From the NCBI GenBank assembly GCA_963703365.1, contig OY969815.1, forward strand, positions 3,080,577-3,144,576: a stretch of DNA of 64,000 bases. The letters are read 5' to 3'. Positions 1 through 64,000 of this stretch are shown one piece after another. The notes beneath the pieces were generated by a model. It was not told the DNA's origin. It saw only the letters and a list, made by a program, of their open reading frames with translations, and searched no databases. This stretch comes from an uncultured Bacteroidota bacterium (GTDB lineage Bacteria; Bacteroidota; Ignavibacteria; Kryptoniales; JAKASW01). The first letter of the stretch is position 1. Every line of letters starts with the position of its first letter. The position numbers and the translations under genes were made by a program.

Positions 1-267
1 TCCGTCTATCTTCACGCCGAAGGCATTCTCTATGGCATGAACGGAACTCATCTGGTAAGCTATGGGACAGATTCCGCAAATGCGCGCGGTGATGTCGGGC
101 GCTTCCGAATACTTCCTGCCGCGCAAGAAAGCTTCGAAGAACCGCGGCGGCTCGAAAACCTTGAACTTGACATCGTCAACCTGGCCGTCCTTAGTCTTTA
201 TGAGAAGCGAGCTTTCGCCTTCGACTCGCGCAAGGTAATCGACTTTTATAGCTTTGTTATTTTTCAT
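1..267 (-). CDS. [NiFe]-hydrogenase large (alpha) subunit, N-terminal 89 codons only. The gene continues beyond the window start.
   Basis: This ORF is not in the ORF track. My own minus-strand translation from the ATG at 267..265 gives [72 protein letters not shown]... It contains the N-terminal Ni-Fe ligand motif RxCGxC (RICGIC). It overlaps the stop of the small-subunit gene by 11 nt. Confidence 0.85.
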
Positions 268-1045
268 GCGCTTCACTCTCTCTTCGAAATGCGTCTGCGT
301 AAGCGTTGAATTTCCGGAAGTCAAGTGAAATATCAAGCTCGGTCAGACCGAGCTCTTTGAAATGTTCAGCAAGAGAAGATGTGTTAGGGGATTCCATCGG
401 TCCGAAGCAGCCGTAACAGCCGCGATTGTAAGACGGACAAATTGCGCCGCACCCGGCTTGAGTCACCGGTCCAAGACACGGTGTTCCCTGTGCCACCATG
501 ACGCAAACGCTTCCTTTCAGTTTGCACTCGATGCAGACGCTATATGCATAAATATTAGGTTTTCGTTTATTGAGAAATGCGCTGATGACTTCGATAAGTT
601 GATATTTGTTTATCGGACAGCCGCGAAGCTCATAATCAACATGAACGAACGAGCCGATCGGTAGGGACCTGTCGAGAGTTGAAATGTATTCCGGCGACCC
701 ATAAACTATGCGGATGAAATCCTTGATGTCCTTCCAATTCCTGAGTGCCTGAATTCCACCGGCTGTTGCACAGGCGCCGATAGTGATCAGTGCGCCGCAC
801 GACTTTCTTATTTCCCTTATGTGTTCGACGTCGTTCGGTGTTGTAATGCTGCCTTCGACAATACCGATGTCGTAAGGCCCTTTCAGCATTCTCCGGCTTG
901 CTTCCGGGAAAAATGCGATGTCGATCGCTTCGGCGACATCAAGAAGTTCTTTTTCCGCATCCAAGAGCGAAAGCTGGCAGCCATCGCACGAAGCGAATTT
1001 GAAAACTGCTACTTTCGGCTTTCCGCCGTTCTTGCGTCCGGGCAT
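257..1045 (-). CDS. [NiFe]-hydrogenase small (delta) subunit, group 3b (sulfhydrogenase/NAD(P)-coupled) type
   Basis: It has the N-terminal [12 protein letters not shown] proximal-cluster motif and C-terminal Cys clusters (CIECK..., [24 protein letters not shown]). I chose the start at MPGRK (ATG at 1045), 1 nt after the upstream gene's stop, rather than the ORF-track start at 1159. Confidence 0.85.
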
Positions 1046-1046
1046 T

Positions 1047-1931
1047 TTATATTTCCTTTTTCTCAAGTAAATGGTAAACTTCCGGCAGCTTAAAAACAGG
1101 TCCGTCCTTGCAAATGAACTCCGGTCCAAACTGGCAATGGCCGCAGACTCCAATTCCACATTTCATATTTCTTTCCATTGAAATGTAAATCTGCTCTTGT
1201 GTTAGCCCGCGCCGCTGAAGCTCTTCAACTGTGAATTTCATCATAACTTCAGGTCCGCATACCATAGCGATCGTCGCCCTCGAATCCATCTTGATATAAG
1301 AAAATAAATTTGTCACGACGCCTATGTATCCTTTCCAGCTTGAGTCGCCACGATCGACGGTTATGATGACCTCGATATTCGGCAGCTTGCTCCACTGCTC
1401 AAGCTCGACGCGGTATAGAAGGTCGAGCGGGCTGCGCGCTCCGTATAGAATTATTACCCGCTTGAAATCTTCTCTTCGCCTGATCAGCGAATATATCACC
1501 GGTCTCAGTGGAGCCAATCCGATTCCACCGGCGGCGATGCAAACATCTTTGCCGACGGCTTCATCTAACGGCCATCCTTTGCCGTAAGGTCCGCGGAGTC
1601 CAATTAAGTCCCCGCGCTTCAACTTTGAAAGTGCCGACGTGACGGTTCCGACGCGATGAATCGTGTGTGCCAGCATATTCGGCTTCTTCGGATCGGAGCT
1701 GATGGAAATGGCGGATTCGCCGATGCCGAATGCATAAACCATGTTGAATTGGCCCGGCACGAATGAAAATATCTTGCCGTCGTTTTGCGGATGATCGATA
1801 AGAAGAGTAAATGTATCATCGGTTTCCCAGATCACTCTGCGAATTGCCGCGAGTGAAGGAATCATCGGGTTGTCAATCAAAGCTGCTGTTTCAAGAATCG
1901 ATTCGCTCATTCTAATTGGCTCCGATTTCAT
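1047..1931 (-). CDS. Hydrogenase gamma subunit: FAD/NAD(P)-binding oxidoreductase with a C-terminal 2Fe-2S site (PyrK/AsrB-like)
   Basis: It has a ferredoxin-reductase-like layout, a GGIGLAP nucleotide-binding motif and a C-terminal [10 protein letters not shown] cluster motif. It sits between the beta and delta subunit genes. Confidence 0.8.
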
Positions 1932-1944
1932 TTTTCATTTTCTA

Positions 1945-2421
1945 CTACTTACTTTCTACTGCCATTCCATACATATCGAGCAATTGCAAGCGAGTGGCTT
2001 CAAGACGCCGTTCCAGCACTGCGGAAAATCTGCGCAACATTTCATATCCGAAGTGATGATCTGTTTCGCATTTCGTCCGTAAGCAAGTCGCATCTATTGC
2101 GAAGACATGAACTCCTTCCACCGCAACAGCATCGAAATGCCGGCGGTAGGGAGAAATAAGCCAAGACCATCCGAGTACTTCACCCGGTCCCAACGTCTGT
2201 ACCCTGATTTGCCCTTTCTCGCCGGCTTGAATCTCAAGTGCAACCCTGCCGCTTCGAATAAGGTAAAAGTTTGTTGCGTTTTCTCCTTCGCGGAATAAAC
2301 GTGCCCCTTCTTGAAGTACAACATTGGAAGCGCATGACGTCAAGGTTTCGATTAGGTCATCGCTCGTGTCGCTTAGGAAAGGATGCTTACGCAGAGATTG
2401 AGACAGATCGTGCTGTTCCAT
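1945..2421 (-). CDS. Standalone cyclic-nucleotide-binding (Crp/cNMP effector) domain protein with no HTH
   Basis: The 158-aa product contains ...VLQEGARLFREGENATNFYLIRSGRVALEI...GPGEVLGWSWL..., typical of the cNMP-binding beta-roll. An AAGGAG RBS precedes the ATG. The gene is embedded in the hydrogenase operon. Confidence 0.75.
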   Translation of the reverse strand: MEQHDLSQSLRKHPFLSDTSDDLIETLTSCASNVVLQEGARLFREGENATNFYLIRSGRVALEIQAGEKGQIRVQTLGPGEVLGWSWLISPYRRHFDAVAVEGVHVFAIDATCLRTKCETDHHFGYEMLRRFSAVLERRLEATRLQLLDMYGMAVESK

Positions 2422-2439
2422 GATATTCTCCTTCTTATC

Positions 2440-3579
2440 TTATTTTTCTGTACCTCTTAGAGCATTTATTTCGGCCGTTACGTCAATGCCGACAGGACAC
2501 CACGAGATGCATCTTCCGCATCCCACACATCCGAACACGCCAAACTGGTCCATCCATGATGAAAATTTGTGCGTCAACCATTGCCGGTAACGGGACTTCG
2601 TAGTAATGCGGAAATTCCCGCCTGCAACTTTAGAAAAATCCATGGTAAAGCATGAATCCCATCTTCTCAATCGCTCTGCGTTTTGACCCGACAAATCGGT
2701 TACGTCTTCGAGCGTGGAGCAGAAACAGGTCGGACAGACCATGGTGCAATTGCCGCAAGACAGACAGCGTTTAGCCACATCGTCCCAGTGAGAGCTTTCG
2801 AGATTATCCGAAAGAAACTTGGGCAGGTCTTTAGTCTTCAGCAATTTCTTCATTTTATTTTCAGCGCGGCAAATAAGCTTGTCGGCTTCCTCAACTTCTT
2901 CCTTCGTGGCTGCAGGTGTTTTGATCTGTTCCATGATCATAGACCCGCGTTCGCTACCGATTTCAGTGAGGAAGTAGTGATCGCCGTTGGTGAGAACTTC
3001 CGTCATGGCAAGGTCAAATTTCTCTTTTGCCTTCGGTCCTGCATTCATCGAGGCGCAAAAACAAGTTCCGCCTGCATCGGTGCAATTAACCGCAACAACA
3101 AAAGCATTTTCTCTTAATCGTTTATAGTATTGGTCTGGATAATTATCGGAATCGAACACCATGTCCTGGATTAAAATTGCACTAAGTTCGCACGGCCGTA
3201 CCCCGATGAAAGCATACTTGATATTGGGATCCTGGTCGCCGGATATTTCGAGAGTTTTCCCGCTTTTTTTAATCGAGAATAATTTTCTATGAGGCGGATC
3301 GAGAAAACGTTTCCATGACTGCGGTGCAGCATGAAAGCCGAAAAATTTCTGTTTGTTTTGCTTCACGAGCCGATAAGTTGACGGCGCTTGCTCGTCTGTC
3401 CAGCCCATCGGTAGTTCGTTGGTGCCGTCGATCTTGTCGTAAACGATTGCTCCGTCTCGAAAAACCGGACCTACGGTCATGTAACCATCTTTTTGGAGTG
3501 CAGTGAATAGCTGTTGAAAATTTTTGTGGCTTAGCTTGAGAATTTTGTCCATGGTAGCAAACAGTTTTGTCGTATTCAC
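2440..3579 (-). CDS. Hydrogenase beta subunit: 4Fe-4S dicluster protein (AsrA/HydB-like)
   Basis: It has two ferredoxin-type motifs, CLSCGNCTMVCPTCFC and CVGCGRCISWCP. It is the first gene of the minus-strand operon. The start is either GTG at 3579 or ATG at 3552. Confidence 0.8.
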   Translation of the reverse strand: MNTTKLFATMDKILKLSHKNFQQLFTALQKDGYMTVGPVFRDGAIVYDKIDGTNELPMGWTDEQAPSTYRLVKQNKQKFFGFHAAPQSWKRFLDPPHRKLFSIKKSGKTLEISGDQDPNIKYAFIGVRPCELSAILIQDMVFDSDNYPDQYYKRLRENAFVVAVNCTDAGGTCFCASMNAGPKAKEKFDLAMTEVLTNGDHYFLTEIGSERGSMIMEQIKTPAATKEEVEEADKLICRAENKMKKLLKTKDLPKFLSDNLESSHWDDVAKRCLSCGNCTMVCPTCFCSTLEDVTDLSGQNAERLRRWDSCFTMDFSKVAGGNFRITTKSRYRQWLTHKFSSWMDQFGVFGCVGCGRCISWCPVGIDVTAEINALRGTEK

Positions 3580-3836
3580 GACTTCAACGAGTATGCCGTC
3601 ATTTCGTTCGAAAACAAAATGAAAAAGGCACGTCTCCGCGTTTGCGATAGCTTTTTTGGGACAAAATGCACCTCCGGTTCGATTTTGACACTGTGAATTT
3701 TTTGCTAATTGGATTTTTTGGCAAATTTTTCAAATTGAGATATCCGTTTCCGGCCGTTCCGGCGTGAACTAATAGGGCAATTTTCTGGTTTTACAAATGA
3801 GTAAGCTGACATTCAAAATTAAAAAGGAGTTGCAAG

Positions 3837-5798
3837 ATGGCGCAGAAAGACACCGGCGGGTCGGAGAAGAGTCGGTTACAGAATGCCCAATCAGATGGGG
3901 GTAACAATAAAAATCTTGGTGGCGAATTTTTTTATCCAGCGCCGGAAGTTGTCGCCCAGGCAAATGTGCAAAACCCTGAGTCGGTTTACAAGGAAGCGGA
4001 GACGGACCTTGAAGGCTTTTGGAGCAGACGAGCAAGCGAACTTGAGTGGTACAAGAAATGGGACAAAGTCCTTGACGATTCGAACAAGCCGTTTTATAAA
4101 TGGTTTGTCGGCGGCAAAACAAATATTGTCCTTAATGCACTCGATCGTCATGTGAAGACATGGCGACGGAACAAACTCGCTCTGATCTGGGAGGGGGAGA
4201 ACGGAGATCTGCGGACATTTTCATATCACGCTTTGAACAGGGAAGTCTGCCGGTTCGCGAACGTGCTGAGAAGTATGGGAGTGGGGAAAGGAGACAGGGT
4301 AACGATTTATATGCCTCGAATTCCCGAAACGGTGATTGCCATGCTTGCAACTGCGAAGATCGGTGCAATACACTCCGTAGTTTACGGGGGCTTTTCCGTA
4401 GAGGCACTTCATGGCAGGATAGAAGACAGCGAATCCAAAGTAATTGTTACTGCCGATGGAGGGTACATGAATGGAAAGACAGTCGAGCTGAAGAAGATTG
4501 TGGATGAAGCTTTGAAACGCACCGCTGCACCGGAGATAGTGATTGTCGTGAAGCGCACAGGCAAAGAAGTCCCGATGGAAGCGGGACGCGATTATTGGTA
4601 TCATGAGCTAATGAACCTGCCGCTGAGCCGCAACGGCGGCAAATCTCCCACAGAAGAAATGGATGCCGAAGATCCTCTTTACATTTTATATACATCTGGC
4701 ACTACCGGGAAGCCGAAAGCAATTCTTCACACTCACGGCGGGTATATGGTCGGGACGTATTCAACTCTGAAAGACGTATTCGATCTGAAAGAAGAAGATC
4801 GATGGTGGTGTACTGCCGACCCTGGCTGGGTTACCGGACATTCCTATATTGTCTATGCGCCGCTCGTGGCGGGAGCAACTTCGTTTATGTATGAAGGCGC
4901 ACCAACGTATCCATATCCAGATAGATGGTGGACGATGATAGAAAAGTATGGCATCACGGTTTTCTATGCGACGCCGACTGCGATCCGCGGATTGATGCGA
5001 TATGGCGAGGCATGGCCGAACCGGCACGATCTTTCTACGCTGAGATTGCTCGGCTCGGTCGGTGAGCCCATAAATCCGGAAGCATGGCGGTGGTATCACA
5101 GAGTCGTCGGTAAAGAGAAATGTCCTATCATGGATACGTGGTGGCAAACCGAAACGGGAATGTTTATGATTGCGCCATTGCCGACGACACCGCTTAAACC
5201 CGGTTCGGGAACGAAGCCGTACTTCGGCGTGCAGGCAGACGTGGTTGATGAGGCAGGCAATCCCGTGAAACTCGGTGAAGAGGGCTATTTGGTTCTAAAG
5301 CGACCATGGCCTGCAATGCTGCGAACAATTTACAAAGACCCCGATCGATACGTCAGCACTTACTGGAGTAAATTCCCCGGGTATTATTTTGTAGGTGACT
5401 CTGCGAGAAAGGATGAAGATGGATATTTCTGGATAATCGGCAGGGTCGACGACGTTATAAAAGTCAGCGGCTACAGACTTGGCACGGCAGAACTCGAGTC
5501 AGCGTTTGTCAGCCATCATGCCGTTGCTGAGGCCGCAGTAATTGGACTTCCGCACGAAATAAAAGGGATTGCAATTCATGCATATGTAACTTTGAAAGCC
5601 GGATTCGAAGGGAGCGAAGATTTAGCAGAAGAATTAAGGCAGCATGTGGCTCATGAAATGGGACCGATTGCAAAACCCGAGAAAATAAATTTCACGACTT
5701 CGCTTCCGAAAACGCGGAGCGGGAAAATCATGCGGCGGGTCTTAAAAGCACGGGCACTTGGAATGCCGGAAGGTGATCTAAGTACATTGGAAGAATAA
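3837..5798 (+). CDS. acs: Acetyl-CoA synthetase (AMP-forming)
   Basis: The 653-aa product has the [14 protein letters not shown]-binding motif, a WWQTETG motif and a C-terminal [11 protein letters not shown] motif. An AAAAGGAG RBS precedes the start. Confidence 0.95.
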
Positions 5799-5842
5799 AC
5801 CGTCCAACAATTTCCTCTGTGCTATCGTCGCTGCTCATTCCG

Positions 5843-6514
5843 TCAGCTTGAGCCGGTGGTTAGGCGTTTTCGCTTTTGCTTTGCAATATATTTATTGTGA
5901 AGATCGATAAATAATTTCATTAAGCCATAGGCATCTGTTAAACACTGATTTTGCATTTTTTCTGTTACTGCAAATATATTGCCCCTATGAATCAACCTAT
6001 TGCGATTATGACGCAACTTTTGGTAAAAGGAAATAATATTTGTATAGTCGATTCTTGATTGCCGACTTAACTGTTTTACAATGTCACTGAATTTAGTATC
6101 CGTAAGATTATGGAATAAAGAGAGCTTTTCGGTCATCGAATCACTTGATAATAATCTATCTTGCAAAGCATCAGGAATATTTTGTTTGATCATCAGATGA
6201 CTGAGGAAATCATCAAATAGCACTTCACCAAGTGAAGAATAAAAAACAACAATCGCCAATCTGTGGTTTGAATTTAATGAAGGGAATATCTTAAGATTAT
6301 CAGAAGGGCTTGCATTTATGTTGTGGTATTCAAGCATAAGATGAGCAAGACTCATAACACCAAAAGTGAAGAATTGTATCGTACCCTTACTTCGGCCTTT
6401 GCAGCGTGAGCAATTAAAGCCAATACTAATCGTGACATATCCGCAAGTCTTGCACCTATGGCTATTGGTCACAATATGCTTAATTGAATGACTCTCATAT
6501 TCTGGAATAGACAT
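5843..6514 (-). CDS. Hypothetical protein: N-terminal CxxC-x10-CxxC zinc ribbon plus a C-terminal HEPN-like region with an RNxxxH motif
   Basis: The 223-aa product has C21xxC24...C35xxC38. The motif RNRLIH (aa 171-176, nt 5987-6004) fits the HEPN Rx4-6H signature. GC is about 30% against about 45% in the flanks. Confidence 0.6.
   Translation of the reverse strand: MSIPEYESHSIKHIVTNSHRCKTCGYVTISIGFNCSRCKGRSKGTIQFFTFGVMSLAHLMLEYHNINASPSDNLKIFPSLNSNHRLAIVVFYSSLGEVLFDDFLSHLMIKQNIPDALQDRLLSSDSMTEKLSLFHNLTDTKFSDIVKQLSRQSRIDYTNIISFYQKLRHNRNRLIHRGNIFAVTEKMQNQCLTDAYGLMKLFIDLHNKYIAKQKRKRLTTGSS
5857..5872. repeat. Left arm of a 16-bp perfect inverted repeat (TGGTTAGGCGTTTTCG)
   Basis: It is the exact reverse complement of 6532-6547. 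It lies inside the last codons of the 223-aa ORF. Confidence 0.9.
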
Positions 6515-6531
6515 ATATCAATCCTAAAACA

Positions 6532-6547
6532 CGAAAACGCCTAACCA
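6532..6547. repeat. Right arm of a 16-bp perfect inverted repeat (CGAAAACGCCTAACCA)
   Basis: It is the exact reverse complement of 5857-5872. It lies 18 nt upstream of the ORF's start codon. Confidence 0.9.
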
Positions 6548-6653
6548 TAATTAGCCTGCCATATATCGGCATAACATTCCGGCAGTAAGAATGCTATTTG
6601 TGACCATGACATTTGTCCTTGTCTCCTTTCTAAAGTGCTCCGCGTACGATAAT

Positions 6654-7280
6654 TCATTTTGTTTTCCTAAACATTAGCACAACTTCTCCTGCAACGAAGA
6701 ACTGTCTGTCATCAGGAGAAAAGCTCAGCACCTGGTAAGATTTATTTGAAGGTTTAAGATGCATTTTCTCATTTGCCAATTCGAAAAATCTTACGATCAA
6801 AACTCCGGCGGCACTTCCGAGAACAAGCGAGTTCTGTTCCGGCGTCACAACTCTTCTGCATATTACATAATCGCCTTTAAATAATCCCACGAGGTTCATC
6901 CCGTCGTCTGAAACTTTCACAGCGAAAAGTTCGCCTTCGGGTAGAAGCTTCGCGTCAAAGTGGAGCACATCTATAATGTTCGAGAAAATAATTTCTCGCG
7001 ATTCAATTCTTAAGACGACTGGAATAGTCCGAACCGATGGCGGCAGATCAGGATTTGCGAGTTCTGTTTTCGGAAGATTAATTCCACGTGAGCGCCCTGC
7101 CTCGCGTTCGATGTACCCCTTTCTTTCAAGTGCCTTCAACAAGTCGCTGACCGCTCGCGTCGAGCTGATTCCCATCTGTGCACCCAATTCACGGAATGTC
7201 GGCGGCTTCGAGTGATCTTTAATATATCGCCGAATGAACTCGAGCGCCTCACCTTGCCTTTTCGTTAATCCTCTCGCCAT
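6654..7280 (-). CDS. LexA-family protein (LexA wHTH plus S24-like fold) with apparently degenerate autoproteolysis residues
   Basis: The N-terminus LTKRQGEALEFIRRYIKDHSKPPTFRELGAQMGISSTRAVSDLLKALERKGYIE...SRGI matches the LexA DNA-binding domain. The C-terminal half aligns by eye with E. coli LexA but differs at key positions (see findings). I chose the start at MARGL (7280). Confidence 0.8.
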   Translation of the reverse strand: MARGLTKRQGEALEFIRRYIKDHSKPPTFRELGAQMGISSTRAVSDLLKALERKGYIEREAGRSRGINLPKTELANPDLPPSVRTIPVVLRIESREIIFSNIIDVLHFDAKLLPEGELFAVKVSDDGMNLVGLFKGDYVICRRVVTPEQNSLVLGSAAGVLIVRFFELANEKMHLKPSNKSYQVLSFSPDDRQFFVAGEVVLMFRKTK

Positions 7281-7432
7281 CAGAAAGTAAATTACACAAC
7301 ACAAGTTTAGCGGTCAAGAAGCATAAAGTACTTTTATTTGCTTTGTTTAGTATAAATATTATAACGGCAGTATATATGAAAAACACTTGAAATCTCTGAG
7401 AATTCAAGGGGATTTTTCTCGGTGATATTTAG

Positions 7433-7500
7433 GTGGGAAATTGTGACAAAAAACTTCTTGACTTTTGGAGCGTATTGGTTAAATTTCCAACGTGGTGGGG
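7433..7500 (+). promoter_or_regulatory. Candidate mraZ/dcw promoter-operator region with GTGGGR direct repeats
   Basis: GTGGGA lies at 7433-7438. GTGGGG lies at 7485-7490 and 7495-7500 (10-bp phase, GTGGGGAAAAGTGGGGAAGT). A TTGACT-N16-TAAATT element lies between them (7459-7486). Confidence 0.4.
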
Positions 7501-7581
7501 AAAAGTGGGGAAGTCCCCGATTTTTCCCTCGTTTACTAAAAAAATGTGTCCGAAGAATCTTTCGGAAAATTTAAGAGGAAC

Positions 7582-8040
7582 ATGTCGTCATTTAAAGGCC
7601 GGTACGAATACGTTTTAGATTCCAAAGGACGACTCAGCATTCCGGCGAAGTTGCGGAAAAGTCTTTCGTCGGAAGCAAACGACACTTTCGTTGTAACTCG
7701 TGGAGTCGAAAAATGTTTGTATGTTTATCCCCTCGACGAATGGCGGCAGCTCGAAGAAAAGCTCCGTTCCCTCAACCAGTTTCTGGAAAAACATAGATAC
7801 TTCACCAGAACACTTCTCATGTGGGCGTCGGAAGAATTTCCCTTGGACTCACAATCACGCATAACAATTCCCAAAACTTTACTCGAATTTGCTGAGATCG
7901 AAAAGGAAGTCGTGATCATCGGCGCTCTCGAAAGAATTGAACTCTGGAACCCGCAGACCTTCAACGAATATTTAAATTCGCAGCCTGAGAATTACGCGAA
8001 CGTTGTCGAACAAATTATGGCTGTAAATGTCGGCAAATAA
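7582..8040 (+). CDS. mraZ: Transcriptional regulator MraZ
   Basis: MSSFKGRYEYVLDSKGRLSIPAKLR and a second SpoVT/AbrB-like half (DSQSRITIPKTLL) are present. An AAGAGGA RBS precedes ATG 7582. It is the first gene of the dcw cluster. Confidence 0.9.
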   Translation: MSSFKGRYEYVLDSKGRLSIPAKLRKSLSSEANDTFVVTRGVEKCLYVYPLDEWRQLEEKLRSLNQFLEKHRYFTRTLLMWASEEFPLDSQSRITIPKTLLEFAEIEKEVVIIGALERIELWNPQTFNEYLNSQPENYANVVEQIMAVNVGK

Positions 8041-8957
8041 TGAACATTTATCACGAGCCAGTGTTGCTCAAGGAGAGCGTGGATTTCTTGGTCACTGACT
8101 TGGGTGGAACATACGTTGACGCAACTTTCGGCGGCGGCGGTCACTCCCGCGAGCTTCTCTCCCGACTACACCATAATGCGCGTGTCTTCGCCTTCGATGT
8201 TGACGAAAATTCACAGCGAGTTGCAAATGAGATTTCCTTGTCGGACGATAGACTGTTGTTTGTCAAAAAGAATTTTTCTCATATTGGAGATATTTTCGAG
8301 GATAAGAATTTAAAATCAGCCGCCGGATTTTTATTCGATCTCGGCGTGTCATCTTACCAGATAGATAATGAGCCTGGATTCAGCTACAGGCGCGATGAGA
8401 AACTTGATATGCGCTTGGATAAAGATCTCAAAACTTCGGCCTATGAAGTAATAAACTTGTACAATGTCGAAGCACTTGCGGAAGTGTTCAGCAAGTACGG
8501 CGAAGAACCGCGCTCACGTGCGCTTGCGAGAGTTGTCGTGAAACATCGGGAAAAAAACAAGATTAAAACGACTTTGCAATTTTCGGAGATCGCCGGAAAG
8601 GGTTGCGGAAAATCCGCGAAAACTTTGTCGAGAATTTTCCAGGCGATTCGCATCGAAGTGAATAAAGAACTCGATTCGCTTTCCGAAGCGTTGGAAGCGG
8701 CCGTGAGTCTCGCATCTCGCGGCGGCAGAGTAGTCGTAATTTCTTATCAGTCACTTGAAGATAGAATTGTCAAGGAAAAATTCAAGTATGAAGCTGCGGC
8801 ATGTGTTTGTCCGCCGCAGATGATTATTTGTACCTGCGGTAAGATTCCCCGTGTCAAAATTCTTACACGAAAGCCTGTTTTGCCGAATGAAGTTGAAGTC
8901 ATGCGCAATCGCAGAGCTCGAAGTGCGAAATTGAGAGTAGTCGAAAAAATTATATGA
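8040..8957 (+). CDS. rsmH: 16S rRNA (cytosine1402-N4)-methyltransferase RsmH
   Basis: HEPVLL...DATFGGGGHS...FDLGVSSYQID motifs are present. Its position after mraZ is conserved. Confidence 0.95.
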   Translation: MNIYHEPVLLKESVDFLVTDLGGTYVDATFGGGGHSRELLSRLHHNARVFAFDVDENSQRVANEISLSDDRLLFVKKNFSHIGDIFEDKNLKSAAGFLFDLGVSSYQIDNEPGFSYRRDEKLDMRLDKDLKTSAYEVINLYNVEALAEVFSKYGEEPRSRALARVVVKHREKNKIKTTLQFSEIAGKGCGKSAKTLSRIFQAIRIEVNKELDSLSEALEAAVSLASRGGRVVVISYQSLEDRIVKEKFKYEAAACVCPPQMIICTCGKIPRVKILTRKPVLPNEVEVMRNRRARSAKLRVVEKII

Positions 8958-9346
8958 GCGAGAAACTCGATAAACCTGGTGAACAAAAAGAGCAGAAGGT
9001 CACAGGACCCCCTTCGGGGAAGCGTTCGTCACCGACCGTTTCCAAATTCATTTTTGTATTAGGCGGAGTTGTAGCAGTGCTTCTCTTAATCGTCAATAAC
9101 AGCGTAACGGTTGACAGGTTAGCGAGCGATATAGGGTTGCTTGAGTCTGCATATTCGCAAATAAAATTTCAGAATGATTCATTGCAAGCCGAGCTGAAGA
9201 GACTTTCGAGTGCAGAAAGGATTACACAAATCGCTTCCGAAAAACTTGGACTCGCATACAGCAGCCAGTCTCTCGATCAAATCGGGATCGACAAAAGTAA
9301 ATTGGACAAAGCTGAAGAACAAGATGCAAGAGACACAACAAAGTAA
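8954..9346 (+). CDS. ftsL: Cell division protein FtsL-like (single TM plus coiled coil)
   Basis: The 130-aa product has one TM helix (FIFVLGGVVAVLLLIV) followed by a heptad-like region. Its position between rsmH and ftsI is conserved. Confidence 0.7.
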   Translation: MSEKLDKPGEQKEQKVTGPPSGKRSSPTVSKFIFVLGGVVAVLLLIVNNSVTVDRLASDIGLLESAYSQIKFQNDSLQAELKRLSSAERITQIASEKLGLAYSSQSLDQIGIDKSKLDKAEEQDARDTTK

Positions 9347-11675
9347 TCTCGCAAATAATAGTTCCATGGTTCATGGACGAACAGGCAGAATTAATTTCAT
9401 CCGAGTAATTTTTGTGTTAATATTCGTCGCTATTGTTGTGAAGCTCGGAGTCGTTCAAGGGGTCAACGGTTTTTATTACAGGCGAGTTGCCCAGAAACAA
9501 TACGAAAGTCAAGTCATGCTTCAGGCAAACCGCGGCATGATCTACGACAGGAATGGCAGCCTAATAGTCTCGAACAATTACGGTTACTCGTATGCCGCAG
9601 ACCCCGAGCTTCTTGATTCTTTCGACAGGACAAGAATCGCTCAGAAATTTGCCGCCGTTTTCAATATGCCGGCGTCGCTTTTTATGGACAAAATGGACAC
9701 GAAGTCACGTTTTGTCTGGTTCGCGCGAAATATCAATTCGGACCAAGCATCTGCACTTCAAAACTTTAATGTCTATGGATTGATTCGTCTTCAGGAACAG
9801 CAAAGGTTGTACCCCTATGGTGCGTCGGCAGGCCAAGTTATAGGTTTCACAAATGTTGATGGTAAGGGTGCGAGCGGTGTCGAACTTGAATTCGATTCGC
9901 TGCTTGCTGGAAAAGACGGCTACGAGGTCATGCAGCGCGACGGAATCGGAAGGAAGGTGCTTTCGGTCGATTATCCGTGTATCGATCCTGTGCCAGGATG
10001 TAACATCCAACTTACTCTTGATATGAATCTTGAGCAGATCGTGGAGGATGAATTATCTGCCGGTGTTCAAGCTGTGAAAGGAACAGCGGGAACCGCCGTG
10101 TTCATGAATCCGAACACGGGTCAAATTCTCGCTATCGTAAATTATCCTTCTTTCGATCCCTCTCAGCATGATAAGTACACACTCGACGATTCGAGAGACA
10201 GGGCGATTACTGATGTGTTCGAACCCGGCTCGACATTCAAAGTGGTCACCGCTTCCGTGGCTCTTGAAGAAGGAATCGAAAGACCCAACGACATGATCTT
10301 CGCTGAGAACGGCAAGTATATCCTATACGGCAGACTTATTGAGGATTTCGAACACGCCGGTTGGATAACGTTCAGGCAGGCTGTAGAATTGTCGAGCAAC
10401 ATTGCATTCTCGAAAGTCGGGATGAAAATTCCGCCCGACAAATTTTACAGATACGCACGAGATTTCGGGTTTGGTGCACCGACGGGCATAGAGCTTCCTG
10501 GAGAAGTTTCGGGTGAATTGAAGAAGCCGTATGAATGGTCCAAAGTTTCTCTTCCGTTCTTGTCGTTCGGCTACGAAGTGATGGTAACTGCGCTTCAGAT
10601 GGCTGACGCTTACGCGGCAATCGCAAACGGCGGTATGCTGATGAGGCCATACGTCGTTGACAAGATCACCGACTCGGAAGGAAATATTTTGTTTCAGAAT
10701 TCACCTACTGCGGTAAGACGCGTCGTGAACGCCGATATTGCTCAAACATTGAGCGGACTTTTTGTGGATGTCGTAGAACATGGAACAGGTGCTGCCGCGA
10801 AGCTGAGCGATATTCTCATCGCCGGCAAAACTGGTACTGCACAGAAATTAGTTGATGGAAAATATTCCAAGAAATTTTATCGGGCATCATTTGCGGGATT
10901 TTTTCCGATTCCGAATCCGGAGATTGTTGGATTCATAACAGTTGACTCTCCCATGAACGGATATACAGGTGGGACGGTCGCGGCGCCAATTTTCAAAAAA
11001 ATTGCTTCCCGCATTTACGGAATCATGCAGCGACGAACAACCGATTTTTCAAATGATGATGTGAGGTTGGTTTCAAATTCATCCCGAAATGGCGAAAAGG
11101 CTTCCGGATCGAGTGGAGGCAATTCGCAAATTGTTACGACTAACGTCGAAGACGCAAAATTAAATTCAGGCACATTTGGTTCAAGCTTCGTTTCCGGAGA
11201 TGTAGTAAAAATTCCGGATGTCACTTTTCTCGATTACAATTCCGCCGCAGCAATCCTGCAAAGCCAGGATCTCAATGTCGATCGCATCAACCTGCCCACC
11301 GACCCATCATACGCAGCCAAATCTTCGTCACCCGCTGGCGCGACCTCCGAGGAGTCTCCCGTGTTCACGCAATTAGATCAAAGCAGTTTCATTGTTCAAT
11401 TAGAAAAACCCGCCGCGGGTACGGTGGTTCCTAAGGGCACATTGGTACAGATGAATCTTGTATTGGCGAAACGCATTACAAAAATGCCTGATTTCTGTGG
11501 AGCTAGCGTGAGAAAGGCGTCAAGTTTCTTTCTATCGGCGGGGATTCCATTTCATGTGGTCGGCAGCGGAAAAATCGTGAGCCAATTTCCTAATGCTGGT
11601 CAACCGATCGACAAGAAAATTTCGGTGATTATAAATTGTGACAATAAAAGTTTGAATGTAACAGGGCTATTCTAA
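9324..11675 (+). CDS. ftsI: Peptidoglycan D,D-transpeptidase FtsI (class B PBP) with a C-terminal PASTA-like extension
   Basis: The N-terminal TM helix, the dimerisation domain and the transpeptidase motifs STFK, SSN and KTGT are present. I chose the start at MQETQQ (9324). An alternative start is ATG 9366. Confidence 0.9.
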   Translation: MQETQQSNLANNSSMVHGRTGRINFIRVIFVLIFVAIVVKLGVVQGVNGFYYRRVAQKQYESQVMLQANRGMIYDRNGSLIVSNNYGYSYAADPELLDSFDRTRIAQKFAAVFNMPASLFMDKMDTKSRFVWFARNINSDQASALQNFNVYGLIRLQEQQRLYPYGASAGQVIGFTNVDGKGASGVELEFDSLLAGKDGYEVMQRDGIGRKVLSVDYPCIDPVPGCNIQLTLDMNLEQIVEDELSAGVQAVKGTAGTAVFMNPNTGQILAIVNYPSFDPSQHDKYTLDDSRDRAITDVFEPGSTFKVVTASVALEEGIERPNDMIFAENGKYILYGRLIEDFEHAGWITFRQAVELSSNIAFSKVGMKIPPDKFYRYARDFGFGAPTGIELPGEVSGELKKPYEWSKVSLPFLSFGYEVMVTALQMADAYAAIANGGMLMRPYVVDKITDSEGNILFQNSPTAVRRVVNADIAQTLSGLFVDVVEHGTGAAAKLSDILIAGKTGTAQKLVDGKYSKKFYRASFAGFFPIPNPEIVGFITVDSPMNGYTGGTVAAPIFKKIASRIYGIMQRRTTDFSNDDVRLVSNSSRNGEKASGSSGGNSQIVTTNVEDAKLNSGTFGSSFVSGDVVKIPDVTFLDYNSAAAILQSQDLNVDRINLPTDPSYAAKSSSPAGATSEESPVFTQLDQSSFIVQLEKPAAGTVVPKGTLVQMNLVLAKRITKMPDFCGASVRKASSFFLSAGIPFHVVGSGKIVSQFPNAGQPIDKKISVIINCDNKSLNVTGLF

Positions 11676-13168
11676 TGAAGTTTAGCCAACTCATCAAAAA
11701 TATTTCGGTTACCGAAGTCACAGGCGACACGGATATCGAGGTCACCGATATCGTTTATGATTCGAGGAGAGTGAAAGAAGGCTCGCTGTTCGTTGCAATG
11801 AAAGGTGCGCAGTTCGATGGACACCGTTTCATCGTCGATGCCATAGGTAGCGGCGCGAGCGCGGTCGTGGTCGAGGACAACAGTATCGTCAATGACGATT
11901 ACTTCCTCTCTCACCACACCACTAAACTATTGGTCCTCAATACCCGCCGTGCTCTTGCGCTTATCTCTTCGAATTTTTATAACCATCCGGCAGAAAAACT
12001 TAAATCGATCGGCATAACAGGAACGAATGGAAAAACCACCAGCACTTACTTGATTAAGTCCATCTTACAAGCCGCAGGCGAGAAAGTCCTTTTAGTCGGA
12101 ACGATAACTTACTTGCTCGATAACGAGCCACTTGAAGCTGCGACCAACACGACCCCAGAATCGTTCGAACTGAGCAGGATGATGGCTGTCGCGGTCAGGA
12201 AAGGCGCGACTTCGGCGGTGATGGAGGTCTCGTCCCATTCGCTCGTGATGAATCGAGTCTATGGAATTCCGTTCAGGGCAGCTGTGTTCACGAATCTCAC
12301 TCAGGATCATCTCGATTTTCATCAAACAATGGAAAAGTATTTTAACGCGAAGAAAATTTTATTTGACATGTTGCCGATGGGAAGCATTGCAATATCCAAT
12401 ATCGATGATAAATACGGAGAAAGAATCGTCATGGACACTTCGGCAAAAAAAATTTTTTACGGTTTCGGATCACGTGCGGACTTTAGAATCATCGAGTCTT
12501 CGTTTGGAGTCGAGGGAACAAGCGTCGTCGTTCGACATAATGGAAAGGACTTTTCGATAAACTCCACATTGGTTGGACGATTTAACGCTTACAATCTCAC
12601 CGGCGCATTTGCAGCGGCCGTCTCCCTCGGGTATGACCCGGTGACTGCTACGGATGCATTGAGTAAAGTTCAAAGTGTGCGTGGTCGGTTCGAGCGCGTC
12701 GATTCCGGGAAAGGTTTCTTGGTCGTCGTGGATTACGCTCATAGTCCCGACTCGCTGCAGAAAACTTTGCAGTCCGTGAAAGAGATTTTGAATTCAGCCG
12801 GAAAGGGCGGGAGACTTATCACTCTCTTCGGCTGCGGCGGAAATCGTGATCGAACAAAACGTCCGAAGATGGGAAAGATTGCTGAAGACTTAAGCGACAT
12901 GACCATCGTTACTTCGGACAATCCACGCTTCGAAGATCCGGAGGCGATTGTGAATGAAATACTCGCTGGAATGAATACGAATGACAATAGAGTTTTGCGG
13001 ATCGTAGACAGGCATGAAGCAATAGCCGAGGCTTTGAAGCGCGCATTGCCTAACGACATCGTGGTACTTGCCGGGAAAGGACATGAGAATTATCAGGATG
13101 TAAAAGGGATAAAGCATCATTTTGACGATCGCGAAGAAGTCGAGAAAGAATTAGCATTAAAAAGTTGA
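11675..13168 (+). CDS. murE: UDP-N-acetylmuramoyl-L-alanyl-D-glutamate--2,6-diaminopimelate ligase
   Basis: The Mur ligase P-loop GITGTNGKTT and the DNPR motif (meso-DAP type) are present. It sits at the expected dcw position. Confidence 0.95.
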   Translation: MKFSQLIKNISVTEVTGDTDIEVTDIVYDSRRVKEGSLFVAMKGAQFDGHRFIVDAIGSGASAVVVEDNSIVNDDYFLSHHTTKLLVLNTRRALALISSNFYNHPAEKLKSIGITGTNGKTTSTYLIKSILQAAGEKVLLVGTITYLLDNEPLEAATNTTPESFELSRMMAVAVRKGATSAVMEVSSHSLVMNRVYGIPFRAAVFTNLTQDHLDFHQTMEKYFNAKKILFDMLPMGSIAISNIDDKYGERIVMDTSAKKIFYGFGSRADFRIIESSFGVEGTSVVVRHNGKDFSINSTLVGRFNAYNLTGAFAAAVSLGYDPVTATDALSKVQSVRGRFERVDSGKGFLVVVDYAHSPDSLQKTLQSVKEILNSAGKGGRLITLFGCGGNRDRTKRPKMGKIAEDLSDMTIVTSDNPRFEDPEAIVNEILAGMNTNDNRVLRIVDRHEAIAEALKRALPNDIVVLAGKGHENYQDVKGIKHHFDDREEVEKELALKS

Positions 13169-14577
13169 TTACGTTGCGAGACATACACGGAATTCAGGGA
13201 GCTGAATTTCATAATTTAAAATTCAGATCAGCAAAGACTGTTTCCACGGATTCGCGCACGGTTTCCAGAAACCAGATATTCTTTGCACTTCGTGGCGAAA
13301 AATTCGACGGACATAATTTTGTCGGTGATGCGATTGGCAAAAAAGCAGTTTGTGCGGTTGTCGATAAAAAGTGGTATGGAGAAAAAAAATCCGAACGTAT
13401 CCATCAGGGTGAAGCCAGTCATTTTCCGCTTGTTGTGGTTGATGACACAACTCGTGCGCTCGGTGATCTGGCGAGAATTTATCGCCGCAAATTTTTCATG
13501 CCGGTGATAGCTGTCGGCGGTTCGAACGGGAAAACAACCACCAAAGAAATGATCGCGAAAATTTTGAGCGAAAAATATAGAGTCGTTAAAACTTCCGGCA
13601 ATCACAACAACCAGATTGGCGTCCCGCTCACAATTTTCGGATTTAAAAATTCTCACGACGTTGCAGTAGTTGAAATCGGAACAAATCATTTCGGCGAAAT
13701 AGAGCGCCTTTGTAAAATTCTCGAGCCGACTGCCGGCGTTGTCACAAATATTGGGAACGAGCACTTGGAGTTCTTCAAAAATTTGAATGGTGTCAAAAAA
13801 GAGGAGGGCAAACTTTTTAAATATCTCGCATCGACGAAAGGTGCAGCGTTTGTTAACGCGGACGATAAAAATTTAGTTGATTTGTCGAAAGAATTGAAGC
13901 ACAAGTTCACATTCGGGTTTAGTCCGTATCGTAGAAATTTGTCGGCACGGCTATTTGGTCTGGACAGCAAAGGATGTGTTTTGTTTGAAATAAAACATGA
14001 AAATAAGACTGAGCTTATATGTCTTCATGTTCCCGGAATACACAACGCGATAAATGCACTTGCCGCCGCCGCAGTCGGAGCCTATTACGGCGTCAAGATC
14101 AATGAGATAAAGAAAGCACTTGAGAATTACGAGTCTTATGAAAAGCGAATGGAGATGGTGAAATCCGGCGGCGTAACGATTCTCAATGATACTTACAACT
14201 CAAATCCGGAATCTGCTGTCGCTGCTATCCGTTTGTTGTCGGTCATTGGCACGAAAGGCAAAAGGATCGCAGTTCTTGCGGACATGCTCGAACTGGGCAA
14301 GTCCGCGAAGCATGAGCATCAGAAAATTGGAAGGGAAATCGCGAAAGAAAGTTTAGATTACCTTTTCACATTTGGAAACCTTGCGCTAGAAATTGCCGCA
14401 GCAACTGAAGGCAAGGTGGAAACGGAATCTTTCGTCGATAAAGATAGACTTTCCGAAAAACTTCTTAAGACGGTCGAGGCCGGAGACGTCGTGCTTGTCA
14501 AAGGTTCACGCGGCATGAAGATGGAAGATATTGTAAATATTCTGACGAGTGAATTACGGAATCGGAGAGATCGCTGA
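13165..14577 (+). CDS. murF: UDP-N-acetylmuramoyl-tripeptide--D-alanyl-D-alanine ligase
   Basis: The Mur ligase P-loop GGSNGKTTTKE is present, at the expected dcw position. Its start overlaps the murE stop. Confidence 0.9.
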   Translation: MITLRDIHGIQGAEFHNLKFRSAKTVSTDSRTVSRNQIFFALRGEKFDGHNFVGDAIGKKAVCAVVDKKWYGEKKSERIHQGEASHFPLVVVDDTTRALGDLARIYRRKFFMPVIAVGGSNGKTTTKEMIAKILSEKYRVVKTSGNHNNQIGVPLTIFGFKNSHDVAVVEIGTNHFGEIERLCKILEPTAGVVTNIGNEHLEFFKNLNGVKKEEGKLFKYLASTKGAAFVNADDKNLVDLSKELKHKFTFGFSPYRRNLSARLFGLDSKGCVLFEIKHENKTELICLHVPGIHNAINALAAAAVGAYYGVKINEIKKALENYESYEKRMEMVKSGGVTILNDTYNSNPESAVAAIRLLSVIGTKGKRIAVLADMLELGKSAKHEHQKIGREIAKESLDYLFTFGNLALEIAAATEGKVETESFVDKDRLSEKLLKTVEAGDVVLVKGSRGMKMEDIVNILTSELRNRRDR

Positions 14578-15686
14578 TGCTGTATTATTTATTGGAGATG
14601 CTCGAAAGACAATTTCACCCGCCTGGCTTTGGAGTCTTCAAGTACATTACTTTCCGTTCAGCGCTCGCGGCGATCACTGCATTGTTGATCAGCTTTGTAA
14701 TCGGTCCGATAGTCATCCGGAAGCTTCACAAACACCAGATCGGAGAGCAGGCGAAAGTCGAAGGTCCCAAGTCCCACTTGTCGAAAGCTGGAACGCCGAC
14801 GATGGGTGGGCTTATAATTCTCGGATCAGTCGTCTTGCCACTTCTTCTGTGGGGCGACCTTGGAAATCTATACGTGCTTTTGATGCTGCTCATTACTATG
14901 TTGCTCGGTATTCTTGGATTCACCGACGATTACATGAAAGTCATCAAGAAGAAACGAAAAGGACTCATTGCTCGGTACAAGCTCATCGGACAAGTTGCCA
15001 TCGGTTTAATCGTCGGTGCGGTTTTATATTTCTCTCCGCAGCTTCGCCCGTTTAATTCATTGACAACGATTCCGTTTTTCAAAAATCTGAACTTTGATTA
15101 CTCATACTTTTACATTCCAGTTGTCATTTTCATAATTACAGCGACATCAAACGCCGTTAATCTGACTGACGGGCTCGACGGTCTTGCCGTCGGTACTGTC
15201 GGAATAGTCGCATTGACTCTTGCATTGATGAGTTACATATCAGGGAACATTGATTTCAGTCGTTATCTGAATATAATCTATCTGCGTGGTTCGGGTGAGC
15301 TTACGGTGTATTGTGCGGCTCTTATTGGAGCTTCGCTCGGCTTTCTGTGGTACAATACATATCCGGCGCAGGTTTTCATGGGCGATACTGGCTCGCTTGC
15401 GCTGGGTGGGGCGATCGCGGGAATTTCAATTATGATCAAGAAAGAATTGGTGCTTCCGATATTAGGCGGAATCTTTCTTGCCGAAGAATTGTCGGTGATC
15501 GCTCAAGTCCTCTATTTCAAATACACGAAGAAGAAATTTGGTGAGGGGCATCGCATTTTCAAGATGGCACCGTTCCATCATCACTTCGAGCTTGGCGGTG
15601 TAGCAGAGCCGAAAATTGTCACGCGGTTTTACATCGTCGGGATTTTGTTAGCGATTTTAAGTCTAACCACGTTCAAAGTGAGGTAA
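14577..15686 (+). CDS. mraY: Phospho-N-acetylmuramoyl-pentapeptide transferase
   Basis: The polytopic membrane protein carries the motifs NAVNLTDGLDGLA and FMGDTGSLALGG. Confidence 0.95.
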   Translation: MLYYLLEMLERQFHPPGFGVFKYITFRSALAAITALLISFVIGPIVIRKLHKHQIGEQAKVEGPKSHLSKAGTPTMGGLIILGSVVLPLLLWGDLGNLYVLLMLLITMLLGILGFTDDYMKVIKKKRKGLIARYKLIGQVAIGLIVGAVLYFSPQLRPFNSLTTIPFFKNLNFDYSYFYIPVVIFIITATSNAVNLTDGLDGLAVGTVGIVALTLALMSYISGNIDFSRYLNIIYLRGSGELTVYCAALIGASLGFLWYNTYPAQVFMGDTGSLALGGAIAGISIMIKKELVLPILGGIFLAEELSVIAQVLYFKYTKKKFGEGHRIFKMAPFHHHFELGGVAEPKIVTRFYIVGILLAILSLTTFKVR

Positions 15687-15687
15687 A

Positions 15688-17043
15688 TTGAGCAAACCGG
15701 AAAAAATAAAATCCGCGAGAGTGTCGGTGCTTGGTGCTGCGAGAAGCGGAATATCAACTGCGAAACTTTTGAAATCGCAAGGCGCTTACGTGTTCGTGAG
15801 CGATAAAAAGCTGAAAGAGGAAGCTGCTCAACAGATTCGAACACTAGAGAACTTAGGACTGGCGTATGAATTCGGTGCACACTCGGATAGAATTTTCGAT
15901 GCGGATTTCATCGTGATAAGTCCGGGTGTTCCATCAAACTTAAATCTGGTTCAACATGCTTTGAAAGTGGGCTTGAGCGTTTACAGCGAGGTCGAAGCTG
16001 CATCATGGTTTTGCCGCGCGCCCATAGTAGCGATAACCGGCTCGAACGGAAAAACCACTACGACAACTCTTACCGGCAAAATTTTCGAGAAGGCAGGATG
16101 GAAAACGGTTGTCGCAGGAAATATAGGTTTTCCACTTTCCGATTATGTTCTTGACGTCGATGAAAAATCCGTCGTAGTCGTCGAAGTGTCGAGTTTCCAA
16201 TTGGATCATATCGACACGTTCAAGCCCAAAGTTGCAGCGCTTTTAAACATAACGGCGGATCATCTTGATAGGTATGAAAACTACCAAGCTTACATGGATT
16301 CGAAGTTTAGAATTTTCATGAATCAAACTGTGAACGACTTCTCTATTTATAATTACGATGACGAAGCTGTCAGGAAATATTGCGAGGGCTTGGTGACGAA
16401 GAAAAATTGTTTCAGTGTTAAAGAGAAAATTTCCTGTGGAGCCTTTGTCGATGGCGATAAAGTGTTTCTTGCTGCTGATGGGAATCGGGAATTTCTGATC
16501 GATGCCAAGGAGATAAAAATCCGCGGCGCGCACAATTTATATAATTCTATCGCGTCATCGCTTGCAGCGAGAGCGATGGGAGTTTCTGTAGAAGTCATCG
16601 CGGATACTTTGCGAGAATTTCCGGGAGTGGAACATCGGCTTGAACCGGTTCGAGAGCTCAACGGCGTGGTATATGTTAATGATTCGAAGGCCACGAATGT
16701 CGATGCCGTGTGGTATGCGCTCGGAAGTTTTGAGTCGCCAATAGTTTTGATCGCTGGAGGCAAAGACAAAGGAAACGATTATTCGCCCCTCTTCGAACTT
16801 GTAAAGAAAAAAGTTCATGCGATGATTCTCATCGGTCAAGCAGCTACGAAGATGCAAAAAGAATTTTCGGACAAGACGATGTGCATCATGGCATCGTCCA
16901 TGGAAGAAGCTGTCTCAAGGGCGCAGCGTGAAGCGAAGAAAGGCGATGTGGTTCTCCTTTCGCCGGCGTGTGCGAGTTTCGATATGTTTCATGATTACGA
17001 GCACCGGGGGCGAGAATTTAAAAGATTGGTGATGGGGCTGTGA
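15688..17043 (+). CDS. murD: UDP-N-acetylmuramoylalanine--D-glutamate ligase
   Basis: It has a Rossmann-type N-terminus and the P-loop GSNGKTTTT. It uses a TTG start 2 nt after the mraY stop. Confidence 0.9.
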   Translation: MSKPEKIKSARVSVLGAARSGISTAKLLKSQGAYVFVSDKKLKEEAAQQIRTLENLGLAYEFGAHSDRIFDADFIVISPGVPSNLNLVQHALKVGLSVYSEVEAASWFCRAPIVAITGSNGKTTTTTLTGKIFEKAGWKTVVAGNIGFPLSDYVLDVDEKSVVVVEVSSFQLDHIDTFKPKVAALLNITADHLDRYENYQAYMDSKFRIFMNQTVNDFSIYNYDDEAVRKYCEGLVTKKNCFSVKEKISCGAFVDGDKVFLAADGNREFLIDAKEIKIRGAHNLYNSIASSLAARAMGVSVEVIADTLREFPGVEHRLEPVRELNGVVYVNDSKATNVDAVWYALGSFESPIVLIAGGKDKGNDYSPLFELVKKKVHAMILIGQAATKMQKEFSDKTMCIMASSMEEAVSRAQREAKKGDVVLLSPACASFDMFHDYEHRGREFKRLVMGL

Positions 17044-18212
17044 CGAAGAATTTGAAGCCGGCAGATAAGTGGTTTTTGTTCGCAGTGCTCTTACTCATGT
17101 TTATGAGTCTTGTTGTCGTTTATAGCGCAAGTGCATTCTGGTCCGAATTAAAATTCCAGAATCCGGCGTATCTTTTGCGAAGTCATCTTTTCAAAGTTTT
17201 TATTGGAATGATTCTTATTTTTACTGTCGCAAAATTTGATTACCACAAATTCGAGAAGTACGCTTCTCAGCTTCTTGTAATTTCCGGAATTCTTTTGATT
17301 GTTGCGCTTGGGCAGCGAGTGATAATAAAGGGTGCCGCTCGCTCGATTCATCTCGGCATGTTCAGCTTCGAGCCGTCGGAGGTCGCTCGGTTGGCGATTT
17401 TATTTTTCGTTGCGGCTTATCTTGTCATGAGTGTCGATACGTTAGACGATTACAGAACACTGATCAAACCTCTTGCGGCGACAACAATTATCGCCGGACT
17501 CATAGTTTTGCAGCCAAACTTCAGCACAGCTTTAATGATTTTTGCGGTTGTCGGAGTGACGCTCCTCGCAGGCGGCGCCAAGAAAAGTCACCTGGCGGTT
17601 CTCGTTGCCGGCGCGCTTTTAGTCGGCACATGTGCCATGATGTTCGAATCGTATCGTGTCGCGAGAGTCCAATCGTGGATGAAACACGGCTCGGGAAATT
17701 ATCAAGTTGAACAGTCCATAATAGGTTTCGGCAACGGCGGAATATTCGGCGTTGGACCCGGCAACAGCAGGCAGAGAAACTTATTTTTGCCGGAATCTTA
17801 CGGTGATTTTGTTTACTCGATCATCGGCGAAGAATACGGTTTGTGGGGATCGACTTTGGTGATGCTGTTATTCCTTTTTATCGCATTTCGTGGTACAGCC
17901 ATCGCTAAAAAAGCGCCCGACAGGTTTGGGTCCTTGCTCGCGATTGGAATAACGAGCGGGATTTGCTTGTATGCTTTCGTTAATGCAGGAGTTGCAACCG
18001 GACTTTTTCCCACCACAGGACTTCCAATGCCGTTCGTCAGCTATGGCGGTACTGCGATGATAATCAATTCGATTGCGGTCGGAATTATCTTGAATATATC
18101 GAAACAAATTCCAGAAAATGAAATTGTTCCTACGAAAGGAAAAGTTGCTCACGGGATATTTCGAACGAAAAAAATAAAAACCAGCGAGCCGGTCGTTGGG
18201 AGGGTTTACTAA
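17040..18212 (+). CDS. ftsW: Peptidoglycan glycosyltransferase FtsW (SEDS family)
   Basis: It is a 10-TM-like SEDS protein with a PESYGDFVYSIIGEE-type motif. Its GTG start overlaps the murD stop (GTGA). Confidence 0.9.
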   Translation: MTKNLKPADKWFLFAVLLLMFMSLVVVYSASAFWSELKFQNPAYLLRSHLFKVFIGMILIFTVAKFDYHKFEKYASQLLVISGILLIVALGQRVIIKGAARSIHLGMFSFEPSEVARLAILFFVAAYLVMSVDTLDDYRTLIKPLAATTIIAGLIVLQPNFSTALMIFAVVGVTLLAGGAKKSHLAVLVAGALLVGTCAMMFESYRVARVQSWMKHGSGNYQVEQSIIGFGNGGIFGVGPGNSRQRNLFLPESYGDFVYSIIGEEYGLWGSTLVMLLFLFIAFRGTAIAKKAPDRFGSLLAIGITSGICLYAFVNAGVATGLFPTTGLPMPFVSYGGTAMIINSIAVGIILNISKQIPENEIVPTKGKVAHGIFRTKKIKTSEPVVGRVY

Positions 18213-19330
18213 TGATACGAGTTGTCTTTGCCGGCGGAGGAACCGGAGGACATATTTTCCCGGCGGTAGCAATTGCAGAGAGTTTGATGGAGCAAAACTC
18301 GTCCATGTATCATACGGGCGGCGTTGACGTGATGTTTGTCGGAACGAAAAATAAAATTGAAGCTAGAATTGTTCCGCAGCTTGGCTACAAGTTTCGCACA
18401 ATATGGATCGGAGGATTTTCGCGAAAGTTCAAGCTGTCAAACTTTTTGCTCCCGGTTAAGATAATCGTTTCAGTTTTTCAATCGTTGAAACTTTTGCTTA
18501 CATACAAGCCGAATGTTGTCGTCGGAACTGGCGGATATGTTTCCGGCCCGGTGTGCGCTGCCGCCGTTATCACGAGAACTCCGATCGTCCTTCAGGAACA
18601 CAACAGCTATCCTGGCGCCATGACGAGAATGTTTGCGCCTTTCGCTCGTGAAATCCATATTGCATTTGAAACTTCCAAAAATTATTTCCAAAGACGCCGC
18701 AATCTTTTCGTGACAGGAAGCCCGGTCAGAAAGATGCCGAGGGCAAAGCGAGAGGAAGCACTGGACTTTTTCGGCTTAAGCGTAGGGAGACGAACCCTCC
18801 TTGTGACGGGCGGCAGTCTGGGAGCTGTAAAACTTAACAGCGCAGTATTAGAAATCGTTGACGATTTAATAAGTCGTAATTATCAGTTGATATGGCAGAC
18901 TGGCTCTGTTGATTTCGAAAGAATCAAAGAGAGCTGCGAAAAGAATCCGTCTATGATTTACGGACGAGTTGAAAAATTCATAGAAAGAATGGATCTCGCA
19001 TACTCGGCGGCTGACATTGCTGTCTGCCGAAGTGGCGCGACAACTATTGCCGAGCTTATTTATTTCAATATTCCCGCCGTAATTATTCCGTACCCCTATG
19101 CGGCAGCCAATCATCAAGTCGAAAATGCACGTGCCTTTGTCGGGAGCGGCGGCGCTGTCATGGTACAGGAATTCGAAATTGAGAAAAAGTTTAAAAGAGA
19201 GTTATTAGGAGTGATCGATAACCCCGCACAGCTCATTGCCATGCAGGAAAAGGTGAGGAAGTTGTCACACAATGATGCGGCGGAAGTTATTGCGAGATCG
19301 GTTTTAAGAATTGCGGGGGCAAATGCATAA
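18212..19330 (+). CDS. murG: UDP-N-acetylglucosamine--N-acetylmuramyl-(pentapeptide) pyrophosphoryl-undecaprenol GlcNAc transferase
   Basis: GGTGGHIFPAVAIAE and the C-terminal GT28 motifs (RSGATTIAEL) are present. Confidence 0.95.
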   Translation: MIRVVFAGGGTGGHIFPAVAIAESLMEQNSSMYHTGGVDVMFVGTKNKIEARIVPQLGYKFRTIWIGGFSRKFKLSNFLLPVKIIVSVFQSLKLLLTYKPNVVVGTGGYVSGPVCAAAVITRTPIVLQEHNSYPGAMTRMFAPFAREIHIAFETSKNYFQRRRNLFVTGSPVRKMPRAKREEALDFFGLSVGRRTLLVTGGSLGAVKLNSAVLEIVDDLISRNYQLIWQTGSVDFERIKESCEKNPSMIYGRVEKFIERMDLAYSAADIAVCRSGATTIAELIYFNIPAVIIPYPYAAANHQVENARAFVGSGGAVMVQEFEIEKKFKRELLGVIDNPAQLIAMQEKVRKLSHNDAAEVIARSVLRIAGANA

Positions 19331-19805
19331 ACATTTCAAGCGTAAATTCGAATTTTATTACCAGTCGGTTGCCGTCTATGCTGTCGCGCTGATACTTTAT
19401 GCCGTGGTACGCGGCTCGTTTGCCGAGGACGAGTTCAAAATGGTTTTCAAAGATCCGATCGTGTATGCATTCATTATTGTGTTAGCTTATTCCGTTTTCA
19501 TTCTCATTTTCAACATGCTCTTCCAAAGGGATGTCATCGTAACGGACGACTCGATAGTTTTGCAAAACAGGTTCGACAGCAAGACGGTCAAGCTGTCCGG
19601 CATAGAATGGATACGCGTCGGCAAAGCGAAACGGATGAAAATGCGCGGGAGTTTCAAAGTCATCAAGTTGAAGCTAAAGGATCATTTGAGAGCTGTTAGA
19701 ATAAATCCGATCTACTTTCATGATGAGCAAGATATGATCGAGACTTTCAAACAATTAAGTCAATCTAATGTCCCGTATGTCGAAAGAGCGAGCGGAAATG
19801 TTTAA
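19323..19805 (+). CDS. Hypothetical membrane protein (2 TM plus a ~80-aa soluble domain, possibly bacterial PH-like) inserted in the dcw cluster
   Basis: There are two hydrophobic helices (YQSVAVYAVALILYAVV and IVYAFIIVLAYSVFILIF), followed by a beta-rich basic segment. ATG 19323 overlaps the murG stop, and its own stop overlaps the murC start. An alternative TTG start lies at 19311. Confidence 0.6.
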   Translation: MHKHFKRKFEFYYQSVAVYAVALILYAVVRGSFAEDEFKMVFKDPIVYAFIIVLAYSVFILIFNMLFQRDVIVTDDSIVLQNRFDSKTVKLSGIEWIRVGKAKRMKMRGSFKVIKLKLKDHLRAVRINPIYFHDEQDMIETFKQLSQSNVPYVERASGNV

Positions 19806-21204
19806 GAGCGTTAGAAAAGTTCACATGGTCGGAATTGGCGGAATCGGAATGAGCGGCATTGCGGAAATTTTGATTGACCAAGGTTTTGAAGTAAGCGGCT
19901 CCGACAGGCAGCTCAGCGAAATCACCGACCGGCTCAAGAAGTTGGGCGCGAAAATTTTCAAAGGTCATGCTGCGAAAAACTTAGGTGAAGCGGACGTTGT
20001 CGTTTATTCATCCGCGGTCCATCTTGATAATCTGGAACTTGTGGCTGCGGCGGAAAAGAAAATACCGGTTATTCGGAGAGCCGAAATGTTAGCGGAGCTT
20101 ATGCGGATGAAATATGGAATCGCAATCGCAGGCACGCACGGCAAGACCACTACGACAAGTATGACGAGTTTAGTTTTGATGGAAGGCGGATTGGATCCGA
20201 CCGTAATAGTGGGCGGCAAACTTTCGAGCTTCGGCGGAACGAACGCCCGGCTTGGCCATGGAGAGTACATTGTGGTCGAAGCAGATGAGTTCGATAGATC
20301 GTTCCTGCAGCTAGCTCCAGTCATTGCCGCAATTACAACTTTGGAGCGTGAGCATCTTGACATTTACACCGACCTCGAAGACATCAAACGTGCCTTCGTG
20401 GAATTTGCAAACAAAGTTCCGTTCTACGGTTTTGTAATTCTTTGTCTCGATGAATCATCCATCCAGGAAATTTTGCCGCTCATCAGGAAGAAAGTTGTTA
20501 CTTACGGACTTAATGCACAATCGGACTTACGAGCCGTGAATATTTTGTTCGATGCGAACCGCAGCAAATTCAATCTCCTTTTACGCGGCAAAGATCTCGG
20601 TGAAATCAATCTTAATGTTCCCGGCCTTCACAACGTGAAGAACTCGGTCGCAGCAATCGGAATCGGACTAGAATTAGGAATTGAATTTTCAAAGATCAAG
20701 AAAGCTGTCGAATCTTTCACGGGAGTTTACCGGCGTCTTGAGATCAAAGCGGACATCGACGGCGTAACGATTGTCGACGATTATGCTCATCATCCAACGG
20801 AAGTCCAGGCGACATTGTCGGCGTTGAGATCCGGCTGGCCTCAGAGACGGGTCGTCGCAGTTTTTCAACCGCATCTTTTTTCTCGCACGCGAGATTTTCA
20901 CGACGAGTTCGGAAAAAGTTTTCTCAACGCAGATGTCCTTGTCGTCATAGAAATTTATCCGGCGCGCGAGGAGCCGATCCAAGGAATTACCGGCGAGCTT
21001 ATTGTGAATGATGCGCGGGCGTTCGGTCATAAAGAAGCATATTACGTTCAAGATAAAAGACAACTTTCTGAATTTTTAATGAAGATAAAAAAATCCGGCG
21101 ACATAGTCGTAACTCTCGGCGCCGGTGATATTTTAAAATATGGCGAAGAGTTTATCGGCAAGATGAAAACATCAACCAGTAAGCCTGGAACAAAGAGGAA
21201 GTAG
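19798..21204 (+). CDS. murC: UDP-N-acetylmuramate--L-alanine ligase
   Basis: VHMVGIGGIGMSGIAE and GTHGKTTTTSM are present. I chose the start at MFKSVRK (19798). The ORF track offers 19768. Confidence 0.95.
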   Translation: MFKSVRKVHMVGIGGIGMSGIAEILIDQGFEVSGSDRQLSEITDRLKKLGAKIFKGHAAKNLGEADVVVYSSAVHLDNLELVAAAEKKIPVIRRAEMLAELMRMKYGIAIAGTHGKTTTTSMTSLVLMEGGLDPTVIVGGKLSSFGGTNARLGHGEYIVVEADEFDRSFLQLAPVIAAITTLEREHLDIYTDLEDIKRAFVEFANKVPFYGFVILCLDESSIQEILPLIRKKVVTYGLNAQSDLRAVNILFDANRSKFNLLLRGKDLGEINLNVPGLHNVKNSVAAIGIGLELGIEFSKIKKAVESFTGVYRRLEIKADIDGVTIVDDYAHHPTEVQATLSALRSGWPQRRVVAVFQPHLFSRTRDFHDEFGKSFLNADVLVVIEIYPAREEPIQGITGELIVNDARAFGHKEAYYVQDKRQLSEFLMKIKKSGDIVVTLGAGDILKYGEEFIGKMKTSTSKPGTKRK

Positions 21205-22212
21205 ATGCTTTCCATCGAGCAGCTGAAAAAATATTTCAGAGGATACATCGGCATCGGCGAGCCGCTTGCCAAGTTGACGACATTCAAGATAGGCGGACCG
21301 GCAGATTTTTATTTTGAGCCGGCTGATGCGGGCGATCTCGCGGTTTTAGTGAATCTCTTAGAAGAAAATGAATTCCCGTTTGTGATGATCGGAAACGGCA
21401 GTAATATACTCGTTAGTGACTTTGGCTATCGTGGAGCGGCGATCAACCTCGAGCGCGCCATGAGCAATTCTGAATTTGACGGCGAATTCGTAAAGGCGGG
21501 CGCCGGACTGAAGTTAGCGAAGTTCGTAGATTTTTGTATCGAGAACGGTCTGCACGGAGTTGAAATGCTTGCGGGAATTCCGGGAACTCTCGGTGGGGCA
21601 ATTGTTATGAATGCCGGCGCTTACGGTGGTGCGATATCCGATTACCTTGTTGAAACGGAAGTGATTCGCAAAGGTGAATTGAAAAAAGTATCGCGGGAAG
21701 CTGCTGTATTCGGTTACCGTTACAGTTCGTTTCAGGACGACATCGTGGTCGATGCGGCATTTAGATTTCCGAGCGGTGACAAGTCCGAGATGAGGCGAGT
21801 TCGTCGTGAGCTTTTGATTCGCCGCAATGAAGCGCAGCCTGTCGAATTGCCAAATGCCGGTTCGATTTTCAAAAACCCCGTGATGAATTCTGCAGGAAGG
21901 CTAATCGAAAATTGCGGACTGAAAGGTCTTAGAATAGGAAACGCAGAGATTTCCCAAAAGCACGCGAACTTCATTGTGAACCTTGGTAACGCAAGTGCAA
22001 TTGACGTGCTTCAACTAATTCGCAAAGTGCAAGAAGAGGTGCATGCAAAGTTCGATGTCATGCTCGAGTTAGAAGTAAAACTGATCGGAATTTTTTCAGA
22101 TGAAAATTCCGCTAACTTCCACGACATCGGAGTTAACTCCCATGGAAGTGGACAATCGCCGCGACTCGTGAAAATTCATCCGGTTGCAAAATTGACAAGT
22201 GGAGAAATTTGA
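21205..22212 (+). CDS. murB: UDP-N-acetylenolpyruvoylglucosamine reductase
   Basis: The FAD-binding PCMH domain (TFKIGGPADFY, GNGSNILV) and the C-terminal MurB domain are present. It carries a ~35-aa C-terminal tail. Confidence 0.9.
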   Translation: MLSIEQLKKYFRGYIGIGEPLAKLTTFKIGGPADFYFEPADAGDLAVLVNLLEENEFPFVMIGNGSNILVSDFGYRGAAINLERAMSNSEFDGEFVKAGAGLKLAKFVDFCIENGLHGVEMLAGIPGTLGGAIVMNAGAYGGAISDYLVETEVIRKGELKKVSREAAVFGYRYSSFQDDIVVDAAFRFPSGDKSEMRRVRRELLIRRNEAQPVELPNAGSIFKNPVMNSAGRLIENCGLKGLRIGNAEISQKHANFIVNLGNASAIDVLQLIRKVQEEVHAKFDVMLELEVKLIGIFSDENSANFHDIGVNSHGSGQSPRLVKIHPVAKLTSGEI

Positions 22213-23027
22213 AACAAATCGATAGAACATATTTGAACTTTATTTTAACAACCTGTGTGTTAGCTGCACTTTACTTGACATCCCAGAATTGGAAAAACCA
22301 GCTTGTGCTCCATGATGTCAAAGTCTATGATGCAAGCATGTTGACGGATGACGAAGTGAAAACGCTCGCTGATGTGCAGAACGGAAGAGCACTTTATGGA
22401 TTGAGTCTCACTCAAATTTCTCATCGTGTCGAGCAGAATCCGTTCGTAAAACAAGCTGTTGTGGTACGCGCACTTCCATACGATTTGACAATTACAGTCC
22501 ACGAGCGCAATCCGATAGCACTTCTGGCAATGACAAGTTCTATGTTGTCGGTTGACGGTAATGGCATTGTGCTCCCACTTCCGCTTGGCCGGAAAAACAA
22601 TTTGCCGGTGATCGCAAATGTCACAGAAGAACTCGCGGTCGGTAACACGGTGAAAGGAAGCTTAATGCAAGCGGTAAGATTCATTTGTGAGGCCAACAAA
22701 ATCGGCACAGCACTCAGTGCAGACCTTGCCGAGGTCAAATTAGATGGAGATAATTTAATCGCTTACACGACTGCGTCTTCTTTGCCCGTGATAATCGGCA
22801 AAGGCGATTTGGACAGAAAGCTTATTTACTTGCAAAGTTTTCTCAAAGAGGTTGCGGACAACGGCGACCCCAGTTACAGTTACATCGATCTAAGATTCAG
22901 TGGCCAGATCGTGGTTGGAACACGGCTTGTCGCGGATCCCGTCAGCGGTAATGGGTCATTCAGCAATACGGGATCTTCTGCGCCGGAGGCGCATCAGCCT
23001 AAGGCTGAGATTGGAAAAGTAAACTAA
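22209..23027 (+). CDS. ftsQ: Cell division protein FtsQ (POTRA domain)
   Basis: It has an N-terminal TM helix followed by POTRA-like and FtsQ-like regions, at the expected dcw position. Its TTG start overlaps the murB stop. Confidence 0.8.
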   Translation: MKQIDRTYLNFILTTCVLAALYLTSQNWKNQLVLHDVKVYDASMLTDDEVKTLADVQNGRALYGLSLTQISHRVEQNPFVKQAVVVRALPYDLTITVHERNPIALLAMTSSMLSVDGNGIVLPLPLGRKNNLPVIANVTEELAVGNTVKGSLMQAVRFICEANKIGTALSADLAEVKLDGDNLIAYTTASSLPVIIGKGDLDRKLIYLQSFLKEVADNGDPSYSYIDLRFSGQIVVGTRLVADPVSGNGSFSNTGSSAPEAHQPKAEIGKVN

Positions 23028-23036
23028 GGTATTGAC

Positions 23037-24341
23037 ATGAGTAATAATATGATAGTAGCACTTGATATTGGAACGACGAAAGTTTGTGCATTGGTCGTCG
23101 AAACTGACCAGAACGGTAAGTTGAACGTTCTCGGTATCGGCACGAGCAAATCCGGAGGAATGAGCCGTGGAGTCGTTGCCAATATCGACCGGACGGTCAA
23201 GTCGATCCAGGAAGCCGTTCAAATTGCGGAGTCGAAGCCTGGCATGAAAATAAAAAGCGCAATTGTCGGTATCGCCGGAGAGCATATTGAAAGTTTCAAA
23301 ACGAACAGCATCGTGACGATTAGTAATCCTGACCATGAAATTACTGAAAGCGATATTGATCGGCTGATCGAAGATTCACGGCGAATTCATCTTTCTCGTG
23401 ACAGAGAAATTATCCATATCATTCCGCAAGAATTCATAATCGACGGTCAAACTGTGACGCACGATCCGATCGGAATGGCAGGCGTTCGCGTCGAAGGATC
23501 AATGCACGTCGTGACAGGTTTGGTAACCGCCGCTCAAAACATTCACAAGTGTGTCGAAAGAGCCGGGCTGCAAGTGGAAGAGCTTGTTCTCCAGCCGCTT
23601 GCTTCTAGTTATTCCGTGCTGACCGAAGACGAGAAAGAAGTCGGAGTTGCGCTGCTCGACATCGGAGGTGGAACGACCGACCTTGCTGTGTTCGAGGATC
23701 GAACGATCCGCCACACTTCTGTGATCCCGATTGCCGGAGATCATATCACGACTGATATTCGAAAAGGATTGGGAATACTTCCCGAGCAGGCAGAAGAATT
23801 GAAAGTTAACCACGGCTATGCCATGGTTTCCGAAGTCATTGACGACGAGCCGATCTTGATTCCCGGCATCGGCGGGCGTAAACCGATCGAGATAAACAAA
23901 AAGCTTCTTGCACAGATAATTCAACCTCGTGTCGAAGAGCTTCTCGACATCGTAGCGATGGAAATAAAGCGATCCGGCTACTCTCGCCATTTATCTGCCG
24001 GAATTGTTCTTACTGGCGGCGGTGCGCTGCTGAAAGGAATGCCGGAGCTTGTCGAATATGTTCTCGGCGTTCCGGCGAAGATAGGAATACCTCAAATGTT
24101 CGACGGTGGATTTGCACGCGAAGTCGAAAATCCAATTTATGCTACTGCGGTCGGATTGATTCAATATGGTCTAAAGCGCGGAGCAGGAAAGTCCACAATA
24201 AGATTTGCGGAAACGGAAACCGGAGACCGTAGACTGGATGCGGTTGAAGAAAAAATTGTCAATAAGAATGGAAAAGGTTTTTTTGGAAAAGGAGTACAGC
24301 TCCTTAGAAAATTTATTAATAAAAACATCGACAATGTCTAA
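23037..24341 (+). CDS. ftsA: Cell division protein FtsA
   Basis: It has the actin-like ATPase motifs ALDIGTTKVCALV and LLDIGGGTTDLAVF, with a C-terminal amphipathic tail. Confidence 0.95.
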   Translation: MSNNMIVALDIGTTKVCALVVETDQNGKLNVLGIGTSKSGGMSRGVVANIDRTVKSIQEAVQIAESKPGMKIKSAIVGIAGEHIESFKTNSIVTISNPDHEITESDIDRLIEDSRRIHLSRDREIIHIIPQEFIIDGQTVTHDPIGMAGVRVEGSMHVVTGLVTAAQNIHKCVERAGLQVEELVLQPLASSYSVLTEDEKEVGVALLDIGGGTTDLAVFEDRTIRHTSVIPIAGDHITTDIRKGLGILPEQAEELKVNHGYAMVSEVIDDEPILIPGIGGRKPIEINKKLLAQIIQPRVEELLDIVAMEIKRSGYSRHLSAGIVLTGGGALLKGMPELVEYVLGVPAKIGIPQMFDGGFAREVENPIYATAVGLIQYGLKRGAGKSTIRFAETETGDRRLDAVEEKIVNKNGKGFFGKGVQLLRKFINKNIDNV

Positions 24342-24355
24342 AAAGGAGGCATGAC

Positions 24356-25591
24356 GTGTTCGAATTAGACACAGATAAACTAGGCCCACGTATCAGAGTG
24401 GTGGGCATCGGCGGATGCGGCGGAAACGCTGTCAACAGTATTGCCAAACGAGGCATCCATGGTGTTGATCTCATTGTGGTGAACACTGATTTGCAGGACC
24501 TCGAGCGGAGTGTTTCGCCGAACAAAATTCAGATTGGCAAGACTACCACGCGCGGGCTTGGAGCCGGCTCGAATCCTGAGACTGGCAGGCGCGCGGCTAT
24601 GGAAGCGCGCGATGAAATATATCGAGCGCTCAAAGACAGCGACATGGTTTTCCTCACCGCGGGAATGGGCGGCGGGACCGGAACGGGCGCTGCGCCCGTA
24701 ATCGCAGGCATCTTGAAAGGCGTTGACCGCGATGACATCAAGAAAGAAAGTCAGGAAGAACGCGTGCCGCTTATCGTGGCTGTCGTGACGAAGCCGTTCG
24801 CGAACGAAGCGAAGGAACGAATGCGAAATGCCGACATAGGCATCGAGGAATTGAAAAAATATGTCGATGCACTGATTGTAATTCCGAATGAAAAGCTTCT
24901 GACGATTTCTGACAAATCAGCAGGCTTTTTAGTGTCGTTCCAGAAAATTTACGATGTGTTGTACGATGCAATTCGGGGAATCTCCGAGATAATCACGAAA
25001 CCCGGATTCGTGAACGTGGACTTTGCCGATGTGAGGACCGTTCTCGCTTCGCGTGGCGATGCTATTATCGGTACCGGAATCGCGAGCGGCGAGAGACGTG
25101 CAGCAGAAGCCGCATCGGCGGCAATTTGCAACCCGCTTCTTGAAGAAGTTTCTCTCGAAAGAGTCGAAGGAATCCTCGTCAGCATTACCGCTGGCAACGA
25201 TTTTGCACTTCATGAATTCGACGAGATAGTAAAGACCGTTCGCAGCGTTGCGAAAAATGGAGACGACGAGTGCAAGATTATCGTCGGAGTTTCTATGGAT
25301 GATAAAATCGAGAAGGAAGTGATCGTCACAGTGATCGCCGCGGGCCTTAACCACAATGCTCAGCCTCTTCCGACTTCTACTCCCGATCCACGTAAGAGGT
25401 TGATTATTAAAGAGAACGATAAAGTGAAAGACCAATCATGGACAATAAAGGATTGGCGCTCTTTCGACGAACCGACATTCGAGAGAAATGGCATCAACAT
25501 TCACTTGAATAAGTTGGACGAAGGAGATGCATCGGAGCAGAACACAAAACAGGGAGAAAGACCTGCATTTTTAAGAAAAGTCATGGATTGA
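24356..25591 (+). CDS. ftsZ: Cell division GTPase FtsZ
   Basis: The tubulin signature [13 protein letters not shown] and the N-terminal [13 protein letters not shown] are present. The GTG start lies 6 nt after an AGGAGG RBS. Confidence 0.97.
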
Positions 25592-25612
25592 GAATAGGAT
25601 TGGAATAATTGC

Positions 25613-26347
25613 ATGGAAGTTTTAAACTCCATTACCGAAATAAGGAAGCTTTTTGCTATGGAAAAGCGCGAACTAAACATAATGATGATCGAGGACGACC
25701 CTGACATTCCGAAATTGGCGCGTCTTTATCTGAAACCTTATAAAGATGCGGAATTCAATCTCGTCTGGGTCGAGTCAGGCGAGGATGCAATGAAGTTTCT
25801 TTCGGACAGTCAGAATCTCGACATAATTCTTGTCGATTACCAGCTACCCGGAATTAATGGTCTGGAAACCACGCGGCAAATCCGTGAGAAAGGAATCAGA
25901 GTCCCGGTCGTCTTCCTTACCAATGCGATCGATTTCAAGCTTGCGATCGAAGCGATGAAGCTTGATGTCGAAGATTACCTTTTGAAGGAAGAAGCGGTCA
26001 CATCGATACTTCCGAGTATAATCTTGAATGTTGTTGAGCGTGTCAAGCTTCGAGAGAAGTTAGCGGAAGCTGAAATGAACAAGGTCGCACAGCGCGAGAG
26101 GATCGACGGAATAAAAAGTCTGATCGTTACAATTTCACATGAGCTTAATAATCCGCTTGCAGCATTGAAGCTTGCCATCAATGTTCTTCAACGAAAACAG
26201 ATGCCTCCGGATGTCCTGAGCTATCTCACGATTATGAAGGAAAACACGGAACGTATAGAGGGAGTCGTTGCGAAGCTCAGAGATCTGAAAGGTGAGAAGG
26301 TTACCTCTTACATTGGCAATATAAAAATGATAGATCTCTCCGAATAA
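25613..26347 (+). CDS. Response-regulator receiver domain fused to a HisKA/DHp-like H-box, with no HATPase domain
   Basis: The REC domain (IMMIEDDPD...ILVDYQLPGINGLE...) is followed by a coiled region and ISHELNNPLAAL (H-box). The protein ends ~60 aa later with no N/G1/G2 ATP-binding boxes. An alternative start is ATG 25658. Confidence 0.75.
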   Translation: MEVLNSITEIRKLFAMEKRELNIMMIEDDPDIPKLARLYLKPYKDAEFNLVWVESGEDAMKFLSDSQNLDIILVDYQLPGINGLETTRQIREKGIRVPVVFLTNAIDFKLAIEAMKLDVEDYLLKEEAVTSILPSIILNVVERVKLREKLAEAEMNKVAQRERIDGIKSLIVTISHELNNPLAALKLAINVLQRKQMPPDVLSYLTIMKENTERIEGVVAKLRDLKGEKVTSYIGNIKMIDLSE

Positions 26348-26384
26348 ATTGTGCTCTTAGCTGAACGCTAATTGCCATTAGAAC

Positions 26385-27731
26385 ATGGAACATGCACTTG
26401 TCGTCGATGACGAAAAGAATGTAACTGAACTTCTTAAGCTTCAACTTGAGGAAGTCGGCTTTGCTGTTGACATCGCGAATGATGGGGCGGTCGGCATAAA
26501 TAAGATTCAGGCGAAAAACTACGACGTGATCTTGCTCGACCTAAAGATGCCGAGAATAAACGGGATAGAAGTTTTAAAGTTTGCGAAAGAAAACCAGCCC
26601 GATTCACAAGTCCTGATATTGACCGGATATGGCGACATAAAAACAGCCGTCGATACGATCAAGATGGGGGCATTCGATTTTATTACCAAGCCATACAATT
26701 TCGATGAGCTGCTGGTCTCGATAAATAACGCGCTCGAGATGCACCGGCTAATCGTTGACAACAAAGTAATGAAGATGCAGCTTGGCGATGGGAAGTACGA
26801 GATCGTGGGACAAAGTACGGCGCTGCAGAAAGTTGTTGAGCTTGCTTTGAAGGTTGCGGCGAGCGACGCGTCGGTTTTGATCACCGGACCGAGCGGTTCC
26901 GGCAAGGAGTTGATTGCCCACCTTATTCATGAGAACAGTGAGCGCGCGAAGAAACCGTTTGTTGCCGTCAATTGCGCATCGATACCGGATACATTGATCG
27001 AGAGCGAGCTTTTCGGTCATGAGAAAGGAGCGTTCACGGATGCGCATGCCCTCAAGCAGGGACTTGCGGAAATCGCAGATGGTGGTGCACTTTTCTTAGA
27101 CGAAGTCGGCGACATAAGTTACATTGTCCAGCCGAAGCTGCTCCGATTCATCGAGACGGGTACTTTTCGGAGAGTCGGGGGTACGGTCGAGATGAGCGTC
27201 AATGCCCGGATAATTTCCGCTACGAACAAAGACATTGAGCGCGAAGTGGAAGAAGGAAAATTCCGGGAAGACTTGCTTTATAGATTGAACGTGGTACATG
27301 TCGAGATTCCTTCGCTCAGTCAACGAAGGGAAGACATTCCACTTTTGGTCGATCATTTTCTTCAGAAGAAACGCAGTTCGCGGCGTGTCAAGAGGATTTC
27401 GCCGGAAGCGCTGAAGCTCCTTATGGAATACGGTTGGCCCGGAAACATACGCGAGCTTGAAAACGTAATAGAGCGCGCGGCTATTTTAGCTTCGGGCGGT
27501 GAGATCACCCCGGCGTCCATAGCTTTGACATCAAAAACAAAGTCGCCTGATCTGCGGAAAATTCCTACGAGGCTGTCATTGGCTGAACTTGAAAAAATTC
27601 ATATAGAGAATGTTTTGAGGGCGAATGCATTCAACCGAACAAAGTCCGCAAAGTCATTGGGGATAAGTTTGAAGACACTTTACCTGAAGATAAAAAGTTA
27701 CGAGATAGATACACCCGCGGTCAAATCATAA
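26385..27731 (+). CDS. Sigma-54-dependent response regulator (NtrC family: REC + AAA+ + Fis-type HTH)
   Basis: It has the REC domain (VILLDLKMP), Walker A GPSGSGKE, ESELFGHEKGAFTDA (a GAFTGA variant), Walker B LFLDEVG and a C-terminal HTH (SAKSLGISLKTLYLKIK). Confidence 0.9.
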   Translation: MEHALVVDDEKNVTELLKLQLEEVGFAVDIANDGAVGINKIQAKNYDVILLDLKMPRINGIEVLKFAKENQPDSQVLILTGYGDIKTAVDTIKMGAFDFITKPYNFDELLVSINNALEMHRLIVDNKVMKMQLGDGKYEIVGQSTALQKVVELALKVAASDASVLITGPSGSGKELIAHLIHENSERAKKPFVAVNCASIPDTLIESELFGHEKGAFTDAHALKQGLAEIADGGALFLDEVGDISYIVQPKLLRFIETGTFRRVGGTVEMSVNARIISATNKDIEREVEEGKFREDLLYRLNVVHVEIPSLSQRREDIPLLVDHFLQKKRSSRRVKRISPEALKLLMEYGWPGNIRELENVIERAAILASGGEITPASIALTSKTKSPDLRKIPTRLSLAELEKIHIENVLRANAFNRTKSAKSLGISLKTLYLKIKSYEIDTPAVKS

Positions 27732-27811
27732 CTTCAAAATATAATCATGGACGCCATTCGTAGGAGAGATGACAGCACATCGTGGCGCGACGCCGTGGTA
27801 ACAGTTGTCGT

Positions 27812-29935
27812 TCATTTCAAGAGCAAGAGTTTCTTTGTCTGGCTGAAACTTCCCGTCTGGAGTCTGTAGAAGTACACACCGCTTGGCAGGTTGCTTCCTC
27901 TGAAAGTAACGGAATAGCTCCCCGCGTTCTGCCGTTCATTGACCAATGATTCCACTTCTCGTCCAAGCACATCGTACACTTTCAATGTGACAAAACTGTT
28001 AACTGGTAATTGATAACTGATCACCGTTGTCGGGTTGAATGGGTTTGGATAATTCTGGAATAGCGAAAACGTCGCCGGCGTATTACTCGGTGGTGGCTTA
28101 ACGACAGTTATCATTTCAGAAATAGGGCGTCTCCAGACAGTTTGGCCGAGAGCCACGTAAATGTCTGAGTTATCAGCGACAATAGAAGATACAGATCTAG
28201 ATGTTGAAGGTAAGCCTGTATTTACGGCAGTCCAACTTGTGTCGTCATTATTCAAAACATAGACGCCAATCGTTGTTCCGGCAAAAACATTTGTTCCGTG
28301 GACTGCCAAACCACTAACGGATGCAGGAAGCCCAGAGTCAATATATTCCCATTGTTCTCCTCCGTCCGTTGAGCGAAGAACTCCAGAGGAAGTCCCCACA
28401 AACATCGCAGAGTCTATAAACGCAATCGCGGAGATATATGGCGGACTTGCGTTCGGGGGAATGAAGATCCTTTGCCACGTCGCCCCCGTGTCCGCCGACG
28501 TCCAAAGCGCCCCACCAATAATCGCGTAAACGCTTTCCCGGTTGTTGGCAAGATCAGAAACAAGCGGAGTGTTTACTTGTGTCGATCTCCAGCTTGCACC
28601 ATCATTTGTCGAGAGGTATATGCCGGCATTAGTGTCAAGATCGTACACGGGAGTTATCCCAAGAAAAATATTCGTTCCGATTGCTGTAAGGGCGACAGGC
28701 AGTTCAAAGTTGGGAAACCCAGTATTCAACGGTGTTGTCCAGCTTATCCCGCCGTTGGTCGATTCGCAAACTCCTGTGTCATCAGTTGTATAAACAGCCG
28801 ATCCCGCTGTGGTAACAACCCTGTATCCAAATAGTGCGGGAATCCAGTTTACACCATCTCTCGATGAGGCATAAACGTAATAAATGCTAGTGGCAAAGAC
28901 AGTGTTTGCAATCGCAACGAGCGATTGAATGTTAGGAGTATTTTCAGTCATTCCTGAGTCGACCTCGTTCCAACTCGTCCCGTTGTCTGTCGAGCGATAT
29001 ATAGCACCGTCCATGACTCCCGCGAATACATTTGTTCCGATACACGCAAGAGCATTTACGTCATTTTCATGTAAACCATTATTGACAGAAGTCCAAGTTA
29101 CGCCGTAATCCCTTGAGAGAAAGACCCCTTGATCCCATGTCCCTGCGAAGATGTCCGTTCCACTTACGGCGAGACTGCTGATTTCATTGCTTGTAGAACC
29201 TGAATTCGCTGAAGACCATGTAGTTCCATTGTTGGTTGTTACAAAAACGCCATCACGTGTGCCCGCAAACAAATTTGTTCCGATCACGGCTAAAGAAGTA
29301 ACGGCACTATCTGTCAGTCCATAATTTACTGCACTCCAGCTGGTACCGGTGTTTGTCGAAAGATAAATGCCGCGATCAGTACCTGCAAAAACATCTTTAC
29401 CGCCAGCACCATTAGAGATAACAGCGAAAGCGTAGATTTTCCCGAAGTTAATTCCGCCGCTCACATTGTTCCAGCTTATTCCGTCATCCGTGCTAAGATA
29501 GATTTCCCCGACTCCGGCAGCAACCTCAACGCCTGCAAAGATATCGGAATCAGAAACACCGAGGGAATAAACGATGCCGAAAGTGATGAGATTGGTAAAT
29601 GGCAAGATCGATGTCCATGTTGTACCTTCATTTGTAGACAAACTGATCCCCCCTTGGGCAGCTCCGGCAAATATTTTTGTTCCGCTGACGGCAAAGGCAA
29701 ATATTTCACTGCCTGGCCACCCTACTAAATTGCCAGTCCAAGTATTGCCGTTATCAGTCGTAGAGTAAAGTGTCTCACTGCCACTGCCCGCGAGGATGAC
29801 TGAATCTACGGCCGCAAAACAAGTGATAAAAGAATAGTAGGGGCCCTTGGTTTGTACCCACTGCGCCTCAGACGTCACCGAAAGAAAACTCAAGCATACC
29901 GCATAGACAAAAACAAATGAGACAAGCTTCTTCAT
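27812..29935 (-). CDS. Secreted BNR/Asp-box repeat (Ycf48/sortilin-like double propeller) protein with a T9SS C-terminal sorting domain
   Basis: It has a signal peptide and about 13 S-x-D-x-G-x-(T/S)-W repeats at a ~45-50 aa period. The C-terminus NYPNPFNPTTVISYQLP...VYDVLGREV...GVYFYRLQ is typical of Por/T9SS tails. Confidence 0.8.
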   Translation of the reverse strand: MKKLVSFVFVYAVCLSFLSVTSEAQWVQTKGPYYSFITCFAAVDSVILAGSGSETLYSTTDNGNTWTGNLVGWPGSEIFAFAVSGTKIFAGAAQGGISLSTNEGTTWTSILPFTNLITFGIVYSLGVSDSDIFAGVEVAAGVGEIYLSTDDGISWNNVSGGINFGKIYAFAVISNGAGGKDVFAGTDRGIYLSTNTGTSWSAVNYGLTDSAVTSLAVIGTNLFAGTRDGVFVTTNNGTTWSSANSGSTSNEISSLAVSGTDIFAGTWDQGVFLSRDYGVTWTSVNNGLHENDVNALACIGTNVFAGVMDGAIYRSTDNGTSWNEVDSGMTENTPNIQSLVAIANTVFATSIYYVYASSRDGVNWIPALFGYRVVTTAGSAVYTTDDTGVCESTNGGISWTTPLNTGFPNFELPVALTAIGTNIFLGITPVYDLDTNAGIYLSTNDGASWRSTQVNTPLVSDLANNRESVYAIIGGALWTSADTGATWQRIFIPPNASPPYISAIAFIDSAMFVGTSSGVLRSTDGGEQWEYIDSGLPASVSGLAVHGTNVFAGTTIGVYVLNNDDTSWTAVNTGLPSTSRSVSSIVADNSDIYVALGQTVWRRPISEMITVVKPPPSNTPATFSLFQNYPNPFNPTTVISYQLPVNSFVTLKVYDVLGREVESLVNERQNAGSYSVTFRGSNLPSGVYFYRLQTGSFSQTKKLLLLK

Positions 29936-30156
29936 CGCAACCTCCTATCGTTTGTGTTTGATAAAAAGGCGATTGCAACTAACTACTGCAATCCGGTATT
30001 TCGTATATCTATTCAAATTCATCATGATATACGCACTGCGCCTATTTGACCTTTCGGCCCTGCCCATTGGCTCTAAGATCTATTTCTGCCAGGCATGAAT
30101 GCAAGCCTCAACATAAAGCTGATGTACCTCCGGCTATTCTACCCTTTTTAGGCTTC

Positions 30157-32451
30157 CTATTCTTTTACAGGTGACTCGCGGGGGATCGGCCCGGCGAGCG
30201 GGATATTCGACATTTTGAGGATGGTACTCTTTGCTCGTGCAGCCATGATGATCTGCTGGCTGTCTAACATTTCTTCTCCGTTCAGAGGTACGATGCGTTT
30301 GTATGTCCCGTCAGGCTGAAGCTCCCGCGCGCGGCTTTTGTCCGAAAGAGCGGTGTCGAGCACTTCATTCTTAATCGTCTCGACCATGTTTGCGTCTTCA
30401 ATAGGAAACATGAGTTCGACACGGCGATAAAGATTGCGGCTCATCAGATCTGCGCTGCTCAAATAAAGTTCCGGAGCGCCGGCGTTCTCGAAGTAGAAGA
30501 TGCGGCTGTGCTCCAGGTAACGTCCTACGATGCTGATGACACGTACGGTCTCGCTGACGTCTTTCAAGCCGGGCTTGAGTGAGCATATTCCGCGCACAAT
30601 AAGATCGATTTTCACCCCTGCTTTCGATGCTTCATAAAGTCTCTCAATCATGTGCACCTCGGTGAGAGCATTCATCTTCATTATGATATGGCTTGTTTTG
30701 CCGCTATGTGCATGTTCGATCTCGCGGTTGATCAGAGCAGTTAACTTCTCGGCAAGCGTGATCGGCGCAACCGCCAACTTCCTGTATTTTTCCCTTCGTG
30801 AATATCCGGTTAAGTAATTGAACACTTCCGTGACATCTTCAGCAATATCCTGTCTGCAAGTGAAGTAGCTTAAGTCTGTATAAACCTGTGCAGTGACCAT
30901 GTTGTAATTGCCCGTGCTGAGATGAACGTAACGCCTGAGCCCGTCATGCTCCTTCCGTATAACAAGTGCCATCTTAGCATGAGTTTTGAGTCCGACGAGG
31001 CCGTAAACAACGTGGACTCCGGCACGTTCCAATTGTTTCGCCCAGCCGATGTTGTTCTCTTCATCGAACCGCGCTTTAAGCTCAACAAGCACTGCAACTT
31101 GTTTTCCATTCTCCGCCGCCTCTATGAAGAGCTGAATCAATGGGGATTCTTTGCCGATGCGATATAATGTTTGTTTGATTGCAAGCACATTCGGATCTTT
31201 CACCGCAGCTTCAATGAACTGGACGACCGGGTTAAATGAATCGTACGGAGGGTGAAGCAGAATATCATGGCGGCTAATGGCGGTGAAGATATCATCCCCT
31301 TCATCATCGAGCGGAAGCAGTGCAGGATGGTACGGCGGATCTTTCAGATCTGGACGCGGAAGTCCTAATAACGCCATCAAGTGACTAAGCCCTAATGGCG
31401 GGTTCAATTCATACACGCCGTCCGGCAATACCTCAAGATTCTCTATGAGAATATCTTTAATGCGCGCAGGTGTATTGTTCTGTACCGCGACACGGACAAC
31501 AGACCCGAACCTTCGCATTCGAACGGATTCTTCGATTGAATAAATAAGATCTTCAGCTTCGTCTTCTTGAATTTCCATGTCTGCATTTCGAGTCACGCGG
31601 AAGACGTATGATTCTTTCACAGTCATTCCCGGAAACAACAATGGGAGATTCTCGGCGATCAGATCTTCGAGCCAGACAAAACGAACAGCAGTCGAATTAT
31701 CGTCAGGGATACGGACAAGGCGCGGGATAACATCCGGCACTTTCACGCGGGCGAATCTCTCCTCATCTTGCGGAGTGCAAACGACTGCTGCGATATTCAG
31801 GCTGAGATTAGAAATGTATGGGAAGGGATGACCGGGATCGAACGCAAGCGGAGTCAGCACGGGAAATATTTCGCGTGCAAACAGCTCAGAGAGTTTGGCG
31901 CGGTCTTCCGATTTGAGCTCGCCCATTTTCAGTAGATGTATTCCAGCTTCCGCAAGTGCCGGATGCAAATCCTGCCAGAAACACTGGCTCATTTCTTTTA
32001 CCATTATTGAAACACGGTCTTTGATGGCACGAAGCTGTTGAATCGGTGTCATTCCATCGGGTGAAAGTTCGGCGACGTCAGCGCGAACCTGTTCTTGTAT
32101 TCCCGCGACGCGGATCATGAAAAATTCATCTAGGTTGGAGCTGACTATGGAGAGAAACTTCACCCGTTCGAGTAGCGGGTGTCGATGATCGCGTGCTTCC
32201 TCAAGTACGCGCTGGTTGAACTCCAACCAACTCAACTCACGGTTGATGTATAACGACGGATCAAGTGTTGGCCGTGTTTGAGATGCTCCATGATTGGATT
32301 TCCGTTCGTGATTATGTCCAGGCACTTTCCTGCTGCGCTGCTGCTTGCGCGGGCGCGGAGTGATTCCTCTTGTCTTCTGCGGCAACTGCTTTATATCCAC
32401 TCCGGCACTTTTATCCGCCTTATCACTGTTGTCTTCCGGCGATAATAACAT
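30157..32451 (-). CDS. ppk: Polyphosphate kinase 1
   Basis: The 764-aa product carries YINRELSWLEFNQRVLEEA, the H-domain and two PLD-like C-domains (HAKMALV, LSSADLMSRNL). A ~66-aa basic N-terminal extension precedes the conserved start. Confidence 0.95.
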   Translation of the reverse strand: MLLSPEDNSDKADKSAGVDIKQLPQKTRGITPRPRKQQRSRKVPGHNHERKSNHGASQTRPTLDPSLYINRELSWLEFNQRVLEEARDHRHPLLERVKFLSIVSSNLDEFFMIRVAGIQEQVRADVAELSPDGMTPIQQLRAIKDRVSIMVKEMSQCFWQDLHPALAEAGIHLLKMGELKSEDRAKLSELFAREIFPVLTPLAFDPGHPFPYISNLSLNIAAVVCTPQDEERFARVKVPDVIPRLVRIPDDNSTAVRFVWLEDLIAENLPLLFPGMTVKESYVFRVTRNADMEIQEDEAEDLIYSIEESVRMRRFGSVVRVAVQNNTPARIKDILIENLEVLPDGVYELNPPLGLSHLMALLGLPRPDLKDPPYHPALLPLDDEGDDIFTAISRHDILLHPPYDSFNPVVQFIEAAVKDPNVLAIKQTLYRIGKESPLIQLFIEAAENGKQVAVLVELKARFDEENNIGWAKQLERAGVHVVYGLVGLKTHAKMALVIRKEHDGLRRYVHLSTGNYNMVTAQVYTDLSYFTCRQDIAEDVTEVFNYLTGYSRREKYRKLAVAPITLAEKLTALINREIEHAHSGKTSHIIMKMNALTEVHMIERLYEASKAGVKIDLIVRGICSLKPGLKDVSETVRVISIVGRYLEHSRIFYFENAGAPELYLSSADLMSRNLYRRVELMFPIEDANMVETIKNEVLDTALSDKSRARELQPDGTYKRIVPLNGEEMLDSQQIIMAARAKSTILKMSNIPLAGPIPRESPVKE

Positions 32452-32599
32452 ATTTTCTTGCTCCTCCTCAATGACATATAAGATATTAATCCCGCTTTAT
32501 CAATGACAAATTAAGGAATTGCTAAAAGCCGAAGCTGGATGTGAGAAAACTGCCGAATTTACCTTAGAAATGAAGGAAAAAGAAGAGCGGTTACAATGT

Positions 32600-33097
32600 T
32601 TATCCGCCGTTTATAATCTGGCGAGGGCCGATCAGCCATTCGAGTGTCGCCCATTTGCCGAGTCGAAGCGAATCGGCTGAGAGTTTGCAAAGTCCTCCTT
32701 TCTTCATTGCGATGTCAATACCGTCATGCCCCGAAATCAGGATGGAGATTAGAGTGCTCAGATTGGGTTCGTGTCCGACCAATAATATATTCTGCAAGGT
32801 TTCGGACTTTAGTTCTTTTATTAGCATAGCGAGGTCACCGTCCACCACGAGGTTAGTCGAGAAGCGCAAAGCTTTATTGAGGCCCAAAACATCGGCGACA
32901 ATCTCGGCTGTCTGCTTCGCGCGGCGGTAGGGACTGGAAAGAATCAGATCGAATGACAAGTCTAGATCTTTCATAGCTTTTGCGATGTGGCGCATTTTCT
33001 GAGCGCCCTCTGTTGTTAAGGGGCGATCGGCGTCGCGAGCAAATTCGACAGTTCCTTTTTCAGCAGCGACAGCGTGACGTAAAAGATAAAGTTCCAT
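32600..33097 (-). CDS. sixA: Phosphohistidine phosphatase SixA-like (histidine phosphatase superfamily)
   Basis: The 165-aa product has LYLLRHA (RHG-type motif), SSPYRRAKQTA and LLVGHEPNLS. Confidence 0.8.
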   Translation of the reverse strand: MELYLLRHAVAAEKGTVEFARDADRPLTTEGAQKMRHIAKAMKDLDLSFDLILSSPYRRAKQTAEIVADVLGLNKALRFSTNLVVDGDLAMLIKELKSETLQNILLVGHEPNLSTLISILISGHDGIDIAMKKGGLCKLSADSLRLGKWATLEWLIGPRQIINGG

Positions 33098-33160
33098 GAT
33101 GAAATGTGTGTTGTGTTGGTTATCCTAAATTTCTCATTAAAACACATAACCAATCCGGGG

Positions 33161-34099
33161 TTATTGAATGCGTTCCCAAAACTGGTACAGCTCGTCAATT
33201 GAAGCGACGAATTCACTTATTCGATCGTTTCGAAGATTGATTAGAAAGTTACTGACAGGTGTAAATTGCTCTCGATCTTTTCTACTAATTTTGATCGCGT
33301 ATTTGTCCAAACCGGCAATAAGTACATCCGTATCCTGAATATCGCCCATTCGTATTTGGAATCGGTTCATAGCTTTCAACATTTGGTCCGTGACATGCGG
33401 GAGCATCGGTCGTAAAGCCTCCACCATATACCTGAAGTGCTTAAACACGACTCTGAGCTCGTGAATAAGTTCGTCGTTTCCTCTCCCTTCATGGAGAATT
33501 TCTTCCCGCAAATATAACGCTCGTCCGAACGTCTTAGAAAGCTCGCCGCGCACTATAGAATGTGCCATCTCCTGCATCAGCTTTTCCCGCACAAGATGAG
33601 CAAGGTTATCTTTCATCTCTTGCAAATTCTTGCCGATTGTGCTTGAATCGATTCGGTTGATTTCCCGGCGAGCATGTTTCATGACTAATTTCTCCTGGGC
33701 CGTGAGACCCGCAAGAAATCTCAACATGATCGGGAAATCTTTCGCCAACTTTCGAGTTAGAAGAATTTGCACCTGGATGTCTCTCAATGTGCTGAGCGAC
33801 TTGAGATGACCTTTGAGTTCTTTAAGCATTTTCGTTCGGCTGTTTTTTATGATGATCGGTTTGATCATTTCAAGAAAAGCGATCAGCCGTCTGATAGCAA
33901 CCCGCAGGTCGTGAATAGCTTTTTCTGTAGGACGCTCACGGGATTTCAGTGCCTGATCGGCAAAGACGTTCCAGCGTGTTTCCAGCGAGTTGAGCAGAAG
34001 AAAGCTAATATCGGGAATTGGCTGAATCCGTCCATGACTCGCGGACGTATTGTCCGACGAACTGTCAGTCTTCGACGCTGACTTTGACGCTAAAGACAT
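33161..34099 (-). CDS. CHAD domain protein
   Basis: IHDLRVAIRRL and a later LRVVFKHFRY fit the two-fold CHAD helical repeat. I chose the start at MSLASK (ATG 34099), which overlaps the ppx end by 35 nt. The ORF-track N-terminal 87 aa overlap ppx and look non-coding. Confidence 0.75.
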   Translation of the reverse strand: MSLASKSASKTDSSSDNTSASHGRIQPIPDISFLLLNSLETRWNVFADQALKSRERPTEKAIHDLRVAIRRLIAFLEMIKPIIIKNSRTKMLKELKGHLKSLSTLRDIQVQILLTRKLAKDFPIMLRFLAGLTAQEKLVMKHARREINRIDSSTIGKNLQEMKDNLAHLVREKLMQEMAHSIVRGELSKTFGRALYLREEILHEGRGNDELIHELRVVFKHFRYMVEALRPMLPHVTDQMLKAMNRFQIRMGDIQDTDVLIAGLDKYAIKISRKDREQFTPVSNFLINLRNDRISEFVASIDELYQFWERIQ

Positions 34100-35579
34100 C
34101 TTCAAACATCTCCGATTTTCTAATAAGCGCCCACTTCTCAAGCAAAAGGTCTCCTTCTCCTTCAAGTCGAACAACCAATTTTGGCTTTTTATATTCCGCG
34201 GCGAAAGATTTGACCTTCGAGGCGTGCTGGTTGTCCATCGCATCTGCCATTCGCAATATCGCGGTGAGCTTGGAAACCAGGACGCGATCCTTCGAAGATA
34301 GAAGCCGATACGGTTCATGCTGCATCTTTGGAAACGACTTTCGGTGATAACGCGCAACATTGGATACGACGTCCATCTGTGTCCGGCTGAGTCCGATGAC
34401 GGGCGTAGCTGTCAATAGGTATTGGGTGTGCTTGTGGTGAGCAGTCATGCTGATATAGCTTCCAATGTCGTGGAGCAAGGCGGCAACTTCGAGAAGCAAT
34501 CTATGTTCAAGCGTAAGATTGTGAAGATCCTTTGTTTGATCGAAAAGTTGCACCGCGTACCGTGCGACGCTTGTGCCATGTTGTTCATCGAAAAAATATT
34601 TTCGTCCGATTTGGATTGCCGACATCAGCACTTGGTCGCGGTTTGCGTGCTTCCGTTCGCCGTAAAGCTCGGTACCCATATCGATGATAATGCCGTCTTT
34701 CAATCCGACATTTGGGATCTCGATTTCGTCGATCCCCGCAATCTTGACGATTTCCTGGAGAATGATCGAAGCTGGTACAATAACATCCGCCCTGTCCGGA
34801 CGCAATCGAAGCTGTTGGACTCTTTCCTCAAATGTCAATGACAGGAGTTTCTTTACGATGGTGTCCAATTCATTTGCACTGATTGCCGAATCTCGATCTT
34901 TGAGAAGAATATCCTTGCGCAGTGCGGCGAGAGCCTCAATATTTCCGCCCGTGCCGATGCAGAGGTCGATCTTTTTGCCGTTTATTTCTCTTTTCAGACG
35001 GCGTTGCGTTGCGTCGACGTACTCACGGACGAGTGTATTGAATTTTTTTTCGCCATATTTTTTTTCCTCGAGCATCTGGAGAAGTCGAACCGCACCCAGC
35101 CGGAAGCTTTCGGTAGAAACGATGCTCCCATCGACTGTGAAAGTAATTTCAGTACTGCCGCCGCCGATATCAACGAGCATTGCAGTTTTGTTCTTGAGAT
35201 TTATTTTCTCTGCGACGGCAAGATGGACCAGCCGTGCTTCTTCTTCAGCGCCGATGACTACGATATCGATTCCGGAGACCTGTGCGATCCTATCTATGAA
35301 CGTATCGCGATTCATCGCTTCACGGAGCGCGCTTGTAGCAACCGCTCTCGTCAACGTAACGCCGTTTCTGTCGATGGTATCTTTGAAGCGGCGAAACGCT
35401 TCGGAAGCCTGTTCCATGACATCGTCAGATATCACTCGTTTTGTGAACACATCGCGGCCCAGACGAACTGCTTCTCGAAGGTTATCTATAATAGTGATTT
35501 TTTGGTCGTTGTCAACCCGTCCGATCGAAAGCCTGATGGCGTTCGATCCGACGTCTATTGCACTAAGCATTGTAGGCAT
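34065..35579 (-). CDS. ppx: Exopolyphosphatase (Ppx/GppA family with an HD domain)
   Basis: AIDVGSNAIRLSIG and DIGGGSTE (ASKHA fold) are present, with a C-terminal HD region (LLHDIG). Confidence 0.9.
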   Translation of the reverse strand: MPTMLSAIDVGSNAIRLSIGRVDNDQKITIIDNLREAVRLGRDVFTKRVISDDVMEQASEAFRRFKDTIDRNGVTLTRAVATSALREAMNRDTFIDRIAQVSGIDIVVIGAEEEARLVHLAVAEKINLKNKTAMLVDIGGGSTEITFTVDGSIVSTESFRLGAVRLLQMLEEKKYGEKKFNTLVREYVDATQRRLKREINGKKIDLCIGTGGNIEALAALRKDILLKDRDSAISANELDTIVKKLLSLTFEERVQQLRLRPDRADVIVPASIILQEIVKIAGIDEIEIPNVGLKDGIIIDMGTELYGERKHANRDQVLMSAIQIGRKYFFDEQHGTSVARYAVQLFDQTKDLHNLTLEHRLLLEVAALLHDIGSYISMTAHHKHTQYLLTATPVIGLSRTQMDVVSNVARYHRKSFPKMQHEPYRLLSSKDRVLVSKLTAILRMADAMDNQHASKVKSFAAEYKKPKLVVRLEGEGDLLLEKWALIRKSEMFEDVFSVKVSVED

Positions 35580-35707
35580 TGTAGCAAAAATTAATTCGAG
35601 TTTTGGACATTATCAATTGAGAGCCGCATTGTCCAGCGCGAGCGCGATTGTGTAAGCGATTATTTTAGCGGCCGCTTGGGGGAACGGTGAGATTCTGCTT
35701 GCATTAT

Positions 35708-36904
35708 TTACCTTGTCGTCAAATTGTCGAGTCGTTCACGAGCCTGATTGACAAGCTCCGGAACCGTACCGGAGTTTACTACCCATTCATATTCTCTTTT
35801 CGCATCCTGTGGATCGTTCGCGCGTTGATAGAGCTTACCGACCGAGAAATGTGCTCTGGCAGCAAAGATTGGCATCATGTGCCTGCCGATTACATCGTTG
35901 AATGATTGCATTGCTTCACTATAGTTGTCCGTCTCTTCATAGCAGCTAGCCAAACGGAAATATATTTTTGCCAAGTAAAGAGAATCTATCTGTGTCAAAG
36001 GATGTGTGTAAGATGCTTTTATTGCTTCCGTACACACCACCGTACAACGCTCATATTCTTTATGATCCGCTAATGTCCATGATAATTTGTCGAAGTAGAA
36101 CATAAAAGCATCGGGAAATTGCGAAATCAGATAGTGGTAGATAATCATGGCGGAATCGAATTTTTCTTCCCTCGCATAAAGTTCACCGAGAATATCTTCG
36201 GCTTCGTATTTTGTAAACCTGCCGTTTTTGCCGGCGAGTGCAAGATATTCGTATGCTTTCTCTCTCGATCCGCTTTCACCGAGGATAAAAAGAAGGGGCT
36301 TAAGGTACCATGCAAGCCCGCTCGTATAGTAATTGAACAAGGCAAGGCTAAAATAGGCATCGCAGATGGCAGGTGAACTCTCGCCCTGTGGTTGAGACAT
36401 CTCGATAAACTTCCTGTGGTATGACAATCCTTTCTTGCCGTCTGAAGCAGCTTTAAATTCGTCTCCTTTGGATGCATCATATTTTGCAAGGTATCCGAAT
36501 GCGAACCCGGTGCAGAACAGCGCCGCTGTGTCATTAGGGTTTTGGGCCAAATCTCTTTCGCCAATATCAATTGTTTGAGAAATTGCCCGCGTGAAATTAT
36601 TTTCCACACTTTTATTGCTTGCCATTGCGCTGTCAAGAAAAACAAGGTTGTGCCACAAAACTACGCCACGAAAAAAATTCCATTTTATCGGATCGATACT
36701 ATTGTTTGTTGAGTCACCCAATAAATTCAGCGCTTCATTGAAGTGACAATTATAAGTCAGGCGAATGACTGCATCTTCGTCGAGCGGATGTCCAGTGTTA
36801 CCACCGGCGGAATAGAAATATTTCCCTGAAGCTGCTGCCGGGACCAAGCACACCATAAATAAAAGCCAGCGCAGGCGTGTCGATAGCGAGTGTACGGTCA
36901 TCAT
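35708..36904 (-). CDS. Secreted TPR-like repeat protein, function unknown
   Basis: It has a signal peptide (LLFMVCLVPAAASG). The body is helical-repeat-like with TPR-type A/Y/L spacing. I recognise no catalytic motif. Confidence 0.55.
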   Translation of the reverse strand: MMTVHSLSTRLRWLLFMVCLVPAAASGKYFYSAGGNTGHPLDEDAVIRLTYNCHFNEALNLLGDSTNNSIDPIKWNFFRGVVLWHNLVFLDSAMASNKSVENNFTRAISQTIDIGERDLAQNPNDTAALFCTGFAFGYLAKYDASKGDEFKAASDGKKGLSYHRKFIEMSQPQGESSPAICDAYFSLALFNYYTSGLAWYLKPLLFILGESGSREKAYEYLALAGKNGRFTKYEAEDILGELYAREEKFDSAMIIYHYLISQFPDAFMFYFDKLSWTLADHKEYERCTVVCTEAIKASYTHPLTQIDSLYLAKIYFRLASCYEETDNYSEAMQSFNDVIGRHMMPIFAARAHFSVGKLYQRANDPQDAKREYEWVVNSGTVPELVNQARERLDNLTTR

Positions 36905-36917
36905 TCTTTTCTGCCCA

Positions 36918-36965
36918 TAAAAAAACGGAGCCGCCTCCTGAAAATTTTTGGAGTGACGACCCCGT
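36918..36965 (-). terminator. Rho-independent terminator downstream of pstS
   Basis: The minus strand reads CGGGGUCGUCACUCC-loop-GGAGGCGGCUCCG followed by U7. Confidence 0.6.
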
Positions 36966-36987
36966 ATTCTCGTGACGAATATATTTT

Positions 36988-38034
36988 TTACTTTAGGATG
37001 CTTTTCCCATTATACTCAACCGTTTGAAGTTTTTCAACATCAAGCTTCTGGATGTTTTTCGGAAGCGGCGCATAATCCAATGCAGTTGAGAATTGCTGTC
37101 CTTCGGTGACAACCCACTTCATGAATTCGAGTGTAGTCTTTCCTTTCTCGTAGTCTGTCTGGTTCTTATAGATCAATAACCAAGTCGCACTTGAGATAGG
37201 GTAGGAATCTTTTCCCGGGGCGTTAGTGATCGAGAATCTTAAATCTTCAGGGAGCGTTTTGGCGGCATTTGCCAGAGCTGCCGTAACGCCGGCGATCGAG
37301 GGGTGAACGAACTCACCCGCCGCATTCTCGACGTCTGCATACGAAATGTTGTTTTGAAGAGCGTAGATCAACTCGATATATCCGAGTGCTCCTGGTGTAC
37401 GGGAGATCTGTCCGGAGACTCCCTCGTTGCCTTTTCCACCAATGCCGACCGGCCAGTTTACGCTCGTTCCTTTGCCGACTTTGTCCTTCCATTCAGAACT
37501 TACTTTGGAGAGATAGTCAACGAAGATGTACGTTGTGCCGCTTCCGTCTGCACGATGAACGACGATGATCGGCATGTTAGGGAGATCGACGGTGGGATTC
37601 AGTTTTTTTATGCTCTCATCGTTCCATGTCGTTATCTTCCCGAGAAAAATATTTGCAATTGTTTCTGCGTCGAATTTCAAAGTCTCATTCACACCGGGGA
37701 CGTTGTAGGCGACGACATCGGCGCCGAGAGTTTCAGGAATGTGGATAAGCGGGCCGTGGGCTGAATCGGCCACGCGCAATTGTTCGTCATTCAGCGGAGC
37801 ATCGCTTGCTCCAAAATCAACGGTTCCGGCAGTCACTTGCTTTATTCCGCCGCCGCTTCCGATTGATTGGTAATTGATCTCAACGTCGGGTTTAATGTTG
37901 TGATATTCGCTTGACCATTTTGAGATTAACGGGTATGGGAAAGTAGCTCCCGCTCCGTTGATTTTTGTTTGCGCGTATGTTGTTGCCATTGACATCGCAA
38001 TAACAACAAGTGCAACCGCCAATCGTTTTAACAT
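36988..38034 (-). CDS. pstS: Phosphate ABC transporter substrate-binding protein PstS
   Basis: It has a signal peptide, GAGATFPYPL, and SGTTYIF in the GSGTT context. No pstCAB genes are adjacent. Confidence 0.9.
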   Translation of the reverse strand: MLKRLAVALVVIAMSMATTYAQTKINGAGATFPYPLISKWSSEYHNIKPDVEINYQSIGSGGGIKQVTAGTVDFGASDAPLNDEQLRVADSAHGPLIHIPETLGADVVAYNVPGVNETLKFDAETIANIFLGKITTWNDESIKKLNPTVDLPNMPIIVVHRADGSGTTYIFVDYLSKVSSEWKDKVGKGTSVNWPVGIGGKGNEGVSGQISRTPGALGYIELIYALQNNISYADVENAAGEFVHPSIAGVTAALANAAKTLPEDLRFSITNAPGKDSYPISSATWLLIYKNQTDYEKGKTTLEFMKWVVTEGQQFSTALDYAPLPKNIQKLDVEKLQTVEYNGKSILK

Positions 38035-38280
38035 AAATTGTCTCCTAATTTTTTTAAAGTTTGAAATGTGAAGTACAAAAACCTAACCCATTATGATGAA
38101 TGAAATGGTACTGTTTGTACCCTTATGCACATGTCAATTTAAGTTATTGATGTGATGTAAAGTTTAAGTCTTGGTTAAAGACAAGTAAACTTAGGTTGAA
38201 AATCGTCATCAATTTGTTCAGAAGTGGTGGTTTATGTCTTGTACGCAGATTTTTCTATCCGCTGCTCATTATAATAGAAA

Positions 38281-38316
38281 TAAAAAACGGAGCCGTAGCT
38301 TTCGCCGACGGCCCCG
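38281..38316 (-). terminator. Rho-independent terminator downstream of the porin gene
   Basis: The minus strand reads CGGGGCCGU-loop-ACGGCUCCG followed by UUUUUUA. Confidence 0.6.
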
Positions 38317-38451
38317 CATCCTCTTGCCCGAACTATTGTTTAGTTCAGCAATGTTTTTCCGTCATACTATATTCTGACCATTTCCAGTTTTGCGATATCG
38401 ATTTCCTGAAGTTGCAACGAGAAAATGGTGCATGACACACAAACCAGTAAA

Positions 38452-39495
38452 TCAGAACGTTATGAAGAAAGTCGCTCTCGCGATAGCGTCGGCTTTCGAG
38501 CCGGACAATCCATAAGTTGCATACTCGACGTTCGGCATGAAGTGGACGTTCTTCCTGACGCTCCAATCTAGCCCGCCAAGAATTAGGTTCTGTACGCTGT
38601 TCGCAAATGTCGTGTTCTTTGTGTCAGAATTGGGGGTGTACATATCGTATCTTGCAACGAGTCGCAGGTTGTCCACCAATCCTACCCAACCATTTAAGCT
38701 TAATCCGTTTCGCTTTAAAGTGGTACGACCGCTTAGACCGTCCATAAAATATTGTGCGCCGAGGCTGAAGTCGCTATTCGCATAGTTTACAATCACGTCC
38801 CCGGATCTGTTGAGAGAGTCGTAGCCAACGCCGTTGTATTGCCCGTTCAACAAAATGGTGAACTCCTTGACAGGGTTGAATTGCAAATAAAGATAGGCGG
38901 CTTTGTACCTATCGGTTGTAGTAGTAAGAGGACTGTTGCCGCTATTGTTCCCGACAAGCAAACCAGCCGTGAAAGCGTCGGAGAATTTCTGATTGTACGA
39001 AACACCGAGGTCCCTCGAGGACGAAATTCCGTGAAGATCTTGAACTGTCTTCTCCAACGATCTGTAGCCGAATATTCCTTCTGCCATGTTAATTTCAGGC
39101 GTTCCTTGCACACCGATTATGACATTACCTCCATCAGTAATATTGTTCCATTTTATGAAAGCGTCCTTTACCATTGTGGAGAGTTTTGTTCCTACGTTTG
39201 AAGCACTTGGATCGGATTCCAGACGGAATCTTGCACTGAAGTCCTGTGCGATGGAATCGTCAACAGTGAGATAAATACGTCTGTAATCGAACGCTTGCAT
39301 ATCCTTCTGCAATACTCCACCAGCAGCGGGCGAATATGTTGAAGTTGGATTAACTGAGGTATTCGACGCGTCATGTTGCAGAACATAATAGTAATCGCCA
39401 AAGAATAGCCCTGAAAACTTTGGCATGTTTTGGGCTGATGCCATTCCCGCAAAAAGCAGGACGGCGGCAAGAGTAAAAGATTTACGCAAATACAC
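38452..39495 (-). CDS. Outer-membrane beta-barrel porin (possibly phosphate-selective, judged from context)
   Basis: It has a signal peptide ending ASAQ, alternating beta-strand patterning and a C-terminal aromatic residue (…FFITF). It lies next to pstS. Confidence 0.65.
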   Translation of the reverse strand: MYLRKSFTLAAVLLFAGMASAQNMPKFSGLFFGDYYYVLQHDASNTSVNPTSTYSPAAGGVLQKDMQAFDYRRIYLTVDDSIAQDFSARFRLESDPSASNVGTKLSTMVKDAFIKWNNITDGGNVIIGVQGTPEINMAEGIFGYRSLEKTVQDLHGISSSRDLGVSYNQKFSDAFTAGLLVGNNSGNSPLTTTTDRYKAAYLYLQFNPVKEFTILLNGQYNGVGYDSLNRSGDVIVNYANSDFSLGAQYFMDGLSGRTTLKRNGLSLNGWVGLVDNLRLVARYDMYTPNSDTKNTTFANSVQNLILGGLDWSVRKNVHFMPNVEYATYGLSGSKADAIARATFFITF

Positions 39496-39529
39496 GTTTT
39501 CTCCTTTTTGCTTTGAAATTAATTTAATA

Positions 39530-39571
39530 TGTTGACCTGTCTGTTAAGGTTGTGTTAAGGATTTGTAAAAT
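39530..39571 (+). promoter_or_regulatory. Four tandem, ~11-bp-phased direct repeats (TGTTGACC, TGTTAAGG, TGTTAAGG, TGTAAAAT) in the divergent porin/pepN intergenic region
   Basis: The repeats start at 39530, 39542, 39553 and 39564. The arrangement is typical of OmpR/PhoB-type winged-helix binding sites. Confidence 0.35.
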
Positions 39572-39662
39572 GGGGTGGAATGTCTATCCTTACTTAAGAG
39601 GATTTCGCTTTAACAATTTGCGTTTTGCAGTTATTTTAAATCTTCAAACAAGGAGGAGAGTT

Positions 39663-42110
39663 TTGAAGAAGTCAACGTCTGTTTTTATCCCAATATTTCT
39701 CTCGGTTTTACTCAACGTCTTTTCGGCATCCGCACAGGAAAAGCTGCCGCCTATCCATCAAGCACCTGACAGGGAATTCCATGCGATAAATATCGATCTC
39801 AGTTTAAAATTTAATTTGCAGAAGAAAGAACTATTTGGAACAGCCGTAGAAAAGATTGTTCCGCTGCGTGCCAGTTTGGATACAGTGCATCTTGATGCGG
39901 TCGACATGACAATAGACAAAATTGTTATGAAGGATAAGACGCTTGGATTCAGATACGACGGGAACACCTTGGCGATCGGATTGGGTAAGAGCTACGGTAT
40001 TGACGACACTCTTACCTACACGATCACATATTCAACCTTTCCGAAGAAGGGAATATTCTTTGTCGAAGCAGATACTGCATATCCGAATCGGACACCGCAG
40101 GTTTGGAGCCAGAGTGAGATGGAAGATGCGAGGTACTGGTTTCCGTGCCATGATTATCCCGATGATTTTCTGACGAGTTCAGTCTCGGCAACGGTTCCCA
40201 GAGATTGGACCGTCGTTTCGAACGGCGTTATGGAACGGGAAATGACCGATCGAAAAGACTCAACAAAAACTTTCCGATGGGTCGAGAGCAAGCCGCATGT
40301 TATTTATTTGATCTCAATTGTGGCGGGAAAATATTCTATCGTTGAGGATTATTTTGGAAAAATTCCGATTTACTATTATGTCGCTCCCGAATACGCAAAA
40401 TATGCGGAAGAAAATTTTTCTCACACACCGGATATTCTGAAATTTTATTCTGAGGTTACCCGCTACGAATACCCGTGGCAGAAGCTTGCCCTATCTGCGG
40501 TTACCGATTTCACATTCGGCGGAATGGAAAATGTCTCGGCGATAACACTCACTGACAATACGATGCACAACGCTGATGCGGAACCGCAGGAATCAAGCAC
40601 AGATTTGGTCTCGCATGAAACGGCGCACCAATGGTTCGGCGATTTGCTGACCTGCCGGACATGGGCGAATGCCTGGCTCAACGAGGGATTTGCAACTTAC
40701 TTTGAAGCGCTTTACGGCGAGCACGCTTTCGGAGAAGATCATTTTAATTACGAGATGTACCATGATCATCAGGAAGTCATCCCTGCCGACAATGTCGAGC
40801 GCCGACCGACGGTTTATAACCGTTATTATAACTCGATCGATCTTTTTGGGGATTACATCTACCCGCGCGGCGCATCGATACTCCATATGCTCCGTGGAAT
40901 TGTTGGCAATTTTTTCTTTTTCAAAGCTATTCAATATTACGTTCACAAATTCCAGCATCAGAATATTGACTCTCATGATTTTGCAAATGCCGTTTGGGAA
41001 GCAACCGGATACAATCTCGATTGGTTTTTCGACGAATGGCTTTACAAAGGCGGTCATCCGGTGTTCGATGTGAATTACAATTACAACGACAGCTCGCATT
41101 CACTCACTCTGCATGTTGCACAAACGCAAAAAGTGGACAGCGTGACCCCGATTTATAGAATGCCGGTTGACATTTACATCGTTACTGCCTCACAAAAAAT
41201 AACGAAGACTGTTTGGGTAGATTCGCTAAGCAATACCTATACATTTGATGTCGCTGAAAAACCTTTGATGGTGAATTTCGATAAAGATGATTATCTCCTC
41301 AAGGAGTTAAGCTTCAAGAAATCAATAGGTGAACTTTCTTATCAGCTTAAGAATGATCCGAATGTTGTTGGAAGAGTCTGGGCAGCCGATGAATCAAACG
41401 TCCAGAATAGCACCGAAGCTGAAGATGCTTTAGTCGACGGACTCAAAGAGGACAGTTTCTGGGGAGTCAGAATCACGTGTGCGCAAGCATTGTCGAACTT
41501 TAATGATAAGAAAGTTGAGGATGCTCTGAAGGCAGCGATTGGAGACAAAGATGCCCGCGTGCAAGATGAAGCGATAAACGGACTTGCAAAATATAAAGAT
41601 GCGGATATCGCACCGCTTCTTGAGCATTTATATGGTACTCAAAAGAATTATTTTGTCAGAGCTGCGGCGGTTAAAGCGCTCGCTTCAGTCGAAGGCGAGA
41701 AAGCAACACCCATTGTCGAGAATGCTTTGACGCAAGACTCATACGAGCAGGTAATAAAAAGCGCGGCACTCACTTCTCTAGCGATGATAGATTCTTCGAA
41801 AGCGTACGACACGGCTGTCGAATTTGCAAAATATGGCGAGCCTCAGTCGCTGCGGCTGCAAGGAATGAACGAAATGGTACGGCTTGAGCCGAAGAGCGAA
41901 GAGACGGTTAATCTCCTCAAAAAATATTTGAGTGATCCCTTTATTTGGGCACGAATGGTGGCGATAAATTCTCTCGGAAGAGTCGGTGATCAGGGTATTA
42001 TCCCTTTACTGCAAGATAGAGAAAAAACCGAAACCGACGGAAGGCTGCAGCAAGCGGCTCGGAGAGCGATAGACTCGATAAACAAAAGGGAAAGCAGAGA
42101 ATCGGAATAG
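39663..42110 (+). CDS. pepN: M1-family aminopeptidase N with a C-terminal HEAT-repeat region
   Basis: GGMEN, HETAHQWFGD (HExxH) and WLNEGFATY are present, with a C-terminal HEAT-like region (VRAAAVKALA...). I chose the start at TTG 39663, after AGGAGG and followed by a signal peptide. The ORF-track start at 39552 lies in the repeat region. Confidence 0.9.
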   Translation: MKKSTSVFIPIFLSVLLNVFSASAQEKLPPIHQAPDREFHAINIDLSLKFNLQKKELFGTAVEKIVPLRASLDTVHLDAVDMTIDKIVMKDKTLGFRYDGNTLAIGLGKSYGIDDTLTYTITYSTFPKKGIFFVEADTAYPNRTPQVWSQSEMEDARYWFPCHDYPDDFLTSSVSATVPRDWTVVSNGVMEREMTDRKDSTKTFRWVESKPHVIYLISIVAGKYSIVEDYFGKIPIYYYVAPEYAKYAEENFSHTPDILKFYSEVTRYEYPWQKLALSAVTDFTFGGMENVSAITLTDNTMHNADAEPQESSTDLVSHETAHQWFGDLLTCRTWANAWLNEGFATYFEALYGEHAFGEDHFNYEMYHDHQEVIPADNVERRPTVYNRYYNSIDLFGDYIYPRGASILHMLRGIVGNFFFFKAIQYYVHKFQHQNIDSHDFANAVWEATGYNLDWFFDEWLYKGGHPVFDVNYNYNDSSHSLTLHVAQTQKVDSVTPIYRMPVDIYIVTASQKITKTVWVDSLSNTYTFDVAEKPLMVNFDKDDYLLKELSFKKSIGELSYQLKNDPNVVGRVWAADESNVQNSTEAEDALVDGLKEDSFWGVRITCAQALSNFNDKKVEDALKAAIGDKDARVQDEAINGLAKYKDADIAPLLEHLYGTQKNYFVRAAAVKALASVEGEKATPIVENALTQDSYEQVIKSAALTSLAMIDSSKAYDTAVEFAKYGEPQSLRLQGMNEMVRLEPKSEETVNLLKKYLSDPFIWARMVAINSLGRVGDQGIIPLLQDREKTETDGRLQQAARRAIDSINKRESRESE

Positions 42111-42202
42111 TTTTATTTAGATCGACCACTTTGATCGATTCAACTTCCCGTATTTGGAATCTTTATTCTAAGGTTATTGTTTATTCGGCAAAGGAGATGA
42201 CC

Positions 42203-43816
42203 ATGGATATGAAAAAGATCACTAATGAGATTACTGAGGCTGTTAGAAGTTTGTGCATTAAAACGGTAAAGGGGCTATGCTTCCGAACTCGGAAATTACC
42301 TCGTGTAGTTTCCTTATCGAGTTTTATTGCCTGCTTTAATCTTGTTCAACTTATTTATCCCATTTGTTATGGACAATCAACCAAGAGCGATGATTACGAT
42401 TGGCTCCAATTCAATTTCGATCCTCAACATAGTGGGAACGATACAAAAGAAACAAAAATCACCCCACAAGATGTCGGAAGCTTGCGTCAGCTTTTCAAAA
42501 TATCGTTGCCGTCAACTGCCGACGGTGCGCCTGCTTATCTCAGTGATGTTCAGACCCCGTCGGGTATAATTAATATGATTTTTGTGACAACTAAGGATGG
42601 TCGAATTATAGCCCTCAATGCCGTGAATGGCAATGTTGTTTGGACTCATCAATATGGAACAGGCACTTATCGCGTAAATAACGGACATCAACCGACTTAT
42701 ACCACGTCTTCTCCGGCGATCGATCCAGATCGAGAATTTGTCTATAGCTACGGACTAGACGGCTATGTTCATAAATATCGAGTCACCGACGGTGTCGAAA
42801 TAAAAGACGGAGGCTGGCCGGAATTGTGCACGCTCAAACCATTTGACGAAAAAGGGTCGTCAGCACTTGCTATTGCAACTGCAAAAGACAGCATTTCATA
42901 TCTTTACGTCGCAAACGGTGGATACTTGGGCGACAGGGGAGATTATCAAGGACACTTGACGACGATAAATCTGCATGATGGTACGCAGCACGTTTTCAAT
43001 GCTAACGGTAGCAACCAGACGGTTCATTTTGTGGAACGTCCGGGCAAGCCTGATTGGCCTGAGGTTCAAACTGCGATCTGGGCGAGGTCTGGGGCCGTGT
43101 ATGATGCAACGACGGATAAAGTTTACATGGCGACAGGCAACGGTCAGTTTGACCCGAAGGGGCACAATTGGGGTGACACTATTTTTTCGCTCAACCCGGA
43201 TGGCACGGGAAATAATGGGGCTCCAATTGACAGCTACACGCCGAAAAACTTCGATGAACTGGATAAAGCTGATTTAGATCTTGGCAGCACCGCGCCGGCA
43301 ATAATTCCAACACCGGACAACTGTATTATAAAAAATCTTGCGGTTCAGTCGGGGAAGGACAAAGTTCTGCGCCTAGTTAATCTTGCTGATCTCAGTGGAC
43401 ATGAAGGTCCCGGCAACACTGGCGGTGGGATTGGAAAGATCATCGATGTTCCTTCGGGCGAAATGGTTTTCACCGCTCCAGCAGTCTGGGTAAATCTTCA
43501 AAATAAAACTCCCTGGGTTTTTGTCGGAACGTATGATGGGCTTTCTGCATTCCAATTGCAGATTGACAGGAAGGGAATGCCGAGCCTTAAACTTGCATGG
43601 CAACAATCCGACGGGAGTAGCTCGCCGATTATCGCAAACGGTGTTTTGTGTTGTGCCGTCAGCGGTAGCATCCGCGCACTCGATCCGGTTACAGGAAAAG
43701 TTTTGTGGCATGACAAGCATATCGGAAGAATTCATTGGGAAAGCCCGATCGTTGATAATGGAGTTTTGTATGTCACAGATGAGTCGGGAGATTTAACAGC
43801 ATACGGAATTAAGTAG
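42203..43816 (+). CDS. PQQ-like beta-propeller repeat protein with an N-terminal membrane anchor
   Basis: Repeated ...DGRIIALNAVNGNVVW... and ...IRALDPVTGKVLW... motifs are present. A hydrophobic segment (VVSLSSFIACFNLVQLIYPI) lies near the N-terminus. The start is ATG 42197 or 42203, after AAGGAG. Confidence 0.7.
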   Translation: MDMKKITNEITEAVRSLCIKTVKGLCFRTRKLPRVVSLSSFIACFNLVQLIYPICYGQSTKSDDYDWLQFNFDPQHSGNDTKETKITPQDVGSLRQLFKISLPSTADGAPAYLSDVQTPSGIINMIFVTTKDGRIIALNAVNGNVVWTHQYGTGTYRVNNGHQPTYTTSSPAIDPDREFVYSYGLDGYVHKYRVTDGVEIKDGGWPELCTLKPFDEKGSSALAIATAKDSISYLYVANGGYLGDRGDYQGHLTTINLHDGTQHVFNANGSNQTVHFVERPGKPDWPEVQTAIWARSGAVYDATTDKVYMATGNGQFDPKGHNWGDTIFSLNPDGTGNNGAPIDSYTPKNFDELDKADLDLGSTAPAIIPTPDNCIIKNLAVQSGKDKVLRLVNLADLSGHEGPGNTGGGIGKIIDVPSGEMVFTAPAVWVNLQNKTPWVFVGTYDGLSAFQLQIDRKGMPSLKLAWQQSDGSSSPIIANGVLCCAVSGSIRALDPVTGKVLWHDKHIGRIHWESPIVDNGVLYVTDESGDLTAYGIK

Positions 43817-44050
43817 GGGAAAACCTGACGGGATTTGTGCCTTATTTGTGTTTCTTCTACGCATAGACTTTTCTCCAGAGCCTCAGGACAGGTATCACGC
43901 TAGTTAAAGACAGCTCACGTCACATTCAACGACGCTTGTTGATCACGATTTATTGTGTGTTATGACTGTGACTAAATACAACTTAGCGATCGAGGATGCC
44001 CTTTTATAATTTAAACGTTATTCGTAACTCCAGAGGAGACAACTGACAAA

Positions 44051-44698
44051 ATGATGACGATGGACAATAGATTGCAGTCTCTGTATAAGACAGCATTCAG
44101 GCTGTCGATTTTTACCATAGTTTACAATCTTGCCGAAGGGCTTGTTGCAATTTACTTTGGCCAAAGGGATGGGAGCCTTACTCTTTTCGGCTTCGGCATC
44201 GACAGCTTCATTGAAGTAATTTCAGGCCTTGGTATTGCTCATATGGTATTACGTATCCGACGTAACTCAGAGAGTGATAAGGATAAATTTGAAAAGACCG
44301 CCTTAATGATAACCGGTATCTCCTTTTACGTTCTCGTTCTCGGACTTCTCGCAACAAGTGTTCACAAGTTGATCACCGGAGAAAAACCGGAAACCACGGT
44401 TGTCGGTGTAATACTTTCATTGATTTCAATTGCGGTAATGCTTGCTCTCTTGTATTCCAAGCTCTCGGTGGGAAAAGCATTGAACTCAGAGCCAATAATG
44501 GCGGATGCACAATGTACTAAGGTTTGTGTATACATGTCCATCGTCTTGCTTGTTGCCAGTGCGATATACGAGCTTACAAAAATTGCTTATGTCGATATTC
44601 TGGGTTCGTTGGCGTTAGCGTATTTCTCATTCAACGAGGGGCATGAATCTCTTGAGAAGGCAAAGAACAACAAATCTTGTGCGGGTGAGGACACCTGA
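44051..44698 (+). CDS. Cation-efflux (CDF-like) membrane domain protein lacking the cytoplasmic C-terminal domain
   Basis: The 215-aa product has about 5-6 TM helices. The acidic/His TM motifs FGIDSFIEV and IMADAQCT resemble the metal sites in CDF TM2 and TM5. Confidence 0.55.
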   Translation: MMTMDNRLQSLYKTAFRLSIFTIVYNLAEGLVAIYFGQRDGSLTLFGFGIDSFIEVISGLGIAHMVLRIRRNSESDKDKFEKTALMITGISFYVLVLGLLATSVHKLITGEKPETTVVGVILSLISIAVMLALLYSKLSVGKALNSEPIMADAQCTKVCVYMSIVLLVASAIYELTKIAYVDILGSLALAYFSFNEGHESLEKAKNNKSCAGEDT

Positions 44699-44977
44699 TG
44701 GCGCTGCGCATAACTGCACGCACGACAACACTCGTTCCTTATGAGAGGAATGTTTATTGTTTCCTTGACAGTGGCATCGGGTAACCCTATTTTTACTTAG
44801 ATTAAGTCTTAATAAATGATAGTTTAAAGAAACGAATAAGGAACGAGCAATGCCACCAAGAGCTTTTCAAATAAATGCAGTCGGAATATCATCGGAGAAT
44901 ATAACATGTTGGCATGAAATCCGACATAGAGTTGTAATTAAATTAGTTATCTGCCATTTGAACCCTTAAGAATAGAG

Positions 44978-47410
44978 ATGCAAAGTCCAAGAACTCATTA
45001 CGTGATATTATTCTGTCTGTGCATGTTGAGTTCCTCGCTTGCACATTCGGAACGGACATTTTCCACCTCAGGAACCAAAGGCGGTGTAGATTTCAGAGTA
45101 ACAGTTTATGACGCTCATGAAAAAGTTCCCGTTGGACTTGCTCGGGTGGTATTGCAGCGAGGAACCAGAGTAATTGTTGAGGATGCAACCAACGCGGTGG
45201 GTCAAGTTTGGTTTCGCGGGATTGAACCCGGCTCGTACACAATGACCGCTTGGTTCGTCAGCTATCAGGTTTTTACAGATTCCATACTGATAGATCAGGA
45301 TCACACCACCTACACAATCAACCTCCAGCCAAAGGAGAGTCAACTGCAGGATGTTGAAGTGGTCGGTCAGCGTGAACTTGGCGTTTCAAACATAAATCTG
45401 GAGACTGGCAATCAAACCTTCGAGTCAGAAACCTATCACCCTCCGCCAACGGCTCAAATGACAAACTTGATTCAGGAGAACCTCACGGGGGCAGCACGGG
45501 CTCCCACAAGTGAGGTCCATATTAGAGGATCACACGGAGAATTCACGTATTACATCGATGGCATTCCGGTTCCGCTCGGCGTATTTGGGGGATTAAATGA
45601 AGTTGTTGATCCAAAAGTCATTGACCATGCAACTTTTATCACAGGAGGCTTCCCTGCGGAATATGGCGGGCAGATGTCTGCCATCATCGACCTGAATAAC
45701 CGTGTTCCGACAGGAACATTGCATCTCGACGCTTCGACATATGTTGGGAGTTATCTTGTTTTCAACGGAACCAAACCCTTTTCGCCTGGAGCCGAAGTCG
45801 CATCCGGCCCGTCATCCGCTATCCCAGGTGACGTACTCGGCGGTCAAGTCGGTCCTTTCCGAGCACTTAATTCAGACGGCGAGGCTTTGTCGCTAAGCGA
45901 TCATCTTGACAAGCTGGGGTATTACCTTTCCGCATCACGTCAGGAGACAGATCGCCGCATAGACACACCTGTGCCCAATCTGTTTCACGATCATGGCTTC
46001 GATTATTTTCTCTACGGCAAGTTCGATTATATCATTAGCGACATCGATTACATAACGGCAAATCTGAGTTTTGGAAGAACCTCCACGCAAGTTCCTTACG
46101 ATCCCACGGTACAAATTACTTCCGACTTGCAAGAAACAACCAATTCATTGCAGGCAATTTCTTATTTCCGTGCGATAAATTTACAACCCGATCAAGAAGA
46201 AAACCTCTTCATCGGAGCGTATAGCCGCGAAGGCAATTTGATTTATACTCCCGGCGCTATCGATCCACCGAGCTTTCAATTTTCCGGAGATACCATAGAT
46301 TATAATCTCTTCGAGAACAGAAGCTTTACCACGCTCGGTATCCGCTCCACGTTTGACAAAAGGCTTTCTCGGCAGTTCATGTATAAGGTTGGACTCAACA
46401 TCAGCAGCACTGGTGGGGCAGAGGATTTCACATCGCGCGATTCTTTACAAAACCCCGGACCGTCAATCCTCACTGGCTTCAGTGGTTCAGACTTTGGAAT
46501 GTTCGCAGAGACGGAATGGCATCCTCTCGATTGGACTTCGTTCGATCTGGGTATCCGCTATGATCAACATATTGCTCCGGATGTCCCGCTCCAACGGCAG
46601 GTCAGCCCTAGAATTCGGTGGAATTTCCTGATAGATGAGAACAGCTCGGCATATGTTTATTTCGGCAGGCTCTTCATGCCTACAAATATCGAAGCACTTA
46701 GATCGATAGCTCAATACACAAGCAACTCAGTCACAGCCACATTTCCAGAACGCGACTCCTATTATGAGGCCGTCTACACACATAGTTTTCCAATTGATCT
46801 AAGGCTAAAAACAGCAGCCTTCTTCAAGTATGCCAGCCCATTTACGGATGACGCACAAATCGGTAACACTGCAATCAAGACTCCGTTCAATATTGCCACG
46901 GTGAGAACAACTGGGATCGAGTTGTCACTCTCTTATAGCGATCCATCGACTCCATTTTCGGGCCATGTGAACTCTTCAGTCATCCACGCTATTGGTTCGG
47001 GTCCCCTGACGGGAGGCTTCTTGCCTCCAAGTAGCGACGGATCTGCAACCGACCTTGATCATGATCAAAGGCTTTCGATTGTAGCTGCCATCAATTACCA
47101 GCCGCGAGATTGGTTTGTCAATCTTGAGGCAACGTACGGATCCGGACTTTCTAATGGTCACCCAGAAGATATTACCAACTACAAGACAGGATTGTTTGAT
47201 TTTAATCAGGCAGCACACACGACTCCATATTGGATACTCGATTGTAGTGCGGGCCGCACATTTCATCTTGCTGGTGGGAGCACTTTCGAACCATCCATTT
47301 ATATTTCAAATCTGTTGGACCACTTACACTTGCTTAAAGGTGCATACACCACTGGCGCAAGCTGGGAAGAGCCGCGTAATGTTGTCCTGAAAATTGCCGT
47401 GCATATATGA
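44978..47410 (+). CDS. TonB-dependent receptor with an N-terminal carboxypeptidase-regulatory-like domain
   Basis: It has a signal peptide, a CarbopepD_reg-like beta-sandwich, a plug region (VHIRGSHGEFTYYIDGIPV) and a long beta-barrel. Confidence 0.85.
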   Translation: MQSPRTHYVILFCLCMLSSSLAHSERTFSTSGTKGGVDFRVTVYDAHEKVPVGLARVVLQRGTRVIVEDATNAVGQVWFRGIEPGSYTMTAWFVSYQVFTDSILIDQDHTTYTINLQPKESQLQDVEVVGQRELGVSNINLETGNQTFESETYHPPPTAQMTNLIQENLTGAARAPTSEVHIRGSHGEFTYYIDGIPVPLGVFGGLNEVVDPKVIDHATFITGGFPAEYGGQMSAIIDLNNRVPTGTLHLDASTYVGSYLVFNGTKPFSPGAEVASGPSSAIPGDVLGGQVGPFRALNSDGEALSLSDHLDKLGYYLSASRQETDRRIDTPVPNLFHDHGFDYFLYGKFDYIISDIDYITANLSFGRTSTQVPYDPTVQITSDLQETTNSLQAISYFRAINLQPDQEENLFIGAYSREGNLIYTPGAIDPPSFQFSGDTIDYNLFENRSFTTLGIRSTFDKRLSRQFMYKVGLNISSTGGAEDFTSRDSLQNPGPSILTGFSGSDFGMFAETEWHPLDWTSFDLGIRYDQHIAPDVPLQRQVSPRIRWNFLIDENSSAYVYFGRLFMPTNIEALRSIAQYTSNSVTATFPERDSYYEAVYTHSFPIDLRLKTAAFFKYASPFTDDAQIGNTAIKTPFNIATVRTTGIELSLSYSDPSTPFSGHVNSSVIHAIGSGPLTGGFLPPSSDGSATDLDHDQRLSIVAAINYQPRDWFVNLEATYGSGLSNGHPEDITNYKTGLFDFNQAAHTTPYWILDCSAGRTFHLAGGSTFEPSIYISNLLDHLHLLKGAYTTGASWEEPRNVVLKIAVHI

Positions 47411-47519
47411 AATCTTTACCAAGAGGAATATCGCGCGTGACGGAACACCACTTACTGTGACAATATCTGCGAAGACACTGCTTTTAGCTATTCGACTTGC
47501 ATATGCACAAACGGCACAT

Positions 47520-47537
47520 AACCGTTTATAAACGGTT
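47520..47537. promoter_or_regulatory. 18-bp perfect palindrome AACCGTTTATAAACGGTT upstream of bfr
   Basis: I read it directly from the sequence. An extra AAACGG half-site lies at 47509-47514. No U-tract follows, so a terminator is unlikely. Confidence 0.4.
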
Positions 47538-47715
47538 AGAGTCAGTAGAAATAGATCGCATCGTCAATGCAGTGGCATCGATATCACTTTGCATGACAAT
47601 GTGCATGAACATGGTTGTAACCGTGATAGATCCATCATTCGTTATGTATCGTTGTGATTTAAGGAGAAGAAGATTTAATTTGAAGTGGAAATTCGTCTAA
47701 TAAAAGGAGCAAGTT

Positions 47716-48180
47716 ATGGAAGGAAACAAACAGATTATCGAAAGCCTCAATCTTCGTTTAGCAGAGGAGCTGACTGCCGTCAATCAGTACATCGTACACG
47801 CAGAAATGTGCGAGAACTGGGGATACCACAAATTGCACGAGTCAATTCAAAAACGGGCTATTCAGGAGATGAAGCACGCCGAAAGAATCATCGAGCGTAT
47901 TCTTTTCCTTGAAGGTACTCCCAACGTCAGCAAGCTCAATCAGATCAACATCGGTAAGAATGTCGAGGCGCAGCTTCTCTCGGATTACGAGTTTGAAAAG
48001 TCGGCGGTTAGGGCATACAACGACAGCATCCGTGCTGCAGGTGAGGTCGGTGATAATGGTACACGCGAACTTTTCAAATCAACATTGGAAGATGAAGAAG
48101 ATGATGTGGATTGGATCGAAGCCCAGTTGGACCAAATCAAGCAAATGGGCATACAGAACTATTTGTCCGGTCAAGTTTAG
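47716..48180 (+). CDS. bfr: Bacterioferritin
   Basis: The 154-aa product contains LNLRLAEELTAVNQYIVHAEMCENWGY...EMKHAERIIERILFLEG, matching ferroxidase-centre E/H spacing. A Met at the heme-ligand position is plausible. Confidence 0.9.
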   Translation: MEGNKQIIESLNLRLAEELTAVNQYIVHAEMCENWGYHKLHESIQKRAIQEMKHAERIIERILFLEGTPNVSKLNQINIGKNVEAQLLSDYEFEKSAVRAYNDSIRAAGEVGDNGTRELFKSTLEDEEDDVDWIEAQLDQIKQMGIQNYLSGQV

Positions 48181-48270
48181 AACGATCGTGAGAGTGGAAC
48201 TAATGCATTGAGAAGATAGTTGTAGGTTGACTTCTGTAGAATGAAAATCTATGGGAGAAAGCAAAAGGTG

Positions 48271-48302
48271 AGCCCTGAACGTTTAGGGCGGGCGTTCAGG
48301 GC
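48271..48302. terminator. 11-bp perfect stem hairpin between the convergent bfr and rnc genes
   Basis: AGCCCTGAACG-10 nt-CGTTCAGGGCT. The minus-strand side is followed by CACCUUUUGC. A second hairpin, GGAAATTC-N7-GAATTTCC, lies at 48339-48361. Confidence 0.55.
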
Positions 48303-48361
48303 TTGCAACACCTCGAAAACGGGAAGTCCTGAGACAAGGAAATTCCCACCGTGAATTTCCG

Positions 48362-49180
48362 TCAGTGTTTCGTCTGTGACATAATCTCTTTGATCTTTAC
48401 ACCGAGTCCTTTAGAGGTCATCTTTTTTTCTTCCTGTTTCAGCTTCTCAAATGCCACCTCTGCCGCCGCTTGTTCCGCAGCTTTCTTCGTTTTTCCGGTT
48501 CCAATTCCGCGAGACTCTTCTCCAATCAACGCCTCAACTGTAAATGTCCTATCATGGTCTGGTCCTTCTTCTTTGATTAGACTGTACCGTGGGGAGCCGA
48601 GTCCGCGTGCCTGAGAAAATTCGAGGAGTGCACTCTTAAAATTTTTATCGAGTGCATCGAACACATCACTGCTGACCAACTTTTTTCTCGGCATTACCAT
48701 ATTTGCAACAAACTTTTTTACAGCATTTATTCCGCCGTCAAGGTAAATTGCGGCTACTATTGCTTCAAATGCATCTGAGATAATTGTCTCGTAGCCTTTT
48801 TCAATTGCCTGTTGCGCGCTGGTGCTCATTTCCAAGAAGTAAGACAGATTTATTTTTACAGCACATTCTGCGAGCGCGTGCTGGTTGACAAGGAGGCTTC
48901 TTACCCTGGTCATTTGGCCTTCGTCAAGCTCGCGAAATTCATCGAACAATATTTCAGCAACTAAGAAATCCAGAATCGCATCGCCGAGAAATTCCATGCG
49001 CTCGTTCGACTGTTTTTCGGTACTCGCAGGAATAGGCAATGCCGAACGATGAGTTAACGCCTCCGAAAAATAGTTTTCATTTTTGATTTTTACCCCAAGC
49101 GCCTCTTCAAGCTCGCGCTTCTTTTTAAGATGGCCACGACGGCGAAATCCCTTAAAAAATCTTTTCGGAGAAAAAAACAT
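48362..49180 (-). CDS. rnc: Ribonuclease III
   Basis: The signature ERMEFLGDAILD, a second catalytic region and a C-terminal dsRBD (GPDHDRTFTVE...GTGKTKKAAEQAAA) are present. Confidence 0.9.
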   Translation of the reverse strand: MFFSPKRFFKGFRRRGHLKKKRELEEALGVKIKNENYFSEALTHRSALPIPASTEKQSNERMEFLGDAILDFLVAEILFDEFRELDEGQMTRVRSLLVNQHALAECAVKINLSYFLEMSTSAQQAIEKGYETIISDAFEAIVAAIYLDGGINAVKKFVANMVMPRKKLVSSDVFDALDKNFKSALLEFSQARGLGSPRYSLIKEEGPDHDRTFTVEALIGEESRGIGTGKTKKAAEQAAAEVAFEKLKQEEKKMTSKGLGVKIKEIMSQTKH

Positions 49181-49211
49181 CTACGATAAAGCTGTCAGCT
49201 GACAGCCATTG

Positions 49212-50462
49212 TTATTCTCGGAATTTTGTAAATAGCAAACATGCATTGTGGCCGCCGAAACCGAAAGTGTTGCTTATCGCAGCGTTGATAGTTTTCTTGA
49301 TCGGTTTGTTCGGGACATAATTAAGGTCGCAGTCAGGATCGGGGAACTCGTAATTTATCGTCGGCGGAATCATCTGCTTGATTATCGCGAGAATAGTCAC
49401 TATAGCTTCCACTCCTCCGGCTGCACCCAGCAAGTGTCCGGTCATCGACTTTGTGGAGCTGACATGAAGTTTTTTAGCGTGCTCGCCGAAAACCGTTTTG
49501 ATTGCCTCCGTTTCAGTTTTATCGTTGAACGGAGTTGAAGTTCCATGCGCATTGATGTAATCGATGTCTGACGGATTGAGTCCTGCATCTTTTATGCAGA
49601 GCTTCATGGCTCTCACCGCGCCTTCACCGCCGGGAGCAGGCTGAGTAAGATGGTACGCATCTGCGGTAAGTCCGAACCCGGAAAGTTCTGCGAGTATTTT
49701 CGCGCCGCGCTTCACTGCATGTTCATAGCTTTCGATGACGAGAATGCCGCCACCTTCTCCCATCACAAAGCCGTCGCGCTTTGCGTCGAACGGCCGGCTG
49801 GCACAAAGCGGATTGTCGTTCCGGGTAGAAAGAGCCTTCATGGAATTGAATCCGCCGATTCCCATTGGACAAATCGCAGCTTCCGCTCCGCCCGTTATCA
49901 TCATGTCGGCATCTCCGCGCTGGATGAGCATCGCTGAATCGGATATGGCGTGGCCTGAAGTGGCACACGCCGATGTTGTGGCATAATTTGGTCCCTTTAA
50001 CTTATACCGGATTGAGATGTTGCCCGCGGCAATATCCGATATCATCATCGGAATAAAGAACGGGCTGATGTGATTTGGTCCGCCGACATTAAAGAGATTT
50101 TCCTGCTGCCTTTGGTAAGTCCACATCCCGCCGATTCCGCTTCCAACCACGACGCCAACGCGGTCTCTATCTAACTTTTCGAAGTCGATTTTCGCGTCCT
50201 CAATTGCCTGAGCAGCGGCAGCGATTGCAAACTGTGTGAACATATCCATGCGTTGCACGCTCTTTTTATCCAAGTATTTCAGGGGGTCGAAGTTTTTTAC
50301 CTCGCAGGCGAATTTCGTGTCGTACTTGGAAACGTCAAAGTAGGTGATTGGACCAGCACCACTTTTGCCTTCCATCATCGCCTGCCAAAATTCGCCGACC
50401 GTCAACCCAATCGGCGTGACTGCTCCGAGTCCAGTAACTACGACGCGCTTTCCGCTTTTCAT
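49212..50462 (-). CDS. fabF: 3-oxoacyl-ACP synthase II
   Basis: The active-site ATTSACATSGHAI is present, together with the HGTSTP and GHLLGAAG motifs. Confidence 0.95.
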   Translation of the reverse strand: MKSGKRVVVTGLGAVTPIGLTVGEFWQAMMEGKSGAGPITYFDVSKYDTKFACEVKNFDPLKYLDKKSVQRMDMFTQFAIAAAAQAIEDAKIDFEKLDRDRVGVVVGSGIGGMWTYQRQQENLFNVGGPNHISPFFIPMMISDIAAGNISIRYKLKGPNYATTSACATSGHAISDSAMLIQRGDADMMITGGAEAAICPMGIGGFNSMKALSTRNDNPLCASRPFDAKRDGFVMGEGGGILVIESYEHAVKRGAKILAELSGFGLTADAYHLTQPAPGGEGAVRAMKLCIKDAGLNPSDIDYINAHGTSTPFNDKTETEAIKTVFGEHAKKLHVSSTKSMTGHLLGAAGGVEAIVTILAIIKQMIPPTINYEFPDPDCDLNYVPNKPIKKTINAAISNTFGFGGHNACLLFTKFRE

Positions 50463-50481
50463 AATTTTCTTTAAGACGTTA

Positions 50482-50721
50482 TCAACTTACTCTTTGCTTC
50501 AGATAACCAACCGCGTCGCCGACAGTGCGAATCTTCTCCGCGTCCTGATCGGGAATCTGAATGTTGAAAGCCTTTTCAAATTCCATTACAAGCTCGACGG
50601 TGTCAAGAGAATCTGCACCAAGGTCGTTCGTGAAAGAAGCTTCGGGTTTAATCTGGGACTCTTCAGCACCCAGTTTGTTTACGATGATCTCTTTTACTTT
50701 TGCTTCGACATCTACTGCCAT
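50482..50721 (-). CDS. acpP: Acyl carrier protein
   Basis: The 79-aa product carries the [16 protein letters not shown] phosphopantetheine site. Confidence 0.95.
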
Positions 50722-50754
50722 TGTTGTATTACCTCCATTTATCTTTATTTGATT

Positions 50755-51495
50755 TCAAATTGACATCCCGCCATCAACTGCAATTACCTGACCGGTGATG
50801 TAATCCGAATCAGGCGAGGCGAGAAAACGCACCACTCTTGCAACCTCTTCTGGCTTGGCGACTCGTTTCAATGGAATCGTATCGACAACCGCCTTTCGCT
50901 GTTCATCTGTCAGAGCTGCGGTCATACTGGTTTCAATATAACCAGGTGCCACAGCATTGACAAGGATATTTCTACTTGCGAGTTCTTTTGCAATCGATTT
51001 TGTAAAACCGATTATTCCAGCTTTTGATGCAGAATAATTCGATTGTCCGGCATTGCCTATGATTCCAACGACGGAACTTATGTTAATTATTTTTCCGTAG
51101 CGTTGTCCCATCATGGTACGGGCTGCGGCCTTTGTATAGTTGAAAACACTCTTCAGATTTACTTGAATCACCGAGTCCCAATCTTCCTCCTGCATCCGCA
51201 GAAGTAAATTGTCTTTAGTGATTCCAACATTGTTAACAAGAATATCAAGTCTTCCAAATTCGGCAACAACTTTTTCCATGACTTCAACAGCAGACTTAAA
51301 CGAAGTAGCATCCGCATCGATCGCGAGAGCTTTTCTTCCAAGCAACTTGATTTCTGACACAAGCGTTTCCGCAAGTTGAGCCGAACCCCTGTCGGTAAAC
51401 ACAACATCTGCCCCGCTCTTTGCAAGTTCAAGCGTGATAGCCCGACCAATTCCACGAGCAGCACCAGTTACTAAGGCTACTTTACCTTCCAGCAT
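50755..51495 (-). CDS. fabG: 3-oxoacyl-ACP reductase
   Basis: It has the SDR motifs TGAARGIGRA, NNVG and YSASKAG. Confidence 0.95.
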   Translation of the reverse strand: MLEGKVALVTGAARGIGRAITLELAKSGADVVFTDRGSAQLAETLVSEIKLLGRKALAIDADATSFKSAVEVMEKVVAEFGRLDILVNNVGITKDNLLLRMQEEDWDSVIQVNLKSVFNYTKAAARTMMGQRYGKIINISSVVGIIGNAGQSNYSASKAGIIGFTKSIAKELASRNILVNAVAPGYIETSMTAALTDEQRKAVVDTIPLKRVAKPEEVARVVRFLASPDSDYITGQVIAVDGGMSI

Positions 51496-52096
51496 TTTTC
51501 GAATACTCCTGTTCTTTTATTGTGGCGAAATTGTTTCTGTAATGGTCGAGGACTTCTTTGTACTTGGCAGTTCCGAGAGCATGCTCGAGTTCAGTGGAAC
51601 AGGCCTCAACCATCTTATCCATGCTCTCACCCGAAGCCGTGCAGCAATCCGATTCACCGGAACAGAAATCGTCATATTGAAAAACGCCGTCGACTTTCAC
51701 GATCGGGAAGAGGATGCAGTAATACGGCTTCAATGAAAACTGCTGCAAACCTTCCTCCATTTCAGCCGCTTGAATAGTACATCTGCCGTTCTTATTTAGA
51801 AAGACACATTTGTCATTATGTATTTCTGTGCTCACACATTTTCCCGATGGGAAATCGATATCTTCTTCCTCGTCGTTATTAAACCAATCGCCTCGATTTT
51901 TTGTCTGAGTCTCATCAAAATATTTTTCGATAGCGTCGGCATGAGCCAAAATATTGTCACGCTCCTGCGGATCAAGATAGACTCCGTGCCGACAGCATCG
52001 TGAAGTGCAGGCGTTTGGACCATTCGGATCCTTTAGTCCGTCGGTAAAAATATTTGGTTCGAACTTCAGTCCTGATATTTCTATATAATTGCGCAT
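51482..52096 (-). CDS. Cys-rich hypothetical protein (DUF3109/YkgJ-like putative metal or Fe-S protein) embedded in the fab operon
   Basis: The 204-aa product has the Cys clusters CTSRCCRHG, GKCVSTEIHNDKCVFLNKNGRCTIQ, YYCILFP and FCSGESDCC. ATG 52096 lies 5 nt after the fabD stop, and the 3' end overlaps the fabG start by 14 nt. The family name is from memory. Confidence 0.6.
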   Translation of the reverse strand: MRNYIEISGLKFEPNIFTDGLKDPNGPNACTSRCCRHGVYLDPQERDNILAHADAIEKYFDETQTKNRGDWFNNDEEEDIDFPSGKCVSTEIHNDKCVFLNKNGRCTIQAAEMEEGLQQFSLKPYYCILFPIVKVDGVFQYDDFCSGESDCCTASGESMDKMVEACSTELEHALGTAKYKEVLDHYRNNFATIKEQEYSKNAGR

Positions 52097-52100
52097 CTCA

Positions 52101-53069
52101 TTACATGTTTTCAACTTTACGATGCTCCAATTCCGATATTCCATATTTCTGGGCATCACTCATCTTGTCTATTCCGACAACTTCTTTAGCTGAAACAGTT
52201 CTCTTAATGAGTCCTTGTAATACTTTCCCCGGGCCAATTTCCACAAATTTCGTAATGCCGTCGTCGGACATGTGAACGACGGACTCCTGCCATCTTACAG
52301 GGCTTGTCAACTGGCGAATCAGCGCATCCTTGATTTCACTTGCACTCTTGACCGGCTTTCCCGTAACATTCGTGTAAACTGGTACACCTGCACCACGGAG
52401 CGGCGCCACCTCTATTGTCTTCTTCAATTCTACTTTTGCAGTCTCCATCAAAGGAGAATGAAAAGCTCCGCTCACTACAAGTTCCATCACGATTTTCGCG
52501 CCGCGTGTTTTCGCAAGCTCCATGGCTTTTCGAACGGCATCGACATCACCGGAAATCACAATCTGTCCCGGCGAATTATAATTTGCAAGCTGAGCAATTC
52601 CATTTACCGATGCATCTCTACAAATTTCCTCGACAACTTTATCTTCAAGCCCGACAATTGCAGCCATCGTTCCGTGGCGAACATCGCCTGCATTCTGCAT
52701 CAACCTGCCGCGTAAGCCGACGAGTGTCAGGGCGTTCTCGAAGTCGAGTGCGCCTGCCGCAAACAATGCCGAATATTCACCAAGAGAATGGCCAGCAACA
52801 GCATCGAATTTCTTTTCTTCAAGAAGAGTGAATGCGACCGCGCTATGCAAAAATATTGCCGGCTGCGTAACTTCGGTCTGCCGCAGTTTATCCTCGGGTC
52901 CTTCGAAACAAATTTCGGCAATGTCGAATCCGAGAATCTCATTCGCGCGGCTGAACATTTCTTTTGCTTTCGAACTCACGTCGTACCAGTCTCTTCCCAT
53001 TCCGACATATTGCGAACCTTGTCCGGGAAAAATAAAGGCAACTTTATTTGAAAGGCTTGGTTCCGTCAT
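52101..53069 (-). CDS. fabD: Malonyl-CoA-ACP transacylase
   Basis: FIFPGQGSQYVGMG and GHSLGEYSAL are present. I chose the start at MTEPS (ATG 53069), which overlaps the fabH stop. Confidence 0.9.
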   Translation of the reverse strand: MTEPSLSNKVAFIFPGQGSQYVGMGRDWYDVSSKAKEMFSRANEILGFDIAEICFEGPEDKLRQTEVTQPAIFLHSAVAFTLLEEKKFDAVAGHSLGEYSALFAAGALDFENALTLVGLRGRLMQNAGDVRHGTMAAIVGLEDKVVEEICRDASVNGIAQLANYNSPGQIVISGDVDAVRKAMELAKTRGAKIVMELVVSGAFHSPLMETAKVELKKTIEVAPLRGAGVPVYTNVTGKPVKSASEIKDALIRQLTSPVRWQESVVHMSDDGITKFVEIGPGKVLQGLIKRTVSAKEVVGIDKMSDAQKYGISELEHRKVENM

Positions 53070-54088
53070 AATTGATCTTGCTTTCGATCCGAACAATTTT
53101 CCATGGACCATTTCACCAAGATTGCGCCCCACGTCCATCCCGCACCGAACGCTGAGAGAACGAGCGTCTGTCCTTTTTTCAATTGCCCCCTCTTGTAATA
53201 TTCGGAAAGACAAAGCGGGATGGTCGCGGCTGTTGTGTTTCCATATCGGTCGATGTTTAACATTACTTTCGATGTGTCGAGTTCCATCCTGTTTGCAGTT
53301 GCGTCGATAATTCTCTTATTTGCCTGATGCGGCACAAGCCAATCAACGTCTTTTGCTGTGAGATTATTTTTTCCCATTATTTCATAAGACACGTCTGCCA
53401 TCCCGACAACGGCGACTTTGAAAACAGCTTTGCCATCCTGGTACACGTAGTGCATTTTTTTATTGACGGTTTCATGCGTCGGAGGATTCAAACTTCCACC
53501 GCCTAACAGATTCAAATAAGGAGCACCGGAGCCATCACAGTGCAAAATATAATCGAGAATTCCATATTCGCTGTTTTCTTCCGGCTCAAGCAAAACTGCG
53601 GCGCCAGCATCTCCGAACAAAATGCAGTTTGCACGATCAGTGTAATCCGTTATTCCAGACATTTTGTCGGCACCGACAACGATAACTTTTTTGTAAGCTC
53701 CGGTTTGCACAAACTGTGCACCGGTGACAAGCGCAAAAATAAATCCCGAACATGCAGCCGACAGATCGAATCCCCAAGCATTTTTCGCGCCTATTTTTTC
53801 TTGAATCATGCAAACGGTTGATGGAAAAAACATATCCGGTGTTATGGTCGCAGCTATGATCAAGTCTATTTCTTCGGGCGACATATTTCGCCTCTTGAGC
53901 AAATCATTTATAGCACCCGCTGCCAAGTTGCTCGTTGCACCTTTTTTCAGTATTCTTCTTTCGCGGATTCCGGTTCTTGTCAGGATCCATTCGTCGGTTG
54001 TGTCAACCATTTTCTCAAAGTCGGCGTTTGTAAGGATATCTTCCGGAACATAATGACCAACGCCGGTTATTACTGCTCGTTTTGGCAT
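53066..54088 (-). CDS. fabH: 3-oxoacyl-ACP synthase III
   Basis: The active-site LSAACSGFIFAL, the HQANKRI motif and the GNTTAATIP motif are present. Confidence 0.95.
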   Translation of the reverse strand: MPKRAVITGVGHYVPEDILTNADFEKMVDTTDEWILTRTGIRERRILKKGATSNLAAGAINDLLKRRNMSPEEIDLIIAATITPDMFFPSTVCMIQEKIGAKNAWGFDLSAACSGFIFALVTGAQFVQTGAYKKVIVVGADKMSGITDYTDRANCILFGDAGAAVLLEPEENSEYGILDYILHCDGSGAPYLNLLGGGSLNPPTHETVNKKMHYVYQDGKAVFKVAVVGMADVSYEIMGKNNLTAKDVDWLVPHQANKRIIDATANRMELDTSKVMLNIDRYGNTTAATIPLCLSEYYKRGQLKKGQTLVLSAFGAGWTWGAILVKWSMENCSDRKQDQL

Positions 54089-54092
54089 TTAA

Positions 54093-55106
54093 TTATTCAG
54101 CCTTCACTTTTAATCTTCCGATTGCGGTTTCAATGAGTTTACTAATGTTATGGTTCACCACTTCTTCTGCGCGCAGCACCATATTTTTCACTGCCAAGGT
54201 TGTCGAGCCGCCATGGCCTATTATGGACACGCCTTTCACGCCGAGGAGCGGCGCTCCACCTTGTGTCTCATAACTGAATCCGCTCAAAACTTTTTTAATT
54301 GTCCTCGACATAAGCCCTGCCCAGATTGTTTTGAAAATGTTTTCCGATGCATAATGTTCAAATCTTGTCCTCAAGACCGGCAGAAAACTTTCGGCGAATT
54401 TCAAAACTATGTTGCCGACAAAACCATCTGTCAGCACAATGTCGGCTTTGCCCATCAAAATATCTCTGCCCTCGATATTGCCGATAAAATTCAAACCACT
54501 TTTTTCGAGAAGCGGATATGAAGCTTGCGCGAGTTCGTTTCCTTTAGATCTTTCTTCGCCGATGTTTAGCAAGCCGACAGTCGGGTTTTCTTTCTTCTGA
54601 ATTTCCCTTGCATAAATTGATCCCATCAAGCCGAACTCAACAAGATGCTGTGGCCTACAATCCGAATTCGCACCCGCGTCGAGTAATAAACAAACACCAT
54701 TATTTACCGTGGGAAGCGGTGTGCCTATTGTCGGGCGGCTTACGCCTTTGGTGCGTCCGAGGATCAATGTCGTTGCGGACATCACTGCGCCGGTGTTGCC
54801 GGCACTCACGAACGCATCCACGTTGCCTTTGCTATGAAGATTCATTCCGACGACGATCGACGAGTCTCGTTTTTCTTTTATTGTCGTGTTCGGCGGTTCG
54901 TGCATCTCGATAACTTCGCGAGCATCGACGATGGAATAGTTCAACCCCGCAGCGGAATGACGAAAAATTTCTTTTTGTATTTCTTCCTTGCGGCCAACAA
55001 GCACAAGTTCAAAACGATTGTTCGATTCCTTGAGGGCTTGCAATCCGCCTTCGACGATCTTGAGCGGCGCTTGATCACCGCCCATCGCATCAAGTGCAAT
55101 TCGCAT
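54093..55106 (-). CDS. plsX: Phosphate acyltransferase PlsX
   Basis: MRIALDAMGGDQAP and SAGNTGA are present. Its position between rpmF and fabH is conserved. Confidence 0.95.
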   Translation of the reverse strand: MRIALDAMGGDQAPLKIVEGGLQALKESNNRFELVLVGRKEEIQKEIFRHSAAGLNYSIVDAREVIEMHEPPNTTIKEKRDSSIVVGMNLHSKGNVDAFVSAGNTGAVMSATTLILGRTKGVSRPTIGTPLPTVNNGVCLLLDAGANSDCRPQHLVEFGLMGSIYAREIQKKENPTVGLLNIGEERSKGNELAQASYPLLEKSGLNFIGNIEGRDILMGKADIVLTDGFVGNIVLKFAESFLPVLRTRFEHYASENIFKTIWAGLMSRTIKKVLSGFSYETQGGAPLLGVKGVSIIGHGGSTTLAVKNMVLRAEEVVNHNISKLIETAIGRLKVKAE

Positions 55107-55213
55107 TCTAAAATTGACTGGTAGCTGTTGGCTGAGGATTAATGGCTAATGACATAAAGAATTTTAAATTTTGAATTCTTAATTCAAAATTCACAATTCG
55201 AATCTGCTCTTAG

Positions 55214-55396
55214 CTAAGCGCTCTTAGGAATGAAAGCGACTCTTCCGCTGTAATAGCCGCAGTTCGGACAAGCGCGATGCGGAAGCTTGGGTTCGTGGCA
55301 ATGTGGACATTCTGAAATCGTAGGAGCAGACGCTTTGTAATGAGTTCTTCTCTTGGCTCCTCTTGATTTAGAATGTCTTCGTTTCGGATTAGGCAT
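55214..55396 (-). CDS. rpmF: 50S ribosomal protein L32
   Basis: The 60-aa product is [21 protein letters not shown]...[20 protein letters not shown]. Confidence 0.95.
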
Positions 55397-55477
55397 TTTT
55401 CTTCTTCCTCATAAAATGTTTTTTATTATGAAAGTCAAAATTCAAAGTAAGAGTCTGTGCCATTAAGTCTTGAGATT

Positions 55478-55978
55478 TCAGTTTGACTCTCGACTTTTAA
55501 TTAGCTTTTTCCATCTCGGATCAATTTCATCTTCGCTGCAAGTGCAGGTTTCGTAGTTCAAGTTTTTACCGCAGGTTGCACAAAGTCCCGCACAATTTTC
55601 TTTGCAAACAAGTTTTAATGGAACCGAGATGAGAATGTATTGCCTCACGTCTTCATCTATTTCAATCTCGTTCGTACTTGGATGAATCACGATGATCTCA
55701 TCCTTGTCGATTTCCCCGGCGTCATTCCGGTTATAAACATAAGTCATTCTATAATCGACGCTCAAGTCTTTCTCAAACTCCGTTAGACAGCGATCACAAA
55801 CGAACTTGCCAGACGTTTTAACATGTCCGGTTAAAAAAAGCTGTCTTCGCCGTTTTTCAAGCTCAGCCTTAACAAAGACCTCTTTTGAAAATCGTTCATC
55901 CAGCTTAACGGAGGAAGGAGATTCCTCAAATTCGTACTCGTGAATTCCTTCCGAGAGGTTCGAAATATTTATTTTCAT
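55478..55978 (-). CDS. yceD: YceD/DUF177 family protein (23S rRNA accumulation / ribosome maturation)
   Basis: The 166-aa product has Cys pairs (CDRCL..., CKENCAGLCATCGKNLN). Its position upstream of rpmF is conserved. Confidence 0.8.
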   Translation of the reverse strand: MKINISNLSEGIHEYEFEESPSSVKLDERFSKEVFVKAELEKRRRQLFLTGHVKTSGKFVCDRCLTEFEKDLSVDYRMTYVYNRNDAGEIDKDEIIVIHPSTNEIEIDEDVRQYILISVPLKLVCKENCAGLCATCGKNLNYETCTCSEDEIDPRWKKLIKSRESN

Positions 55979-56156
55979 TCGAATTCCTCCTCAAGGTTTT
56001 AAAATAACACAGCAAAATCGTCTCTCCGTCTATCATATAAAGAGAGTTGAAAAAAGCATGTTAATATAACAGGAGGAGGCAAGTTAAGCAAGAAACGGGT
56101 TGAGGATGCGATTCTAACGATTAATTTAAGCTGGTGAATGGTTAGATGAAGTTATT

Positions 56157-56459
56157 TTATATTTTGTAATCGACTACCCTTCTCTCATCTCTCGCCTCGC
56201 AGATGAAAGGCATTATCGCCTTGTGTTCCGGATGATTTTGATAATTTTTCAGATCATCTTTCGATTCAAATTCAGAATACAAAACAATATCTCTGCTCTC
56301 CTCTGAATTTGAGAAATCGATTCCGACTTCCAACTTCAGCAAGCCGGGAATTTTCCCATTCAAAGATTCCAATTTTTCTTTTATTAATTTTGCATTCACC
56401 CTCTTTACATTTCCACGAGCTTGATCTTTCAACTTCCACATTACAATGTGCTTGACCAT
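56157..56459 (-). CDS. Stress-responsive alpha/beta-barrel (Dabb) domain protein
   Basis: The 100-aa product contains MVKHIVMWKLKD...DIVLYSEFESKDDLKNYQNHPEH, typical of the Dabb family. Confidence 0.75.
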   Translation of the reverse strand: MVKHIVMWKLKDQARGNVKRVNAKLIKEKLESLNGKIPGLLKLEVGIDFSNSEESRDIVLYSEFESKDDLKNYQNHPEHKAIMPFICEARDERRVVDYKI

Positions 56460-56484
56460 TCATTGGGCCTTTTATTTTTCTTTG

Positions 56485-57780
56485 TTAATTATCTATTATC
56501 CCGGTTTCTCGGATCCTTTCCGCTCTGCCGATAGACCATTTCAATAAAGGTGGAGTCAAGAAAGTTGTCACCATGACCATAACGACAATTGCAGAAAAGA
56601 TTTCGTCATTGAATACTCCCAATGATTTGCCGATACCGGCAAAAATTAATTCGACCTCTCCTCTCGGAATCATTCCGATTCCAACCGTCAAACGATCGAC
56701 ACCTTTCTGGTTGATGACCAATCCACACGCCTGCTTGCCGATTATGGCCGCAGCAACAAGTCCGCATGAAATCCCAAGAACGGACGGTACAAGAAAGCTT
56801 TCTAAATGAACTTGAATCCCGATCTGGACAAAAAAAATCGGCACAAGCAAAGTCGAAACTGGACTGATGAGGTCTTTAATTCCAGCACTACTCTCGAAAT
56901 CTCTAAAATGAATTTCTTCGAGCACTAAACCTCCGGCAAACGCGCCGACGATTGGCGCAAGCCCGGCCAATCCTGCAAGAGCCGCAAGCCCGAAACAAAT
57001 TATCAGCGCCGTAATCAACATGAGGCCATGAGTTCTGAACCTGGCCGCCAATCTGACCAAACGTGGAATCAAAAGAGAACCGATAACCAAAGCTCCGATT
57101 AAAAATCCAATTGCGACCAAAGTCAATTTTGCAATTCCAAGGAAGGAAAGGACGATTCCGGTTTCAGCAGAAGCGACAAACGCCGAAACTGAAGCTAGAA
57201 TTATCAATCCCAGGACATCGTCTACGACCGCCGCACCGAGAACAATTCGGGCCTCGGTCAAATGTGACTTGCCAATATCATGGAAGACTCGCGCAGTTAT
57301 CCCGACGCTCGTCGCGCATAGCGCCGCCCCGATAAACATGTGGATGTAATGAATGTTGAAATTTGGAGAGATATCCAAGATTTGCTTTGGTACCTCCCTG
57401 ACAAGAAATGTTGAAACAAAATAGCCCAGAATAAATGAGGCAATAACACCAACGGTTGCCACAAAGAATGATAAGGCCCCGACACGCCGCATGTCCTTCA
57501 CGCTTGATTCCAATCCGACTTCGAAGAGAAGAAGAATAATCCCGAGCTGTGCCAGCATGCCGATGTTGATAGCAGCATGATCCGCGATGGCCGGCTCTCT
57601 CATCGGCTCAAGAAAATTCCACCCGTGATTTAGAAGAATGAGATTTCCAAGAATCACGCCGGCGAAAAGTTCTCCTAGGACCGCCGGCTGTTTCATGCGT
57701 TCGAAAATCTCTGCACCGATCTTTGCGGCGGTGAGAATTACGACCAGGTAAAGAAGGACTTTTATCAGCTCATGGTTCAT
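56485..57780 (-). CDS. Cation:proton antiporter (CPA2/Kef-type membrane domain, no RCK domain)
   Basis: It has about 12 TM helices. The N-terminus QPAVLGELFAGVILG is typical of the Na_H_exchanger family. Confidence 0.85.
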   Translation of the reverse strand: MNHELIKVLLYLVVILTAAKIGAEIFERMKQPAVLGELFAGVILGNLILLNHGWNFLEPMREPAIADHAAINIGMLAQLGIILLLFEVGLESSVKDMRRVGALSFFVATVGVIASFILGYFVSTFLVREVPKQILDISPNFNIHYIHMFIGAALCATSVGITARVFHDIGKSHLTEARIVLGAAVVDDVLGLIILASVSAFVASAETGIVLSFLGIAKLTLVAIGFLIGALVIGSLLIPRLVRLAARFRTHGLMLITALIICFGLAALAGLAGLAPIVGAFAGGLVLEEIHFRDFESSAGIKDLISPVSTLLVPIFFVQIGIQVHLESFLVPSVLGISCGLVAAAIIGKQACGLVINQKGVDRLTVGIGMIPRGEVELIFAGIGKSLGVFNDEIFSAIVVMVMVTTFLTPPLLKWSIGRAERIRETGIIDN

Positions 57781-57796
57781 GGCTCATGGTCAGCAA

Positions 57797-58591
57797 TTAG
57801 CTATTCGCGGCTTTTACGAAATCCTTCAGCCGTTTACTATCTACAGGATTTGACGTGATGCCGCCGACTTTAATTGACGTTCCCACAATAATGCTGTTAG
57901 CATATTTCAATAGCTTCTTTGCATTCGCTGCTTTTGCGCCGCTTCCGATGATTATCTTTGCACTCGGGAATTCTTTACGAAGCCGTTGCAGCTCGCGAAA
58001 ATCCACCGCAGTTCCTGTACGGGCTCCGGTAATGATTATCGCGTCAGCAAGTCCTCTCTCGAGCGCATCTCTCGCTTGAAGTCTTATATCATAATCTCCA
58101 AGTTGAGATGAATGCTTTACACCAACATCCGCAAATATCTTAACATCGGAATTTAAGTTTTTTCTGAGCCGCAAGGTTTCGTATGCCTGGCCTTGAATTA
58201 TTCCTTGGTCGGCAATGACAGCGCCGACGTGAACATTCACGCGAATAAATTCCGCTCCAACAACCTTGGCAATACTGAGAGCTGCTTCGGTATCGTTCCG
58301 CAAGACATTAATCCCGAAACGAACTTCCGGAAACTGTTTCCTGAGTTCGTGCGCGATGAGAGTCATTGATGAGGTAGTTACCGGCGGGACTTTGCCCCCT
58401 GTAAATGGAGCATCGCCGAAATTTTCTATGATGGCACTATCTACTCCGCTATCGTGGTAAGTTTTGCAGTCTTGTAGTGCACGTTCCAATATTGTTTCGA
58501 TCGATGCACCGAAATTCGGCGAGCCGGGAAGAGGAAGGAGATGTATTACGCCGATGATTTTCGAAATCGATTCGAGCGATGATAACGTCAT
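57797..58591 (-). CDS. BtpA/SgcQ family TIM-barrel protein
   Basis: The 264-aa product carries GVIHLLPLPGSP...ENFGDAPF..., typical of the BtpA family. Confidence 0.8.
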   Translation of the reverse strand: MTLSSLESISKIIGVIHLLPLPGSPNFGASIETILERALQDCKTYHDSGVDSAIIENFGDAPFTGGKVPPVTTSSMTLIAHELRKQFPEVRFGINVLRNDTEAALSIAKVVGAEFIRVNVHVGAVIADQGIIQGQAYETLRLRKNLNSDVKIFADVGVKHSSQLGDYDIRLQARDALERGLADAIIITGARTGTAVDFRELQRLRKEFPSAKIIIGSGAKAANAKKLLKYANSIIVGTSIKVGGITSNPVDSKRLKDFVKAANS

Positions 58592-58740
58592 TCGTGCTGT
58601 AACAGCTGAGATTCTACATCCTCCGACGTAAGTTCCTCCTCTTCATCTACAAACTCCAATTCCTCGACCGTCTTGACCACTAAATAAGCGATCCCGGCAG
58701 CTATTGCCGCCGCACTAACTATTAGTATTAATTTTTTCAT
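58588..58740 (-). CDS. Possible 50-aa small membrane protein (TM helix plus acidic tail)
   Basis: It is not in the ORF track (under 60 aa). My translation is MKKLILIVSAAAIAAGIAYLVVKTVEELEFVDEEEELTSEDVESQLLQHE*. The start overlaps the ackA 3' end by 26 nt, and the stop overlaps the btpA start (ATGA). Confidence 0.3.
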   Translation of the reverse strand: MKKLILIVSAAAIAAGIAYLVVKTVEELEFVDEEEELTSEDVESQLLQHE

Positions 58741-60019
58741 GCTCCACCTTTTTCAAAGAAATATTGTCTCCAAAACGTTCCCCGCGTACGGTATCTCCGA
58801 TGGGATGAGACGATGGACGCTTTGCGGACTTAACGATTCGCATTGTATCGAGCGCAATTACCAATTCTTCGTTCGTAGGCAAAGCAAAAACTTTCACTTT
58901 CGAAGAACTGTCGCTTATAAGTTTTTCTTTATCCGCGGAATTATTTTTTTCGTCATCAATTTTGATTCCGAGGTATTCCATTCCTCGGCAGCTCTCCGCT
59001 CTGACGTCAGGGCTATTTTCTCCGATGCCGCCGGTAAAAACTATTGCATCCAATCCGCCCATGGCGGCAGTGTATGAGCCGATATATTTTTTTATGCGAT
59101 ATGAAAAAACCTGAAACGCAAGTTCTGCTTGTTTGTTCCCGTTCTTCTTTTCGGAAATAATTTCGCGCATGTCGCTGGTCAATCCTGAAATTCCTAGGAG
59201 TCCGCTGTGCTTGTTAAGAAGCGTGTTGGCTTCGGCAAGAGAAAGTCCTTCTCGCCCGACGATGTGCAATATTATCGAAGGGTCGAGGTCCCCGCTGCGC
59301 GTTCCCATGAGTAAACCTTCGAGTGGAGTAAAACCCATCGACGTATCGATAGAAACTCCTCCATCGACAGCGGCCATGCTGCAGCCGTTGCCGAGGTGTG
59401 CGGTGATAATTTTCAATTGGTTGATCGGCTTGCCGATAATTTTCGCCGCCTTGTTTGACACATAGTAATGCGATGTACCATGAAAGCCGTAGCGGCGAAT
59501 TTTGTATCGTCTGTAAAGAAGGTATGGGATACCGTATAAAAATGCACGAGGCGGCATTCCTTGATGAAATGCTGTATCGAAGACTGCTACTTGCGGCGTG
59601 CCGGGCATGTGTTTCATAACAGCTTGTATGCCACGTAAGTTGTGAGGATTATGAAGCGGTGCAAGCTCGATGTTCTCGCGTATCTCGTCTATAACTTTTT
59701 CATCGATGAGCACGCTTTCCGAAAAACTTTCGCCACCGTGTACCACTCTATGACCTACGGCTTCAATTTCGGATTTGTCCTGAATTACTCCGTGGTTCTT
59801 GCTTAACAGAACTGCGAGGACGTATTCGATAGCCGTCTGGTGGTCGAGAACTTCTGCACTCATCTTTACTTTGTCTCCGTCGTACCGCTCGTGCGTGATG
59901 ACTGAATCGCTCATTCCGACGCGGTCGATAACTCCCTTCGCGAGGATCGATTGATCATCGACATTTATAAACTGGTATTTTACAGACGAGCTTCCGGAAT
60001 TTAATACAAGAATTTTCAT
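58715..60019 (-). CDS. ackA: Acetate kinase
   Basis: MKILVLNSGSSSVKYQ, GHRVVHGG, RYGFHGTSH and FTGGIGEN are present. A ~35-aa C-terminal tail extends beyond the usual end. Confidence 0.95.
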   Translation of the reverse strand: MKILVLNSGSSSVKYQFINVDDQSILAKGVIDRVGMSDSVITHERYDGDKVKMSAEVLDHQTAIEYVLAVLLSKNHGVIQDKSEIEAVGHRVVHGGESFSESVLIDEKVIDEIRENIELAPLHNPHNLRGIQAVMKHMPGTPQVAVFDTAFHQGMPPRAFLYGIPYLLYRRYKIRRYGFHGTSHYYVSNKAAKIIGKPINQLKIITAHLGNGCSMAAVDGGVSIDTSMGFTPLEGLLMGTRSGDLDPSIILHIVGREGLSLAEANTLLNKHSGLLGISGLTSDMREIISEKKNGNKQAELAFQVFSYRIKKYIGSYTAAMGGLDAIVFTGGIGENSPDVRAESCRGMEYLGIKIDDEKNNSADKEKLISDSSSKVKVFALPTNEELVIALDTMRIVKSAKRPSSHPIGDTVRGERFGDNISLKKVEHEKINTNS

Positions 60020-60056
60020 TTCAACTTTCTATTCGTATTATGAAAATAGCTTTTGG

Positions 60057-60998
60057 CTATTTCTGGTTCTCTATTCTTTTACCAGACTCATCGTACTTAA
60101 AGAATCCCTGACCGGTTTTCTTGCCGAGGTTGCTTTCGCGAACTTTTCGTCGAAGGATCGCACTTGCGCGGTACTGTGGAGTGCCAAGTTCATGGTACAG
60201 TGTATCAAGCCACGTCAGCACTTCATCCAATCCCATCGTATCTGCCATTTCAAGCGGGCCCACGTTCAATCCATAGCCAAGTCTTATTGCCGTATCGATT
60301 CCTTCAGCTGTCGCAATCCCCTCCAACAAAACTTGCATCGCTTCATTAAGCATCGGTAGGATCACCCTTGTCGTCACGAAGCCCGGATACTCAAAAACTT
60401 CCACGACAGTCTTGCCTAAGTCTTCTGCAAACTTTTTTATTTTTTTAAAAGTATCATCATTGGTTTTGAGTGCTCTGACGATTTCAACGAGCGGCACTTT
60501 TGAAACTGGATTCAAGAAGTGCATCCCGATAATTTTGTCCGGGCGGGAAGTTACCTCGGCAAGTTTTGTCAGGCTGAGGGTCGCGGTGTTGGAAACGAAC
60601 ATCGTATTCGGATTGCAAATCTTGTCAAGCTGCTTGAAAATCGCTTTCTTGGAGGAGAAATCTTCCTCGATTGCCTCGATCACCAGATCACACTCGGCAA
60701 CATCGGTAAGCTCGATCGATAATTTTACCCGGGCAAGGATTGCTCTCTTTTCACTTTTGGTCAGTGCCCACCGTTCAATCTCCTGATCAAGCATCTCGGA
60801 AAGTTTCTGCTTGCATTTCTCCGCCATTTCTTCGTCGCGCTCAATAAGAAGCACGTCGATACCGACGGTTGCTGCAGTTTGAGCGATTCCTCTTCCCATG
60901 AGTCCGCCACCGACAATCGCAATGTAACCGGCTCGCTCGGCTTCGGGTTGATTGTGTGTGATATTAAAAATTTCAGTTATTGATTCTTCACGTGCCAT
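60057..60998 (-). CDS. hbd: 3-hydroxyacyl-CoA / 3-hydroxybutyryl-CoA dehydrogenase
   Basis: It has the N-terminal Rossmann motif IAIVGGGLMGRGIA, a HFLNPV motif and the C-terminal 3HCDH domain. Confidence 0.85.
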   Translation of the reverse strand: MAREESITEIFNITHNQPEAERAGYIAIVGGGLMGRGIAQTAATVGIDVLLIERDEEMAEKCKQKLSEMLDQEIERWALTKSEKRAILARVKLSIELTDVAECDLVIEAIEEDFSSKKAIFKQLDKICNPNTMFVSNTATLSLTKLAEVTSRPDKIIGMHFLNPVSKVPLVEIVRALKTNDDTFKKIKKFAEDLGKTVVEVFEYPGFVTTRVILPMLNEAMQVLLEGIATAEGIDTAIRLGYGLNVGPLEMADTMGLDEVLTWLDTLYHELGTPQYRASAILRRKVRESNLGKKTGQGFFKYDESGKRIENQK

Positions 60999-61280
60999 AA
61001 TGTACCTGTTAAATTAGAAAATGATAAACTGCGAATCAATGACGGCAAAGTTTCTATCGGAAATTAGTAAGGAAAGTTTAATCGCAAAGAGAACCACGAC
61101 AAGGAATTTTCGGCATAAATTGTTTACGTGCCTGGGCATTCTCGGCGGTTAGAATTTTTCTATTGGCTTCCGCTTTTGCCGATGTGCGCTTTGCGCCATG
61201 TCATACGTCTGCGAATCATGGATGGTTTAAGAGGCATATGAACAATCAGCTGTGAGTCAGGAGCGATTAGCTGTGTTCCA

Positions 61281-63101
61281 TTAAGAAATAGCGAACTCCT
61301 TTTCCTTTTTCCCATCTCCATTCGAATTCCACGCAAACAATCCGCGGTTTTTATAAGAAGTATGAAGAAGATGGTGAGACATCTGACCCATCGGCTCCTT
61401 TAGGAAATCTTTGTAAAGAGCCACAATTTCCGGATTCTCGTGCGACTTGCGAATCGGTTTGCCGGCATCTTCTTCGTAAATAGATTTGGCACGTTTCTTT
61501 CTGATTTCCAACGTCGTGGGGATTGGTTGGCCGCCGCCGCCGATACACCCGCCGGGACATGTCATAATTTCAATGAACGCGTACGGTGATTCTCCTTTTT
61601 CAGTTTGCTCTAAAAGTCGCCGTGCGTTTTTCAATGTATGTGCAACAGCGACCTTTAACTTTGTGCCCTTCATATCAACTTCAGCTTCTTTGATTCCTTC
61701 CATTCCACGAACAGCGGTGAAGTTGATGTCCGCGAGCGGAGTACCGGTAACAACTTCATAAGCTGTCCTGAGCGCAGCTTCCATCACGCCGCCGGTTGCA
61801 CCGAAGATTACAGCAGCGCCAGTTGACTCGCCTAACGGGCTATCAAATTCTTCGGCAGGAAGAGTGGAAAACCGGATACCGGATTGCTTAAACATCCGCG
61901 CAAGCTCGCGCGTTGTCAGTACATAATCGACATCATAAAACTCATCGTCATCGGACCACGACTTTTTCTCTTTCCAATATTCGAATGCGTTATTCATCTC
62001 CGGTCGCTTTGCTTCATACTTTTTTGCCGTGCAGGGCATAATCGAAACGACAACCATCTTCCTCGGATCGATACCGGTCTTCGCTGCATAATATGTTTTC
62101 GCGACAGCTCCGAACATTTGTTGCGGCGATTTGCAGGTGGAAAGATGGGCTAAAGATTTAGGAAAGAAATGTTCAGCGAACTTTATCCATCCCGGTGAAC
62201 ATGAAGTTATCATGGGTAGAACGCCGCCATTAGTGAGTCGCTTAATTAGCTCGTGCCCTTCCTCCATTATTGTTAAGTCGGCAGCAAACTGTGTATCGAA
62301 AATTTTGTCGAAGCCGAGCCGCCGCAAGCCGGACACCATTTGTCCTGTGACGAGTGCACCGGCTTGCATTCCCATTGCCTCACCGACTCCAACACGAATC
62401 GCCGGAGCAGTCTGTACCACCACGACTTTTTCCGGATTCAAAATCTCTTCGAAAACCTTGTCCGTATCGTCGCGCTCAACAATTGCGCCGGTTGGGCAAA
62501 CTAATGCGCACTGTCCGCAATTCGTGCAAGCAACATTTCCAAGTCCTTTGTCCAAATATGTCGATACTTTGCTCCTTGTGCTACGTTTGGTAATATCAAT
62601 TGCATAAACTGTTTGAACATTGGCACAAACTGCAACGCATCTTCCGCAGAGGATACACTTATTCGGATCGCGAATAATTGATGGAGAAGTCATATCGAAC
62701 TCTTCCACCAGTTTAGTCCGAACAAATCGGTCTCCCTTCACACCGAGATCGGCGGCAATCGTCTGAAGCTCACAGTTCTGATTTCGCAAACATGAGAGAC
62801 AATCTTGAGGATGATTTGCAAGCAACAGTTCGACATTGGTTTTCCTTGCCTCGCGAATTCGCTGCGTGTTTGTTATGATCTCGATTCCTTCATGAACACA
62901 AGTTGAGCATGAACGAACGAGCGAACGGGCACCTTTGACTTCCACCAGGCAAACGCCGCACGAAGCATTATGCGAAACGCCTTCAAGAAAACACAATGTT
63001 GGAATTCTGATTCCCGCTTGCGCACAGGCATCAAGCATTGTTGTGCCATCATGTGTCTGGAGGTCGATGCCGTTGATTTTTATATTGACTATATTTTCCA
63101 T
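61281..63101 (-). CDS. hydA: [FeFe]-hydrogenase catalytic subunit (2Fe-2S + His-ligated 4Fe-4S + 2x4Fe-4S + H-domain + SSU-like tail)
   Basis: The H-cluster motifs are L1 TSCSPGW (a variant), L2 MPCTAKKYE and L3 EIMTCPGGCIGGGGQP. The N-terminal F-cluster motifs are CGVCLVEV, HPQDCLSC, CILCGRCVAVC and CTNCGQCALVCP. I chose the start at MENIV (ATG 63101), after AAAGGAG. Confidence 0.9.
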   Translation of the reverse strand: MENIVNIKINGIDLQTHDGTTMLDACAQAGIRIPTLCFLEGVSHNASCGVCLVEVKGARSLVRSCSTCVHEGIEIITNTQRIREARKTNVELLLANHPQDCLSCLRNQNCELQTIAADLGVKGDRFVRTKLVEEFDMTSPSIIRDPNKCILCGRCVAVCANVQTVYAIDITKRSTRSKVSTYLDKGLGNVACTNCGQCALVCPTGAIVERDDTDKVFEEILNPEKVVVVQTAPAIRVGVGEAMGMQAGALVTGQMVSGLRRLGFDKIFDTQFAADLTIMEEGHELIKRLTNGGVLPMITSCSPGWIKFAEHFFPKSLAHLSTCKSPQQMFGAVAKTYYAAKTGIDPRKMVVVSIMPCTAKKYEAKRPEMNNAFEYWKEKKSWSDDDEFYDVDYVLTTRELARMFKQSGIRFSTLPAEEFDSPLGESTGAAVIFGATGGVMEAALRTAYEVVTGTPLADINFTAVRGMEGIKEAEVDMKGTKLKVAVAHTLKNARRLLEQTEKGESPYAFIEIMTCPGGCIGGGGQPIPTTLEIRKKRAKSIYEEDAGKPIRKSHENPEIVALYKDFLKEPMGQMSHHLLHTSYKNRGLFAWNSNGDGKKEKEFAIS

Positions 63102-63120
63102 TAAAAATTCTCCTTTTGGA

Positions 63121-64000
63121 TTAGTCCTCTCTGAAAGAGTTTTCGGATTGATCGACGCATTTGATATCGCACCGTAGGCAGCGCGCGGCTTCATCCAATG
63201 CTTCTTCACCACTGTACCCTGAAAGGACTTCCTGGAATGTCATAATCCTTTCCATCACGGCAAGTTTCTTCGGTTCAATTCTCTCATTCCCTTCCGGTTC
63301 CGGCGGCGCTTCGTTTTTGTATTTGAATTCCCTGAATAGCCAGTGGAATCTTTTTTCCTTCATCAGTTCGAAGTCGATTGCCTCCGCCGCGCTCCGGGCA
63401 ATTCCCATCGCTTCGGAAACAGTGGCAGGTCCGGTTACGGCATCGCCGCCGGCATAAACTTTTGGCAAGTTCGTGCGATAGCTTGGATGTTGTACCCTGA
63501 TCGAACCGTTCTTCCGCGTTTCCAATCCAATTCCCTTTGCAGGTTCAAATTCCACTTTCTCGCCCACCGCAAGAATAATCGTGTTGCATTCAACAAATGC
63601 TCTCTCGCCGGTTTCCATCGGCCTTTTTCTTCCTGAGTTGTCAAGTCCGTCGAATCGCATCTTATGAATTTCGAGTCCCTTCACTTTTCCTCTCGCATCA
63701 CCGACGATCTTGCTTGGAGCGGACATAAACATAAATTTTATATTTTCATCCATCGCATCGTTTATCTCATGTTCATTCGCGGGCATCTCGTCTCTGTCGC
63801 GGCGATAGACAATCGCTACTTCAGCGCCGAGCCGCAGACATGAGCGCGCAGCATCAATTGCGACATTACCAGCGCCGACGATTACCACCTTGTTGCCGAT
63901 GGCAGGCTTTTTTCCCATCGACAATTTCTCGAGGAACTCATAGCCTTCGTAGACGCCGACGAGATCTTTGCCGGCAATGTCGAGCGCAATATCTTTCTGA
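63121..64000 (-). CDS. GltD-like NAD(P)H-dependent FAD oxidoreductase (glutamate synthase small-chain family), C-terminal part. The gene runs off the window end.
   Basis: VVIVGAGNVAIDAAR, VYAGGDAVTGPATV and the Cys pair CLRCD are present. The frame stays open to nt 64000 (…QKDIALDIAGKDLVGVYEGYEFLEKLSMGKK…). Confidence 0.8.
   Translation of the reverse strand, partial: QKDIALDIAGKDLVGVYEGYEFLEKLSMGKKPAIGNKVVIVGAGNVAIDAARSCLRLGAEVAIVYRRDRDEMPANEHEINDAMDENIKFMFMSAPSKIVGDARGKVKGLEIHKMRFDGLDNSGRKRPMETGERAFVECNTIILAVGEKVEFEPAKGIGLETRKNGSIRVQHPSYRTNLPKVYAGGDAVTGPATVSEAMGIARSAAEAIDFELMKEKRFHWLFREFKYKNEAPPEPEGNERIEPKKLAVMERIMTFQEVLSGYSGEEALDEAARCLRCDIKCVDQSENSFRED

Follow-up and report, generated by a model that had tools for sequence, protein, structure and literature searches.

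What kind of element is a single low-GC gene that lies between lexA and the acetyl-CoA synthetase gene (acs) and is enclosed by an exact inverted repeat? The question was raised by a cargo ORF of 223 aa, located at 5843-6514 on the minus strand of the stretch of DNA analyzed here, which is 64 kb long and is called the window. The upstream neighbor, lexA (6654-7280, minus strand; domains LexA_DNA_bind and Peptidase_S24), is oriented in the same direction as the ORF, while the downstream neighbor, acs (3837-5798, plus strand, stop codon at 5796-5798), is convergent with it. The GC content of the ORF is 0.353, compared to 0.498 for acs, 0.461 for lexA and 0.461 for the whole window, and the flanks of the ORF have a GC content of about 46-50%. 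In outline this is a promoterless-looking single ORF. Scans of the locus for sigma70-type promoters and for terminators were uninformative, and the phylum may use other promoters; a scan of positions 5300-7400 against Rfam gave no match. The sequence-level statements of the preliminary description, which concerned the ORF, its cysteines, the RNRLIH motif, the drop in GC, the repeat and the positions of its arms, were all confirmed.

The repeat consists of TGGTTAGGCGTTTTCG at 5857-5872 and its exact reverse complement at 6532-6547. It is perfect over 16 nt and lengthens to 21 nt at 90%. The arm proximal to the start of the gene ends 17 nt ahead of the ATG, while the distal arm encodes the residues RKRLT(T). 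No other pair of perfect inverted 16-mers spaced by up to 1.5 kb occurs in the 64 kb, while block shuffles contained on average 0.1 and at maximum 3 such pairs. When arms up to 3 kb apart were considered, four inverted repeats of 15 nt or more were present, and this one ranked best. No further copies of the 16-mer were found in the window, even when 3 mismatches were allowed. The earlier statement that such a repeat is very unlikely by chance was correct in that it is unlikely, but the window alone cannot exclude chance, and the decisive support for a repeat that is not accidental comes from the family of such repeats found elsewhere.

The composition of the two arms explains what the repeat is. 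The 5′ arm (6532-6547, minus strand) contains the flanking TG (6547-6546), the core GTTAGGC (6545-6539), which matches the R′ consensus GTTRRRY, and seven cassette-specific nucleotides, GTTTTCG (6538-6532). The 3′ arm (5857-5872, minus strand) contains seven cassette-specific nucleotides, CGAAAAC (5872-5866), the inverse core GCCTAAC (5865-5859), which matches the R″ consensus RYYYAAC, and the dinucleotide CA (5858-5857), and it aligns with columns 1-9 of our attC alignment A3. Thus, the inverted repeat is the two split halves, R′ and R″, of the stem of an integron attC site, and the crossover is predicted between G6545 and T6544. We consider it highly probable that the whole segment is an integron gene cassette, which was placed by integron-integrase recombination at an attI-like site between lexA and acs. 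One of three explanations offered in the preliminary description, that the arms are the termini of a horizontally acquired cassette, was therefore right in substance, although it missed the kind of element, whose arms are R′ and R″ halves of attC.

To place this site among related ones, the sequence following R″ was compared with metagenomes. The 27 nt after R″ (CTAACCA-N4-CTCAAGCTNACGGAAT) occur once in the window, with 0 occurrences expected by chance, and a 24-nt version of this pattern matched at least 120 JGI metagenome contigs, which come from wetland and peat metagenomes, where the family is abundant. These contigs often hold several copies on the same strand, spaced by 400-1500 nt, with 13 copies in one of them (L103). 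The complete attC copies are 125-199 nt long (median 152 nt) and end with …CCGCAGCTTAGC…GTTAGGC. In the R and L boxes of the family 90.7% of cells are paired, compared to 23-44% with slid partners, and compensatory changes are present in three base pairs. Two top-strand bases of the L box, C and A, are extrahelical, and the outer stems have 12-18 bp. Among the 120 array loci there were no homologues of the cargo protein. No lexA or acs flanks were present in them either, and therefore the arrays are not the same locus as that in the window.

The family also showed that complementarity between the ends of a cassette is the norm and that it is specific to each cassette. In 80 cassettes of the family, which start like the 5′ arm in the window, the 5′ end of each cassette was compared with its own R″ side. 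The perfect run had a median length of 13 nt and reached up to 18 nt; it was at least 10 nt long in 61 of the 80 cassettes and at least 14 nt long in 27 of them. When ends not belonging to the same cassette were paired, the median run was 6 nt, and 9.8% of pairs reached at least 10 nt. In the window, the run is 14 nt when counted from the G and 16 nt with TG. On the other hand, at eight loci encoding homologues of the cargo protein (L004, L006, L007, L008, L009, L163, L164 and L165) the longest exact inverted repeats had 7-10 nt, which falls in the range of shuffled sequences, as determined for the first five of these loci. Hence, the repeat belongs to the cassette and not to the gene family.

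These data bear on the proposal that the repeat acts in RNA, where the 5′ UTR would pair with the coding 3′ end, close the mRNA and limit the translation or decay of a message for a toxic RNase. Both arms would indeed be present in the transcript if transcription began upstream of 6547, a duplex of 16 bp would be stable, and attC sequences are transcribed in integron arrays. However, equivalent repeats surround unrelated cassettes and are thus not gene-specific, protein homologues elsewhere lack the repeat, recombination at the DNA level is sufficient to explain the whole sequence, and no match was found in Rfam. We regard this explanation as quite improbable; a long-range mRNA duplex is a by-product at best, as this feature is common to cassettes that carry unrelated genes, and an effect of the repeat on RNA could arise as a side effect.

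The family is linked to an integron integrase at locus L107, where the encoded protein matches TIGR02249 with 342 bits versus the cutoff of 265; the C-terminus of an IntI is also encoded at the end of contig L074. In L107, intI is divergent from the first cassette, which is bracketed by the 14-nt perfect repeat GTTAGGCGGCAAAA. The 21-nt left junction of the cassette in the window shares 18 of 21 positions with the sequence that joins intI to the first cassette there. This junction, at the cassette head, forms an attI-like attachment site (6540-6559, minus strand), in which GCAGGCTAATTATG is followed by GTTAGG, and the distance from lexA to its core is 109 nt. The same junction pattern is present in L018, and similar sites occur in L060 and L136; with 3 mismatches the pattern also matches one unrelated place in the window. 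In the annotation, which extends 10 kb to each side of the cargo gene, there was no integron integrase, and a tblastn search of the 64-kb window with an approximate IntI1 query gave no match. Since there is no adjacent integrase, an IntI could act, now or in the past, only in trans, and we infer that such an enzyme made the insertion in the window.

The comparison of the lexA-acs interval in related genomes, which the preliminary description had recommended, showed that its occupancy is variable. The interval is empty in L020 and L022, while it contains a DJ-1/PfpI cassette in L025 and an array of four ORFs, including Arr-ms (5e-40), in L018; larger genes without recognizable att features are present in L012 and L014. 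A full attC was detected in L018 by the covariance model (30 bits, E 1.7e-6). The empty site of L020 keeps one attI-like copy, which abuts acs. The homology to the relatives with other cargo stops within 1-2 nt of the GTTAGGC core, so that the left boundary of the cassette coincides with the point where the similarity to L025 and L018 breaks off. The cassette itself is found in different contexts, as a copy whose protein is 91% identical (203 of 223 residues) was found in another metagenome, between two other co-oriented ORFs. The C-terminus of this protein, P0002, which is RKRLTRRSS followed by the stop codon, is the exact translation of a consensus attC variant. If the cassette reading is true, it predicts a complete attC, about 150 nt long, following the P0002 gene, together with GTTAGGCGTTTTCG-like complementarity of the 5′ and 3′ ends.

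Two other DNA-level explanations can be weighed against these observations. The arms could be the inverted repeats at the termini of a small transposable element, non-autonomous and either MITE-like or derived from an IS, with the gene as its cargo, which would be consistent with a perfect 16-nt inverted repeat around a single low-GC gene and with the empty site in relatives. However, there is neither a target-site duplication nor a transposase, the window contains no additional copies of the 16-mer, and the arms are the GTTRRRY and RYYYAAC cores of a structured 125-199-nt repeat, which separates same-strand array genes near an integron integrase. Moreover, the repeat varies between cassettes outside the 7-nt core, while transposon ends would be conserved, and one copy of the core persists at the empty site, which is the behavior of an att site. 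Hence, the transposable element is largely refuted, and we consider it very improbable. Alternatively, the arms could be the sites of a site-specific invertase, which would flip the gene relative to an outside promoter and thereby switch a toxic gene ON or OFF by phase variation. A pair of identical sites in inverted orientation is what invertases use, and any upstream promoter would be separated from the ribosome-binding site by one of the arms. Against such inversion, the locus has the same orientation in the window and in three other independent assemblies (L001-L003), the occupants of the interval in L018 and L025 are also co-oriented with lexA, a recombinase gene is absent nearby, and the same geometry surrounds most cassettes of the family whatever their cargo, as such repeats bracket 61 of 80 unrelated cassettes. 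This suggestion of the preliminary description is therefore not upheld, and it appears very improbable.

Returning to the integron cassette, its integrated linear form extends over 5809-6544 (minus strand, GC 0.359), that is, it starts with the TT behind the crossover G of GTTAGGC and ends immediately ahead of a putative downstream core GTTGGAC. The right boundary is uncertain because the attC in the window is degenerate. Its 5′ half (5833-5865, minus strand), which contains R″ GCCTAAC, the spacer CACCGG, L″ CTCAAGCTGACGG and then AATGAGC, deviates from the family consensus in the covarying spacer only. The cargo ORF reaches into attC with its final 9 residues and its stop codon. The remainder (5799-5832, minus strand) has no recognizable L′ box and abuts the acs stop codon; a possible R′, GTTGGAC, is present in it at 5808-5802. 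The covariance model of the full attC gave only 6.5 bits at the 3′ site in the window and did not recover it. The intact part is limited to R″-spacer-L″ (5865-5833), and a standard integron finder would probably miss this attC. The predicted DNA folding of the integrated 3′ site was no better than that of shuffled sequences (z -0.31), and the same was observed for the integrated 3′ sites of L025 and L018. Poor folding, which at first sight speaks against attC, is read here as truncation or as competition from local hairpins.

The degenerate attC remnants at the ends of L018 and L025 are similar to that in the window, though the last cassettes differ, which simple attI × attC capture does not predict. 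The cassettes may have been exchanged by homologous recombination in the conserved half of attC, or by another route. In its strongest form, this idea says that the lexA-acs interval is a hot spot of ordinary homologous recombination, and that a conserved flank motif produced the repeat by coincidence. It is consistent with the variability of the interval, including the larger genes without recognizable att features in L012 and L014, and with the terminal remnant common to loci with different last cassettes. However, it does not account for the array in L018, for the precise match of the cores, for a complementarity of 14 nt that is specific to the cassette, for the attC half-site or for the attI-like junction. 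We consider this explanation unlikely as an account of the whole locus, while homologous recombination may describe the later exchange of cassettes between lexA and acs.

The preferred reading, an integron cassette captured at this site, suggests the following course of events. A free circular cassette would carry one attC, in whose outer stem R″ (GCCTAAC with the preceding cassette-specific CGAAAAC) would pair with R′ (GTTAGGC with the following GTTTTCG). The insertion site would be an attI-like sequence in the Candidatus Kryptoniota chromosome, in which …CTAATTATG is followed by GTTAGGC…. Integration would cut between the G and TT of R′, so that the R′ side would come to lie at the 5′ end of the linear cassette, while the R″ side would stay at the 3′ end, and the split stem would appear as the 16-nt perfect inverted repeat. 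Because the 3′ attC is reduced to its R″-L″ half, the cassette is probably no longer excisable, and it is probably a fixed, fossil single cassette of the SALIN type. Its expression may depend on read-through from lexA.

The cargo protein has an N-terminal CxxC-x10-CxxC zinc ribbon (cysteines 21, 24, 35 and 38) and the RNRLIH motif, which starts at residue 171. The preliminary description did not recognize the protein, and indeed no curated family matches it: searches against Pfam, NCBIfam, PHROGs and PADLOC gave nothing significant, PDB sequence and profile searches, including those with the C-terminal domain alone, gave nothing, a word-indexed homology search returned only the protein itself, and a first metagenome scan detected no close relatives. 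It is not an orphan, however, as about 210 cluster representatives are related to it. The four cysteines and R171, N172 and H176 are invariant across the relatives, with the latter three scored in 43-61 relatives of 20-39% identity. Hence, the family is conserved, and it contains the Rx4-6H motif with a polar residue after R, as well as its own invariant features, which are an LHN motif (205-207) and C191. The AF2 model (pLDDT 90.6) has an all-alpha C-terminal domain, while single-sequence AF2 prediction was useless (pLDDT 44).

The motifs of the proposed zinc ribbon and HEPN domain are thus invariant family-wide, while the HEPN fold itself received weak support. There was no significant HEPN profile match for the protein itself, while sub-threshold Pfam matches among 61 relatives were to HEPN_RiboL-PSP (12 of 61) and HEPN_Apea (6 of 61); P0011 scored 19.7 bits with HEPN_RiboL-PSP, below the gathering score of 28.4. 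The highest-probability Foldseek matches were the HEPN proteins HepT and HI0074 (7bxo_F, 6m6w_B and 1jog_A), none with E ≤ 0.001, and the match to 7bxo_F had a probability of 0.66 and a TM of 0.52 on the target; a Foldseek search against BFVD gave nothing. The PADLOC 2.0 defence models did not match the protein and gave weak matches in 2 and 1 of 61 relatives, and homologues are located in defence or mobile contexts. Judged from its sequence, the protein likely has a HEPN fold, would be expected to have RNase activity and may serve in defence. Most likely, it is a latent RNase and works as an abortive-infection or toxin effector encoded by a single gene. A wider proposal, which we put forward tentatively and regard as rather doubtful, is that the zinc-ribbon/RNx3H family is a new single-gene abortive-infection RNase spread as an integron cassette, and that the attI-like site downstream of lexA is an integrase-less capture platform of this Kryptoniota clade with SOS read-through. 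If this were true, transcription continuing from the SOS-regulated lexA promoter into the cassettes would tie their expression directly to DNA damage or infection.

These observations add an abundant wetland and peat attC family with its integrase, and, from the little-known phylum Kryptoniota, an attI-like site next to lexA at which cassettes are captured. The uncharacterized zinc-ribbon/HEPN-like family can reasonably be proposed as a candidate compact defence gene. In practice, a perfect 12-18-nt repeat around a small low-GC gene, together with GTTRRRY and RYYYAAC cores, can be used as a diagnostic of an integron cassette even when attC has decayed and would be overlooked by standard finders.

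Like HEPN RNases (PF18735, PF18739; HepT toxins, PDB 7bxo), the cargo protein has an all-alpha domain and an invariant R-N-x3-H near the C-terminus, while unlike HepT it has no MNT antitoxin partner and carries an N-terminally fused four-cysteine zinc ribbon. Phage-defence integron cassettes have been described as BRiCs (bioRxiv 10.1101/2024.07.02.601719), and defence cassettes of sedentary chromosomal integrons include the HEPN-type Esos and the Abi_C-type Taranis (bioRxiv 10.1101/2024.07.02.601686). By description, the cassette in the window resembles them in being small and single-gene, with a HEPN-like effector whose homologues are found in defence islands and on mobile elements, while its cargo is a candidate defence gene and is not matched by PADLOC models. 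It fits the recent evidence that integrons store phage-defence cassettes, and overturns no current understanding. Integron gene cassettes with attC, isolated SALIN cassettes and small CALINs are also described (IntegronFinder 2, PMC9024848; Loot et al., bioRxiv 10.1101/2022.09.11.507474). The locus in the window differs from a complete integron, which consists of intI, attI, Pc and an array, in having no adjacent integrase gene, and from typical cassettes in that its 3′ attC is only an R″-L″ half, probably immobile and below normal detection thresholds. The family also differs from typical integron cassettes in its long attC (median 152 nt) and its outer stems of 12-18 bp, and the host of the cassette in the window is an uncultured Kryptoniota lineage. 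The absence of an adjacent integrase is shared with SALIN elements, but unlike a SALIN at a random attG, the site in the window looks like attI, yet lexA and not intI is located upstream. As in integron cassettes, the 5′ boundary is GTTRRRY and RYYYAAC opens a structured imperfect palindrome at the 3′ end, and as in integrons, the family members form same-strand arrays beside IntI and the cargo varies at one attachment site.

The 223-aa cargo ORF (5843-6514, minus strand) lies between the acetyl-CoA synthetase gene acs (3837-5798, plus strand) and the LexA homologue gene lexA (6654-7280, minus strand). Its G+C content is 35.3%, versus 49.8% for acs, 46.1% for lexA and 46.1% for the whole window, and thus the ORF, its low GC and its setting were as the preliminary description had them. 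The same is true of the perfect 16-nt inverted repeat flanking the ORF, which has TGGTTAGGCGTTTTCG at 5857-5872 as one arm and the exact reverse complement at 6532-6547 as the other, and which when extended reaches 21 nt with a 90% match. No further copy of the 16-mer was found in the 64-kb window with up to three mismatches allowed. This was also the only perfect inverted 16-mer pair with arms at most 1.5 kb apart in the 64 kb, while block shuffles gave a mean of 0.1, which agrees with the earlier judgement that such a repeat is unlikely by chance. Read in the gene direction, the 5′ arm contains GTTAGGC, an integron core site (GTTRRRY), and the 3′ arm contains GCCTAAC, the inverse core (RYYYAAC). 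Two other, imperfect inverted repeat pairs in the window, one of 18 nt with 94% match (17397-17414/18340-18357), falling inside a pair of long ORFs that share one orientation (17040-18212 and 18212-19330), and one of 19 nt with 89% match (49032-49050/51042-51060), contain neither core.

The host belongs by its LexA protein to a Candidatus Kryptoniota MAG lineage (closest LexA proteins 87-93% identical), and the interval was compared in relatives retaining lexA and orthologous acs. The data showed that its content varies: it is empty in L022 and L020 (about 50 and 100 nt), and it holds one DJ-1/PfpI gene in L025, four small co-oriented ORFs in L018, one of them a rifampin ADP-ribosyltransferase (Arr-ms, 5e-40), a Schlafen/AlbA_2 gene in L014 (433 aa, 6716-8017), and a carboxylesterase in L012 (549 aa, 6685-8334). 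The left flank ending ...CTAATTAT and the right flank starting GCCTAACCA are common to the window, L025 and L018, and hence the variable segment starts at the 5′ arm and stops within the 3′ arm. No recognisable att features were found at the L014 and L012 intervals, and the interval is thus a general accessory-gene hot spot, not only one for cassettes. In L022, lexA and acs are parted only by a strong bidirectional terminator hairpin (6625-6672, GGCCCAACAG…CTGTTGGGCC), and a hairpin like it is absent between lexA and the cassette in the window.

The stretch following R″, CCA-N4-CTCAAGCTGACGGAAT, is also common to the window, L025 and L018. Scanning of JGI metagenomes with the pattern CTAACCA-N4-CTCAAGCT-N-ACGG gave at least 120 matching contigs, many with several same-strand copies 400-1500 nt apart; among the matches listed, 13 copies were counted in the 12.7-kb contig L103, 6 in L106, and 5 in each of L062 and L088. 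At full length the repeat spans 125-199 nt (median 152), with the 3′ end …CCGCAGCTTAGC-spacer-GTTAGGC. In an alignment of 44 diverse copies, 90.7% of cells in the R (R″/R′) and L (L″/L′) boxes pair, versus 23-44% with the partners slid, and three pairs adjoining the spacer show compensatory changes (CGC/GCG, CAA/TTG, GCA/TGC, CGG/CCG). In the top-strand L″, a C and an A are unpaired, so the extrahelical G and T fall on the bottom strand. Within arrays, mismatches are frequent at the outermost R-box pairs, as expected, because the bases past G|TT are those of the next cassette. This R″/L″/L′/R′ layout is the established anatomy of an integron attC. An integron integrase is encoded in L107 (TIGR02249, 342 bits vs cutoff 265; 1982-2776, plus strand), divergently from a first cassette bracketed by a perfect 14-nt repeat, GTTAGGCGGCAAAA, and the end of contig L074 is an IntI C-terminus. 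The L107 attI is at about 1467; upstream of its core, GCAGTCTAAT occurs twice as a direct repeat, recalling the direct repeats to which integrase binds in known attI sites, and a similar site with repeated TTACGCAGACT…TCCATGTAAT is found in L060 (100-190).

The attC family is abundant and homogeneous in the JGI contigs (L043-L162, at least 120 contigs), with long cassette arrays and several variable-part sub-types, and many contig names have common sample prefixes (e.g. Ga0182021, Ga0182017, Ga0265319). In L018, the orthologous lexA-acs site holds a four-cassette array (6625-9186), which includes a 206-nt attC of the peat/wetland family (7344-7549) and the Arr-ms cassette with its own short 81-nt attC-like site (ATCTAAC…GTTAGGC, 8131-8211), an antibiotic-resistance-type cassette inside an environmental Kryptoniota chromosome. 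The window DNA at 27861-28423, the 3′ end of a 707-aa ORF (27812-29935, minus strand), is 65-71% identical to parts of array loci L099, L133 and L158. Judged by eye, the final ~80 residues of the ORF resemble a T9SS (Por) secretion tail, and the hosts of such arrays may therefore likewise be members of the FCB group.

If the repeat is the split outer stem of the cassette's own attC, other cassettes should have the same kind of repeat, cassette-specific beyond the core. For this purpose, in 80 cassettes between two attC sites the 5′ end, counted from the R′ G, was compared with the reverse complement of the cassette's own R″ side. The median perfect run was 13 nt (up to 18), with 61 of 80 reaching at least 10 nt and 27 at least 14 nt, while ends of different cassettes gave a median of 6 nt, with 9.8% reaching at least 10 nt. 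The window run is 14 nt counted from the G, and two flanking bases extend it by chance to 16. Hence, the window repeat is the normal look of an integrated cassette in this integron family. The proposal of a horizontally acquired cassette was right in substance, the arms carrying the integron cores GTTRRRY/RYYYAAC, while neither sites for inversion nor a 5′UTR/3′-end RNA duplex, which had been offered beside it, found support. The ORF stop codon and last nine residues fall within R″-L″, and the C-terminus of the protein variant P0002, RKRLTRRSS*, is the exact translation of the commonest attC variant (…CCTAACCAGGCGCTCAAGCTGA); P0002 is encoded on another metagenome contig, flanked by two other co-oriented ORFs with array-like spacing. 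The 21-nt left junction of the window, GCAGGCTAATTATGGTTAGGC, is identical at 18 of 21 positions to the intI-side junction of L107, GCAGTCTAATCATTGTTAGGC, and recurs in L018, and the empty-site relative L020 retains one such core, abutting the acs stop. By these matches, the left junction appears to behave as an attI-like attachment site.

Some observations do not fit a cassette. In the window 3′ attC, R″-spacer-L″-AATGAGC is intact (5865-5833), no L′ box was found after 5833, and the only possible R′, GTTGGAC, is at 5808-5802, ahead of the acs stop. The family covariance model gave 30 bits (E 1.7e-6) for the full site in L018, 12.9 bits for the collapsed site in L025, and only 6.5 bits for the window attC, whose DNA folding was no better than that of shuffles. 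By the strict definition, an ORF with a functional attC, the element falls short of a cassette, and because its 3′ attC is incomplete, the cassette is probably fixed. Degenerate terminal remnants are alike in the window, L018 and L025 despite different preceding cassettes, which would not be expected from simple attI x attC capture, and which could possibly reflect homologous-recombination exchange within the conserved attC half. No integrase gene was found among the annotated genes up to 10 kb on either side, or in the 64-kb window by tblastn with an IntI1 probe, and no homologue of the window protein was found in attC array loci among the matches listed (120 loci).

An integron integrase, encoded elsewhere or since lost, probably recombined the attI-like site that follows lexA with the folded bottom strand of the cassette's attC. 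This would have put TTAGGCGTTTTCG… at the cassette head and kept R″… at its tail, and the attC would have lost its distal half by later decay. The cassette has the same orientation as lexA, starts about 110 nt past the lexA stop, and no terminator-like site was found between them, which makes read-through from lexA a plausible source of expression.

No curated library among Pfam, NCBIfam, PHROGs, PADLOC and PDB sequences recognises the window protein, PADLOC thus giving no defence-model match, and a word-indexed search returned only itself and the 91%-identical P0002. HMMER, run exhaustively against 1.84 billion representatives, gave 210 relatives, mostly of 210-240 aa and 20-39% identity. The cysteines 21/24/35/38 and RNRLIH (171-176) are at the positions first described. 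In alignments of 61 and 43 members the four cysteines show no variation or keep a conservation of at least 90%. R171, H176 and N207 do not vary in either alignment, whereas N172 and C191 are invariant in one only, with conservation of at least 90% in the other. Hence, the zinc ribbon and R-N-x3-H are family features, not accidents of one sequence. Weak matches to HEPN_RiboL-PSP in 12 of 61 relatives and to HEPN_Apea in 6 were all under Pfam thresholds (e.g. 19.7 bits vs 28.4 for relative P0011). The AlphaFold2 model with the family alignment was confident (pLDDT 90.6, pTM 0.88), and in it a small beta zinc ribbon precedes an all-helical domain. Foldseek gave no significant match in PDB or BFVD; the three top-probability PDB matches, none significant, are all HEPN proteins, namely the HepT toxins 7bxo_F and 6m6w_B, and HI0074 (1jog_A). 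The earlier HEPN reading is therefore plausible and unproven: the conserved RNx3H speaks for it, the profile and Foldseek matches being below significance. Together, the sub-threshold profiles, the model and the Foldseek ranking make a HEPN fold likely.

Homologues adjoin DUF6119 and a type IIG restriction enzyme, or a reverse transcriptase on a TrwC-type conjugative element, lie close to an AAA+/TIR pair or to an integrase with ParA, or are single low-GC insertions among GcvH/Hdr-like genes. At eight homologue loci no bracketing inverted repeat was found, so the repeat is not a property of the gene family. At L163 (2525-2566) and L165 (2344-2385), GTTAGGCGTTGTCC lies 41 nt before the ATG of two homologues that share 33% identity with the window protein, which hints that the family could have travelled earlier as cassettes; their 3′ ends showed no RYYYAAC, and both may be older cassettes of this family that have decayed. 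Both are low-GC insertions (0.50 vs 0.60) between Hdr-like (Fer4/CCG) genes and differing downstream genes. Family features and homologue contexts suggest a latent RNase as the most likely role of the cargo, in which the zinc ribbon would sense nucleic acid or a partner and catalysis would take place at the RNx3H site.

Integrase-less isolated cassettes (SALINs) occur commonly, as do small CALINs, and both can arise via IntI-mediated insertion outside integrons (bioRxiv 10.1101/2022.09.11.507474; PMC9024848), while many compact phage-defence systems, HEPN-type included, are encoded by integron cassettes (bioRxiv 10.1101/2024.07.02.601686; 10.1101/2024.07.02.601719). The window element belongs among such integron cassettes, and is unusual in its host phylum, its lexA-adjacent attI-like site without intI, its decayed attC, and its uncharacterised cargo family.

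Follow-up and report, generated by a model that had tools for sequence, protein, structure and literature searches.

A LexA-family protein without self-cleavage determinants is conserved beside mraZ in Kryptoniales and distant families of the phylum

Within a stretch of 64,000 nucleotides from an uncultured Bacteroidota bacterium of the order Kryptoniales (the window; contig OY969815.1), we found a LexA-family gene whose product has lost the scissile bond and both catalytic residues used in LexA self-cleavage, and which very probably belongs to a non-cleavable, conserved subfamily linked to mraZ. The best explanation for the whole of the evidence is a local, non-cleavable repressor that regulates its own gene and is tied to the region of the dcw promoter, to which we assign a probability of about 0.7; that it is a local auto-repressor that modulates dcw stands at roughly even odds. 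The gene, its domains and the positions equivalent to the cleavage determinants of E. coli LexA are as follows.

6654..7280, minus strand: catalytically dead LexA-family gene, stop codon included (ORF, translation, Pfam, TIGR00498)
7083..7274, minus strand: N-terminal LexA-type winged helix-turn-helix, residues 3-66 (PF01726, match to 1lea)
6678..6983, minus strand: C-terminal S24-fold domain without catalytic residues, residues 100-201 (PF00717, Foldseek, selection)
6996..7001, minus strand: codons of Ser94-Arg95, at the position of the E. coli Ala84-Gly85 scissile bond (HMMER and MAFFT)
6900..6902, minus strand: codon of Gly127, at the position of the nucleophile Ser119; Ala in most orthologues (HMMER and MAFFT)
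6789..6791, minus strand: codon of Arg164, at the position of the general base Lys156 (HMMER and MAFFT)

The open reading frame begins with an ATG at 7280 and encodes 208 amino acids, and all orthologues start with MARG or MSKG at this same ATG in the MAFFT alignment. Membership in the LexA family, with a winged helix-turn-helix and an S24 fold, had been proposed in the initial annotation from the sequence by eye and is supported by LexA_DNA_bind (PF01726, 82.2 bits), Peptidase_S24 (PF00717, 45.5 bits), the NCBIfam model TIGR00498 lexA (122.6 bits against a curated cut-off of 110.95) and an AlphaFold2 model with a mean pLDDT of 87.2. The best PDB matches of this model were full-length LexA structures (3k2z and 1jhh, Foldseek E 1e-15 to 1e-16), with LexA C-domains aligning at an rmsd of 2-3 Å and a target-normalised TM of about 0.8, and the N-terminal domain matching 1lea at an rmsd of 1.1 Å and 45% identity. 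These matches indicate that the LexA fold is kept and that the alignment is sound.

Residue equivalences to E. coli LexA were taken from HMMER against chains 1jhf and 1jhh and from two MAFFT alignments, all of which agreed. The cleavage loop reads IESREI opposite E. coli VAAGEP, the nucleophile motif VSDDGM opposite VSGMSM, and the general-base motif IVRFF opposite TVKRL. Ala-Gly dipeptides occur at residues 61, 158 and 197 only, with none in the linker or cleavage loop; Ala-Gly, Gly-Gly and Cys-Gly are all absent between residues 62 and 157, and the latter two are absent over the full length of the protein. The earlier by-eye reading that the cleavage site, the Ser and the Lys are all lost was thus upheld by HMMER and MAFFT, with the structural model consistent, as formal alignment placed neither a Ser/Lys dyad nor an Ala-Gly, Cys-Gly or Gly-Gly bond at the equivalent positions. 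As the scissile bond and both dyad residues are gone, one would not expect this protein to undergo the RecA-stimulated self-cleavage of LexA, in agreement with what had first been suggested.

The loss of all catalytic features would be compatible with a duplicated lexA in decay that no longer has a function, but the conservation data effectively refute this reading. The 208-amino-acid frame is intact in about 30 orthologues. Public-database orthologues at 63-97% identity, whose named sources are Candidatus Kryptonia/Kryptoniota or "Bacteroidetes bacterium", are about 208 amino acids long except for contig-end fragments and one 220-amino-acid call. The gene is present in 25/26 genomes of the same family (f1), and all f1 orthologues retrieved (63-93% identity) carry Ser-Arg/Lys, Ala or Gly, and Arg at the three sites. 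Between orthologues, pS is 0.56-0.85 (saturated) versus a pN of 0.04-0.24; for the S24 domain alone, pN is 0.04-0.28 versus saturated pS, and dN/dS is 0.01-0.06 in both domains where computable. Both domains, including the dead C-terminal one, are under strong purifying selection. The promoter is conserved as well, and the new residues Asp125 and Arg164 of the former active site are invariant in both clade alignments; they may be a structural replacement or form a new binding pocket.

The same pattern recurs at just 28-43% identity, in proteins from many of the phylum's coded families: G-D-S-M is replaced by D-[DNE]-[GA]-M and Lys by Arg (in all degenerate-type proteins tabulated), and the loop has no Ala-Gly. 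As a membership test we used the clade motif D-[DNE]-[GA]-[ML] for G-[DE]-S-M, combined with Arg for Lys and no loop Ala-Gly; VSDDGM, IVRFF and IESRE of the window's protein fit it. By record title or source name, carriers include Rhodothermus, Rhodocaloribacter litoris, Salinibacter, Salinivenus, Rubricoccaceae, Chloroherpetonaceae/Thermochlorobacter, Candidatus Thermokryptus mobilis and an unclassified Rhodothermia bacterium, and these relatives are labelled variously as "repressor LexA", "LexA family protein", "S24 family peptidase", "winged helix DNA-binding protein" or "hypothetical protein". When 57 LexA-type proteins were placed in a maximum-likelihood tree (quick search, SH-aLRT support only), the 24 degenerate ones, the window's protein among them, grouped in a single clade with a support of 100, or 98 once the columns around the three sites were removed; the clade was not resolved in a tree of the N-terminal domain only.

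Searched with a profile, 1.84 billion representatives of 50%-identity clusters gave 1,237 matches at E <= 1e-30. The Lys is replaced by Arg in at least 74 of the best 150 of these, and the residue pairs at the Ser and Lys sites include 51 Gly/Arg, 11 Ala/Arg, 8 Ser/Arg, 3 Thr/Arg and 1 Asn/Arg. A few variants that combine Arg with Ser, or even with Ala-Gly, look from their sequences like intermediates and hint at how the losses of the determinants followed one another. Full-text literature searches on a LexA-like gene divergent from mraZ, and on LexA in Rhodothermus or Salinibacter, found nothing relevant; this is apparently an old LexA-derived family, undescribed so far.

The genes flanking the LexA-like gene in the window are listed below.

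7582..8040, plus strand: mraZ, first dcw gene and divergent partner of the LexA-like gene (PF02381, 112.8 bits)
8040..8957, plus strand: rsmH (mraW), second dcw gene (PF01795, 319 bits)
1-3579, minus strand: group-3-type [NiFe] hydrogenase operon
3837-5798, plus strand: acs

The start of mraZ was picked by orthologue length (152 amino acids), and the spacer between the LexA-like gene and mraZ is 301 bp. At loci with 88%, 81% and 63% identity, mraZ-rsmH-ftsL-ftsI-murE lie divergently upstream while the opposite flank varies. More broadly, mraZ-rsmH are divergently adjacent at all degenerate-type loci of the triad table except the f7 pair (L017 and L068), plus L073, with mraZ-linked degenerate loci in nine coded families (f1, f44, f17, f29, f34, f21, f16, f6 and f40); the genomes are subsets of their groups, and related ones are not independent. 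Named Rhodothermales loci (Rhodothermus, Salinibacter, Salinivenus and relatives) are mraZ-linked in 17/19 cases, the two exceptions (L086 and L093) having no mraZ within 2.5 kb. By comparison, mraZ was within 2.5 kb at 0/61 Ser/Lys-type LexA loci from other phyla, and a divergent mraZ-rsmH was likewise missing from all canonical-type loci that came up in the searches alongside the degenerate ones. Members of the f7 sub-branch (L068 and L162/L163) carry the dead residues but lie beside acpS and MbtH-like genes, away from mraZ; L017 sits on a 1.9-kb contig and is uninformative for neighbourhood. Since even lineages with a MraZ just 32-60% identical to that of the window have kept the linkage, the gene order suggests functional coupling with the dcw promoter region. 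Divergence from mraZ/dcw, a passing remark in the initial annotation, proves to be the conserved and informative feature of this locus.

The other flank had instead been linked to function, by analogy with the LexA of Synechocystis. A redox or hydrogenase regulator of this kind, acting on the nearby hydrogenase operon and acs, would suit the gene order in the window, which recurs in two 88%-identical relatives (L007 and L008), and Synechocystis LexA is indeed a non-cleavable, global regulator (PMC3091678, PMC7567884). We nevertheless consider this reading quite improbable, as hydrogenase and acs adjoin the LexA-like gene in these close relatives only: the flanking gene is cstA at the 81%-identical orthologue (L009), no hydrogenase or acs genes occur on that flank at 63%-identical orthologues (L005 and L006), and the flank is unrelated in other families, where mraZ is nearly constant. 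In addition, more than 3 kb, acs included, separates the gene from the hydrogenase promoter region, and the substitutions are unlike those of Synechocystis. A two-gene module with the downstream 223-amino-acid gene (5843-6514) was also considered and rejected, as that gene has no Pfam match and is missing between the LexA-like gene and acs in relatives.

What stands of the likeness to Synechocystis is the general precedent of a LexA that has lost its self-cleavage determinants and works outside the SOS response, with post-translational modification proposed as its control (PMC3091678, PMC7567884, PMC4759255); the substitution pattern differs. LexA of Synechocystis sp. PCC 6803 (Sll1626) has Gly-Gly at the cleavage site and Ser119 replaced by Asp, with the Lys kept (PMC3091678), and is the only LexA of its cell, whereas the window's protein has lost the Lys and shares its genome with two intact paralogs. 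The Synechocystis protein is a global regulator and ours, by the evidence given here, probably a local one.

The spacer was compared across 22 genus-level loci, an alignment that contains three conserved blocks. Its features are as follows.

7289..7317, minus strand: predicted promoter of the LexA-like gene, -35 TTGACC (7317..7312), 17-bp spacer, -10 TAATTT (7294..7289) (sequence; block kept in 22 loci)
7287..7310, unstranded: imperfect palindrome GTAAATT-N10-AGTTTAG over the -10 and spacer of the LexA-like promoter, candidate auto-operator (spacer alignment, genome scan)
7345..7369, unstranded: conserved spacer block GTTTAG...ATTATAACGGCA (spacer alignment)
7458..7485, plus strand: predicted mraZ/dcw promoter TTGACT-N16-TAAATT (sequence, conserved block)
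7492..7513, plus strand: GTGGTGGGGAAAAGTGGGGAAG, MraZ-box-like direct repeats just past the mraZ -10 (sequence, spacer comparison)

Because its ATG lies about 8 nt past the predicted -10, the mRNA of the LexA-like gene is probably leaderless. The candidate auto-operator (core TAAATT-N10-AGTTTA) is weak and AT-rich, with just 4 matches in the genome at <=1 mismatch, and the 22-locus alignment contained no palindrome in the window's genus as clear as those of other families. The ATTATAACGGCAG part of the GTTTAG...ATTATAACGGCA block is also present at a 63%-identical orthologue locus (L063), and the block has no regulon-like distribution in the genome. Repeats of the GTGGGG/GTGGT type, as found past the mraZ -10 here, also precede mraZ in most distant-family spacers. 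Several other candidate operators were rejected. First, genome matches to the spacer words ATAACGGCA, TTATAACGGCA, GTTTAG pairs, TTGTGTTGTG and GTTGG-N8-CCAAC were mostly intragenic and had no extended motif in common. Second, of GTTGG-N8-CCAAC over the mraZ -10, just TTGG/CCAA is kept in the genus, and the element is absent from 63%-identical orthologues. Third, GTGTAA-N-TTACAC, perfect in L009, was not enriched against a reversed-pattern control.

Spacers of distant families contain clear LexA-box-like palindromes near the start of the LexA-like gene, often in two copies: ACTGAACA-N3-TGTTCAGT in Chloroherpetonaceae, TTGAAC-N4-GTTCAA in Thermokryptus, GGTGAAAA-N2-TTTTCACC in Rhodothermus, and GGTGAT-N6-ATCACC, GGTGTAAA-N2-TTTACACC and one CTGT-N8-ACAG site in others. 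In whole-genome scans, GGTGAAAA-N2-TTTTCACC at <=1 mismatch matched only the two spacer sites in three Rhodothermus genomes, and at three mismatches the counts equalled the control. Likewise, the two best sites for ACTGAACA-N3-TGTTCAGT were those of the spacer in three Chloroherpetonaceae genomes. Matches beyond the spacer that were checked fell inside open reading frames; extra ones in two Chloroherpetonaceae genomes, inside plsX and an ABC-transporter gene, were taken as chance. As the palindromes match best, or only, at the spacer in the genomes scanned, these results point to a dedicated local regulator rather than the master of a regulon. The palindromes of other families adjoin the LexA-like gene, about 100-150 bp upstream of the mraZ -35; given this distance, direct control of the dcw promoter is suggested by synteny only.

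The lack of a clear palindrome in the window's genus, and the departure of the f7 sub-branch from the mraZ locus, would be in keeping with a global regulator that recognizes a degenerate, non-palindromic site, the mraZ linkage then being a frozen accident of gene order. We regard this as unlikely, considering that the linkage has been kept across lineages with MraZ proteins 32-60% identical and that the families scanned have the site in the spacer alone.

The genome itself (3.15 Mb, one contig) has three matches above the TIGR00498 cut-off, including the dead LexA-like gene. The initial annotation had raised the question of a canonical lexA elsewhere in the genome, and there are two paralogs with Ala-Gly, Ser and Lys intact: L001 (C1:46358-46951, 223 bits), which is followed by a dinB-like gene for a Y-family polymerase, and L002 (C1:1315932-1316525, 131 bits). 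Though of the same family, both are 22-29% identical to the dead protein and fall outside its clade in the tree. A distinct palindrome covers the promoter of each, and these boxes, TAGTAGA-N6-TCTACTA and ACCATACA-N2-TGTATGGT, are each essentially unique to that promoter in genome scans; as a candidate operator for the LexA-like gene, both were discarded since neither occurs in the mraZ spacer. DNA-damage control in this genome may be left to these two paralogs.

These data bear on whether the dead protein could still be a DNA-damage-responsive SOS repressor, inactivated without a Ser-Lys dyad by trans cleavage, by ClpXP or Lon, or by an anti-repressor induced by canonical LexA. In favour of such a role, the protein scores above the TIGR00498 cut-off, LexA is often linked to cell division in other bacteria, and the dead form remains the sole candidate LexA in the Rhodothermus and several Chloroherpetonaceae genomes searched, where we found no other full-length LexA homolog and, in some, UmuD-like S24-only matches. 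Set against this are the replacement of all three cleavage determinants, a loop sequence that differs between families, the two intact paralogs in this genome, the absence of either paralog's box from the spacer, and the absence of any SOS-like regulon sharing the palindromes in the Rhodothermus and Chloroherpetonaceae genomes scanned; we therefore give an SOS role little credence. Compared with canonical LexA (E. coli, PDB 1JHH/3JSO; TIGR00498), the protein has the same two domains, the same fold in the model and a score above the family cut-off, but Ser-Arg, Gly and Arg in place of Ala84-Gly85, Ser119 and Lys156, a gene fixed beside mraZ rather than SOS genes, and no SOS-type regulon detectable in the scans made. 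It also differs from the non-canonical Bacteroidetes LexA (Sanchez-Osuna et al. 2021, PMC8565304), a set of S24-family repressors that likewise deviate from textbook LexA and come from the same wide phylum: those have a phage-CI-like N-terminal domain, intact Ala-Gly and Ser-Lys, and a canonical SOS response, that is, an intact dyad with another DNA-binding domain. That study makes no mention of mraZ, Rhodothermus, Ignavibacteria or Chlorobi.

Returning to the local repressor that we favour, its S24 domain would have turned into a non-catalytic module, presumably for dimerisation. We consider it most likely that a dimer of the protein sits in the shared spacer and represses the gene's own promoter, whose transcript is probably leaderless; in that position it may influence, or be co-regulated with, the mraZ/dcw promoter about 170 bp off. 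Presumably insensitive to RecA*-induced self-cleavage, it would be either constitutive or under another input, for which the candidates are regulated proteolysis, a partner and a ligand bound in the remodelled Asp-Asp...Arg pocket. A bolder and rather doubtful version is that an ancient LexA-derived family (Rhodothermales, Chloroherpetonaceae/Thermochlorobacter relatives and Kryptonia) uses the dead pocket to sense a non-SOS signal and couples it to transcription of mraZ/dcw, the operon for cell division and the cell wall. If true, Rhodothermus-type genomes, with the dead form as the sole LexA homolog found, would have no LexA-gated SOS switch.

As such proteins pass the TIGR00498 cut-off and their relatives are labelled "repressor LexA", annotation pipelines that call them "transcriptional repressor LexA" lead to an SOS switch being inferred where the protein is not expected to act as one. 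The family is a natural case of a self-cleaving repressor become a pseudo-enzyme, and it is carried by Rhodothermus, Rhodocaloribacter litoris and Salinibacter, genera with cultured members in which its role is directly testable. Overall, a conserved dead LexA family beside dcw provides a candidate regulator of cell division in addition to MraZ.

On the acs side of the LexA-like gene, the window carries the following features:

5843-6514 (-), 223-aa Cys-rich protein without a Pfam match, between the LexA-like gene and acs
1-3579 (-), group-3-type [NiFe] hydrogenase operon (Fer4_22 subunit, NAD-binding/2Fe-2S subunit, small subunit)
1945-2421, stand-alone cNMP-binding-domain gene within the hydrogenase operon

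The two loci with 88%-identical relatives of the LexA-like protein (L007 and L008) share the gene order of the hydrogenase operon, including the cNMP-binding-domain gene, and the Cys-rich protein gene is missing from between their LexA-like gene and acs. On the opposite side, one further element lies at the mraZ promoter:

7492-7513, GTGGTGGGGAAAAGTGGGGAAG direct repeats, shortly past the mraZ -10

GTGGGG/GTGGT-type repeats were found upstream of mraZ in most families examined, and both these and GTGGTGGGGAAAAGTGGGGAAG are consistent with MraZ operator boxes.

The window's own genome (G000, one contig, C1) encodes two LexA paralogs with intact residues:

C1:46358-46951 (L001 1501-2130), canonical lexA with Ala-Gly, Ser and Lys
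C1:1315932-1316525 (L002 1498-2124), second LexA paralog, residues intact

The promoter of the canonical lexA is overlain by a perfect palindrome, TAGTAGA-N6-TCTACTA (upstream, L001 1455-1480), which has no second match genome-wide when 0-1 mismatch is allowed; the sole 2-mismatch site is C1:1105491. A DinB-like Y-family polymerase gene is paired with this lexA. The palindrome of the second paralog, ACCATACA-N2-TGTATGGT, is a different one and is unique as well. Downstream of this paralog (L002 2225-3208) lie genes for 223 and 101 aa that lack Pfam matches and are possibly an ImuA-like mutagenesis cassette.

Proteins of 214-223 aa that combine a LexA-type DNA-binding domain with intact Ala-Gly, Ser and Lys (…VWPTYREI…RSPNSVTQN…) were identified at seven other loci (L069-L072, L074-L076), where their genes adjoin rplU or recO and mraZ is not nearby. 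Such a protein is present in 33/33 sampled genomes of one coded family, as well as in some others. The dead clade, which lacks Ala-Gly and has Gly or Ala for Ser and Arg for Lys, includes a sub-branch gone from the mraZ locus, adjoining acpS, a HAD hydrolase gene and an MbtH-like gene:

L068 1477-2148, dead-clade sub-branch gene (motif DDAM, loop GDGDADNP)
L162/L163 3001-3663, dead-clade sub-branch genes (same motif and loop)

Six relatives (P0117, P0120, P0122, P0241, P0265 and P0280) have Arg at the position of E. coli LexA Lys156 and retain Ser, and two of these (P0265 and P0280) also retain Ala-Gly. The Ser-retaining proteins may represent intermediate stages on the way to losing self-cleavage.

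Apart from the dead LexA-like protein, no full-length LexA homolog was found at E <= 1e-5 in four Rhodothermus-type genomes (G003, G008, G072 and G076) or in several genomes of Chloroherpetonaceae; some Chloroherpetonaceae genomes additionally gave S24-only, UmuD-like matches. As the dead form is the sole full-length homolog found, the Rhodothermus-type lineage and several Chloroherpetonaceae may be without a self-cleaving LexA.
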